Shown: positions 1 through 37,036 of the stretch, in pieces
How the letters are laid out: each line of letters begins with the position of its first letter
How positions within the stretch are numbered: position 1 is the stretch's first letter
Source of the DNA: a virus
Taxonomy: Duplodnaviria > Caudoviricetes
DNA length: 37,036 nucleotides
Strand: one strand, 5' to 3'
IMG/VR virus record: IMGVR_UViG_3300020727_000041
Coordinates: 1-37,036 of that record
Made by a program: the position numbers and the translations under genes
The notes under the pieces: model-generated
Seen by the model: the letters and a program-made list of their open reading frames with translations, nothing else
Told to the model about the DNA's origin: nothing
Database searches by the model: none

Positions 1-16
1 TGCCGTCGTATGCCAC
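1..16 (-). CDS. 5' end of a gene running off the window (MAYDG...), probably the next tail protein
   Basis: GTG at 16-14 preceded by GGAGTAGGT; only 5 codons visible. Confidence 0.4.
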
Positions 17-39
17 ACCTACTCCTTAGTTTGTTCCAA

Positions 40-65
40 TAAAAAAGCCCCACCGAAGTGGGGCT
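40..65 (-). terminator. Rho-independent terminator
   Basis: Minus strand AGCCCCAC-TTCG-GTGGGGCT-TTTTT: 8-bp stem, cUUCGg tetraloop and U tract, just after the 81..320 stop. Confidence 0.9.
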
Positions 66-80
66 GGGTACTGCTAGTTA

Positions 81-320
81 CTACGCCTTGGCGGCGTTAA
101 GCAAGTTGTCAATGTCCTCTTGGGTAAGTCCAAGAGCCATCAACTTAGCATTGGTTGCAGCAAGAGCTGCTGCCTTTGCAGCATCCGCATCAGCCTTAGC
201 CTTTGCGTCAGCAGCAGCCTGAGCCGCCATAGCATCACGCTCTGCAATTTCCTCTGGAGTAAGTTCAAACTCCACGACTGCTCCTGTTGAGCAATCTACT
301 ACTAGTTTTGTATCTGCCAT
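81..320 (-). CDS. small tail-associated protein (possible fibre assembly chaperone)
   Basis: 79 aa, GGAG RBS, Ala-rich helix ending KLMALGLTQEDI; last gene of the tail-fibre cluster. Confidence 0.7.
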   Translation of the reverse strand: MADTKLVVDCSTGAVVEFELTPEEIAERDAMAAQAAADAKAKADADAAKAAALAATNAKLMALGLTQEDIDNLLNAAKA

Positions 321-323
321 TTG

Positions 324-527
324 TTATTCTCCTTGAATTGTTGGTGCGATAAATGTATCTGTTGCCGCATCGTAAGTATCGCCAATGCCAGCGTACTTTC
401 CGCGAATACTGCCTGTGTAACTTGTCTGCACCCAAGTACCGCCGAGATTCTTCTCGCACCATTCCTGAGTATCGGCAACAATTACTCGCGCAACTTTGCC
501 GTCAATTATTTCTGCGTAATATTTCAT
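324..527 (-). CDS. small tail-fibre-associated protein
   Basis: 67 aa, TAATG-coupled to the fibre gene; the WVQTSY...RGKYAGIG.TYD...D.FIAP pattern typically follows Gly-rich phage fibre genes. Confidence 0.75.
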   Translation of the reverse strand: MKYYAEIIDGKVARVIVADTQEWCEKNLGGTWVQTSYTGSIRGKYAGIGDTYDAATDTFIAPTIQGE

Positions 528-1801
528 TATACTAAGTACCTCACAATAACAACACCTGATGCACCAACACCAGTTTGCAATCCATTACCGCCACCGCCTG
601 TGCTTGGCGCAGGGTTGCCCGATGTTCCAACGCTTCCGTAACCGCCGTAACCACCGTTGGAATTTGTGCTTGCACCACGACCACCGCCACCGCCAGCAAA
701 ATAAACTGTTCCTGAAACATTTTCACCAGTTCCAGTTGCCAATCCCCAAGAGGAATAAGCAGAAGAACCAACTCCGCCAACACCGCCAGTTGTTGCTGTT
801 GCGTTGCCGCCAACTGCACCAGCACCACCACCGCCGCCACCGCTGCTAGGAGCAAAGCCAGTACCACCAGCATTTCCTTGTCCTGATGTTCCTGAACCAC
901 CAGCAGCACCTTGACCGCCACCACCGCCAGAACCACCAGTTAGACCAGCATTTCCACCGCCAGGTGCACCACCGCCACCTACTGAAGCAGTAAGTGAACC
1001 AAATTGAGAGTTAGTACCACTGGCGCCTGAACCGCTACCACCGCTACCAACCGTTACCGTGTAACCAGTATTTGCGGTAAGAGCCTGTGCGGTAAATCCT
1101 TGCAGACCACCAGCACCGCCACCGCCATAGTTGGCTGCGCCACCGCCACCAGCAACTACGAGAATGTCAGAAGATAATGCTGTGGCTGGGGTAAATGTTC
1201 CTGATGAAATAAATGCGTGATACCAGTAAGTACCGTCAGTCTGAATAATGTTACCGCCAATAGCCTTTGGAGCTTTGGTAGGGGTAGTGCCTACGGCTGA
1301 TACGCCGTATAGGGAGAAGGTTGAGTATTGAACGAAGTTGCCAGCAGTTGATGTAAGAGTCATTGAAGTAATTGCAGAAGTACCAGTCCACAATCCTGCA
1401 TAAAGATATGCAGTTGCGCCAGTGGCATTGTTTTCATTGACTGCATCGGTGCTTACGCTTTTTTGATTAGAACCTGTGTAGTTTGGAATGTAAAACTCAC
1501 CGTTGCCAAAACTGTTGGCAGTATCAGTTGATGAGTCAATGACAAATTGAAGAGAGGTAGTTGTTCCGTTTGCTGAACCAGCAGAAGAACCTGTGCCACG
1601 CGCCCATAGATATTTATAATTAGAACCAGTATCGCTATTGAATTGCGTATTGAAAGAAGTTCCACCAGTATCAGAATTTCTTGCAGAAAACTTCACAACT
1701 AAATCCGTATAACCAGTCTGCGGAATGTTATTGAAGGTAACAGAAGATGTTCCTGCTGCTCCAACTGTAATGCGTTCTAAGAGTACGAGTGTATTTGCCA
1801 T
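527..1801 (-). CDS. glycine-rich tail fibre / receptor-binding protein
   Basis: 424 aa. N-terminal beta-rich domain paralogous to the two upstream genes; C-terminal Gly-rich domain (YHAFISSGTF, LVVAGGGG, GSGGGGG, YFAGGGGG, GASGVVIVRY). Confidence 0.85.
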   Translation of the reverse strand: MANTLVLLERITVGAAGTSSVTFNNIPQTGYTDLVVKFSARNSDTGGTSFNTQFNSDTGSNYKYLWARGTGSSAGSANGTTTSLQFVIDSSTDTANSFGNGEFYIPNYTGSNQKSVSTDAVNENNATGATAYLYAGLWTGTSAITSMTLTSTAGNFVQYSTFSLYGVSAVGTTPTKAPKAIGGNIIQTDGTYWYHAFISSGTFTPATALSSDILVVAGGGGAANYGGGGAGGLQGFTAQALTANTGYTVTVGSGGSGSGASGTNSQFGSLTASVGGGGAPGGGNAGLTGGSGGGGGQGAAGGSGTSGQGNAGGTGFAPSSGGGGGGAGAVGGNATATTGGVGGVGSSAYSSWGLATGTGENVSGTVYFAGGGGGRGASTNSNGGYGGYGSVGTSGNPAPSTGGGGNGLQTGVGASGVVIVRYLV

Positions 1802-1810
1802 TATTGCCCC

Positions 1811-2302
1811 CTAAGCCGCAGTAATTCCGTAGAGTGAATATGTTGTGCCAATTTGCAAAGTACCAACCGCAGTAATCTTTATTGAGTTGATAGCACTGGT
1901 GCTACGCCATAAACCAACAATTGCATCCACACCTGCTGATGCTTGATTGCCTCTGCCTAATGTTGTTTTGTAAGTAGTAGTATTTGAATAATTCATAATA
2001 TGAACTATATAATTTGTTGCACCAGTTGTAGTTGAAGTTGCTTGCCAATCTAAGTAAATATAATTTGAACTTGTTGTGCGGGTAGAACCAGCAGCAGAAG
2101 TATTTGCATAGAGATTGGTTTCGGAATAATTAGTTCCAGTATCTCCATTAAATTGAATATATGTATCGCCTGATGTTGAAAGAGGATTGCATACCAATAT
2201 CAAGTCCGTATAAGTAGATGGGATACTTGAAAAGGTTACACTTGAAGCAGTGCTTGAAAGAGTCGTTGTAAATATCGGAGTATATGTATTTGCTGCTGCC
2301 AT
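1811..2302 (-). CDS. tail fibre-associated protein, paralog of neighbours
   Basis: 163 aa; SVTFSSIPSTYTDL, FNGDTGTNYS, GLWRSTSAINSI, YSLYGI. Confidence 0.8.
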   Translation of the reverse strand: MAAANTYTPIFTTTLSSTASSVTFSSIPSTYTDLILVCNPLSTSGDTYIQFNGDTGTNYSETNLYANTSAAGSTRTTSSNYIYLDWQATSTTTGATNYIVHIMNYSNTTTYKTTLGRGNQASAGVDAIVGLWRSTSAINSIKITAVGTLQIGTTYSLYGITAA

Positions 2303-2303
2303 T

Positions 2304-2879
2304 TTATTTCACTCCGTAAAGTGCGAATTGAGAATACTGCTGAATAGCCGTACCAACAGGAGTTAGCGTAATGCTGTTGATTGCGGCAGTTGATTGCCAC
2401 AGTCCTGATGTAAACCAAATCTGCCCATATCCGCCACCGTTATCATCAAATCCCGAAAGGCTACGAACAGTTTTATATTTATTAGTATTTGCGTAATCCA
2501 AAATATCTAATACGCCTGTTCCAAATATGTTTGATGCTTGAGTATTGCTTGTTGAAGTTCTAAAAGCCAACGGTGTGCTAGAAGAAACATCTGCCGCTGC
2601 CGGCACTGTTGAGCCATTTCCATAAAGTAAATGGTCGGCATAATTAGTTCCACCATCTGCATTAAACATAAAGATGATATTTTCAGCAGTATAGGCTCTG
2701 TTGCCTCTTGATAATGCCCGAATTTGCAAATGCGTATAGGTGCTAGGGATGGAAGTGAAGGTAATACTGCTTGAACCACCAGAGCCTACTGTTACAGTAG
2801 CAATAGAGTCGTAGGCTCCTGATGGCGCCCAAAGGTGGCCTGAAATTTGCGAGGCATAAATACCTAGAATGGGTGACAT
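2304..2879 (-). CDS. tail fibre-associated protein, paralog of neighbours
   Basis: 191 aa; SITFTSIPSTYTHL, FNADGGTNYA, GLWQSTAAINSI, FALYGV. Confidence 0.8.
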   Translation of the reverse strand: MSPILGIYASQISGHLWAPSGAYDSIATVTVGSGGSSSITFTSIPSTYTHLQIRALSRGNRAYTAENIIFMFNADGGTNYADHLLYGNGSTVPAAADVSSSTPLAFRTSTSNTQASNIFGTGVLDILDYANTNKYKTVRSLSGFDDNGGGYGQIWFTSGLWQSTAAINSITLTPVGTAIQQYSQFALYGVK

Positions 2880-3235
2880 TATGCCAAGTCCCCAATCACT
2901 AGCCAGTTATTGGTGCTGGTCTGGATGGCAGAAGCAGCCGAATACTGAACACGAGTCTTTGGCGCAGAGGCTGTAGCACCTGTAGAAGTAATCGTCACAC
3001 CGCTTCCTTGGGTAATGGTTGTCTGACCAGCACCAGTCTGGGCAAAGTTTAACACAGTACCGATAGGAAAGGCTACTGACGAGTTAGGCGGAATAGTCAC
3101 CGTGTTAGCAGAAGCGTTAGCGATAGTGACAAGGGTGTTGTTGCCATCTGCCAAGACAAAGGTATAGGAAGCAGTCTGGGCATTGACAGCAAGGGCTGGA
3201 GTGATGTTGGTATTGGTCAGTAAGGCTACGGCCAT
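2879..3235 (-). CDS. tail fibre domain protein
   Basis: 118 aa; NAQTASYTFVLAD...QTGAGQ...RVQYSAAS...IGDLA, paralogous to the C-terminus of 3546..4280. Confidence 0.8.
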   Translation of the reverse strand: MAVALLTNTNITPALAVNAQTASYTFVLADGNNTLVTIANASANTVTIPPNSSVAFPIGTVLNFAQTGAGQTTITQGSGVTITSTGATASAPKTRVQYSAASAIQTSTNNWLVIGDLA

Positions 3236-3546
3236 TAGAGTGTACTTCCCGTCGCAATAAAGTCAGTGTTACCTGTGGTGGAGTAAACAGTCAGAACATC
3301 GCCTGTGGCAAGTGTCCATCCTGGAGTTTCCGCCAAGGAACTGCTGGCTGGAATGGTGTAGTTATAGAAAAGGTAGTAAGCAGAACCACCAGACTTGGTG
3401 ATGCTGACACGGATTGAATCATTAGTTCCGCCACGATTGCAGGCGCTGAAGGATGAAACAATTGACCCGTTAGTTGAGCCAGTTACCAGCGTTGTAGACG
3501 CTGCTGCTCCTGGCGTTGAGTTACCGAGTACGAGATAGGCTGCCAT
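3235..3546 (-). CDS. virion structural protein, hypothetical
   Basis: 103 aa, Ser/Thr-rich beta-type composition, TAATG-coupled on both sides. Confidence 0.75.
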   Translation of the reverse strand: MAAYLVLGNSTPGAAASTTLVTGSTNGSIVSSFSACNRGGTNDSIRVSITKSGGSAYYLFYNYTIPASSSLAETPGWTLATGDVLTVYSTTGNTDFIATGSTL

Positions 3547-4280
3547 TACGCCAAGTCTCCAATCAACTGGAAGGTGTTGGTAGCCGTGCAGACGATTGAG
3601 GCTGCTGAGTATTGGACACGCAACTTAGTTCCTGTACCTGTGACGGTTGAGGTTCCATCGCCTTGGACGGTTACTTGTCCTGCGCCAATCTGTTGGATGT
3701 TGACAATCTGACCTGCGCTAAAGACACCCGCTGGGACGGTTAGGGTGATAGCACTTGAGTTGTTGAGCGTAACCAACTTGGCCGCATCGGCTAGGACTGG
3801 GGTGTAAGTAGTTCCAGTCTGGGCATTGATACCAATAGCAATTGTTGGGGCTGTACCAAAGACTAGGCTTCCAGAGCCTGTCTCGTCGCTTACAAGGGCT
3901 GCGAGGTTGGCTGAGGTTGATGTACCAAGGAAGGTTGCCAAGGCTCCTGTAACCCCGTGTGCGCCCGCTGAAAGGGCTAAATCATAGTGAGTCTGAGCGT
4001 CAGTTAAATCCTGGGCAGAGACGACGTGGCGTACTGCAGCACCTGTGTTGTGGGCCACAGCGGTTGTTCCATTATATCCACGATTGATATTTAAGGTTGT
4101 GCCTGATATTCCTGTAACAAGCACCAGTTCCTCAGAGGCTGCGTTGAAATCAACTGCGAGGACAAATGGTGTTGATGGGTAACCCACTGTTGCACCAACA
4201 ACCATGCTGGTTGAGGTATTAGTGATGCTTGATGTAAGCGTTGTGTCTTGCGCAATAGCGCTGTAGTAACGTGATGGCAT
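3546..4280 (-). CDS. tail fibre / spike protein
   Basis: 244 aa; N-terminal EELVLVT...RGYNGTTAVAH.G domain, SDETGSGSLVFGTAP motif, C-terminal IGDLA domain. Confidence 0.8.
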   Translation of the reverse strand: MPSRYYSAIAQDTTLTSSITNTSTSMVVGATVGYPSTPFVLAVDFNAASEELVLVTGISGTTLNINRGYNGTTAVAHNTGAAVRHVVSAQDLTDAQTHYDLALSAGAHGVTGALATFLGTSTSANLAALVSDETGSGSLVFGTAPTIAIGINAQTGTTYTPVLADAAKLVTLNNSSAITLTVPAGVFSAGQIVNIQQIGAGQVTVQGDGTSTVTGTGTKLRVQYSAASIVCTATNTFQLIGDLA

Positions 4281-4289
4281 TGGCTATCC

Positions 4290-5180
4290 TCAGTATGTGT
4301 AGTGGGTGCGAGGTGGGTACTGCTCTTGAAGACGACGTACTTCCACAAGCAAGCGCTGCTGGTACATCTGTTGTAATACTCTGCCGATGTTGGCTGCTGA
4401 GCCAACTGGGTCATTGCCTTGCTGTGCATCGGCTTCAGCAGTTGCTGCTGGGACACGGCCAAGGTCTAGGTACATTGCTGTACGGTATGCAGCACCCAAG
4501 ACAATTACTTCACGGGCTGACTCAGAGAGTCCAGTCATAGTGAAATCATCTGTGTCGTACTGAAGAACTGTTGGCTTCTTGGTGTAGGTAATCATTACTG
4601 GACGGCCAGGGATAATGCCTTCACGGATAGATACTGTCTTACCAGAACCCCAATAGATTGGGTTGGCCATACGGTCAACACGGTAGTGGCGGATTGGCAA
4701 CCATTCCTTAGAAGGGCCGATGGTCTGCCATGAGGCACCTAGTACATCAATTGCTTCATTAGGAAGCACATAGGTAGTACGGGCTGCTTGCCAGTTGAAA
4801 ATTGTGTAGAAGGTACCAAACAAATCTGGATAGACTCCATCAATGGCGAGGTTGATATTTCGGCGGATAACACTTCTCGGAAAGGAAGGCGAGATTGTTA
4901 CACGAGTACCAGCGGTGTGGGACTGTGCGGTTGTGTCACGAAATCCTCTGCCATATTGTGGGATAGTTGCCGTGTTGGTGCTACGGTCAAAGGAATCTAC
5001 CCAGATAAGTTCATCGTCAATCTCCACCAAACCACGGGTGAGGACTGTTCCATCGGCTACGGTGAAACTTAAATCACCTGATGCCATTGGAGCAGTAAGG
5101 TATGTGGCCTGGTCCTGACGATTGGTATAGCCCGTAAGGGCTAGGTTAGTTTCATTGATTAGGTCTAGAAATGTACTCAC
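4290..5180 (-). CDS. head-tail adaptor / tail tubular A-like protein
   Basis: 296 aa; MSTFLDLINET start, internal EIDDELIWV...GRGFRDTTAQSH.AG domain, helical C-terminus. Position after the capsid supports the call; function inferred. Confidence 0.55.
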   Translation of the reverse strand: MSTFLDLINETNLALTGYTNRQDQATYLTAPMASGDLSFTVADGTVLTRGLVEIDDELIWVDSFDRSTNTATIPQYGRGFRDTTAQSHTAGTRVTISPSFPRSVIRRNINLAIDGVYPDLFGTFYTIFNWQAARTTYVLPNEAIDVLGASWQTIGPSKEWLPIRHYRVDRMANPIYWGSGKTVSIREGIIPGRPVMITYTKKPTVLQYDTDDFTMTGLSESAREVIVLGAAYRTAMYLDLGRVPAATAEADAQQGNDPVGSAANIGRVLQQMYQQRLLVEVRRLQEQYPPRTHYTY

Positions 5181-5455
5181 GATAGAATCCTCGATGCTGC
5201 TTCAGCCTCGCCTAAACCAAAGGTTCCAGCAAGAAGGTTTAAGACACCAGGGGTATCTTCGTAATAGTTTTTGCCACCGTTGCGGTAGGCATAGATAAGG
5301 TTCAGGACATCAATGCCACGAGTTGCATTATGTGCACCAAGCACGACAGTGCCCCACCTTGTGGCTGCGCCATCAAAATCGTACTGAGGCACACCATTGA
5401 TGATGGTGCCAGCAAGACGATTCAAATGGTATACAGTTGATAAACTTGTGGCCAT
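5177..5455 (-). CDS. hypothetical virion protein
   Basis: 92 aa, GAAAGGA RBS, GTGA overlap with the next gene, repeated LNxLAG motif. Confidence 0.75.
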   Translation of the reverse strand: MATSLSTVYHLNRLAGTIINGVPQYDFDGAATRWGTVVLGAHNATRGIDVLNLIYAYRNGGKNYYEDTPGVLNLLAGTFGLGEAEAASRILS

Positions 5456-5478
5456 TGTTATCCTTTCCTAAAAATTAA

Positions 5479-5604
5479 TTACTTACCGAACTTAGTTCCG
5501 CCAATGCCTTCGTAAGAACCGTGAGGGTCCTTTGTAGGCTTGCCTGTCAACTTGTCTGATGCTTTGCCGACCATGTTGCTATTGCAACCGCATTCTGCGC
5601 ACAT
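5479..5604 (-). CDS. 41-aa microprotein (MCAECGCNSN...), not in ORF track
   Basis: Hand-translated ATG 5604 to TAA 5479; fills the gap exactly; AAAGGTGG upstream; CxxCxC N-terminus. Confidence 0.7.
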   Translation of the reverse strand: MCAECGCNSNMVGKASDKLTGKPTKDPHGSYEGIGGTKFGK

Positions 5605-5605
5605 G

Positions 5606-5791
5606 CTACTTTCCACCTTTCTTAGGCATTGCTACCTTCTTGAGATTTGGATTTGCCTTCTTTGCCGCTGGGCTTGCCTTGCGAGTTGATGAAGCGAGGA
5701 TTGCTCCTGCCGACTCCATTGATACGCCTGACTTCTTAGCAATAGACTTCTGTGCTGCTGCGAAGCCCATGCCCTTCTTTGCTGCTGCCAT
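5606..5791 (-). CDS. small basic Lys/Ala-rich protein
   Basis: 61 aa, AGGAG RBS, TAATG-coupled, strongly basic. Confidence 0.75.
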   Translation of the reverse strand: MAAAKKGMGFAAAQKSIAKKSGVSMESAGAILASSTRKASPAAKKANPNLKKVAMPKKGGK

Positions 5792-6126
5792 TAGATGTCT
5801 CCTGTATGTTTCAATACCTCAGCGCTCGCTTTGGTAATCTTGTCCGCAGATGGCATAACATCTGCGTTATATGCTGCGCCCAGTTTGTCGCTGGCAGCCT
5901 TAGCCTCATTGATGGCTCTCATGGTGGTTCCTGCTGGCTGAATGCCTTCGGCTCTAGCCTTACGGTATGCTTCTAATTCACCATCCCAGCGCTTGGCTGT
6001 CATAGGTGCTTCTGCTCTACCTGCATCTCCTGAATTGATATGTAGGTTAGATGCTCTCAAGCATTCAATATAAGATTCGTGATTCTTTTCTAAACAACCT
6101 GTTCTACAATTTTCGCCTAGTGGCAT
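5791..6126 (-). CDS. hypothetical protein with N-terminal Cys/His motif
   Basis: Start moved to ATG 6126 (GAGGAAG upstream); CRTGC...H..Y.EC; WDGELEAYRKARAEGIQP. Confidence 0.75.
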   Translation of the reverse strand: MPLGENCRTGCLEKNHESYIECLRASNLHINSGDAGRAEAPMTAKRWDGELEAYRKARAEGIQPAGTTMRAINEAKAASDKLGAAYNADVMPSADKITKASAEVLKHTGDI

Positions 6127-7171
6127 CTTTGACTTCCTCAAAAAACTTTAGGTTACGTTGGATACGGTCATTTTCAGGACCGTTAGCCTTTACCGCTTCT
6201 TTAGTAAAGGTTATTGCTTCGTCAATGTGCTTGAGATTGTAAGCAGCGATTCCTGCAAGGTCGAAGGCTTTCCAGTCCCAGACTGCTGATTCGTAGCAAT
6301 AATGGTTGGAGCGAGGAGACTCCAAAGCGTTGAGAGAAGCATCTAGGCACCGCTGCCATTCTTGCTTTCGGTATGCATCCATTGCAACACCGAACTGCGG
6401 CTCACCCTGCACGGGAAGAATATCCCTGCCTTTGTCATACCACATACGAGCAGTTTCTTCTTGGCCAAGTTGATGCGCTGCTTCTCCTGCCCATCGGCAA
6501 ACTGCAGCACTTTCAACATCCCAGCCCTCGTTTTCTAACTTGCTCTCTGCTGCTTTGATAACATCTTCCCACCGTTGGTAGAAGAAGTATTCTCTGCACA
6601 TATAGGTCCACATACGTGGGTCCTGGGGAAATTCTTTGACTGCCATCTCTAGCAGTTCCAAGTACTGACCACGAGATTTTGTGTTGTCTGGCAAATGCTC
6701 AATCATGGCATTGCGTAGGTCAATATCTTTTGGCTCTGTCTTGCCGTACCACACTTGCACTTCGTGGCAAGGGTACTTCCATGTCCAACCCCAGCGGGAA
6801 TGAATCCTGTCTTTTTCCCACTTGTTGGTATCTGTCTTCATGGTAATCCATGCAGAGTCAGTTCCAGGTTTCCACTTCTTACGAACTTTGTCGAAGAAGC
6901 CAGGTTCGGGAACTTCATCCATATCAAGAATTAAACAGGCGTCAGCATCATCTGGCACTAAAGCCAGGGATGCATTACGAGCCATGTCAAACCTGAATGG
7001 TTGAACATGAATTTGATGGACAGTTACTCCCAGCGCTTTAAGCGCTTCTTGTGTTCCATCCGTACTACCAGTATCAGCAACGACACGATAATCAGCGCCT
7101 TCAGTTGCCTTAGCCCAACGTTCCGCATAAAGAATCTCATTCTTTGATATTGCATACACAGCAATCTTCAT
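6104..7171 (-). CDS. GT2 family glycosyltransferase with C-terminal TPR-like helices
   Basis: 355 aa; ISKNE, DTGSTDGT, FDMARNASL, DxD (LDMDE), HE motif, then helical repeats. SunS/SgtA-like architecture. Confidence 0.9.
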   Translation of the reverse strand: MKIAVYAISKNEILYAERWAKATEGADYRVVADTGSTDGTQEALKALGVTVHQIHVQPFRFDMARNASLALVPDDADACLILDMDEVPEPGFFDKVRKKWKPGTDSAWITMKTDTNKWEKDRIHSRWGWTWKYPCHEVQVWYGKTEPKDIDLRNAMIEHLPDNTKSRGQYLELLEMAVKEFPQDPRMWTYMCREYFFYQRWEDVIKAAESKLENEGWDVESAAVCRWAGEAAHQLGQEETARMWYDKGRDILPVQGEPQFGVAMDAYRKQEWQRCLDASLNALESPRSNHYCYESAVWDWKAFDLAGIAAYNLKHIDEAITFTKEAVKANGPENDRIQRNLKFFEEVKDATRRKL

Positions 7172-7183
7172 GGTATAAGTTTA

Positions 7184-9273
<2,090 letters not shown>

Positions 9274-9281
9274 GGCTCCCC

Positions 9282-9539
9282 TTAAACTGTCGTAATGTTT
9301 GCGCCGTAACCAGCGTTAATCAAAATTGTGCGTTCCACATCTGTGATGGGATATATATGGCCACCGAGGTAGTAGTAGTCAGCGGCTAAGACTTCATCTA
9401 CTCCTGGGGTACGGACACGAGTTACTACTGTTCCATTGACAAGAAGCGTGTCCCCACGGGCAATACGGTAACGCCAGAACAGTCTTCCGAATCCGCCTGG
9501 AGTTTCATCAACTGTTGGTGGTGTGAATTGGTATCCCAT
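9282..9539 (-). CDS. hypothetical virion protein
   Basis: 85 aa, AGGAG RBS, directly downstream of the capsid gene. Confidence 0.75.
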   Translation of the reverse strand: MGYQFTPPTVDETPGGFGRLFWRYRIARGDTLLVNGTVVTRVRTPGVDEVLAADYYYLGGHIYPITDVERTILINAGYGANITTV

Positions 9540-9556
9540 GTTTCTCCTTGTTAAGG

Positions 9557-9587
9557 GTTAGCCCCCGCCCGAAAGCGGGGGACTAAC
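9557..9587 (-). terminator. GC-rich hairpin after the major capsid gene (weak terminator or mRNA stabiliser)
   Basis: Minus strand GTTAGTCCCCCGC-TTTCGG-GCGGGGGCTAAC; no real U tract. Confidence 0.6.
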
Positions 9588-9598
9588 GACTACTTCAA

Positions 9599-10639
9599 TT
9601 ACGCAGTGTGGATTGAAGAAGTTGACTCGATACGAACAAGTGATGGCTCACGGTAACGTGCCCATCCAAGTACGCCGTACCATCCGATTGGACGGAAACG
9701 CATCAACTTATCAACGACTGGTCCGAAGATAACATGTGGCTCTTCAGCAACTGCTTCTGCAAGTGCTTGCTTACCAGCAACGAGTGTACGGAATACACGT
9801 ACGCCACCTGTAGCGTTAACATATGAAGAAGTACCAAAAGTACCTGATGCAGAACCTGCACCTGTACCGTCAGCGAAGTTAGCCATACGTGGAGACTCAA
9901 CGAACATAGCACCTTCGTATGTTCCGATTGTTCCTGGCCAGAACTCAGCAGCACCTGTCTCTGAGTACTTGTGGTCATCACGCCATCCGCCAAGACCTGT
10001 CTCAGCACGGAGGTCATGTGAAACTTCTGGGTGGATACCAACCCAGTAGTACTCGCCCTGACGTGGGACAGCCTTGTTAGCGCGGAGTTTAGCAACTGCT
10101 AAACGAATGTCGCGTGACTTGATTGTGTCGGTGTTAAGGATTGACTTCTGGGTTGTACCGTTTGTGTATGTACCAGCAAAGGTAGATACAGCGTTACCGC
10201 CTACTTCAGCAATTGCGTTTGTTCCGCCGATAAGGGTCTGGAGTGCAACTGTGTCAAGAGAGTCAGCCATGTTGAACGCGATGATGTCAGCGATTGCTGG
10301 GTCAACATCTGAAAGTGAGAACAACTCCAACTTACGTGTAGCAAGAGAAGCGTTACCATATTCATTAAGTGTTACAGAAACCTGAGTTGTGTTTCCAAGT
10401 GCTACTGCATCTGGGTCAGTTGTTTCTGAGAGTGCTGTTGTTGCAGCAGCAAGGTCTGTGTAAATCTGGAAGACTACTGAAGAACCTGGCATTGCCTGCT
10501 GTACTGGCTTCTTGTCTGCGACATCGCGGACGAGAGGAACAGCACGAAGTGCGAATTCGACATAACGGTCATACGCGGTCTGTACTAGGTAGTTACCTAG
10601 TGACGAGCCAGAGGTAATGTCTGTATATGCATTTGACAT
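9599..10639 (-). CDS. major capsid protein, N4-gp56-like (HK97 fold)
   Basis: 346 aa; VTLNEYGN, GIHPEVSHDLR, IGTYEGAMFVES, DKLMRFRPIGWYG; follows the scaffold; strong GAAGGTG RBS. Confidence 0.92.
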   Translation of the reverse strand: MSNAYTDITSGSSLGNYLVQTAYDRYVEFALRAVPLVRDVADKKPVQQAMPGSSVVFQIYTDLAAATTALSETTDPDAVALGNTTQVSVTLNEYGNASLATRKLELFSLSDVDPAIADIIAFNMADSLDTVALQTLIGGTNAIAEVGGNAVSTFAGTYTNGTTQKSILNTDTIKSRDIRLAVAKLRANKAVPRQGEYYWVGIHPEVSHDLRAETGLGGWRDDHKYSETGAAEFWPGTIGTYEGAMFVESPRMANFADGTGAGSASGTFGTSSYVNATGGVRVFRTLVAGKQALAEAVAEEPHVIFGPVVDKLMRFRPIGWYGVLGWARYREPSLVRIESTSSIHTA

Positions 10640-10679
10640 GCGTCACCTTCTTTCTTTAAGGTTTGTGCGGATGGATTAG

Positions 10680-11165
10680 TTAGTTGCCTCTAAAGCGCTG
10701 GCTTGGTAGGCCTGTTAATGCATTAAGTTCATCAAGTGACTTAGCACCCGCAATCTTCGCAGCCAGGTCCTGGTCACGAGTTGGGGTTGTTGCATTTTGT
10801 GTAGCAGCGTTGATGCGCTGATACGACGCTACGTTTGCTTGCTGTTCTTGTGAGGCTTGAGCAGCCTGTTCCGCTGGCTTAACACCAAAAATATCTGCAT
10901 TCTCGGCAAGCCAAGCATCAATCTGCTCTGGCGTTGATACGTCGCCTGGTACAAATTTGGCGACCTTATCTGGTACGCCTTTCTGTGCCAATACTTCCTT
11001 GACTGAGCGTGAGCGCAAGTCGGATTGGATAGCGGCCAATTGTTCCGCTAACTCCTTCTTTTCTTTCTCTGCTCGCTTCAATGCCTTGCGAAGATTCGCA
11101 GGACCATTTGCATCTTGAGTCTCTTCGATATCATCGAAGTCGTCATCTTCATATTGGTTTGCCAT
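10680..11165 (-). CDS. capsid scaffolding protein
   Basis: Start moved to ATG 11165 (AAGGGAG RBS); acidic N-terminus, coiled coil, directly upstream of the capsid gene. Confidence 0.8.
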   Translation of the reverse strand: MANQYEDDDFDDIEETQDANGPANLRKALKRAEKEKKELAEQLAAIQSDLRSRSVKEVLAQKGVPDKVAKFVPGDVSTPEQIDAWLAENADIFGVKPAEQAAQASQEQQANVASYQRINAATQNATTPTRDQDLAAKIAGAKSLDELNALTGLPSQRFRGN

Positions 11166-11290
11166 GTGGCACTCCCTTTTCGTTAGTTGTGACGCAGGCC
11201 GCAAAGTTTCCCAGGGGAAGGAAGTTTGGCTCCTGCTACCAGTCAGTGGTACGCACAACGGATGCTGGTCAGTCCGTGTGGAATCTAGTT
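11166..11290 (-). ncRNA. candidate structured cis-regulatory RNA leader of the scaffold/capsid genes
   Basis: Hairpin CACACGGA/TCCGTTGTG, loop ACCAG complementary to downstream CTGGT, and a GCAGG/CCTGC stem enclosing TTCC-CCTG-GGAA. Confidence 0.55.
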
Positions 11291-11291
11291 A

Positions 11292-12593
11292 TTACGAAAT
11301 GCCTTCTTCACTACCCATGAGGCTTCCCTTGCTTACGCCAGAGGAGCCGCCAAATGGGTTTGCTGCTGCGGCCTTGAGGCGGTCAAGTTCTTGTTGAGAC
11401 TGAACTGCGCCAGTGGTGCCAAAGGTTGCTGCCTGAAGAGCGCTGCCTACTGAACCAGCCTGTAGATATGCTGGGTTGGCTGAGGCTACAGACTGAAGTG
11501 CAGCCTGTTGCTGAGCAATATTCTGGAAGCCTTGTGCTGCCTGGGCTTGAGTGATGCCAAGTGCAGTCAATTGCTCGCCATAAGATTGATTAATGTTTGC
11601 GCCATAGCGTGATGCTTCAGCACCAATCTGAGCAGTTGAAATCTGTTTCTCGATAATTGGTGTAGCAATGCTTGGGTCAAGAACGTGGGCAATCATGTCG
11701 CCTTGAGTCAAGCCATAGAAAGCCTGAAGTTGCTGAGTGACAGCAGGGTCAGTATTTTCGATAACCTGCTTGGCTGTATTAGCACGGCTGTTCAACTCGG
11801 TAGGACTAATATCGTTTGTAAGCAACTTGGTGAAAACATCTTTGTTAGTTGCAAAGTTATTATTCAAACCGTATGAACCGAGGACCTGTGCGTACGAACG
11901 CTCAGTAGCAATATATTCTGATGGGCTGAGGACTGGAAGCCCTGCAGCCATACGAGCAGCATTTGCTGGGAAGCGTTGCTGGAATGCTACAGCAAGTGGG
12001 TTAGTGCTTTTTGGGTCCTGAGCCATTAACTGAATAGTGTCGGCTGTGTAGCCCTGCTTAACAAGGTCAGTTACTGCACTAGCAATATCTGCACCTAGAC
12101 CCATGTCAGTAAATGTCTGAGTTAGGAATGTAATTGCGTTTTGCTGAGAGGCTGCGGCAGCCGCTTGAGCCTGAGCGGTTTGTGCTGCGGTAGCGGCAGC
12201 CGCTGCATTTGCAGCGTTTGTAGCAGCATCAATTGCTGCCTGCTCTTGAGCAGTTAGCCCGCCAGTTATGCCAGTAGTTATTGGAGTTTGTGGTGCTGGC
12301 TGGACAACCATGCCATTGGCAGCCACGATGCCACCAACCTGTTTTGCTGTTGCTATGGCATTTGCTGCTGCATCTGCTTGCGCTTGTTTTGCTGCAGTAA
12401 CATCAGCAGTGCTTTTGATTGCGGCAACAGCGGCTTGCTCCTGAGGTGTTACTGGAGCGGCAGTAGCACGAAGTTTGTCAGCAAGGCTTTGAAGGCTAGC
12501 AGCAGTAGGCAATGTTGCTGCTGGCTTAGCAGCAGGCTTCGGTGCAGCGGCAGGCTTAGGCGCTGGAGTAGTAACTTTCTTTGTTGTTGCCAT
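11292..12593 (-). CDS. probable internal virion (ejection) protein
   Basis: Start moved to ATG 12593 (TAATG overlap); 433 aa, Ala/Gln-rich helical, PAAK-type N-terminus. Confidence 0.7.
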   Translation of the reverse strand: MATTKKVTTPAPKPAAAPKPAAKPAATLPTAASLQSLADKLRATAAPVTPQEQAAVAAIKSTADVTAAKQAQADAAANAIATAKQVGGIVAANGMVVQPAPQTPITTGITGGLTAQEQAAIDAATNAANAAAAATAAQTAQAQAAAAASQQNAITFLTQTFTDMGLGADIASAVTDLVKQGYTADTIQLMAQDPKSTNPLAVAFQQRFPANAARMAAGLPVLSPSEYIATERSYAQVLGSYGLNNNFATNKDVFTKLLTNDISPTELNSRANTAKQVIENTDPAVTQQLQAFYGLTQGDMIAHVLDPSIATPIIEKQISTAQIGAEASRYGANINQSYGEQLTALGITQAQAAQGFQNIAQQQAALQSVASANPAYLQAGSVGSALQAATFGTTGAVQSQQELDRLKAAAANPFGGSSGVSKGSLMGSEEGIS

Positions 12594-13498
12594 TAGGACA
12601 TCAACCCCCATTGACGAAGAATGGTGCTACCTACATTGCTTAGGCTATCCATTGCATCCTTACTTGTTGCCCATCTTGGGTCCTGACGTACTTGCTTTTC
12701 AAACTCCCAAAGCGGCATACCTGCTGGCTGAGTTGGGTCATTTCCTTGCAAACCTTTTTTGAGAAGGTTGTCGCTCAAAGTGATTGACGCTGGGTCAATG
12801 CCAAGAATCTGTGAGTAAGCAGTGATGTATGGAGATGCGATTTGCTTCATAGTCAAACCAGCATCAATTTGGTTGGACCAAGCAGGAAATGCGCTTTTAG
12901 CATTAGCCTTGATTTGGTCAGTCCAGTACTGCTCTGTTGTAGTTCCTTCAGCAACTGATTGTGCTGCCTGGTTAACCCAGTCTTGGTTAAAGTTACCGCT
13001 ATAATCAGCATTTGCTGTAGCAATGTTTTGCTTAGCATTTGATGCAATACCACCCTGGATGGTAGTTACATATGGCTTGCCAGTTGAGTCAGTGCCACGG
13101 AAAAGTTCTAGTGTTGCAGGAGATGTAGGGGTAAGCCCTAAGTCATAAGCCTTCTGAGCAATAGCGGTAAGGTTTGCATCGCTAATCTGCAAGCCTTTAG
13201 CGATTGCTTCCTGGCGAAGTGCTGGCAACCAAGCGGTTTGAATTTCACGTTGGTATACACCAGGCTGATTAATCTTTGTATTCTCATTAGAGAAAATTGT
13301 AGGACTTGTATTTGCGTAAAACTCTGTATTGTAAAGAGCGTTAGTCGCAGCGGCGTAATCGCCCTTGAGGTATAAGTCACGTACTGATGCTAGTTCTGGG
13401 TGTGCTGCAATCATTGCTTCCGTAATGGAAACAATCATTGGGTCCCCGCCTGCGGCGGCTACCTGTGTAGCGGAAGTATCTGTAGTTGTATCAGCCAT
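12593..13498 (-). CDS. probable internal virion protein
   Basis: 301 aa helical; LWEFEKQVRQDPRW motif; within the structural operon. Confidence 0.7.
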   Translation of the reverse strand: MADTTTDTSATQVAAAGGDPMIVSITEAMIAAHPELASVRDLYLKGDYAAATNALYNTEFYANTSPTIFSNENTKINQPGVYQREIQTAWLPALRQEAIAKGLQISDANLTAIAQKAYDLGLTPTSPATLELFRGTDSTGKPYVTTIQGGIASNAKQNIATANADYSGNFNQDWVNQAAQSVAEGTTTEQYWTDQIKANAKSAFPAWSNQIDAGLTMKQIASPYITAYSQILGIDPASITLSDNLLKKGLQGNDPTQPAGMPLWEFEKQVRQDPRWATSKDAMDSLSNVGSTILRQWGLMS

Positions 13499-14240
13499 TT
13501 GTCAACCCCGTCGTCGCTTGTGTTCCGCCACGCATAGCGGTGTCTAGCCATGTAGCAAATCCAAGATTCTGCTCACGCTGGCGTTCTGGTTGGTACTGTG
13601 AAGATGTAAGCAATTGCTGTTGAGCAATCTGCTCTGGAGTCAAGTCTGGGCTTGATGTAGTTGTTGCTCCGCCTTGGCCATAAACTGTTTGATTGATACT
13701 TCCAGGTTGCTTATTGGCAGCGGTAATAATTGAGTTAACTTCATCCTGGGTTGCAAGACGGCCAATCAACTTTACATATGTATTGTTAATTGCTGCTGTC
13801 TGAGCCTCTGGGGTATATGACTCTTTGGTTGTAGTTGTATAAGTTGTAGGCTTATTGCTTTGCTGTTCCTGAAGAATCTGCCAAGGAGTCTTAAGTTGAC
13901 CTGCTGCGTATGACTGAGCAGATGCATCGACGAGTTGTCCCCAAACAGTTTTTGCTTGAGACACTTTCATACCGCTTGCAGCGGTAAAGTCCATTACCTG
14001 GTTACGCTCATCAGGCGTCAGGTTAAGCCACATCTGCTTAGCCTGGGTAGAAAGAATTTTCTTTCCATTAATATAGGCATATGACTTAACAGCCTTACTT
14101 GCTGTTGGTGTCAGACCAGACAAAGATGCTTTAGGGTCAAAGCCAGGTATTGCTCCTGGCGTAGTTGTACCTGTTGTTGCACCGATTTGTGGCGCATTTC
14201 CGCTAACCTTAAATGGAAGTTTTGAGCCTGGTGTACCCAT
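13491..14240 (-). CDS. probable internal virion protein
   Basis: 249 aa, Thr/Gln-rich, LIGRLATQDE motif; coupled overlaps. Confidence 0.7.
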   Translation of the reverse strand: MGTPGSKLPFKVSGNAPQIGATTGTTTPGAIPGFDPKASLSGLTPTASKAVKSYAYINGKKILSTQAKQMWLNLTPDERNQVMDFTAASGMKVSQAKTVWGQLVDASAQSYAAGQLKTPWQILQEQQSNKPTTYTTTTKESYTPEAQTAAINNTYVKLIGRLATQDEVNSIITAANKQPGSINQTVYGQGGATTTSSPDLTPEQIAQQQLLTSSQYQPERQREQNLGFATWLDTAMRGGTQATTGLTNG

Positions 14241-17200
14241 TACATTGTTCCTTTCAGGCTATCGTTTACAAAGTATCTATCAATGATTTCCTGAAGTTGT
14301 GGGTTCCACAATCCAGAAGTGTCATTTTGTAGGTATGAAATCCATGCTTGCTTGAGTGCAGTTGTTGCCTTAGCAGCCTTAACTTCTGGGCTATTAAGCG
14401 CTTCAACTACCTTATTGCGTTGAGCAATAAATGTCTTGGCTTGCTGCCAGAAATCATTAGAACCATTTTTATCCATAAACTTTTGGTTGCTAATAATGTC
14501 TTGCAATCCTTTTGCCATGGTGTATGAATTGTCGCCATTGGCTGATTTCTGATATTCATTCCACCACTCTGGGCTGTACTTAGACAACTGAGCAAGGCGG
14601 GCATCCCAGGCTGCTTTAACCTGTGGGTAGTCTGCAATGCGAGCCTTTGGATTTTTTGTTTGCTGACGAAGTTCATCAAGCAAGTTCTGCTTATCATTAC
14701 GATAGGCATTCCACACACGGTTAATCTGAAGATTTGTTTCGTACTGCTCTGGTGTTAAAGACTGGCCATTGAGGATAGTATTGCCAGGAAGTTTAGTGCC
14801 TGGGTTTGCAAGGAACTTCTGCACCTGTGGGTCTGGGTCCCCAGTGATATCTGCAGTAAGAAGCCCTACAGCCTTTGGGTCAAGTTGTTCTAGTTGCTTT
14901 GCAAGGTCAGTGTTGTTTTGCCATACGCGGGCGTAGCCCTCGACAGTTGGAGATATGAAGGCTGACTTCACACTACCGCGGTAAAGATAACGGTCTGCTG
15001 GGAATGCTGAGCCAAGTACTGACTGCATCTCAGACTGTGCCTTATTGGCATCTCCGTTATACTTCTTAAGAAGAAGTGTCGCATAATCCTGGAACAATTG
15101 TCCTGGCTTATCTTGCTTAGGAGCCATACCAAAAGGTGAAGCAAAGCGCCAAAGGGCACGCTCTCCGAACCAGTTCTTTGTTTCCTGCATAACTGACTGC
15201 ATGGTTGGCTTTGGACCAAGTTTCATTTCATATTTAGCCATCTGGTAATCATTAACCATGCGGTGGATTTGTAGGAAATCAGCGCTGGAATCATTACCCA
15301 TGAGGTACTTTTTAGCATCACTAAGCCATGTAGGAACAAAGTTAGAACCTACATTGGCGTCAACACCCATTGGGAATAGGCTGTTGTAATCCATGCCAGG
15401 AATGTGGCCAATTGTATTATCAATAAGTCCCTTGACAATTTGTGAATTGTCTGGGCGGAACTTAGTTAATTCACCAACAGCCATTGTAGTAAGCCATGAT
15501 GGACCAGGAAGGTTGGCTAGGAAGCCAACTGCTTTGGTGCTAAGGCGAATGCCTTGGCTACCAAATAGGCCCATTTCCTTTGTGCCAGGAATGACAATGT
15601 ATGCAGCATCGTCTACATTGGTAACTGGGTTTCCATCTTTATCTACGCCAAATGTTTGATACATGCTGTTGTAGTTACGAAGCAAACCAGCCATGCGTTC
15701 TGGGTATTTAATACCCAAACGACCAAAACGATAAAGGGAATTTGCTGATGCAGATGGAAATGCAGCGACAGTACGAGCAGCATAGAGTGCACGATTCTGA
15801 CGACGAATGTTATAGAAAACTTTGCTTGCTTCATCAAGCGCTTCACGGTATGAAGCCTGGCGTAAAGCATTCACAGAATCTGCTGTTAGCGGTACGCCTT
15901 GAGAATGAAGAATGTTGAGTTTCTTCTCGATAACAGTAGCAAATTTTTTATCAGCCCAAATCCAACGATATGGATTTTCAGCAGAAGCAAGATACTTCCA
16001 TGCGTGATTCATCGCATCTTGAATCTTTTCAGCACCAACCTGGACTTTGCCAAGTGTTGCTGCTGATGCGTAGTTAATATCTAATGGGTGAATTGGAGAC
16101 AAAACATCAGTCTTGTCAGCAAGAAACTTCTGTAAACCTACAGATGTAACGTCACCTTTTGTGGCATAAGCACGGGCTGCATCATCTGGCAAATAACGCT
16201 TAACAAAATTGATACGGTCATGGACAATTGACGTCATATCTGCTGGGGACTGAAGTCCAAACTGACGCATGTAGGCTACGCCTTCACGTGTCTTAGCCCA
16301 ATCATAAATAGCCTGGTCAGACTGGCCACTAAGAACTTTATCTACAAGCGGGTCCCCGCGCATTTGGCGGTTAACAACGTAAGCAAGTTCCTCAAAGTAG
16401 ATTGGGTTATTTACATCAACAACGCCAGTTGGACCCTTACGAGCAAGTAATCCTACCTTTGAGCCAGTGCGAAGTTCTCCCATGAAACTCAGTTCCTGGG
16501 TATCTTCGTTTGAGAATTCACTACGAAGTGCTTCACCAAACTTGTTTGGGTCAAAGAGAGATTCAACGGTAATGTTGCGTCCGCCAATATTAAGGACGTG
16601 TGGGTCCTTAGAACCATAGAAGCGTTGCTTGTTTGCTTCGCGTTGGGCAAGATAATCTGCCTGTTCTTTGACGGCTGTACCGCTTTTAGCGGCTACATTA
16701 TCAAGAACCTTCCAAGCCTTTTCAACTGCTAAGTTACGCTCAGCAATATCTGGAGAAAGCGTTGTGATGTTACCAATTGCTTTTTGAAGAAGAACCTTAG
16801 CAGAGTTGATTTCTGAACCATAGTTACCAGAAACTCCTGGTTGGCTACTAAGAAATTCAATACGACGCTTGAGGCCAGCAATTGAAGGAACACGCTCAAC
16901 AACGCCATAGTTTTTGGCAGCAATATCAACCTGTGCTTCAATGCGAGCAACAAGATTTTGCGCTTCTCTTAAATTAGCCTTGATTGTTTCAAGGTGCTCC
17001 GCCTTTGCAGCAGGAGAAAGTTTATCTGTATTAAGAGCGTCTTCATGCTCAGCAAGAACCGTATCAAGATGGTCAGTTGCCTCAGCATAACGGTTAAATA
17101 CGTTATCTAATTCTTGGTTAACTGCCTTGAGTTTTGTTGTGCCAAGTTTGTCGCCAATTCGCATTGATGCGGTAATGATGCGATTCTTGTTATTCTTAAT

Positions 17201-19216
17201 AAAGTTAGATGCAGATGTGCCAATTGTATCTTCTGCGTACTTTGTACCCATTGACAAGAATGATGCCGTCAATGGTTCGATGATGCTGTTCTTTGGAATG
17301 TAAGCAGGACGGCCAAGTACACTCATTGAGAATAACTTATTCATTCCTTCAAATGCGCTATGAGCAACACCAGGAGCAGCCTGGGTAAGTGTTCCAAATG
17401 TCTGCTTCTGCGTAAGCATATCCCGTTCAATTTTGCCCCATGGCAGCATTGGAATAGAGTCTGCTAATTGACGCTGGGTCTGTGGGTCAACAATGATACG
17501 GTGTCCAGCGGCATCAAAAGCAAAGCCATCACGAGATAGGCTATTATGCGTTTGAATCATCTTATCGCGGGCTGCATTGACAAATGCCTGCATCTCATCT
17601 TTGTTATAAAAGCCAATAGTTCGACCAAGGTCAAAACCAAGTTGCTTGTCAAGCGCATCAATAACCGCAGCCTTTTCAGATGGTGTTGGTGCATCCATAA
17701 AGTCTTGGATTACTTTATTGCGGTAATCTGCTGCAGAAATTTTAATAGGAATAGTGTTTCCACTAACTTCTTCATAACCAATGTGAATTGGAGTATCACC
17801 TTTAGTGAATGTGCGGATGTCATCAAACATTGCATTGATTTCATCAACGCCATCCCAAGGACGAGCACCTGAAAATGTGATATATCCGCGTGGCTTAGAT
17901 GTTCCAACAAAACGAATAAGTTTTGTTACTGGACCCTTAAGGCCATTGCCAAGAATGGTTTCACTGGCTCCGCCAATACCGTTGAAGTCACGAGTTGTAG
18001 CAGCGGCCTTCAACTCATCAATGCGGGTATTTAACTTACCAATTGTATCGCCAAAGAACTTAGGGTCAACTGGCTTGTAAGCATTTCCAAGCATCTTCAT
18101 GTCTCCGCCAGGAGTCATAAAAGCATCATAAATTTCTTTGTGCGCTGGGCTTTCAGCAATTGCTGCATCAAATGCAGCCTTAGTGCGAGCAAGTGCATCG
18201 CCTTCAAATACTGGCAACTTTCCAGTTGCCGCTACGTTACCAGCAATAAATGAGTTGGTGTCATTAAGTGCCCACAAGTCATGCGGTGCTGTATTGCCAA
18301 GCGCTTCAATGGCTGGCATATAGCCCTTGTCAGCAAGAAGAAGATTCTTAACAACAGTTGGATTGCTTGCCTTTTGAATAAGCGCAGGCAATGCCTCATT
18401 GTTGGAATAGTCGCGTACCTTATTAACGATAAGGTTCATGTCCTTTGTATCAGCCAACTGCTGTACATCTGCGCCAAATACTGTAGGCGTACCCATCATT
18501 TGCTTAGACTGGACATGAACAATATGTGAGTCTGCAAGTGCATCTAACTTAGCAAGGTCGGCCTCTGAAGCAATTGAGGTTGTAAGATTTGTAGCCTTTA
18601 GCGCTCCACCTACTGCGCTTTTTGCAAGACCAGTTACCCCACCCATGGCAACATTGCTGAGGACAAAATCTCCAGCACCAGTAAACCATTTACCTACTGG
18701 ATTGTCAACAAAGTTTTTCTTGATGTCGGCATCATTCCAAAGGTTTACTTTTTGAAGATTTACTCCGCCATCTTTGAGAAGGTTATCTGCAAGTTGACCA
18801 AATGGACTATCTTGAAAGATGCTGCTTTTAGTTAAAGCCTGAAATGGTGATACTTTGGCAGAACGATTGTAAGCCTTCTGGATATCAGATAGTTGAAAAC
18901 CATCTTGATATAAAGGGCTATTAACGTCTGTCAACAATCCAAGTGTTGAAACTGGACGTGTTATAAATTTAGATGTTGCAGCGGCAACTGGCTTAGATGC
19001 AGCGAGTAGCAGGTCAGAAGAAGCCTGTGGAGCGGTTGGGACTCCAGCAGCGGCAATAGCCTGCTGCGCTTGACCTTGTAAAGCCTGTACGCTCTGAGGT
19101 GCCTGTGTACCTGCAACTTGTTGTGCTCCGATATTTGCGCCTGCCTGAGCAGCGCTGCCTACAAAGCCAGAGGCAATGCCTTTAATATCATTAAGAATAC
19201 TTGACCAGAGTGACAC
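14240..19216 (-). CDS. large internal virion / DNA ejection protein
   Basis: 1658 aa, mostly helical, no recognisable catalytic motif; size and context typical of podoviral core proteins; function inferred. Confidence 0.65.
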   Translation of the reverse strand: MSLWSSILNDIKGIASGFVGSAAQAGANIGAQQVAGTQAPQSVQALQGQAQQAIAAAGVPTAPQASSDLLLAASKPVAAATSKFITRPVSTLGLLTDVNSPLYQDGFQLSDIQKAYNRSAKVSPFQALTKSSIFQDSPFGQLADNLLKDGGVNLQKVNLWNDADIKKNFVDNPVGKWFTGAGDFVLSNVAMGGVTGLAKSAVGGALKATNLTTSIASEADLAKLDALADSHIVHVQSKQMMGTPTVFGADVQQLADTKDMNLIVNKVRDYSNNEALPALIQKASNPTVVKNLLLADKGYMPAIEALGNTAPHDLWALNDTNSFIAGNVAATGKLPVFEGDALARTKAAFDAAIAESPAHKEIYDAFMTPGGDMKMLGNAYKPVDPKFFGDTIGKLNTRIDELKAAATTRDFNGIGGASETILGNGLKGPVTKLIRFVGTSKPRGYITFSGARPWDGVDEINAMFDDIRTFTKGDTPIHIGYEEVSGNTIPIKISAADYRNKVIQDFMDAPTPSEKAAVIDALDKQLGFDLGRTIGFYNKDEMQAFVNAARDKMIQTHNSLSRDGFAFDAAGHRIIVDPQTQRQLADSIPMLPWGKIERDMLTQKQTFGTLTQAAPGVAHSAFEGMNKLFSMSVLGRPAYIPKNSIIEPLTASFLSMGTKYAEDTIGTSASNFIKNNKNRIITASMRIGDKLGTTKLKAVNQELDNVFNRYAEATDHLDTVLAEHEDALNTDKLSPAAKAEHLETIKANLREAQNLVARIEAQVDIAAKNYGVVERVPSIAGLKRRIEFLSSQPGVSGNYGSEINSAKVLLQKAIGNITTLSPDIAERNLAVEKAWKVLDNVAAKSGTAVKEQADYLAQREANKQRFYGSKDPHVLNIGGRNITVESLFDPNKFGEALRSEFSNEDTQELSFMGELRTGSKVGLLARKGPTGVVDVNNPIYFEELAYVVNRQMRGDPLVDKVLSGQSDQAIYDWAKTREGVAYMRQFGLQSPADMTSIVHDRINFVKRYLPDDAARAYATKGDVTSVGLQKFLADKTDVLSPIHPLDINYASAATLGKVQVGAEKIQDAMNHAWKYLASAENPYRWIWADKKFATVIEKKLNILHSQGVPLTADSVNALRQASYREALDEASKVFYNIRRQNRALYAARTVAAFPSASANSLYRFGRLGIKYPERMAGLLRNYNSMYQTFGVDKDGNPVTNVDDAAYIVIPGTKEMGLFGSQGIRLSTKAVGFLANLPGPSWLTTMAVGELTKFRPDNSQIVKGLIDNTIGHIPGMDYNSLFPMGVDANVGSNFVPTWLSDAKKYLMGNDSSADFLQIHRMVNDYQMAKYEMKLGPKPTMQSVMQETKNWFGERALWRFASPFGMAPKQDKPGQLFQDYATLLLKKYNGDANKAQSEMQSVLGSAFPADRYLYRGSVKSAFISPTVEGYARVWQNNTDLAKQLEQLDPKAVGLLTADITGDPDPQVQKFLANPGTKLPGNTILNGQSLTPEQYETNLQINRVWNAYRNDKQNLLDELRQQTKNPKARIADYPQVKAAWDARLAQLSKYSPEWWNEYQKSANGDNSYTMAKGLQDIISNQKFMDKNGSNDFWQQAKTFIAQRNKVVEALNSPEVKAAKATTALKQAWISYLQNDTSGLWNPQLQEIIDRYFVNDSLKGTM

Positions 19217-19434
19217 TACTTAGTACCACCCTTCTTCATAATATTAGAAAATAAATTACCTTCACCACCTGCAGGGTCTGTGTCGGTAAGTGCGCGAATG
19301 AATGCGTCTCTGTCATCTGTGGATTGCCAAGGCACCATAGCAAGAGGAATTACCACTCCTGCATTCTCATAACCAAGGCTATTAGCAAACTTGTCAATGT
19401 TGTCGAAGATTGTGCCTTCTTGCCATTGCTGCAT
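19216..19434 (-). CDS. hypothetical protein
   Basis: 72 aa, single-base overlaps with both neighbours. Confidence 0.7.
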   Translation of the reverse strand: MQQWQEGTIFDNIDKFANSLGYENAGVVIPLAMVPWQSTDDRDAFIRALTDTDPAGGEGNLFSNIMKKGGTK

Positions 19435-19937
19435 TATTGTGCCTGCTTAGTTAAATAATTAACAAACTTTCTGTATGAATCTGGTACACCAGGAATGTTT
19501 GTTGCAGCCTGAAGGTCTGGTAAGTAACGTGCAACCAATGCAGTAACTTCTTGCTGACGCTGGTCAGTTGGCTTTGGAAGAATAAGTGCTGAAGAATCAG
19601 CACCTGGTCCTGCATCAGCACCGTGGGTGACAGGCTGTCCAGGCATTTGAGATGGTACGTCAAGTGGCGTTGCTTGTGGGCCTTGTGCAGGTTGTGGCAT
19701 TGCAGACTGTCCGCCTGCTTGTGCCGCTGCTGCGATAGCAGCCTGAGGCATTGGCTTGGCAGACTGGCCTTGCGCCATAGGCGCTGATGCTTGTAGGTTT
19801 GCCAATTCTTGCCCATCTCCGTAGTTAGGCATACCAGAGATATACCGTTGTGCTTGCTTTGATGCGGGTCCGCCATCGGTTCTGCGCGATAGTGCGCCAG
19901 GGCCTGACGTCATTGCTGGCTTATTTGCCTGTGGCAT
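19434..19937 (-). CDS. hypothetical Pro/Gln/Ala-rich virion protein
   Basis: 167 aa; SGPGALSRRTDGGP motif; GAGGGAG RBS. Confidence 0.75.
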   Translation of the reverse strand: MPQANKPAMTSGPGALSRRTDGGPASKQAQRYISGMPNYGDGQELANLQASAPMAQGQSAKPMPQAAIAAAAQAGGQSAMPQPAQGPQATPLDVPSQMPGQPVTHGADAGPGADSSALILPKPTDQRQQEVTALVARYLPDLQAATNIPGVPDSYRKFVNYLTKQAQ

Positions 19938-19939
19938 GA

Positions 19940-20158
19940 CTACTCTCCCTCTTTAAGTGTCTCAATGGTGCGGGCGGCATACTCGTGGAAAGTCTGTTGC
20001 TCCTCCACAAGATTAGCGTGTGTCTGAAGCATTTGGCTTCCAACCTTCAGACCATCTGCAATATCGTTAATGATGTTTGCAGTTACTTCAACGATAAGGG
20101 CAAGAACATCGAACTTGGTTACCCTTGTTGCTGCCTCGCCCTCGTCGTCTAAATGCAT
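19940..20158 (-). CDS. hypothetical acidic helical protein
   Basis: 72 aa, tightly packed in the operon. Confidence 0.7.
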   Translation of the reverse strand: MHLDDEGEAATRVTKFDVLALIVEVTANIINDIADGLKVGSQMLQTHANLVEEQQTFHEYAARTIETLKEGE

Positions 20159-20160
20159 TG

Positions 20161-20367
20161 TTACTTCATTGGCTTTCCAGCAGTTGTACCAGTTCCCTTG
20201 GTACCTGATGGCTGCTTTGTGTAAACGATGTTAGATGCGCCTGTCTTGGCTGGGCCAGACTTAGGCTGAATCTTTGTCTTTTGTGTTACTGCATCAGATG
20301 AACCATGTCCACCCTGATTTTTTGGTGCAGGAACCTTTGTAGTCAATGATGACTTCATTGTTGCCAT
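20161..20367 (-). CDS. small basic Lys/Thr/Gly-rich protein
   Basis: 68 aa, AGGAG RBS, follows the portal gene. Confidence 0.7.
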   Translation of the reverse strand: MATMKSSLTTKVPAPKNQGGHGSSDAVTQKTKIQPKSGPAKTGASNIVYTKQPSGTKGTGTTAGKPMK

Positions 20368-20411
20368 TTTGTATCTCCTATAGGTTTGTTTGAGTGACAG
20401 CCAAAACGCGT

Positions 20412-22247
20412 TTAGACTGGCTGCCTTCTGATAACTCCCGCAGATAATTGCGCGTTACCAGAAGATGAAAGTCCTGCAAGTAGTGTTTGCAGTGCTGGAC
20501 GGCCACCAGGTGCCATACCTTCTTGGCCTGGAGCAACACCCTGCATACGGCCTGATGCTTCTAGGCCAGGTGGGAGTTGTCCACTAGATGCCCCAGCGGG
20601 AGCCTCGCCTGGAGCGCTTTGCGCTTCTTCAGGGGCTGCACCTGCTGGGGATTCTGGTTGTGGTTCTGGAGCGAAGGCTTCAGCGACTGTCTCTTCAATC
20701 TGCTTGCCTTCTTGTCGTCCATTGATAATTGTTGCCATTGCTGACAAAATCTTTGATGGGTCCTGACCCTGTGCAACCATTGCAGGAAGTGCCTGTGCAT
20801 AACCTGCTACTGCTTGAATAAGAGCGTCGCGTAGTTCTTCAACTTCGACTTTCTCTTCTTCCATGGTGACGTTCATTTCCCATGGCATCTGACGACGAAG
20901 GAAGTCACGTGAGATTAACTTATCACCTCGTGCTTGGAGTCCAAAGACAAGAGCACGGTTAGGGTCAAGTCCAGCCATAAGGCCGTATGTAACATCACAC
21001 CAGTAATCGCCCTGAATATCTTTTGATGGCGTGTAGTTGATTTCGTAAGGAGCACCAGCGTTAACACCGCGTACTTCCTTTGTTACATCACCAAATAATT
21101 TTTCATCCATCATGAAGCAGAGGCGCATGACGTGTCTGAATGACTCAGCAAATACAGCCTGCGCTGTCTTGACCTGAGTATCAAAGCCACCCATGAGTGC
21201 TTCTACGCCACGGCCTGTGACGATAGAACCTGACTGCTGACCTAGGCGGCCTTGTGGGTAACGTGAACCAACACGAAGTTCCTGGTCAAGTGTTGCAGAT
21301 TCCTGGAAAATTCCATTAGGAATATCAATACCAACGCGACGAATCTTCTCTGGGTTAGCAGAACGAATGGTTGCGTCTGGACCCATCTCAAGGACGTTAA
21401 CGTCATTAGGCATTGCAATTGGAGCCTGTACAGATTTTTGTGCTGCTTCCAACTGGAGAGTTGCAAAGCGTGAGCGTGCAACCTGAACCCACATGATGTC
21501 ATCAAACTGACCACGTTGGTTCTCATCTGAATCTACGCCTGGGCGGATTGCGATGACAACTGGAATCTCACCAAGGAAATTCTTTGCACGGTCAAGAACA
21601 AGATTGCTACGCTCAGGGATGAAGAGGATTGTCTCATCCTTGTCGGTGTAGCGGAATACTTCAAGGAGACGCTCAGATGAGCGCTTCTCGTATTGACCAC
21701 GGATAACTGGCTCGTGCTCAGGGAAATCGTTACAAAGTTCGCGTACTGTCTTCTGGTAGCGCTTGGTGTATGAGCGCAACTTGTTGAAGCGGTCATACTC
21801 TGGGTATGAGCCAATTGGATTGTCAATGCGAATCATTGGGCGATTGTTTTCAAAATCAGGCTCAATGATAAATGCAAGCATTCCAAATGTTACATAGCGG
21901 TCAGCGCCTGTGTACATCTGAGTTTGAAGATTGCAAGAGTCACGGTAGCCAGCAGCAATCATGGTGCGCTTGTCAGCACGCTTGCGTGCACGGTCAGAGA
22001 TAGTATCTGTTGTGTCGCAGTTAAATGCTGGAAGTGGAGCAATAACTTCTGCTACGTCGCGTGCTGCAACGTCAATGAAGTTAGCCACCATTGGTTTAGG
22101 AAAGTCTGATGAGAATAGTTCAGGGAAGACTTGCTGAATGTTACCCTGACGGATAGACATGAGGTCAGTCCAGCGAGCATCACGAGTATGGTAGTGGTCA
22201 CGCAGTTTGCGTACCTTGATACCTAACTCGTCAATATCTATTGCCAT
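20412..22247 (-). CDS. portal (head-tail connector) protein
   Basis: 611 aa, directly downstream of TerL, GGAGG RBS, low-complexity Pro/Ala/Gly C-terminal tail. Confidence 0.85.
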   Translation of the reverse strand: MAIDIDELGIKVRKLRDHYHTRDARWTDLMSIRQGNIQQVFPELFSSDFPKPMVANFIDVAARDVAEVIAPLPAFNCDTTDTISDRARKRADKRTMIAAGYRDSCNLQTQMYTGADRYVTFGMLAFIIEPDFENNRPMIRIDNPIGSYPEYDRFNKLRSYTKRYQKTVRELCNDFPEHEPVIRGQYEKRSSERLLEVFRYTDKDETILFIPERSNLVLDRAKNFLGEIPVVIAIRPGVDSDENQRGQFDDIMWVQVARSRFATLQLEAAQKSVQAPIAMPNDVNVLEMGPDATIRSANPEKIRRVGIDIPNGIFQESATLDQELRVGSRYPQGRLGQQSGSIVTGRGVEALMGGFDTQVKTAQAVFAESFRHVMRLCFMMDEKLFGDVTKEVRGVNAGAPYEINYTPSKDIQGDYWCDVTYGLMAGLDPNRALVFGLQARGDKLISRDFLRRQMPWEMNVTMEEEKVEVEELRDALIQAVAGYAQALPAMVAQGQDPSKILSAMATIINGRQEGKQIEETVAEAFAPEPQPESPAGAAPEEAQSAPGEAPAGASSGQLPPGLEASGRMQGVAPGQEGMAPGGRPALQTLLAGLSSSGNAQLSAGVIRRQPV

Positions 22248-24147
22248 ACCACGTGCCTCCGTTAGTTACCATCTCCTCTTGGAGTTTGGCGTATTCTTCT
22301 AAATTCACAACTCTGCGTTGTTTCTGCTGACCACGTGTGAGGAATGGATTCTTGATGAATGTATTTCCGTATGCACCCAGTTGGTTGATATAATCGCGCA
22401 TCTGAGTCTCTGCAAACCATAGGGCCATTGGTCCGTCTTGCTTACCCTTTGTGCCTGCAGACCACGTAATCAATTGCTCGATAAGAGCCTTGATGTGTTC
22501 GTTATCGGAACGAGGAAACTCCAGGAGATTGGAACCTTTAATGTGTTTGCCTTGGTTGTCCATCGTTCCGAAAAGTGGTGCCATAGATGCAACGCCGAAC
22601 TCGGCGTCCATCTTGTTCTTACCTGTGTAGTGGTCAACAAGGCGAATGCCTCGTGACGCAAGAAACTTGTTAATCTGTTCGTCTTGAGTCAAGAACAACT
22701 GGAAGGCGTTCTTCTCAATTACCCATACCTTTGGCTTGTACTTTTCAGTCCAAGAGAAGATAAGGTCACGAATCTGTGCTGGAGTTGGTGCTGGCATCCG
22801 TGCTGCCTCAAGGAGGTAGCGCTTCTGATTTGTGCGGTCGCCTGCCATGACAACTGCGAAGGTATCACCAGACATTGCTGGGTCCATACTTGCAACGATG
22901 TATTGGTCATTGAGTGAAGCAGGGTGGCCTGGTGCGCCTGGGATAAGCGGTCCAATGGAGCGCATACCTGCGACAGAGCCTCGTACACATTCAGGGCTAA
23001 AGATTGCAGTTGACTCAACATCTTGCTGCTGGTAAACCATTGCCCAGGTCTTTGGGTCTAAGACACCACGACGGCGCTTGAGGTTTTCACCATCCCAGCG
23101 AGGATAGAGTCCGTCAGCATCAGGCTGTGTTTCATCTGCTGCCCAAGGGCGGTCAGACTTTGGCCAGAGGGTTTGCCAGTCTTTGGCATCATCTGAAAAC
23201 TCTAGAACGGCTGGCATAGCCAGATAGGTCCAAGGGCTGGTGCCATCTGGATAGCGGTCTGGGTTACGCATCTCACGATACATGTCCAATGGGTCAACGC
23301 GTGTACCTACTACAAGAATCTTGCCTGTAGGACCAACACGGGTAATGACTTCCTGTTGAATCCAACGAATCTGCTTTTCGTACTCGTTAGCGTTAGCCAA
23401 AGTCACACAGTCATCGAGGATGATGTAATCGGCACGAGCACCGTAAATTTGACCACCGATACCAAGAGCCTGAAGCGTTGGGTCTTTTTCACCTGAGTCG
23501 CGTTCGATGTAAATTGCGTCCTGGGTCCATTTCTCGGCGGTAGCCTTGAAGCCTTCTACTGGAGCGTAGCGACGCTGGAGTTCAATCCACTGCGGAGCAG
23601 TCAAGCGCTGCTTGACGGCGTAAAGGAATTCTTTGGCCATCTGCTGGGTCTTGGACACTAACTTGATTCTGACATTTGGGTTGGTCACAATCAGATACGT
23701 CACAAAGTCAATCGAGACGGTCATGGATTTCGCGTGCTCTGGTGGCATGTTGCAGAGCACGTAATTCTTAAAGCCAGGCTCATAAATCATGTTTGGATGG
23801 AGCCATGCTGGCTCCCCGTCTTCCAGCAGCGAAATGATATTGCGTTGGTGTGGGAAAGTCATGGAGTTAAGGTACTTAAGACGGAAATCTTCAAAAGAAA
23901 TATTCTTGTCGTCATCTGCCACAACGCCCTTGCGTTTTTGCAAAACGCGGGCTAGGTCAATCGCTTCCTTAAATTGTGGGTCGGAAGCGCGGTAGTACTC
24001 ATAGGATTTGACGGATTTGCCTACGGCGCGGCAGGCGTCCTCAACTGTGACGCCTTCCTCAATGAGATTGATAAGTCTTTTCTTGGCCTCTGGGGCAGGA
24101 AGCGTGGCACCTGGTGCCAGGCGGTAGTCGCCTTTTTTATTAGCCAT
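22231..24147 (-). CDS. terL: terminase large subunit with N-terminal HTH
   Basis: Start moved to ATG 24147 (GAAGG upstream); Walker A variant MPPEHAKS, Walker B YIILDD, VVGTR, nuclease SMDPA and QDGPMA. Confidence 0.92.
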   Translation of the reverse strand: MANKKGDYRLAPGATLPAPEAKKRLINLIEEGVTVEDACRAVGKSVKSYEYYRASDPQFKEAIDLARVLQKRKGVVADDDKNISFEDFRLKYLNSMTFPHQRNIISLLEDGEPAWLHPNMIYEPGFKNYVLCNMPPEHAKSMTVSIDFVTYLIVTNPNVRIKLVSKTQQMAKEFLYAVKQRLTAPQWIELQRRYAPVEGFKATAEKWTQDAIYIERDSGEKDPTLQALGIGGQIYGARADYIILDDCVTLANANEYEKQIRWIQQEVITRVGPTGKILVVGTRVDPLDMYREMRNPDRYPDGTSPWTYLAMPAVLEFSDDAKDWQTLWPKSDRPWAADETQPDADGLYPRWDGENLKRRRGVLDPKTWAMVYQQQDVESTAIFSPECVRGSVAGMRSIGPLIPGAPGHPASLNDQYIVASMDPAMSGDTFAVVMAGDRTNQKRYLLEAARMPAPTPAQIRDLIFSWTEKYKPKVWVIEKNAFQLFLTQDEQINKFLASRGIRLVDHYTGKNKMDAEFGVASMAPLFGTMDNQGKHIKGSNLLEFPRSDNEHIKALIEQLITWSAGTKGKQDGPMALWFAETQMRDYINQLGAYGNTFIKNPFLTRGQQKQRRVVNLEEYAKLQEEMVTNGGTWYGNRY

Positions 24148-24232
24148 AAGGCGCGGACCTTCGTTTCCTAATGGGTTGAAAATGAGCAATTGGGGGGCCA
24201 ATAGCAATTGGCCATAATTATCCCACTGCGAA

Positions 24233-24371
24233 GCATTGCCTATGGGCAACGCTATGGGGTTGGTAGGGGGCGCCCTGAAGGCGCCATATGGGGTAGGAGG
24301 TAACCGACCCTAAGGAGGTTACCGACGCTCTCAAACAGTCTCCGCTGTGAGGCTCCGACTGTTGTGAGAGC
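24233..24371 (-). other. array of four inverted repeats in the terL leader
   Basis: Stems at 24233-24252, 24269-24285, 24299-24323 and 24327-24371. Confidence 0.65.
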
Positions 24372-24449
24372 CGAACGGAAGGGGCTGTTTTATTTTATCC
24401 CCTATATATATTAAGGTGGGGATTTTACCGTTTATCCCGCATTGAGGTG

Positions 24450-24465
24450 TGTGATGTTCGTCACA
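24450..24465. promoter_or_regulatory. consensus CRP/GlxR-type binding site
   Basis: TGTGA-TGTTCG-TCACA, an exact TGTGA-N6-TCACA match, in non-coding DNA. Confidence 0.7.
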
Positions 24466-24861
24466 TACTATAAAAGTGCTGGTCAGAGCCTATATTTAGA
24501 AAAAATATTTTGGTTGATAGTAACGGTAGGTAGGCGCCGAGATTAAAAACCCTGGGGTTGCGATAGTCGCTTTATCGACTTTCCGACGGCAAGACTTATC
24601 CCTAGCCCCCACAGAATTACTCTCTCAGACCCCACAGAATGCAGGGCATTCCTACCCGTTCGAGCCTCTTATATCGCCGTATAAGGGCGAACTTCTTACC
24701 TTCTAGGGCGTTAGGGCAAGGGTTCGAGGCGTGATGGGGGACTGTCCATTCCTCCACTTTCCCCCACTTCGAGGCCTCCCGATTCTGACCCGATTCCCTA
24801 ACCTTGAGCCTCCTCGACTCAACTCTTATGCCTAGCACTCTCCCCGACAGTCTGCCAATTG

Positions 24862-24922
24862 GTTGAACTTTCAACTAATGACCATTTGAGCGTGGGAAAG
24901 TATGACCACTAAATGACCATTT
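24862..24922. promoter_or_regulatory. operator-like palindrome and repeats upstream of the early promoter
   Basis: GTTGAA-CT-TTCAAC (24862-24875); ATGACCA at 24878, 24902 and 24913. Confidence 0.55.
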
Positions 24923-24927
24923 CCACC

Positions 24928-24956
24928 TTGACACGCCTGTATCAGGCGCGTAATCT
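24928..24956 (+). promoter_or_regulatory. sigma70/SigA-type early promoter P1
   Basis: TTGACA-17 bp-TAATCT; the spacer holds palindrome CGCCTG-TAT-CAGGCG. Confidence 0.85.
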
Positions 24957-25001
24957 TCTCTATATCGGGGGCAAGCCCCGAACCTATGGAAGGTGGAAAG
25001 T

Positions 25002-25253
25002 ATGAAGTGGGACAAGAAGTTAGAACACAACTACCTCGGAATCATTCAGCGCACAGTTGAAGGTACAACTAAGGCGCATGCCTACTACTACATCAAGCAA
25101 GCAACGGGCTACTATCACGGCTATGTAGTCGGACGTTATACCTTCGGCAAGACTATCGACTACCGCGAATGGTTCTCGACTCTCGCTGAGGCTCGCGCCT
25201 TCGCTAAGGAGGTAGACGAGAGCACCCTAGTAATTGAGGAGGTGCGCGCATAA
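25002..25253 (+). CDS. hypothetical early protein
   Basis: 83 aa from ATG 25002; GGAAGGTGG RBS; Tyr-rich, FSTLAEARAFA. Confidence 0.75.
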   Translation: MKWDKKLEHNYLGIIQRTVEGTTKAHAYYYIKQATGYYHGYVVGRYTFGKTIDYREWFSTLAEARAFAKEVDESTLVIEEVRA

Positions 25254-25387
25254 TGGCAATCCCTGTCTATCCCTCAATCTGCCTCGCTTGTGGCGAGCCT
25301 TGCCTAATGTATGTCCTCAACCAAGATTGGTGCCTAGAGTGCCTCCTCACCGCTAAGAATATCCTCACCCGAAAGGAAGTCGCATAA
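25253..25387 (+). CDS. 44-aa Cys-rich microprotein (CLAC...CLEC), not in ORF track
   Basis: Hand-translated; GAGGAGG RBS; TAATG overlaps at both ends. Confidence 0.75.
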   Translation: MAIPVYPSICLACGEPCLMYVLNQDWCLECLLTAKNILTRKEVA

Positions 25388-25551
25388 TGGAAACAAAATT
25401 CACTAAAGAAGAACTTTCTCTCATTTATTCCGCCCTATTCCACGACTCTCAAGGCACTTGGGGAGACGGAAGAAGGCAGGAAATTCACGCCCTGCTCGGG
25501 CGCCTCGATTACTACCTAGCCCGCGCCTATGTCGGAAAGGAAATCGCATAA
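25387..25551 (+). CDS. 54-aa microprotein (METKFTKEEL...), not in ORF track
   Basis: GAAAGGA RBS; TAATG overlaps at both ends. Confidence 0.75.
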   Translation: METKFTKEELSLIYSALFHDSQGTWGDGRRQEIHALLGRLDYYLARAYVGKEIA

Positions 25552-25697
25552 TGAAGCAACTACTCGCCGTTCTAGCAATAGCCCTAAGCCTACTCGCCAT
25601 CGGCTACCGCGCCACTCACACGCCTATCTATGGCAATTGCCACCAGACGGCAGACGGGCAAGTGTGCACACTCATCAAATACGTGTCGAATCGCTAG
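25551..25697 (+). CDS. 48-aa membrane-anchored or secreted microprotein
   Basis: True start ATG 25551 (GAAAGGA RBS); MKQLLAVLAIALSLLAIG hydrophobic segment; two Cys. Confidence 0.75.
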   Translation: MKQLLAVLAIALSLLAIGYRATHTPIYGNCHQTADGQVCTLIKYVSNR

Positions 25698-25701
25698 GTG
25701 C

Positions 25702-25730
25702 TTGACGATAGGGCAGGGGCTTAGTATCCT
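25702..25730 (+). promoter_or_regulatory. sigma70/SigA-type early promoter P2
   Basis: TTGACG-17 bp-TATCCT in an intergenic gap; overlapped by an inverted repeat. Confidence 0.75.
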
Positions 25731-25781
25731 GCTCTATAGCCGAGAACTTCTCGGATTAACGCCTTATGGAAGGGGCTAACA

Positions 25782-26111
25782 ATGTGTGAAAAGTATGAAG
25801 GTTGGACTAACCGCGAAACTTGGGCAACGAATCTGTGGCTAGATAATGACCGCGGGCTGTATTACACAGTGCAAGAAATGGCACGGGAAGCAATTCTTAG
25901 CAAAGATGAAGACCAAGAATTCGCTTGTTCAACATGCTTGGCAGAGAACCTTGAATCTCTCTTTGATGAAGCCTTCTCAGATATTGCAGAGATGAGCCAA
26001 GAAGGACTCAACATGCTGAAAGATATCGGCTCGCTCTATCGTGTGAACTGGCACGAAATTGCTACCAATATCCTTTCAGAACTTCAGACACAGCAGGAGG
26101 TCAGCGCATGA
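25782..26111 (+). CDS. conserved phage hypothetical protein
   Basis: 109 aa; YEGWTNRETW..NLWLDND and VNWHEIA motifs; acidic. Confidence 0.8.
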   Translation: MCEKYEGWTNRETWATNLWLDNDRGLYYTVQEMAREAILSKDEDQEFACSTCLAENLESLFDEAFSDIAEMSQEGLNMLKDIGSLYRVNWHEIATNILSELQTQQEVSA

Positions 26112-26344
26112 AACTCAGCACCTACGAACGACACATTAAAGACGGCAAACACTGGAACGCTGCAGGCTTCTTAGAAGCCCTGCACCGTAATGGGGTATCG
26201 CTTGAACACCTCATGACCAACGACTGGGACAATTCCACGCCTAGAGTTTACCTAGAGGTAAGCAAGGGCAGAGTCTATAAAAGATTCAGCGATTACGACT
26301 TCGCTAACGCTCTAAAGTATTACCGTGAGCAGGTGAACGCATGA
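26108..26344 (+). CDS. hypothetical early protein
   Basis: 78 aa, AGGAGG RBS, ATGA overlap. Confidence 0.75.
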   Translation: MKLSTYERHIKDGKHWNAAGFLEALHRNGVSLEHLMTNDWDNSTPRVYLEVSKGRVYKRFSDYDFANALKYYREQVNA

Positions 26345-26442
26345 ACGCCGAATGTGTAAAGGGAAACCACTCTAACTGTCCCGACGCCTTAGACGATACT
26401 TATTCTTGCTCTTGCCCTTGCCACTTAGGGGCAACAGCATGA
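26341..26442 (+). CDS. 33-aa Cys/His microprotein (C....H..C.........CSCPCH), not in ORF track
   Basis: ATGA overlaps at both ends; AGGTG RBS. Confidence 0.65.
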   Translation: MNAECVKGNHSNCPDALDDTYSCSCPCHLGATA

Positions 26443-26561
26443 GCCTCGACCTACGCCCCGCCTATGCTGTACGCCTAGAAGGTGGCTCTATTGAATACAT
26501 CCCCTACTGTGGGGACTGTCTCGTACCTATCAATGAATGCACACACAAAGGAGCAAAATAA
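26439..26561 (+). CDS. 40-aa microprotein (CGDC......CTH), not in ORF track
   Basis: ATGA overlap; stop abuts the next ATG. Confidence 0.65.
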   Translation: MSLDLRPAYAVRLEGGSIEYIPYCGDCLVPINECTHKGAK

Positions 26562-26786
26562 ATGGACACAAAACTGCCCGAACGAATTAACGCCATGAAG
26601 TTAATTTCTTACGACGTGCAACAAATAGCCGAAACTCTAATGGCAGAACAAGAATTAGTAGCGCACGAGATAACTTTAGAAATGATTATGGAAAGAATTG
26701 AAGCATGGGTCGAGGAAGATTTTGCTCATGATGTAGCGGATAGCACTATCTATCAAGATGAAAACGGAGAGGAGATAGAACTATGA
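26562..26786 (+). CDS. hypothetical highly acidic protein
   Basis: 74 aa, AAGGAG RBS, ends YQDENGEEI. Confidence 0.75.
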   Translation: MDTKLPERINAMKLISYDVQQIAETLMAEQELVAHEITLEMIMERIEAWVEEDFAHDVADSTIYQDENGEEIEL

Positions 26787-26947
26787 GCAACGAACGGCTG
26801 AATTATTGGAGGCTCTTAGCCGAGCAACACGAGTTGGAAGTGCAAGAAGCGACCCGTGAGGCGGATATTCCCCGCGCTATTCGTGCCACTATGCAGATGG
26901 CGCACGCGCTAGAGCAGGCAAGAATTACGGACGAGCGTGGCGAGTAG
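26783..26947 (+). CDS. 54-aa helical microprotein, not in ORF track
   Basis: GAGGAG RBS, ATGA overlap; MSNERLNYWRLLAE... Confidence 0.7.
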   Translation: MSNERLNYWRLLAEQHELEVQEATREADIPRAIRATMQMAHALEQARITDERGE

Positions 26948-27095
26948 TTGTTACTCGTATGACTTCTACGGGCAGGAGTGGCTGACTCATTGCGGGTCTG
27001 GCTCCTGCTCGTGGAATATCTACACCCCGAACTTGCGAGAGGCTAAGCGCCTTCGCCTTAAACACACGCGCCGCGAATGTGGCAACGGATACTGA
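26937..27095 (+). CDS. 52-aa Cys/His microprotein, not in ORF track
   Basis: GTG start, fills the gap; C....C...H....C pattern; weak RBS. Confidence 0.55.
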   Translation: MASSCYSYDFYGQEWLTHCGSGSCSWNIYTPNLREAKRLRLKHTRRECGNGY

Positions 27096-27107
27096 AAGGA
27101 GGAACAA

Positions 27108-27269
27108 GTGAGCAGAACTCTTACCGAGACAATTGGCGAGCACGCTACCAACGCACTACACGAAGCGATTCGTATTGCGTGGCAGGCTGGCTACGACCAA
27201 GCACTTATTGACATGCAAGAGCACGAACAACACATTAGCCAATTAGTGGCTGAAGATATCGGGGAATAA
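27108..27269 (+). CDS. 53-aa microprotein, not in ORF track
   Basis: AAGGAGG RBS, GTG start, AWQAGYDQA motif; stop abuts whiB. Confidence 0.75.
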   Translation: MSRTLTETIGEHATNALHEAIRIAWQAGYDQALIDMQEHEQHISQLVAEDIGE

Positions 27270-27662
27270 GTGGACAACTGGCAGGAATTGGGAGCATGCT
27301 CAGGGACAGACCCAGAAGCATTCTTCCCAGAATATAACCGTGACGCCAACACGCAGAAGGAGCAGATACTAGACGCCTTGCAGGCGTTAAGGGTCTGCTC
27401 TACCTGCACTGTATCCGCTGAGTGCTTCGCCTATGCGATGGCACATGATGACTCAATCAACGCTGGGATATACGCAGGCACTCTCGCATTTGAGAGGCAA
27501 CGCATAGCCAAGAAGCAGGGCAGAGTCGTCATCTCAGGAGGCGCACCACGGTTAGAGCAAGCAATCAGGCGACACGCTAATAGGCAACAAATCGCCGTTC
27601 CCCCGTTAGGAGTAGAGCCATTAAACGAATCACTAAGAAGGCAGCAGCAACGCTCAGCATAG
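27270..27662 (+). CDS. whiB: WhiB family Fe-S transcription factor
   Basis: W....AC...DPEAFFP, CSTC, C, then GIYAGT...ER (variant of G[VI]WGG). Confidence 0.9.
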   Translation: MDNWQELGACSGTDPEAFFPEYNRDANTQKEQILDALQALRVCSTCTVSAECFAYAMAHDDSINAGIYAGTLAFERQRIAKKQGRVVISGGAPRLEQAIRRHANRQQIAVPPLGVEPLNESLRRQQQRSA

Positions 27663-28054
27663 GAATTGTCCTAGCGAGCGCAGTAACGACCCTAGAGGCG
27701 GATAGGAAGGCGATTAAACGCCATCCTAGAACCGCTTTACTACCCACTGTAAGCCAGTTAAAGTCGTGGACACAGAAGCAGTATGGCAAAGACGCCATTC
27801 AATTTGAGTGCCTCGATTTACTCTGGACTATGGAATCCCACTGGAACTATAAAGCAGTGGGAGCAAAGACTCGCCAGGGCTTGGCATATGGAATACCTCA
27901 AGCCTTGCCTGCAATCAAGATGAAAGACTCAGGCGCAGACTACTTGACTAATCCCTACACTCAAATAAAATGGGGCTTACGTTACATAGAACTACGCTAT
28001 AACAACAACGCCTGCTGGGCGTTACGTCACGAACTCAATAAAGGATGGTATTGA
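27620..28054 (+). CDS. secreted SLT-family lytic transglycosylase, apparent ATT start
   Basis: QFECLDLLWTMESHWN, AYGIPQALP, NPYTQIKWGLRYI..RY, GWY. AGGAG lies 7 nt before in-frame ATT 27620, followed by a signal-like N-terminus. The ORF track captures only 27830 onward. Confidence 0.8.
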   Translation: MKRITKKAAATLSIGIVLASAVTTLEADRKAIKRHPRTALLPTVSQLKSWTQKQYGKDAIQFECLDLLWTMESHWNYKAVGAKTRQGLAYGIPQALPAIKMKDSGADYLTNPYTQIKWGLRYIELRYNNNACWALRHELNKGWY

Positions 28055-28213
28055 ATGAGCAGTGGAAATAATGTACGAGAAATGGACTGGACCTGGGAGT
28101 GCCCAGACTGTCGTCATCTCAACGAAGATGTAACTGTATTTGTGGACGGAGTAGATGATTACGCCAACGCTACCTGTGAGGCGTGTGATTACGAGACAGA
28201 GGTCAAGGTATGA
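28055..28213 (+). CDS. 52-aa zinc-ribbon microprotein (CPDC...CEAC), not in ORF track
   Basis: AAAGGA RBS; abuts the previous stop; ATGA overlap. Confidence 0.75.
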   Translation: MSSGNNVREMDWTWECPDCRHLNEDVTVFVDGVDDYANATCEACDYETEVKV

Positions 28214-28440
28214 AGGACTGTTTCTGCACCAAGACCTACCAATGCCTCGGATGTGAGAGGCAAGAAGAACGCAAGCAGGCTATTGCAGAAGGCCGTGCAC
28301 TCACTCGCAAAATTGCAGAGTGTGGCACTCGTGCTGGATACAATCGCCATCTTAAACTGAAGGAAGAAACCTGTGCTGACTGTCGTCAGGCGCAGAAGGA
28401 ATCGGTAATGCGGGCACAAGCAAAGAGAAGGGCAGCATGA
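28210..28440 (+). CDS. Cys/His-rich basic protein, probable zinc-binding
   Basis: 76 aa; CFC...CLGC and CGTRAGYNRH......CADC. Confidence 0.75.
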   Translation: MKDCFCTKTYQCLGCERQEERKQAIAEGRALTRKIAECGTRAGYNRHLKLKEETCADCRQAQKESVMRAQAKRRAA

Positions 28441-28631
28441 ACAGAAACGGAAACAAACTAACGCCTGCAGATGCAGCACTTATCCTGGCAGAACTGGATA
28501 GAATTGCAGAACTTGAGGCACAGATACCGCTACGCAAGATAGAACTAGCCAAGAGATTTAATGTAAGCCAGAGCACTCTCACTAAGATTCGCAATGGCAC
28601 CACATGGGGCTGGCTAAGGGAGCAGAAATGA
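28437..28631 (+). CDS. small HTH DNA-binding protein
   Basis: 64 aa; LAKRFNVSQSTLTKIRNGTTW. Confidence 0.8.
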   Translation: MNRNGNKLTPADAALILAELDRIAELEAQIPLRKIELAKRFNVSQSTLTKIRNGTTWGWLREQK

Positions 28632-29392
28632 ATGAGCCAATAGTATTCGTAGCCATCCTGGCCAAGCAGAAGGAAGCAATGCTCCCTGCCTGGCTGGAAT
28701 CGCTGAGCCAATGGGATTACCCAAAGGACAAGATGATTCTCTGGGTACGCAGTAACAACAACACAGATGGCACTGAGGCTATCTTGCGCAAATGGGTTGA
28801 AGAGAATGGCAAGTGGTATCGCTTTGTCATTGAAGACTATAAGAACATTGACGCACCAGTGCAGGAGTATGGCGTACATGAATGGAATCCTGTGCGCTTT
28901 AAGGCGCTCGGTGCCCTACGTGAGGCCAGTGTTGAGGCTGCTTGGTATGCAGAGGCAGACTTCTACTGGGTTGTGGATGTAGATAACTTCGTCAAACCAC
29001 ATACGCTACGCACAATGGTAAGTTACAACCTGCCAGTGGTGGCACCAATGCTGGGCAGTGCAGACCCAGAGCAACCTGCTTACTCTAACTATCATCTCCT
29101 CGCCAATGTGCGAGGCTACTTCCTTGATGACATCCGCTACTACCAGGTACTCAAGCAAGAGATTAAAGGCTTGATAGTCTGTGATGTGGTGCACTGTACC
29201 TATCTCATTCGCAAAGATATTCTCACCAAGATTCTCTATGTGGATGGCACTGATGACTACGAGTATGTCATCTTCAGTCGCAACCTACGCAACCTGGGCA
29301 TCCCGCAGTACCTGGACAACCAGGAAATCTTTGGCTATCTCTCAACGCGTGAGAACCTTAAGGCAATTCAGGAGAAGATGAATGGCAATTAA
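28628..29392 (+). CDS. GT-A glycosyltransferase resembling the N-terminal domain of procollagen galactosyltransferase (COLGALT1-like)
   Basis: Start ATG 28628 (ATGA overlap); VFVAILAK, DYPK, NNNTDGTEAILRKW, DVDN, PVVAPML, YSNY, VHCTYLI. Confidence 0.8.
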   Translation: MNEPIVFVAILAKQKEAMLPAWLESLSQWDYPKDKMILWVRSNNNTDGTEAILRKWVEENGKWYRFVIEDYKNIDAPVQEYGVHEWNPVRFKALGALREASVEAAWYAEADFYWVVDVDNFVKPHTLRTMVSYNLPVVAPMLGSADPEQPAYSNYHLLANVRGYFLDDIRYYQVLKQEIKGLIVCDVVHCTYLIRKDILTKILYVDGTDDYEYVIFSRNLRNLGIPQYLDNQEIFGYLSTRENLKAIQEKMNGN

Positions 29393-29678
29393 GCCAACGG
29401 AATTAAAGAAGTTGGTGGCGCTCCTAGATGAGGAAGCGCCATCGGCTGAGTGGTTAGCCAAAGCAGTATGGGAATTGGTAGAAGAACTGATGGCGCAACG
29501 CACGCAGTATGTTGTCTACGCCATCCACCCAAGCCTCAATATCGTGCAGGCAGTTGGCCCATATGCAACAAAAGATAAACTGTTAAAAGATTATTCAAAG
29601 CGTATTCATGCTTACGACAAGCACTCTCGTGCTATCATTGCAGAGTTAAAGCATCCAAGTGTGATAACAAAGGATTAA
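29382..29678 (+). CDS. hypothetical protein
   Basis: 98 aa, AGGAG RBS, VGPYATK motif; last gene of the plus operon. Confidence 0.75.
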   Translation: MAIKPTELKKLVALLDEEAPSAEWLAKAVWELVEELMAQRTQYVVYAIHPSLNIVQAVGPYATKDKLLKDYSKRIHAYDKHSRAIIAELKHPSVITKD

Positions 29679-29787
29679 CACGGAGTCCGTCCTTTCACCG
29701 TGTTAATGGGCCAGTCTCCTCAGACCTTCCACTGAGTTGTAGCGGCAAGACAAAAGCCTCGGCGTAAAAACCGAGGCTTTATCTTTT
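29674..29787 (+). ncRNA. candidate 3'-UTR small RNA with anti-Shine-Dalgarno loops
   Basis: ATTAACACGG/CCGTGTTAAT stem (loop AGTCCGTCCTTTCA), CTCAG/CTGAG stem (loop ACCTTCCA), then a terminator. Confidence 0.5.
29752..29787. terminator. bidirectional Rho-independent terminator
   Basis: AAAAGCCTCGG-CGTAAAAA-CCGAGGCTTTATCTTTT between convergent operons. Confidence 0.9.
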
Positions 29788-29804
29788 AGGTACTTCCCCT
29801 ATAC

Positions 29805-30461
29805 CTAAATCTGGTGTAGTCCGCCTGCAGTATCCTTATAAAATCCATAACCTGTTGGCGTTAGTGTGAATGGTGTAGGCACAGCCTCAATGAATGAGTA
29901 TGGAGCCTTGCCATTGACATCATAGAACGATGGGAATGTCCAATTGGGTGCAATAACATCCTTGCCATCACGTGAGACAATTCTGTAGAGCAAGCCACGA
30001 ACATGGTCTGCTGGCTCTAGCAACCAGGTACGGCCCTTGCTATCTGGCTTAGATAGGTTGGTAATAGTTGGGTCAACCAACATCTCAATGACTTCATGGA
30101 AGACAACTGTTGCCGTGCCCTGCTCGTATCTATCTTTAGATAGCACAAGATTCTTGTAAGAGATGCCCTTACGGAACTTACCCAGCGGTGCATTACGGAA
30201 TGACCCGCCTAAGATGTAGGCAATAGGCTGACCGTTCAACACTTCATGGTAGCCGTAGGCTTGCAACGACTGTGGGAAATGGTCCACAACACAGACGTTC
30301 CAACCATTGGCTGAGCGTGTGTTAGATGAAACAACAACTGTCTCTTCTAGGTTCCACGCCTGCACTACTTGATTAACAAAGATGCCCAGTGCCGAGCCAA
30401 TACTGGCAAAGTCTGGCGCTGCTAAATACTTTGACTCATTAACAAATGTAATCGTTCTCAT
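29805..30461 (-). CDS. putative zinc metalloprotein / peptidase-like protein
   Basis: Start moved to ATG 30461; GYH...HEVIEMLVDP...EPAD...NWTFPSFY. Confidence 0.7.
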   Translation of the reverse strand: MRTITFVNESKYLAAPDFASIGSALGIFVNQVVQAWNLEETVVVSSNTRSANGWNVCVVDHFPQSLQAYGYHEVLNGQPIAYILGGSFRNAPLGKFRKGISYKNLVLSKDRYEQGTATVVFHEVIEMLVDPTITNLSKPDSKGRTWLLEPADHVRGLLYRIVSRDGKDVIAPNWTFPSFYDVNGKAPYSFIEAVPTPFTLTPTGYGFYKDTAGGLHQI

Positions 30462-30462
30462 C

Positions 30463-30639
30463 TTACCGCCTCGCATTATCTGTTGAATAGAAACCTGACG
30501 CATTAAAACTTACTCCTGGCACTGTATACATACGCCCCATCGTTTGATTACAGCATACAGGATTGTCCGCCTCAGCGTGGATGCTACGCTCCACAGTCTG
30601 CTCGCCACCACAGATTACACAACGATAGTCATACTGCAT
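30463..30639 (-). CDS. FmdB-like zinc-ribbon protein, not in ORF track
   Basis: 58 aa; MQYDYRCVICG...CC...M.R.Y.......F..SGFYSTD. Confidence 0.85.
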   Translation of the reverse strand: MQYDYRCVICGGEQTVERSIHAEADNPVCCNQTMGRMYTVPGVSFNASGFYSTDNARR

Positions 30640-30769
30640 CTTTACTCCGAAACTCTATAGAAAAGAACCAACAAATAAATAAAATATGAAACTCTTTATA
30701 GTACGGGTCAAAGTCAATACCAAAGCCCCATAACGTACCAATACCTGTAAAGAACTTAGGCTTGAGCAT
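30629..30769 (-). CDS. 46-aa hydrophobic microprotein, not in ORF track
   Basis: AGGGGG RBS; MLKPKFFTGIGTLWGFGIDF...ILFICWFF. Confidence 0.6.
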   Translation of the reverse strand: MLKPKFFTGIGTLWGFGIDFDPYYKEFHILFICWFFSIEFRSKDAV

Positions 30770-30884
30770 GGTCGCCCCCTATCGGACACTTATCTACACA
30801 ATTCCACACTAACTCCATGTAGGCCTTGCCTTCAACCTTACGTATCTCAGTATAGCAATCGGCATCATGGATAGGTTCTTTCAT
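30756..30884 (-). CDS. 42-aa Cys/His microprotein, not in ORF track
   Basis: ATGA overlap with the sigma gene; H...C...WNCVDKCP. Confidence 0.6.
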   Translation of the reverse strand: MKEPIHDADCYTEIRKVEGKAYMELVWNCVDKCPIGGDHAQA

Positions 30885-31510
30885 TCTTCGTCCTTGCCAA
30901 ATGGATTAGGCCCACCCAATGACTCCGACAGGCGCCTAATGGCGCCATCTACCTTGCGGTTGGCCGTGGTATCTGATACAGACATAGCCTCAGCCATTTC
31001 CTTATAAGATAGTTGGTCGAAGAATCTTAGTCGTAGTACCTTACGGTCCTCCTCCGACAGGCGGAGCAAGCAACGACGAATATCAAACAACTGGATAACA
31101 TAGTTGCCACCCTCGGCAGGGTTGCCCATGTTCGATACCTTCTCAGCCTCAATGGGTGAGGTAGTCTCGACATCTTCATTGAGTGCATAGGGCAGCAAGT
31201 CCTCGATGGTGGCACTGTCGTAGTACTGCTCATCTCGAATCTCATAGCCCAACTTCTGTGCCTTGATGCGGCGACAGTACTTATCAGCGTGGCGAGTAAG
31301 CGTCTTGCCTAACTTCTTTACACCCATCTTGTACTCGTCAGTACCTGGCTCATGGTCAAGCCACTCAGCAATCTTATCCTGGCGACGCAGAATCCACACA
31401 GTTAATTCTTGGACTACATCCTGCACATCAAAGTATGTATGGTATCTACGATGTACCTTGCGGGCTACGACAATAGCAATCTCGTGCAAGTCTTCAAAGG
31501 TTGCGCTCAT
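30881..31510 (-). CDS. phage RNA polymerase sigma factor (ECF/SigK-like)
   Basis: 209 aa; region 2-like DVQDVVQELTVW; region 4 LSEEDRKVLRLRFFDQLSYKEMAEAMSVS. Confidence 0.88.
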   Translation of the reverse strand: MSATFEDLHEIAIVVARKVHRRYHTYFDVQDVVQELTVWILRRQDKIAEWLDHEPGTDEYKMGVKKLGKTLTRHADKYCRRIKAQKLGYEIRDEQYYDSATIEDLLPYALNEDVETTSPIEAEKVSNMGNPAEGGNYVIQLFDIRRCLLRLSEEDRKVLRLRFFDQLSYKEMAEAMSVSDTTANRKVDGAIRRLSESLGGPNPFGKDEE

Positions 31511-31803
31511 TGCTGCCTCATCAAATACGCCATAAGTTTCACGAGAATATTCTTGCCTTCAAAATAACCCAGGCGAGTATTGCAATTCATGCACAACAAT
31601 CCTCTCACCTGCATAGTCTCATGGTTATGGTCAACTGCCAATGCGTGTAGTTTACCATCTTTGGTGAGATTCTCAGGCTTTTCGCAGATGGCGCAGACGC
31701 CATTCTGCTTGGCAAAGATAGCCTCGTACTCTTCAACAGTAATCTTGTAGCGAGTCTTGTAGTTGTGCCTACGCTTTGCCTCGTAAGGTATCTTCTTAGT
31801 CAT
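31507..31803 (-). CDS. endonuclease VII family protein
   Basis: QNGVCAIC, VDHNH...VRGLLCMNCN. Confidence 0.9.
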   Translation of the reverse strand: MTKKIPYEAKRRHNYKTRYKITVEEYEAIFAKQNGVCAICEKPENLTKDGKLHALAVDHNHETMQVRGLLCMNCNTRLGYFEGKNILVKLMAYLMRQQ

Positions 31804-31949
31804 TAGGATGCGCTCTTATCTCCGCTTAGGATTCGCAAGGCCCAGTCAAGCCCAGCGTTAAAGCCTTCCATCCAATCAAAGTCTTTAGACTCCAATGGAA
31901 CGCTTGTCTTAGCCGCCTCAATCTTGTCCTTAACTTTGTTCAGGTCCAT
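31803..31949 (-). CDS. 48-aa microprotein, not in ORF track
   Basis: TAATG overlaps at both ends; GFNAGLDWALRIL. Confidence 0.7.
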   Translation of the reverse strand: MDLNKVKDKIEAAKTSVPLESKDFDWMEGFNAGLDWALRILSGDKSAS

Positions 31950-32326
31950 TACTTCGGCCACTTACCTCGCTGAACCATGAGTGCAATGACAGCATAATTA
32001 GCCATGTCCTTAAATGAATCCTCAACAGGCTCGTGTTTAGGAACCGAGCCATTGCGATAAAGATTTTTAAGACGCTCAAACTTATCGCCAATACGCACAA
32101 GCAGGCCATTAATAGGACCGCCAAAGGCATTGTTAATATTGCCAGGACCATAGTCCATCTGCTTCGAGATAAGGAGGTTGCCGATTTCATCCATTATTTC
32201 CCAGACAGCGGACGCGAATTCGGTATCTGAACCAACAACTGGTTGCTTGTCTTGTCCAAAGAGATAACTTTCAGCCCAATTGACTGAATCAATTTGATTG
32301 CTAATTCGATGTCCTCGCTCATTCAT
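31949..32326 (-). CDS. nucleotide modification associated domain 1 (Nmad1/DUF1599-like)
   Basis: KQMDYG, GLLVRIGDKFERL, EDSFKDMANYAVI; start taken at the ATG best spaced from GAGGAG. Confidence 0.82.
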   Translation of the reverse strand: MNERGHRISNQIDSVNWAESYLFGQDKQPVVGSDTEFASAVWEIMDEIGNLLISKQMDYGPGNINNAFGGPINGLLVRIGDKFERLKNLYRNGSVPKHEPVEDSFKDMANYAVIALMVQRGKWPK

Positions 32327-32519
32327 CATCATTCTCCTCTGGTGCAAACACACCTGCGTAGTAATAGGACTTGTCTTCGTAATTCAATATGTATCTGTGC
32401 AGAAAAATACCATCTTTGCTTTTCTCCTGCAGGTCAATCTCATCTAATACCCAGAGCATCTCAGGCACTGGCGAGCCATCCTTTGGCCCATACATAAACG
32501 TTGGGTATCTAGTTGCCAC
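32319..32519 (-). CDS. hypothetical protein
   Basis: 66 aa, GPKDG motif, overlapping neighbours. Confidence 0.65.
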   Translation of the reverse strand: MATRYPTFMYGPKDGSPVPEMLWVLDEIDLQEKSKDGIFLHRYILNYEDKSYYYAGVFAPEENDDE

Positions 32520-32886
32520 GCTGAATCTCGATTAAATCATTAATGGTAATCAAGAATCCCTTGCTTGGATTTGGTTCAATTTTATTGCTGATGGGTCTGC
32601 CATACTTATCAATGGCTTTCTTCAAGTCATCTGTTGATACGATGATGACCAAGCCTTCAAGAACAAATGCCCATCTATCTGCCTTTGTCTTCATCAAACC
32701 AGACTCAACCCAGTTGTAGGTAGAGCGAGAATAGAATGCTGTCTCAATGTAGATGTTGCCAGTCTCAACCCAGCGCCTGTCTCGCTTGACCTCGACAGTT
32801 ACACCGCCAGTGAGAATCTCACGGACGAGGACTTCACCTTCTCGGCCATAGGCAAAATCTAAATCAAAATCTGATAAGTCACCCAA
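32509..32886 (-). CDS. PD-(D/E)XK-like nuclease fold protein
   Basis: 125 aa; G.EGE, VEVKRD, TGNIYIE, SGL..TKAD.W. Confidence 0.7.
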   Translation of the reverse strand: MGDLSDFDLDFAYGREGEVLVREILTGGVTVEVKRDRRWVETGNIYIETAFYSRSTYNWVESGLMKTKADRWAFVLEGLVIIVSTDDLKKAIDKYGRPISNKIEPNPSKGFLITINDLIEIQRGN

Positions 32887-33211
32887 CTTGTTCAGCCTCT
32901 TCTTCTATCTCTCGCAAGATGTACTGGACTATCTCTGGGTTTTCCTTGAGCATATCTACCACGTGATAGCCAACGATGTCGCAAACTTCTTCAACATCAA
33001 AGCGCTTACGCATAGACATTGGTGTCTCAAAGATAATGGCATGAGTAATCTCGTGCATAAAGACACGAACCAGTTTATCCTCTGGTAAATCAGGGCGTAA
33101 TTCAATGGTATTAATTTCAGATGTGGTGAGGCCATATGAATCTTTATCTTCAAGGGTGTACTTAATCTTATATTTCTGCCCAAAGATTTTGATGGAGGTA
33201 GGCCGCTTCAT
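32879..33211 (-). CDS. HEXXH metallopeptidase-like protein
   Basis: 110 aa; YG.T...I.L, FMHEITHAI, EE. Confidence 0.78.
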   Translation of the reverse strand: MKRPTSIKIFGQKYKIKYTLEDKDSYGLTTSEINTIELRPDLPEDKLVRVFMHEITHAIIFETPMSMRKRFDVEEVCDIVGYHVVDMLKENPEIVQYILREIEEEAEQVG

Positions 33212-33843
33212 GCCGCTAGTCGTTCCTCAAACCATGAATTACCATGCTGTAAGTATACCTCATTCACGTCCGTATTGTCGGGTAAGTGAATGATTTCGGC
33301 TTTGTCTAAATCTTCCTTGATTCTCTTGGCAAGTTCCTGCCCAGGATTACGTCCATCCTCTTTAACATCGTTGTCTGCGAAGATAAGTATGCGCGAGTAC
33401 GACTCGAATAACTTAGGAAACCAGGGTTTCCATTGAGATACACCAGCCACCCCAACGCTAGGTATGCCTGCGCAACCCGATAGGATAATGGTATCAATCT
33501 CGCCCTCGCATATGGCAATCGTATCGCTCTGCTTATGCAAATCATTAACATTAAACAGGCCAATCTTTTGACCCGTAGGCCAAAGATACTTTGGGGTACC
33601 TTCATCTAATCTCCTAAACTTGATACCCACCACACCAGCGGGAGTACGATAAGGGATGGAGAGCATACCTTCAGCAAGTTCATGGCCAGCACTAGGCTCC
33701 ACGACGCTTCCAAGAAGGAACGTACGGCTTACTTCCTGACTGATGCCTCGTGCCTCTAGGTAAGAGGCTGCCCGTGGCGTTAGATTGTTGGAGTACCTTT
33801 CGGCTGCTTCCGTGAGCAATAGCCTCTGCTTTTCGTTTAGCAT
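33208..33843 (-). CDS. DNA primase, catalytic TOPRIM part
   Basis: YLEARGI, IKFR, PKY, CEGEID, FADND, DVNE. Confidence 0.92.
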   Translation of the reverse strand: MLNEKQRLLLTEAAERYSNNLTPRAASYLEARGISQEVSRTFLLGSVVEPSAGHELAEGMLSIPYRTPAGVVGIKFRRLDEGTPKYLWPTGQKIGLFNVNDLHKQSDTIAICEGEIDTIILSGCAGIPSVGVAGVSQWKPWFPKLFESYSRILIFADNDVKEDGRNPGQELAKRIKEDLDKAEIIHLPDNTDVNEVYLQHGNSWFEERLAA

Positions 33844-34060
33844 CTTTGAAATCCAATCCTTCCTTTGCTTGCACTAATGTGTATACATCTCCGAGCACCT
33901 GACAGACGAGACAGTTATATGCCTGGTTATCAAGGTTATACGCTGCGCTGCTGTGGGTATCATCATGGATGACACACTTGCAGGCTATCCACCCATGCTT
34001 GTCTATGACTGTCAGGCCATAATGCTCAAGCACTGCGCCAAGGTCAGGCTTAGATACCAC
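33692..34060 (-). CDS. DNA primase, CHC2 zinc-finger part
   Basis: CVIHDD...YNCLVC...GDVYTLV..KEG..F; overlaps the TOPRIM ORF by 152 nt. Confidence 0.88.
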   Translation of the reverse strand: MVSKPDLGAVLEHYGLTVIDKHGWIACKCVIHDDTHSSAAYNLDNQAYNCLVCQVLGDVYTLVQAKEGLDFKDAKRKAEAIAHGSSRKVLQQSNATGSLLPRGTRHQSGSKPYVPSWKRRGA

Positions 34061-34406
34061 CTTGTACTCTCAACCACTGGTCTAAATCTTGGATGACCCA
34101 TGACTGTTCAAGCCCTGCCATACGGCGTTTGACGATGACATAGGCAGGTGGCACAGCATCTAGGTTGCGTGCCTTGGCGTAGTTAAAGGCTTCAGTTGTA
34201 GCCTCGCGCCAGAACTGTGGCAGGTCCATCTTGGCCGTTGCCTTCAACTCAAAGATATACGGTTGGCCTGCAACAATGCATACGACGTCACCCTCATCGT
34301 CTTTGCCTGCCAACCGTAATCTCTCTGCATTCACCCCTTTAGAGCGAAACCATTTGAGGATGCCTGTCTCAAACAAAGCACCTTTGCGCTTATTCGCTGC
34401 GCTCAT
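34050..34406 (-). CDS. Holliday junction resolvase (Hjc-like)
   Basis: NKRKGALFE, DEGD, FELK. Confidence 0.85.
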   Translation of the reverse strand: MSAANKRKGALFETGILKWFRSKGVNAERLRLAGKDDEGDVVCIVAGQPYIFELKATAKMDLPQFWREATTEAFNYAKARNLDAVPPAYVIVKRRMAGLEQSWVIQDLDQWLRVQGGI

Positions 34407-34881
34407 ACATAAACTCCTCTACTGGTACACGCCATCCATTAATAGATTCGTCACGGTACTTATCATTCATAAAGTGACGTGGAGTAATAGAACCATAAAC
34501 CTCAACTTTGGTGTAGTACTCTTCATCTAAAATCTTTGTACCAATAATCAACTTGTTAATATCTTTAAGCCAAAAAGGAATTGCTAAGCGAGTACGAATT
34601 GTGCGAACTTCACCCAACTCGCCAACATCTGACAGATTTTTTCTTTGTGGGTGCAACGCATTTGGATACCAAGGCACTGACCATGTTGTGTTGTATCTCT
34701 TTGCTGCTGCCCATTCAGACACATTAGCCCTTACGCTGGCCAGTAGGTCATGCTCAAGCCATCCCGATACTTTGCCTTCAGCATAGTTAGGTTGGTCAGC
34801 AGAGCCAAACTTAGTTAACCAACGCTCAACTGCAAGTTGGGTGCAGACGCGAACCTCATCTTTGTTAAGTTCAACTATCAT
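34390..34881 (-). CDS. hypothetical protein, possible PD-(D/E)XK fold
   Basis: Start moved to ATG 34881 (ATGA overlap, GGAG RBS); SEWAAAK, SDVG..GEVRT. Confidence 0.65.
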   Translation of the reverse strand: MIVELNKDEVRVCTQLAVERWLTKFGSADQPNYAEGKVSGWLEHDLLASVRANVSEWAAAKRYNTTWSVPWYPNALHPQRKNLSDVGELGEVRTIRTRLAIPFWLKDINKLIIGTKILDEEYYTKVEVYGSITPRHFMNDKYRDESINGWRVPVEEFMYERSE

Positions 34882-35705
34882 TGCACGCTTCTCCAACTCT
34901 CGGCTATCTGGTAGCCCTGCCTATCGGAATACATGCTCATTCTACTGGCGTCAGCCCACAAAGTTACGAAGTGGTCCCCAGTTGCAGAGTGTCGTGCGAA
35001 TCTATTCTTAACTGCAGCAACCCTGAACTCACCTGAGTGTGGCACCAATGCCACAGTAAGAATCATTTCGGGTAGTTGTGCAATCTTGCCTTGGATAGCC
35101 TTACGGCTAGGTGGCATATCGGCTTTACCTTCAGCCTCTGAAGTGTGATGCAGAAGTAGAACAGCAGCATCAGTTTCACGAGCAATGTGGTGCATAGCCT
35201 TGGCAATCTCACGAAGGCCAGACCATTCATCACCCTGCATAGAGACAACGTTCATTGCGTTGTCCACGATAATCATATGGGGATACTCACCATATGCCTC
35301 GCCGTAGGCTCGGATTGCTAAGTCAATCTCGTCAAGTGTTGGGCTTGGTGCGAAATCAAATTGCAGATGGCTGATGCTTGCTAGTTCTTGTGTGTAGAAA
35401 TCTTTCCCCATCCCAGTAAGAAAGGCTTCTTCAACGGTAGACACTTGGTGTCCTGTTGCCATGGCTGATGCACGGATGGCAGTGGTGTACGCATCTGTAT
35501 CAGCACTGATATAGAGCGTAGGTACTTTCATCTGCACTGCAAGCCATAAGGCGATAAGTGATTTGCCAGCATTTGGTTGCCCAGCAATCATAGTCAATTG
35601 TCCTCTGCGAAAACGTATCCCTTCGCTTTGCAACGAAGGGAAAACGTCTGGCAGTATCTGAAAGTCGTGACTGCTATTGGCTGCTGCTTGGGTGAGCGAC
35701 AGCAT
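34878..35705 (-). CDS. DnaB-like (SF4) helicase, ATPase domain only
   Basis: AGQPNAGKS, IIVDN, LLHHTSE, VKNRF. Confidence 0.88.
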   Translation of the reverse strand: MLSLTQAAANSSHDFQILPDVFPSLQSEGIRFRRGQLTMIAGQPNAGKSLIALWLAVQMKVPTLYISADTDAYTTAIRASAMATGHQVSTVEEAFLTGMGKDFYTQELASISHLQFDFAPSPTLDEIDLAIRAYGEAYGEYPHMIIVDNAMNVVSMQGDEWSGLREIAKAMHHIARETDAAVLLLHHTSEAEGKADMPPSRKAIQGKIAQLPEMILTVALVPHSGEFRVAAVKNRFARHSATGDHFVTLWADASRMSMYSDRQGYQIAESWRSVQ

Positions 35706-35713
35706 GAGTTACC

Positions 35714-36085
35714 TTAGCGAAGGAACTTAGGAGCGCACTGGTCTGGTGTGCCTTGTGGAGATGGGCAGAACCAGCCCTTCCACTCCTTGGCAGCACCTGG
35801 CTTGCTGGTGCGATAGACCAACTTACCGTGCTTACAATGTCCTTCTTCAATGACTGATGACTGTGCTGGTGCTGCTACTGGTGTAGCGCCAAGGCCCTGT
35901 GCTAATGCACGGGCTGCGCCTGCTGATGAGAGTGATGCAGATACTGAGTTAATCAGTGCTGCTGTGTCCTGAATGGTAGACAGGCTACCCTCAAGTTCTG
36001 CACTATCTGCTGCGTAAATGTTAACCAATGTTCCATCAGACAACTTAAAGTTGACTTGGAACTTTGTGTTTTCGTTTGCTGCCAT
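35714..36085 (-). CDS. conserved replication-cluster protein with C-terminal zinc-binding motif
   Basis: 123 aa; AAGGAG RBS; CKHG...WKGWFC.......QC. Confidence 0.75.
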   Translation of the reverse strand: MAANENTKFQVNFKLSDGTLVNIYAADSAELEGSLSTIQDTAALINSVSASLSSAGAARALAQGLGATPVAAPAQSSVIEEGHCKHGKLVYRTSKPGAAKEWKGWFCPSPQGTPDQCAPKFLR

Positions 36086-36095
36086 TTGTTTCTCC

Positions 36096-36752
36096 TTATT
36101 TTATTTCTGCTAGTGGGTCGTAAATCTGTGCTAGTTGTCCTCCGACTGCGTAACAATATTCCTTCACACCGCAAGTACCGCAGGACATTCCAATGTTAGG
36201 CAAGAATATCTCTTGCTCTAAGCCTCGTGCAAACTGAGCAAACAATTCTGTCAGTAGTGGGATTGACCAACGGTCAAGCCCAACTGCCTCAATGAACTGT
36301 GCTTTACGTGCCGAGTAGTAATAACCTTTTGATGGGCGGATGCCAAACTGCATCTCCATCATGGATGCATAGACACCCAACTGCAATGAAGAGTCAGGCA
36401 TATAAGAGCCAGTCTTGAAATCCACCACTGCCAATTCCCCAGCGGGGGTGACAACTATAGCATCTGCAAAGGCTTTGATAGGTACTTCACCGAAGTTATT
36501 GTTGAATTCAATTTCAACACCTGGCACATTCTGTGGAGAAACCCATATCTCAAAGTGTGATTCTTGCCAAGCATTGATGAAGTCAAAGAACATCTTCTTG
36601 CCGTTCTCATCCCACCAAGCCTTGTTCTCTTTGTCAGGATTATCCTTGGTGGCTCTTCCACCACGACGCCAGTCAGTTGGATTTGTACCAGACTTGTTTT
36701 CCGCTTCGGCAATCTGTTGAATGAACGACTCATTCCACATCTCATCCCACAT
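36096..36752 (-). CDS. Cas4/RecB-like PD-(D/E)XK exonuclease, N-terminally short
   Basis: Start ATG 36752 (GGAGA RBS); EIEF, FAD, VVDFKTG, QLGVY, CGTC.....C. Confidence 0.85.
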   Translation of the reverse strand: MWDEMWNESFIQQIAEAENKSGTNPTDWRRGGRATKDNPDKENKAWWDENGKKMFFDFINAWQESHFEIWVSPQNVPGVEIEFNNNFGEVPIKAFADAIVVTPAGELAVVDFKTGSYMPDSSLQLGVYASMMEMQFGIRPSKGYYYSARKAQFIEAVGLDRWSIPLLTELFAQFARGLEQEIFLPNIGMSCGTCGVKEYCYAVGGQLAQIYDPLAEIK

Positions 36753-36942
36753 CAGAAGTCTCCACAATTCCAAAGACAATCTCAACTGCCTTCTTCATGC
36801 CAGCAATAGTGGCTGGGTTAGTTTCAGTCTTGATTGCTTCCTCAATCTGCGCTGCAAGATTGCGTCGCATAATAACTTCAGCCTCTACGAATGACTTCAT
36901 AAAAGCATCTCGGCTAATAATCTTTGCGTGTTTGCGTCCCAT
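36742..36942 (-). CDS. hypothetical protein
   Basis: 66 aa, AAGGA RBS, helical. Confidence 0.7.
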   Translation of the reverse strand: MGRKHAKIISRDAFMKSFVEAEVIMRRNLAAQIEEAIKTETNPATIAGMKKAVEIVFGIVETSDVG

Positions 36943-36944
36943 TC

Positions 36945-37036
36945 TTAATCCTTATCTATCGGCGTAACAACTGTGGCAAGGCTATCGCAAAGGACACATC
37001 GGGCGCTAGTCCCGTACATTCCAATTTCAAAGTCAG
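36945..37036 (-). CDS. 3' end of a gene entering the window (…DFEIGMYGTSARCVLCDSLATVVTPIDKD)
   Basis: Open frame to TAA at 36945; CxxC motif. Confidence 0.6.
   Translation of the reverse strand, partial: DFEIGMYGTSARCVLCDSLATVVTPIDKD

Follow-up and report, generated by a model that had tools for sequence, protein, structure and literature searches.

A free-standing phage relative of the N-terminal domain of COLGALT1, encoded together with a threonine-rich collagen, is a candidate glycan-extending enzyme

We describe a phage protein (hereafter the GT-A protein) that is a free-standing homologue of the N-terminal domain of the collagen galactosyltransferase COLGALT1 and that shares its genome with a threonine-rich collagen-like fibre and a GT2-TPR protein (Table 1). 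In our favoured reading, which we hold at slightly better than even odds (about 0.55), it is an active, metal-dependent glycosyltransferase that extends the Thr-O-glycan set by the GT2-TPR protein on the G-X-T collagen fibre. The window, i.e. the whole stretch of DNA that was analysed, is IMG/VR record IMGVR_UViG_3300020727_000041, linear, 37,036 bases long and estimated to be 89% complete. Pfam and PHROG scans of its 55 ORFs identified terminase, portal, major capsid, SU10-type adaptor, whiB and a sigma-70 factor. The whiB gene serves as an indicator of actinophages (PMC10202952), and the host is likely to be a freshwater actinobacterium of the acI type.

Table 1. Coordinates of the window features discussed in the text
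Feature	Position	Strand	Basis and remarks
Ser/Thr/Gly-rich tail-type genes	527..4280	-	Candidate alternative acceptors; common to large WhiB phages with the glycosyltransferase pair in the fibre operon
GT2-TPR protein, 355 aa	6104..7171	-	SgtA/GmaR-like architecture; predicted priming protein O-glycosyltransferase
Collagen-like fibre protein, 580 aa	7184..8926	-	PF01391 E 7e-52; tail-fibre PHROGs; predicted acceptor
Non-collagenous middle domain of the fibre	7655..8116	-	Predicted TNF/C1q/BclA-CTD jelly roll
whiB	27270..27662	+	PF02467 E 4e-14; same block as the GT-A gene; actinobacterial-host marker
Shine-Dalgarno-like AAGGGAG	28616..28622	+	5 nt before the ATG of the GT-A gene
Stand-alone GT-A domain protein, 254 aa	28628..29392	+	Homologue of COLGALT1 GT1/NGT and of the PLOD/R699 accessory domain; DxD at 117-119
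Terminator-like hairpin	29753..29780	+	Closes the plus-strand block after ORF 29382-29678; consensus match only
DUF1599 gene, nucleotide-modification-associated	31949-32353		Pfam

The GT-A protein, its relatives and its donor pocket

The upstream ORF 28437-28631 overlaps the start of the GT-A gene by ATGA. The ribosome site, this overlap and the starts of homologues favour 28628 as start codon over an alternative at 28604. All motifs that an earlier note on this DNA had listed were found within the ORF, in the order given there. The gene belongs to a plus-strand block of small ORFs including whiB, which may be expressed early; a hairpin scan of the window gave 7 hits against 4.6 expected, and a promoter scan found nothing beyond chance (5 against 6.4). 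The gene is under purifying selection, with a dN/dS of 0.05-0.13 in 12 of 13 pairs with close homologues (one pair being saturated). Neither a signal nor a membrane segment was found in the ORF translation and the AlphaFold model, whose first strand begins at residue 6, and no family in NCBIfam or PHROGs covers the protein. The same region holds a 74-aa fragment with a partial SLT transglycosylase match (27830-28054, plus strand; Pfam E 2e-4; phrog_12661 residues 114-182) and, just downstream of the block, a 232-aa ORF (29805-30503, minus strand) that is patchy in relatives and had no Pfam, PHROG or NCBIfam match; its HEVIE motif is presumably zincin-like.

Sequence and structure comparisons agree with the homology to the COLGALT1 N-terminal domain and the PLOD domain that the earlier note had claimed. 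Among PDB sequences, phmmer matched COLGALT1 across residues 3-240 of the GT-A protein (E 3e-25) and PLOD3 residues 273-493 (E 2e-9), the next match being a GT2 enzyme at E 0.003. With an AlphaFold model of high confidence (pLDDT 95.7; 74 sequences), Foldseek ranked COLGALT1 best (TM 0.86; PLOD3, TM 0.75), while VIA returned COLGALT1 residues 49-318 (Z 29.9) and mimivirus R699 residues 250-455 (Z 22.3), followed by Mnn9 (Z 20.9) and SpsA (Z 17.4). Thus, COLGALT1, and not an unrelated GT2 or Anp1 enzyme, headed both structural searches.

Homologues were collected by a word-based search (316 proteins of similar length), a representative search (758 at E up to 0.001), a viral search (223 matches, of which the best 80 were kept) and a search of GTDB genomes (147 matches at 42-66% identity, 79 loci kept). 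The closest relatives are actinophage and bacterial proteins (42-66% identity), as opposed to 27-28% identity with animal ones. Many of the 64 representatives scanned, out of 150, carry GT2, GT25, methyltransferase or sulfotransferase domains, and many family members match Anp1; the GT-A protein itself gave no Anp1 match in Pfam at E 0.01. A tblastn search of 50,697 GenBank phage records (E 1e-3) returned no match, and hence no cultured host system was found. In the open-access literature that was searched, neither phage or bacterial homologues of the COLGALT1 N-terminal domain nor a bacterial two-domain COLGALT turned up; a single listing that named COLGALT1 together with viruses concerned poxvirus proteins. 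A BLAST with this domain, as given in the accessible text of PMC12003778, reported only vertebrates, invertebrates and giant viruses.

The label of a procollagen galactosyltransferase-like enzyme, under which the protein had been introduced, is not supported, since the match is to the non-catalytic half of COLGALT1. This N-terminal domain is reported to bind metal and UDP-Gal yet to be inactive, catalysis residing in the C-terminal GT25 domain (PMC12003778, PMC12987934), and the isolated domain (NGT) is described as inactive and allosteric in its action (PMC12987934). Its equivalents in PLOD and R699 are accessory domains (PMC12279948), and the PLOD AC domain, according to PMC12003778, binds neither metal nor donor. 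The catalytic GT25 domain with its EDD motif and base D522 is absent from the GT-A protein, whose ORF stops at 254 aa, and GT25 (PF01755) was found neither in its own record (0/1; 89% complete) nor in related ones (0/10). Besides, Pfam and PHROG scans of the window detected no lysyl hydroxylase, and the collagen of the window holds no Lys, just as the earlier note had cautioned when it set hydroxylysine aside as the acceptor. With a match to the N-terminal domain only, no GT25 and a Lys-free collagen, the protein is not a hydroxylysine galactosyltransferase.

Compared with the N-terminal domain of COLGALT1/GLT25D1 (PDB 9evj, 8zgc, 9u7j), the GT-A protein shares the fold, the DxD motif and the residues of the nucleotide-sugar pocket at 27-28% identity, but it stands free of the GT25 half, has Glu for D265 and His for K133, and shows extra conserved His, Asp and Gln residues. 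Its predicted acceptor is Thr-rich rather than hydroxylysine-based, and the human domain is inactive. With COLGALT1 numbering taken from the phmmer alignment and the contacts to UDP-Gal and metal as named in PMC12003778 and PMC12987934, seven pocket contacts are identical (COLGALT1/GT-A protein: L59/L11, W135/W86, R139/R90, R147/R98, D166/D117, D168/D119, H235/H189) and five are conservatively replaced (GT-A protein/COLGALT1: K13/R61, N43/D91, H84/K133, L94/V143, E212/D265). These residues are invariant among 74 close homologues, and most of them are 87-100% conserved (E85, 79%) in 299 domains (67 phage, 82 from bacterial loci, 150 representatives). The family also conserves polar residues that COLGALT1 lacks (H156, D206, Q227, D230). 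The PLOD3/LH3 and R699 AC domains are likewise related, but where the PLOD one is said to bind neither metal nor donor (PMC12003778), the GT-A protein keeps the pocket residues, and it stands alone.

At the position of the usual inverting base, the family has no Asp (E212-Y213), and the C-terminal metal His is not conserved, position 237 being variable. For COLGALT1 itself the role of D265 is disputed: of PMC12003778 and PMC12987934, one sees no acid at the base position, whereas in the other D265 lies close to the anomeric carbon. The closest active enzyme by fold is Mnn9 (CAZy GT62, Pfam Anp1; 11-14% identity), a retaining enzyme for which Arg and DxD are essential and which has E364/T365 at its donor-sugar site (PMC3787745). 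The latter pair appears to occupy the equivalent of E212-Y213. With GT62, the GT-A protein shares the GT-A fold, D117-x-D119 and a conserved R98, provided that the residues correspond to those of Mnn9 as we infer; it lacks an Anp1 match, a type II membrane anchor and the conserved C-terminal metal His. Judged from the alignments, the donor site is intact, but sequence as such cannot decide on catalysis.

Collagen fibre, GT2-TPR partner and phage loci

The collagen of the window comprises 127 Gly-X-Y triplets, with Thr at Y in 94 of them. Its middle domain had no match in a sequence search; a model of it (pLDDT 71.9; 6 sequences) was matched by Foldseek to 4-1BBL, the BclA CTD, ExsFA/BxpB and C1QL (E about 1e-5, TM 0.6-0.7), so that the phage fibre resembles BclA in its predicted C1q domain. 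The GT2-TPR gene, assigned by Pfam GT2 and TPR, phrog_13126 (E 3e-76) and a profile match to GmaR (E 5e-5), follows 12 bp downstream. This arrangement is reminiscent of Clostridioides difficile SgtA, a 358-aa GT-A+TPR protein encoded beside bclA3 that adds beta-O-GlcNAc to Thr in the GPT collagen repeats of BclA3 (PMC7157674), although BclA3 is a spore protein and the phage collagen a virion fibre. The likeness to SgtA is one of architecture, the only sequence match being that to GmaR. Across 71 related collagens, the median share of Thr at Y is 0.77 and Lys at Y makes up at most 2%. Collagen is present in 71 of 80 GT2-TPR loci, and eight of the other nine are cut within 800 bases upstream. 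A complex prediction of the GT2-TPR and GT-A proteins scored 0.00 in two runs and was weighed neither way.

In the small-genome family to which the window belongs, the GT-A gene sits between whiB and the counterpart of ORF 29382 among the loci listed. Capsid loci with enough flank hold collagen (20/21) and GT2-TPR (21/21) after the capsid gene, and the GT-A gene is present in 16 of the 25 terminase loci that span its region. Collagen and GT2-TPR occur without it in G027, G054 and G057-G059. Since the record of G054 is complete, the GT-A gene must be accessory in this family; and as collagen and GT2-TPR are near-universal there, with or without it, their co-occurrence is uninformative at this level. 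An apparent exception with the GT-A gene and no collagen (G007) was discarded, as its record ends about 150 bases past the capsid gene. A single capsid locus (L294:3338-4420) has GT2-TPR directly after the capsid gene and no collagen in its 10-kb flank, which may point to another acceptor.

Scanning viral contigs with a bacterial-type alignment added 76 loci, 67 of them outside the small-genome family. GT2-TPR abuts the GT-A gene in 48 of these 67 (44 tandem, 4 convergent; the 48 pairs amount to four clusters at 70% identity) and is fused to it in two more, while collagen lies within 10 kb in 19 of the 67. In the large-phage group, 11 of 12 records contain collagen somewhere in their sequence. 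In L457, L474, L485, L486 and L443, collagen and Ser/Thr-rich tail-type genes form an operon that closes with the pair. The GT2-TPR protein of L457 is 43% identical to that of the window, and window positions 1811-2302 are 50% identical to L443:5355-6659, from a large WhiB phage. Near several of the large-phage loci listed, we found whiB, GT25, GT4, sulfotransferase or sugar-biosynthesis genes. This placement in the fibre operon weakens the objection, raised in the earlier note, that the gene belongs to the early operon, and the position beside whiB is likely derived, the gene having moved there secondarily from the fibre operon. As a side observation, the WhiB phages L457, L474, L485, L430 and L443, of up to 133 kb, carry several collagen genes around the GT2-TPR/GT1 pair as well as glycan cassettes (GT25, GT4, sulfotransferase, APS kinase, epimerase, DegT aminotransferase).

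In a quick tree with 73 rows (SH-aLRT only, midpoint root, no animal or Mnn9 sequences), both phage clades, two actinobacterial and two other viral members, and two nested Comamonadaceae copies formed one group (SH-aLRT 98). The pure phage clade of a first quick tree was an artefact of a 70% filter that had dropped L081, L082, L130 and L102. The Comamonadaceae copies (MAGs L081 and L082:7884-8801) stand amid housekeeping genes (rpe, apaG, thiL, purE) with no collagen nearby, and are likely the result of phage-to-bacterium transfer.

Fusions and neighbours in bacterial genomes

Of the 79 bacterial loci, 48 encode the domain as a fusion with a GT2-TPR homologue, and a collagen ORF lies within 8 kb in 44 of the 79, Thr-rich in 42 cases. 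By chance, about 1% of stretches of this size would hold collagen, as estimated from five collagen-positive genomes that together have some 20 collagen places in 33 Mb. The 79 loci are not independent, 10 being from Mesorhizobium, but the positive ones span Alpha-, Beta- and Gammaproteobacteria as well as Bacillota. Co-occurrence with collagen, a check that the earlier note had proposed, is therefore found, and the pairing with GT2-TPR is borne out by these fusions together with the abutting viral genes. Close homologues of the window's GT2-TPR protein are themselves fused to the domain (P0145, E 1e-62; P0233, E 5e-55), and 28 of 150 representatives match GT2-TPR at E up to 1e-3. In Bacillus L148 and Paenibacillus L142 and L159, the three parts are separate neighbouring genes accompanied by nucleotide-sugar genes, the unfused operons reading collagen-ManC-GT-A-GT2TPR in L148 and collagens-GT2TPR-GT-A in L159.

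GT25 is fused in 13 of the 79 loci. A 934-aa protein of Mesorhizobium jarvisii (L102:6789-9593) is a GT2-TPR::GT1::GT25 triple fusion in which residues 404-890 align in one stretch to both COLGALT1 domains, with linker and FEDD kept (E 1e-40), and the N-terminal part matches GmaR (E 1e-8). A G-X-T collagen of 370 triplets is encoded at a distance of 2 kb. The triple fusion recurs in eight other Mesorhizobium loci (in L101 with the GT25 part split across two ORFs), whose collagens, where present, reach 456 triplets and have 94-100% Thr at Y. A split COLGALT arrangement was seen in two actinobacterial MAGs (L130:5207-6816, L136:465-2074), where a stand-alone GT1-like gene overlaps a GT25 gene directly downstream; the L130 pair follows bacA/uppP, and neither flank holds collagen.

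Proposed reaction, competing explanations and wider meaning

In the favoured reading, the GT2-TPR protein would prime Thr at the Y position of the fibre with a sugar, as SgtA does on BclA3. The GT-A protein would then extend or branch this glycan with a nucleotide-sugar of the host, possibly with retention like the structurally related Mnn9. The glycan would stabilise the hydroxyproline-free triple helix, Thr glycosylation having been cited as a collagen stabiliser (PMC3368898), or modulate how sticky the fibre is and how the host is recognised. Further acceptors may exist among the other Ser/Thr-rich tail proteins. The accessory status of the gene fits an optional second sugar. Of the two-step pathway advanced in the earlier note, the pairing with GT2-TPR thus stands on fusions, operons and context, whereas catalysis, the sugar and the order of priming and extension are only inferred. 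Phage-encoded glycosyltransferases are known to modify virion proteins of the mycobacteriophages Che8, Corndog and Myrna (PMC11256854, PMC12363180, citing Freeman 2023), though there the acceptors are capsid and tail tube instead of a predicted collagen fibre. The GenBank phage collection in which the GT-A protein had no tblastn match may not include Che8-type records.

Several observations count against this reading. The characterised close homologues (COLGALT1 NGT, PLOD, R699) are all non-catalytic, and the missing inverting-base Asp and C-terminal metal His would weigh in the same direction. Some 20 kb separate the GT-A gene, which has small non-structural genes around it, from the collagen gene on the opposite strand. 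Some phages have collagen and GT2-TPR without it, only 7 of 25 stand-alone bacterial copies have collagen nearby, and the L082 copy sits in a housekeeping context.

The main rival, which we consider doubtful, is that the protein is a non-catalytic, nucleotide-sugar-binding helper of the GT2-TPR protein or of a GT25 enzyme of the host, acting as stabiliser, scaffold or allosteric regulator. Such a role is suggested by the inactive, UDP-Gal-binding and allosteric human NGT (PMC12987934), whose pocket chemistry is the same (D-I replaced by E-Y), and by the fact that the domain mostly resides in multi-domain proteins, 125 of 150 representatives being longer than 330 aa. In addition, 22 of 79 bacterial loci have GT25 as a fusion partner or neighbour, and in the actinobacterial sister copies of L130 and L136 it follows immediately downstream. 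However, the phages maintain the GT-A gene on its own and under strong selection, with 20 kb between it and any partner and no GT25 in their genomes; its partners vary (GT2-TPR, GT25, methyl- and sulfotransferases) in the manner of modules of a glycan assembly line; and the family conserves polar residues that are missing from COLGALT1. Moreover, Mnn9 is active with E-T at what seems to be the same position (PMC3787745).

Alternatively, the protein might act on the host early in infection and alter surface glycans or glycoproteins, e.g. for superinfection exclusion. We regard this as unlikely. The gene stands beside whiB in all small-genome loci among those listed, it is patchy, a copy nested in the phage clade resides in Comamonadaceae genomes away from collagen, and such a role has been proposed for glycosyltransferases of Planktophila phages (PMC10202952). 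But neither a signal nor a membrane segment occurs in the protein, related large phages hold the gene at the end of the fibre operon beside GT2-TPR, and the bacterial context is one of collagen protein glycosylation. A DNA-modifying glycosyltransferase that shields the genome from restriction, as also proposed in PMC10202952, would fit the non-structural neighbours and the DUF1599 gene but is highly improbable, given that no DNA glucosyltransferase was among the listed Foldseek and VIA matches, that Pfam and PHROG scans of the 55 ORFs revealed no partner for base modification (a hydroxymethylase or TET, for instance), and that the family keeps company with collagen and GT2-TPR. Weakest of all, a true procollagen (hydroxylysine) galactosyltransferase has in its favour that COLGALT1 is the best match in sequence and structure, but with the non-catalytic half matched, GT25/EDD and collagen Lys absent and no lysyl hydroxylase in the scans, it can practically be dismissed.

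A broader scenario may be put forward, tentatively and with less confidence than the reaction itself. The family might represent the still-active ancestor of the COLGALT/PLOD pseudo-enzyme domain and stem from a prokaryotic and viral line of collagen glycosylation, in which GT2-TPR primes Thr, the GT-A domain extends and GT25 adds more; the animal two-domain COLGALT would have been recruited from this line, whose GT1::GT25 tandem already stands beside G-X-T collagens in Mesorhizobium, and freshwater actinophages would use the two-enzyme core for glycosylated collagen fibres. Why COLGALT1 retains a conserved, donor-loaded but inactive domain is left open in PMC12003778 and PMC12987934, one of which urges more work on this domain while the other brings up shared ancestry with PLOD. 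A free-standing 254-aa homologue with a candidate acceptor and a candidate priming partner in one genome allows an ancestral activity to be tested directly, and a bacterial protein that aligns to both COLGALT1 domains next to a collagen gene is relevant to how collagen glycosylation arose in animals. Members of the family are candidates, too, for the enzyme that extends glycans on bacterial Thr-collagens, which the SgtA authors, in the accessible text of PMC7157674, sought without success. If true, phage virion glycosylation would gain a new acceptor in the collagen fibres of abundant freshwater actinophages, with a possible use in engineering stable recombinant collagens.

The domain further occurs in giant-virus bins (L413, L417, L418, L420), with up to three copies and a 239-triplet Thr-rich collagen in L417 and a fusion to GT2-TPR in L418. 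In L145, L150 and L153, stand-alone copies are convergent to Lys-containing, Thr-rich collagen genes less than 700 bases away, and in a 124-kb phage (L076:9216-10001), the GT-A gene directly follows the gene of a 261-aa hydrophobic membrane protein that had no Pfam match.

Follow-up and report, generated by a model that had tools for sequence, protein, structure and literature searches.

A putative phage small RNA whose hairpin loops covary with the ribosome-binding sites of predicted early genes

Staphylococcus RNAIII and RsaE are host regulators whose C/U-rich loops, with a fixed UCCC motif, block Shine-Dalgarno (SD) sequences, while CsrA/RsmA sponge RNAs display ANGGA motifs in the loops of the transcribed strand. 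The C4 antisense RNA of phages P1 and P7 is a three-stem RNA that is cut from a precursor by RNase P and keeps lysogeny; its loops act in trans by pairing with ribosome-binding site (RBS) regions of the phage itself, and loop variation sets the specificity (PMC5320573). The 6C RNA of Actinobacteria, encoded by a host gene with conserved C-run loops, consists of two hairpins with exposed C-rich loops (PMC6486639), and the cuckoo RNAs of alphaproteobacteria combine two to four modular hairpins of variable stems with an invariant anti-SD-like loop, CCUCCUCCC (PMC4615179). Known phage small RNAs (sRNAs), as described in one review, mostly have single targets and come from temperate phages (PMC12197685). 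On the mRNA side, cluster K mycobacteriophages and cluster EF Microbacterium phages carry Start-Associated Sequences (SAS), which are over-conserved RBS tags of non-structural genes (PMC3203893, PMC7302621, PMC11373665, PMC12699233).

The window analysed here, a single virus record of 37,036 bases from a freshwater phage, encodes terminase, portal, capsid, tail, primase and helicase proteins along with a sigma factor and WhiB-like genes. The best GenBank matches of its capsid protein are F5 and E7 (61.5%), which are cultured phages of 'Ca. Planktophila' (PMC10202952), followed by Streptomyces cluster BF phages at about 53%, and an actinobacterial host is therefore likely. A cassette of small genes on the plus strand (25002-29678) converges with a minus-strand replication operon, and the RNA element occupies the gap between the two. 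We term this cassette early, a presumption based on its layout and its TTGAC-type promoters, P1 (TTGACA-17-TAATCT, 24928-24956, plus strand) and P2 (TTGACG-17-TATCCT, 25702-25730, plus strand). ATG 25002 is the probable start of the first early gene, and the last one (29382-29678, plus strand) encodes 98 amino acids of unassigned function, its final codons holding the predicted promoter of the RNA in most relatives. A GT2-like glycosyltransferase-like gene (28628-29392) lies at the end of the cassette, and a beta-1,4-glycosyltransferase-like gene (6104-7171) adjoins a tail-fibre gene. Between terminase and P1 is a 650-nt non-coding gap (24250-24900) with an AT-rich stretch common to relatives L035 and L060, possibly a packaging or genome-end region. 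A tRNA/tmRNA search found none, neither the element locus (blastn) nor the 98-aa protein (tblastn) had a match among 50,697 GenBank phage records, and the protein was not found in GTDB genomes.

As the original prediction held, two hairpins and a terminator follow the last early gene and fold as described (z = -2.75, with one of 200 shuffles equally stable). Hairpin H1 (29674-29707, plus strand) has a 10-bp stem (29674-29683/29698-29707), overlaps the stop codon of ORF 29382-29678, and presents the loop AGUCCGUCCUUUCA (29684-29697), which is complementary to GAAAGGA. Hairpin H2 (29709-29746, plus strand) has a bulged stem conserved in relatives, with the upper stem at 29719-29723/29732-29736, and its loop ACCUUCCA (29724-29731) is complementary to UGGAAGGU. 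A bidirectional intrinsic terminator with a U-tract (29753-29787, hairpin 29753-29780) lies between the convergent early and middle operons and is the predicted 3′ end of the RNA. The UCUCCU linker, which had been taken for a free anti-SD, belongs to the lower stem and conserved bulge of H2 and reads GCUCC or GCUCG in nearly all 32 H2 variants, so it is not one. The original prediction overlooked a promoter-like signal in the upstream ORF and a fourth hairpin, H4 (29785-29809, minus strand), which lies in the 3′ end of the middle transcript and has the minus-strand loop UAGGGGAAG. Pairing in H4 is almost entirely Watson-Crick (164 pairs over 23 variants), and in the long variant L089 three wobbles pair on the minus strand only. 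H4 accompanies the RNA at 52 of 64 loci and also occurs at seven of eight RNA-less loci, and is thus a separate element. Its minus-strand loop, AGGGGAAG, is near-invariant between freely covarying arms, and the loop motif recurs in a hairpin within the F5/E7 middle operon (L314, ~31333). Kissing between H4 and H2 was considered and rejected, since the H4 loop is fixed while the H2 loop varies, and H4 persists where the RNA is missing. Resemblances to an HDV-like ribozyme, Y-RNA and the tRNA D-arm were weighed by eye and dropped.

Compared with the described systems, the element would resemble C4 and 6C in its working and belongs to neither. Rfam 15 covariance models gave no matches in the window, no family exceeding its gathering threshold, and a scan of 29550-29900 returned five weak matches around the terminator, each of them far short of the threshold. 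As in C4, a structured RNA encoded by a phage has loops that match the phage's own RBS regions, a likeness that takes the form of computed covariation here. Unlike C4, it is a row of one or two hairpins followed by a terminator, with its own predicted promoter and matches at several early genes, and the element showed neither the three-stem P1-P3 fold nor a match to the C4 Rfam model. It shares a two-hairpin layout and an actinobacterial setting with 6C, on whose analogy pairing would be chaperone-free, whereas its loops vary, track phage-specific tags, have at most four C in a row, and match no Rfam family. Like cuckoo RNAs, it is assembled from hairpin modules whose stems vary and whose loops resemble an anti-SD, but these loops differ between hairpins and between phages, and none of the listed variants (32 of H2, 30 of H1) has the loop CCUCCUCCC. 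With RNAIII and RsaE, compared here through Rfam, it has in common C/U-rich loops that would block SD sequences. The ANGGA motifs that sponge RNAs carry in their transcribed-strand loops were found on the minus strand only.

A search with the 98-aa last early protein yielded 64 viral and 80 metagenome loci, many of which are the same phages, and motif scans brought in further phages with a different upstream gene. MAFFT alignments were poor on the variable stems and resulted in an RNA model without base pairs, so stems were parsed by script. Across 32 distinct H2 variants, the upper stems remain complementary over 2-6 bp, and the conserved base pairs GCU-C opposite U-N-G-(U/A)-AGC. Thirty H1 variants were parsed, of which seven were judged by eye to be mis-parsed; among the remaining 23, G·U pairs on the plus strand occur in 13 and A·C in three, all at one loop-side position, and the H2 variants have eight G·U against one A·C on that strand. 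This preference for G·U over A·C indicates that H1 and H2 fold on the plus strand. A sequence-only RNA model run against 16 sources found only the window, the related genomes G004 and G005, and two weak terminator matches. The H2 pattern proved too loose for GTDB genomes, where 120 stretches were seen against about 800 expected by chance; one of the 120 passed a loose fold filter, and it is unlike the element. At least eight relatives lack the RNA, which is therefore dispensable in the phage group. Insertions around the RNA (in L085 after 4616, where an ORF and a new promoter stand ahead of H1; in L073/L074 after 384; in H1 of L076/L079/L304) include a lengthened version with multiple hairpins and an H1 that has gained an internal stem.

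The pairing asymmetry bears on the idea that the minus strand does the work, with GGA-rich copies of the RBS tags in its loops serving to decoy a nuclease or a protein that binds RBSs, for which CsrA-, RegA- and RegB-like factors offer a comparison. Such a decoy would covary with the tags too, ANGGA appears in the minus reading of 28 of 34 H1 variants, and H4 folds on the minus strand with a G-rich loop. The G·U pairs of both hairpins favour the plus strand, as does the position of the promoter; the terminator separates the middle transcript from H1 and H2; and among 37 H2 variants GGA is missing from eight and ANGGA from 29, leaving ANGGA in eight. We consider a minus-strand decoy, including the CsrA-type sponge once suggested for it, very unlikely. 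Nor do the motifs look like RBSs of minus-strand micro-ORFs, a start codon following in three of 34 H1 and two of 37 H2 variants and the micro-ORFs not being conserved.

In the window, the predicted targets of both loops are plus-strand RBSs in the early cassette, and each complement named in the original prediction is in place. The H2 loop is complementary to TGGAAGGT (24987-24994) at the RBS of the first early gene (ATG 25002) and to TGGAAGG (25767-25773) at that of a DUF7249 gene (ATG 25782). The H1 loop is complementary to GAAAGGA at 25371-25377 and 25535-25541, the RBSs of ORFs at 25387 and 25551, and to TGAAAGGA (27093-27100) at the RBS of an ORF at 27108. When all non-coding hairpin loops of the window were scanned against all start regions, H1 ranked first. 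A loop complement of at least 7 nt occurs at five of 17 early versus three of 35 middle/late start regions (Fisher p=0.065), making the loop-RBS match borderline when judged from the window genome alone, and one 8-nt match sits at a late gene (start 14240, minus strand). A tag is present at only about 20% of early genes. Predicted net pairing energies are modest, with the best at -9.8 and most at -2 to -6 kcal/mol after opening costs, and differ between early and later starts (p=0.017). From this genome it could be argued that these are plain 3′-end stabilising hairpins with chance complementarity, given that pyrimidine-rich loops readily match purine-rich RBSs and that terminator loops in the group are often C/U-rich as well. 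With the window borderline by itself, it is the relatives that decide the case, and their own-versus-swapped tests, with kin merged and null controls, already disfavour this explanation, leaving it the least probable of those we weighed.

For these tests, genes were called by script, and one fixed anti-SD score was applied identically to own and swapped comparisons; loci were limited to those with more than 3.3 kb of upstream sequence, and near-duplicates were merged. Over 28 loci with the RNA, the top three matches averaged a length of 7.88 for own loops against 6.91±0.18, and none of 20,000 permutations reached the own value. Merging kin by loop class gave p=1e-4 for H1 (11 classes) and p=0.002 for H2 (nine classes); controls on coding windows and stem arms gave p=0.14-0.59, and a complement-not-reversed control gave 0.34 for H2 and 0.023, weakly positive, for H1. 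At clade level (43 loci, 39 of them with the RNA in 12 clades, the loops of six loci being set by targeted patterns and L034 dropped as near-identical to the window), the own score was 7.57 against 6.46±0.25, a score that none of 50,000 permutations attained, and the own loop outscored the swapped loop in 63 of 66 clade pairs. Middle-gene starts, early coding windows and -60..-38 windows were null as clade-level controls, and the own early match exceeded the own middle match in 25 of 25 phages. An independent-pairs test was underpowered, with just 1-3 pairs on supported branches (p 0.5-1).

The tags change with the loops. Phages of loop class CCCUUCC have GGAAGGG, TGAAGGG and GAAAGGAC at 15, 3 and 0 of 162 start regions; in class CCCUUCA the counts are 4, 18 and 0 of 79, in class GUCCUUUC they are 8, 0 and 28 of 367, and in phages without the RNA 1, 0 and 0 of 68. 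Ten extra pattern matches outside the set, two of which look like chance, have GGAAGGG at 15 and TGAAGGG at one of 148 start regions. Loop-RBS matches reach 13 nt and extend to non-canonical tags such as GAACGGAUA, GAUUAGGG and GAUAGGA; the last occurs at five of 18 starts in L313, the most distant carrier (46% protein identity), whose loop is UCUCCUAUC. Further loop/tag pairs are ACCCUUCA/UGAAGGGU in L079 and CUAGUCCUUUC/GAAAGGACUAG in L043. Of the matches of at least 8 nt, 53 of 64 lie more than 3 kb upstream and none within the last 1 kb. At the first early gene, a one-base compensation separates the window (ACCUUCCA/TGGAAGGT) from L035 (CCCUUCCA/TGGAAGGG), while L037 is mismatched there, having the loop CCCUUCCA yet keeping TGGAAGGT. 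L060 lacks any own target of 7 nt or longer, and several H2 loop types have few or none. The covariation between loops and RBSs in related phages, which had been put forward as a check on the original prediction, thus came out in its favour, and this sequence comparison supports a role for the loops as anti-RBS elements directed at the phage's own early genes.

GAAAGGA-type motifs are common SD sequences in Actinobacteria, and the loops might accordingly be read as those of a general anti-SD RNA for host shut-off, with the matches to phage RBSs incidental. A precedent is 6C, which represses many host mRNAs via its C-rich loops (PMC6486639). A loop directed at the host would be expected to stay fixed, but the loops here change with each phage's tags, and we regard host shut-off as highly improbable.

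The upstream ORF speaks to how the RNA may be transcribed. In relatives, a TAnnAT box lies right after a conserved Pro codon near the ORF end; it is usually extended by TG and preceded, 16-17 nt upstream, by TTG. The residue encoded mid-box varies (M, S, K, T or I), yet its codon begins with A, and retention of this base despite the change of residue points to a constraint at the DNA level. TAnnnT with TG or TTG, 4-22 nt before the first stem, occurs at 51 of 64 distinct RNA loci (two rows, L073 and L288, having mis-set 5′ ends), at none of ten loci scored RNA-less (two of which, L251 and L302, are mis-parsed RNA carriers), and at 13 of 540 background positions; eight of the 64 RNA loci have no nearby TAnnnT. 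In L088 and L222, which lack H1, the box lies 6 nt before H2, and in L085, where a gene was inserted, a new box stands in front of H1. The window's clade is exceptional: at the family-typical position (TTGCAG-16-TGTGAT, 29638-29665, plus strand) the -10 is degenerate, reading TGTGAT where most relatives have TAnnAT, and an extended -10 box, TG-C-TATCAT (29630-29638, plus strand), sits 35 nt upstream inside the 98-aa ORF, with TG-C-TATGAT at the same place in L035 and L036. By its sequence, this box is likely the promoter of the RNA in this clade, with a predicted +1 at about 29645.

The pairing described above could also be performed by loops within, or cut from, the 3′ end of a long early mRNA, either as a timer set off by the finished transcript or by 3′-to-5′ pairing in cis. 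In every case the element closes the early operon at its 3′ end, ahead of the terminator; a good nearby promoter is missing in the window's clade, in the L039/L008 group and in some H2-only copies; and the Streptomyces BF analogue described below sits between co-directional genes with no U-tract after it. The promoter-like signal in most copies argues otherwise, its predicted +1 falling at or just before the first stem and moving with the RNA, and we hold the long-mRNA origin to be unlikely. It was also the form taken by the original prediction, a built-in timer that is released when the early transcript is finished. Its anti-RBS loops against the phage's own early genes are upheld by covariation, while release by the finished transcript is not supported as a general mechanism because most homologues have a promoter signal of their own, weak or shifted as it is in the window. 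The element is thus likely an independently transcribed sRNA, not a product of completing the early transcript; of the own promoter and terminator that mark a trans-acting antisense sRNA, the promoter is a promoter-like signal at 51 of 64 homologues.

TG extension is found in 47 of 64 RNA promoters versus one of 63 early promoters of the TTGAC type. In five of five relatives (L318-L322), the middle operon likewise begins with a TG-extended -10, ahead of a first gene that is predicted to be leaderless. In three of the five, TTGACA stands at 19-nt spacing, which suggests an activator-dependent middle-operon promoter. The likeness of the RNA and middle-operon promoters is the basis for placing expression of the RNA, provisionally, in the middle phase.

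The reading we prefer, with a probability of roughly 0.6, is that the element is transcribed from its own promoter as a stable RNA whose loops pair with the tagged early RBSs and end their translation. The small RNA, about 110-145 nt long, would be transcribed separately and accumulate once early expression has begun, as suggested by a promoter that is TG-extended like that of the middle operon, not of the TTGAC type. Its hairpin loops would pair with the extended SD tags of the first early genes, which are predicted to be the most strongly expressed, and stop ribosome loading; pairing would be of loop to single strand and chaperone-free, by analogy with 6C RNA. Since the first middle gene is predicted to be leaderless and most later genes are untagged, they would escape, and the likely purpose would be a timed shut-off of the early cassette.

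The same mechanism may instead serve mainly in superinfection exclusion or immunity against phages with the same tag, with tag turnover as escape, as in C4 of P1/P7. Loops and tags turn over rapidly in pairs inside one phage group, analogues occur in temperate K1 phages, and a gene for a tyrosine integrase-family protein (L529, 1891-2673) stands among the tail genes of G001 (= L043), a relative that bears the RNA. The integrase-family gene is missing from three of four related genomes searched, the complete RNA-bearing genomes G004 and G005 have no PF00589 match, and early genes without a tag would be left uncovered. Although we judge immunity as the main role to be quite unlikely, it is compatible with a timer, and the two are not mutually exclusive.

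Arrangements of this kind also occur in cultured phages. The early starts of F5 and E7 bear the tag GACAGGAG, to which the loop CUCCUGUC of a long hairpin (-24 kcal) in their middle-operon leader is complementary. This hairpin (L314 32680-32735, minus strand; L315 31630-31690, plus strand) is followed in cis by the tag GACAGGAG and could pair in cis with the next RBS; no hairpin was found at the F5 early/middle junction. Six Streptomyces BF phages (L316 38410-38460, minus strand; also L317 and L512-L515) have, after the early cassette, a conserved bulged hairpin with a covarying stem and the loop CUCUCUCCC, which matches 50 of 69 upstream versus eight of 70 downstream starts. It occurs in 29 records and offers a lab-tractable analogue; in Immanuel3, a phage of S. 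griseus, the hairpin is near 38442 on the minus strand.

Pope et al. describe one reverse-oriented SAS away from gene starts in K1 phages (PMC3203893). We find that in Anaya and Angelica the reverse SAS is the loop of a bulged hairpin, and likewise in Peanam, LilPharaoh and Leston (L516 ~29870, L517 ~28637, L521, L522 and L524); 146 records resemble the Anaya stretch, five more of which were inspected. In Anaya, a phage of M. smegmatis with its hairpin near 59870, 14 of 58 starts have a match of at least 8 nt to the loop. The hairpin stretch is annotated in Angelica and others as a hypothetical protein, possibly spuriously, and in Leston the hairpin is near the left genome end. Whole-genome searches of TM4 and Pixie found no anti-SAS hairpin, AnnaSerena had no matching loop, and the match in Feyre is not such a hairpin. 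Amgine keeps the hairpin, but its loop matches none of 55 starts at 8 nt or more though 16 carry the usual SAS, the loop having drifted from its SAS. SAS differ from the tags of the window's family in being 13 nt long and cluster-wide, while the latter span 7-13 nt and turn over between close relatives. A sequence-only model of the window RNA matched none of the analogues, which are therefore look-alikes, homology being without detectable sequence support.

In the open-access full-text literature, we found no account of the element RNA, and none in which the reverse SAS forms the loop of a hairpin. The function of SAS has been open since 2011 and is still called 'ill-defined' in papers of 2024-25 (PMC3203893, PMC11373665, PMC12699233). 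Tentatively, and at slightly less than even odds, we propose that actinophages barcode some of the mRNAs they encode with an extended SD private to each phage, that one sRNA loop reads the barcode and silences the set, and that the same logic explains the cluster K SAS and the Streptomyces BF AAGGGGAGAGA tags. This would be a general early-to-middle RNA switch, possibly an immunity code, of which the element here would be a fast-coevolving case. It would give a directly testable answer to the role of the cluster K SAS motifs, and the test is cheap because analogues exist in cultured phages whose hosts are laboratory strains. If true, one RNA closing a phage's own early cassette via an RBS tag that is shared and coevolves with it would add a new layer to phage timing.
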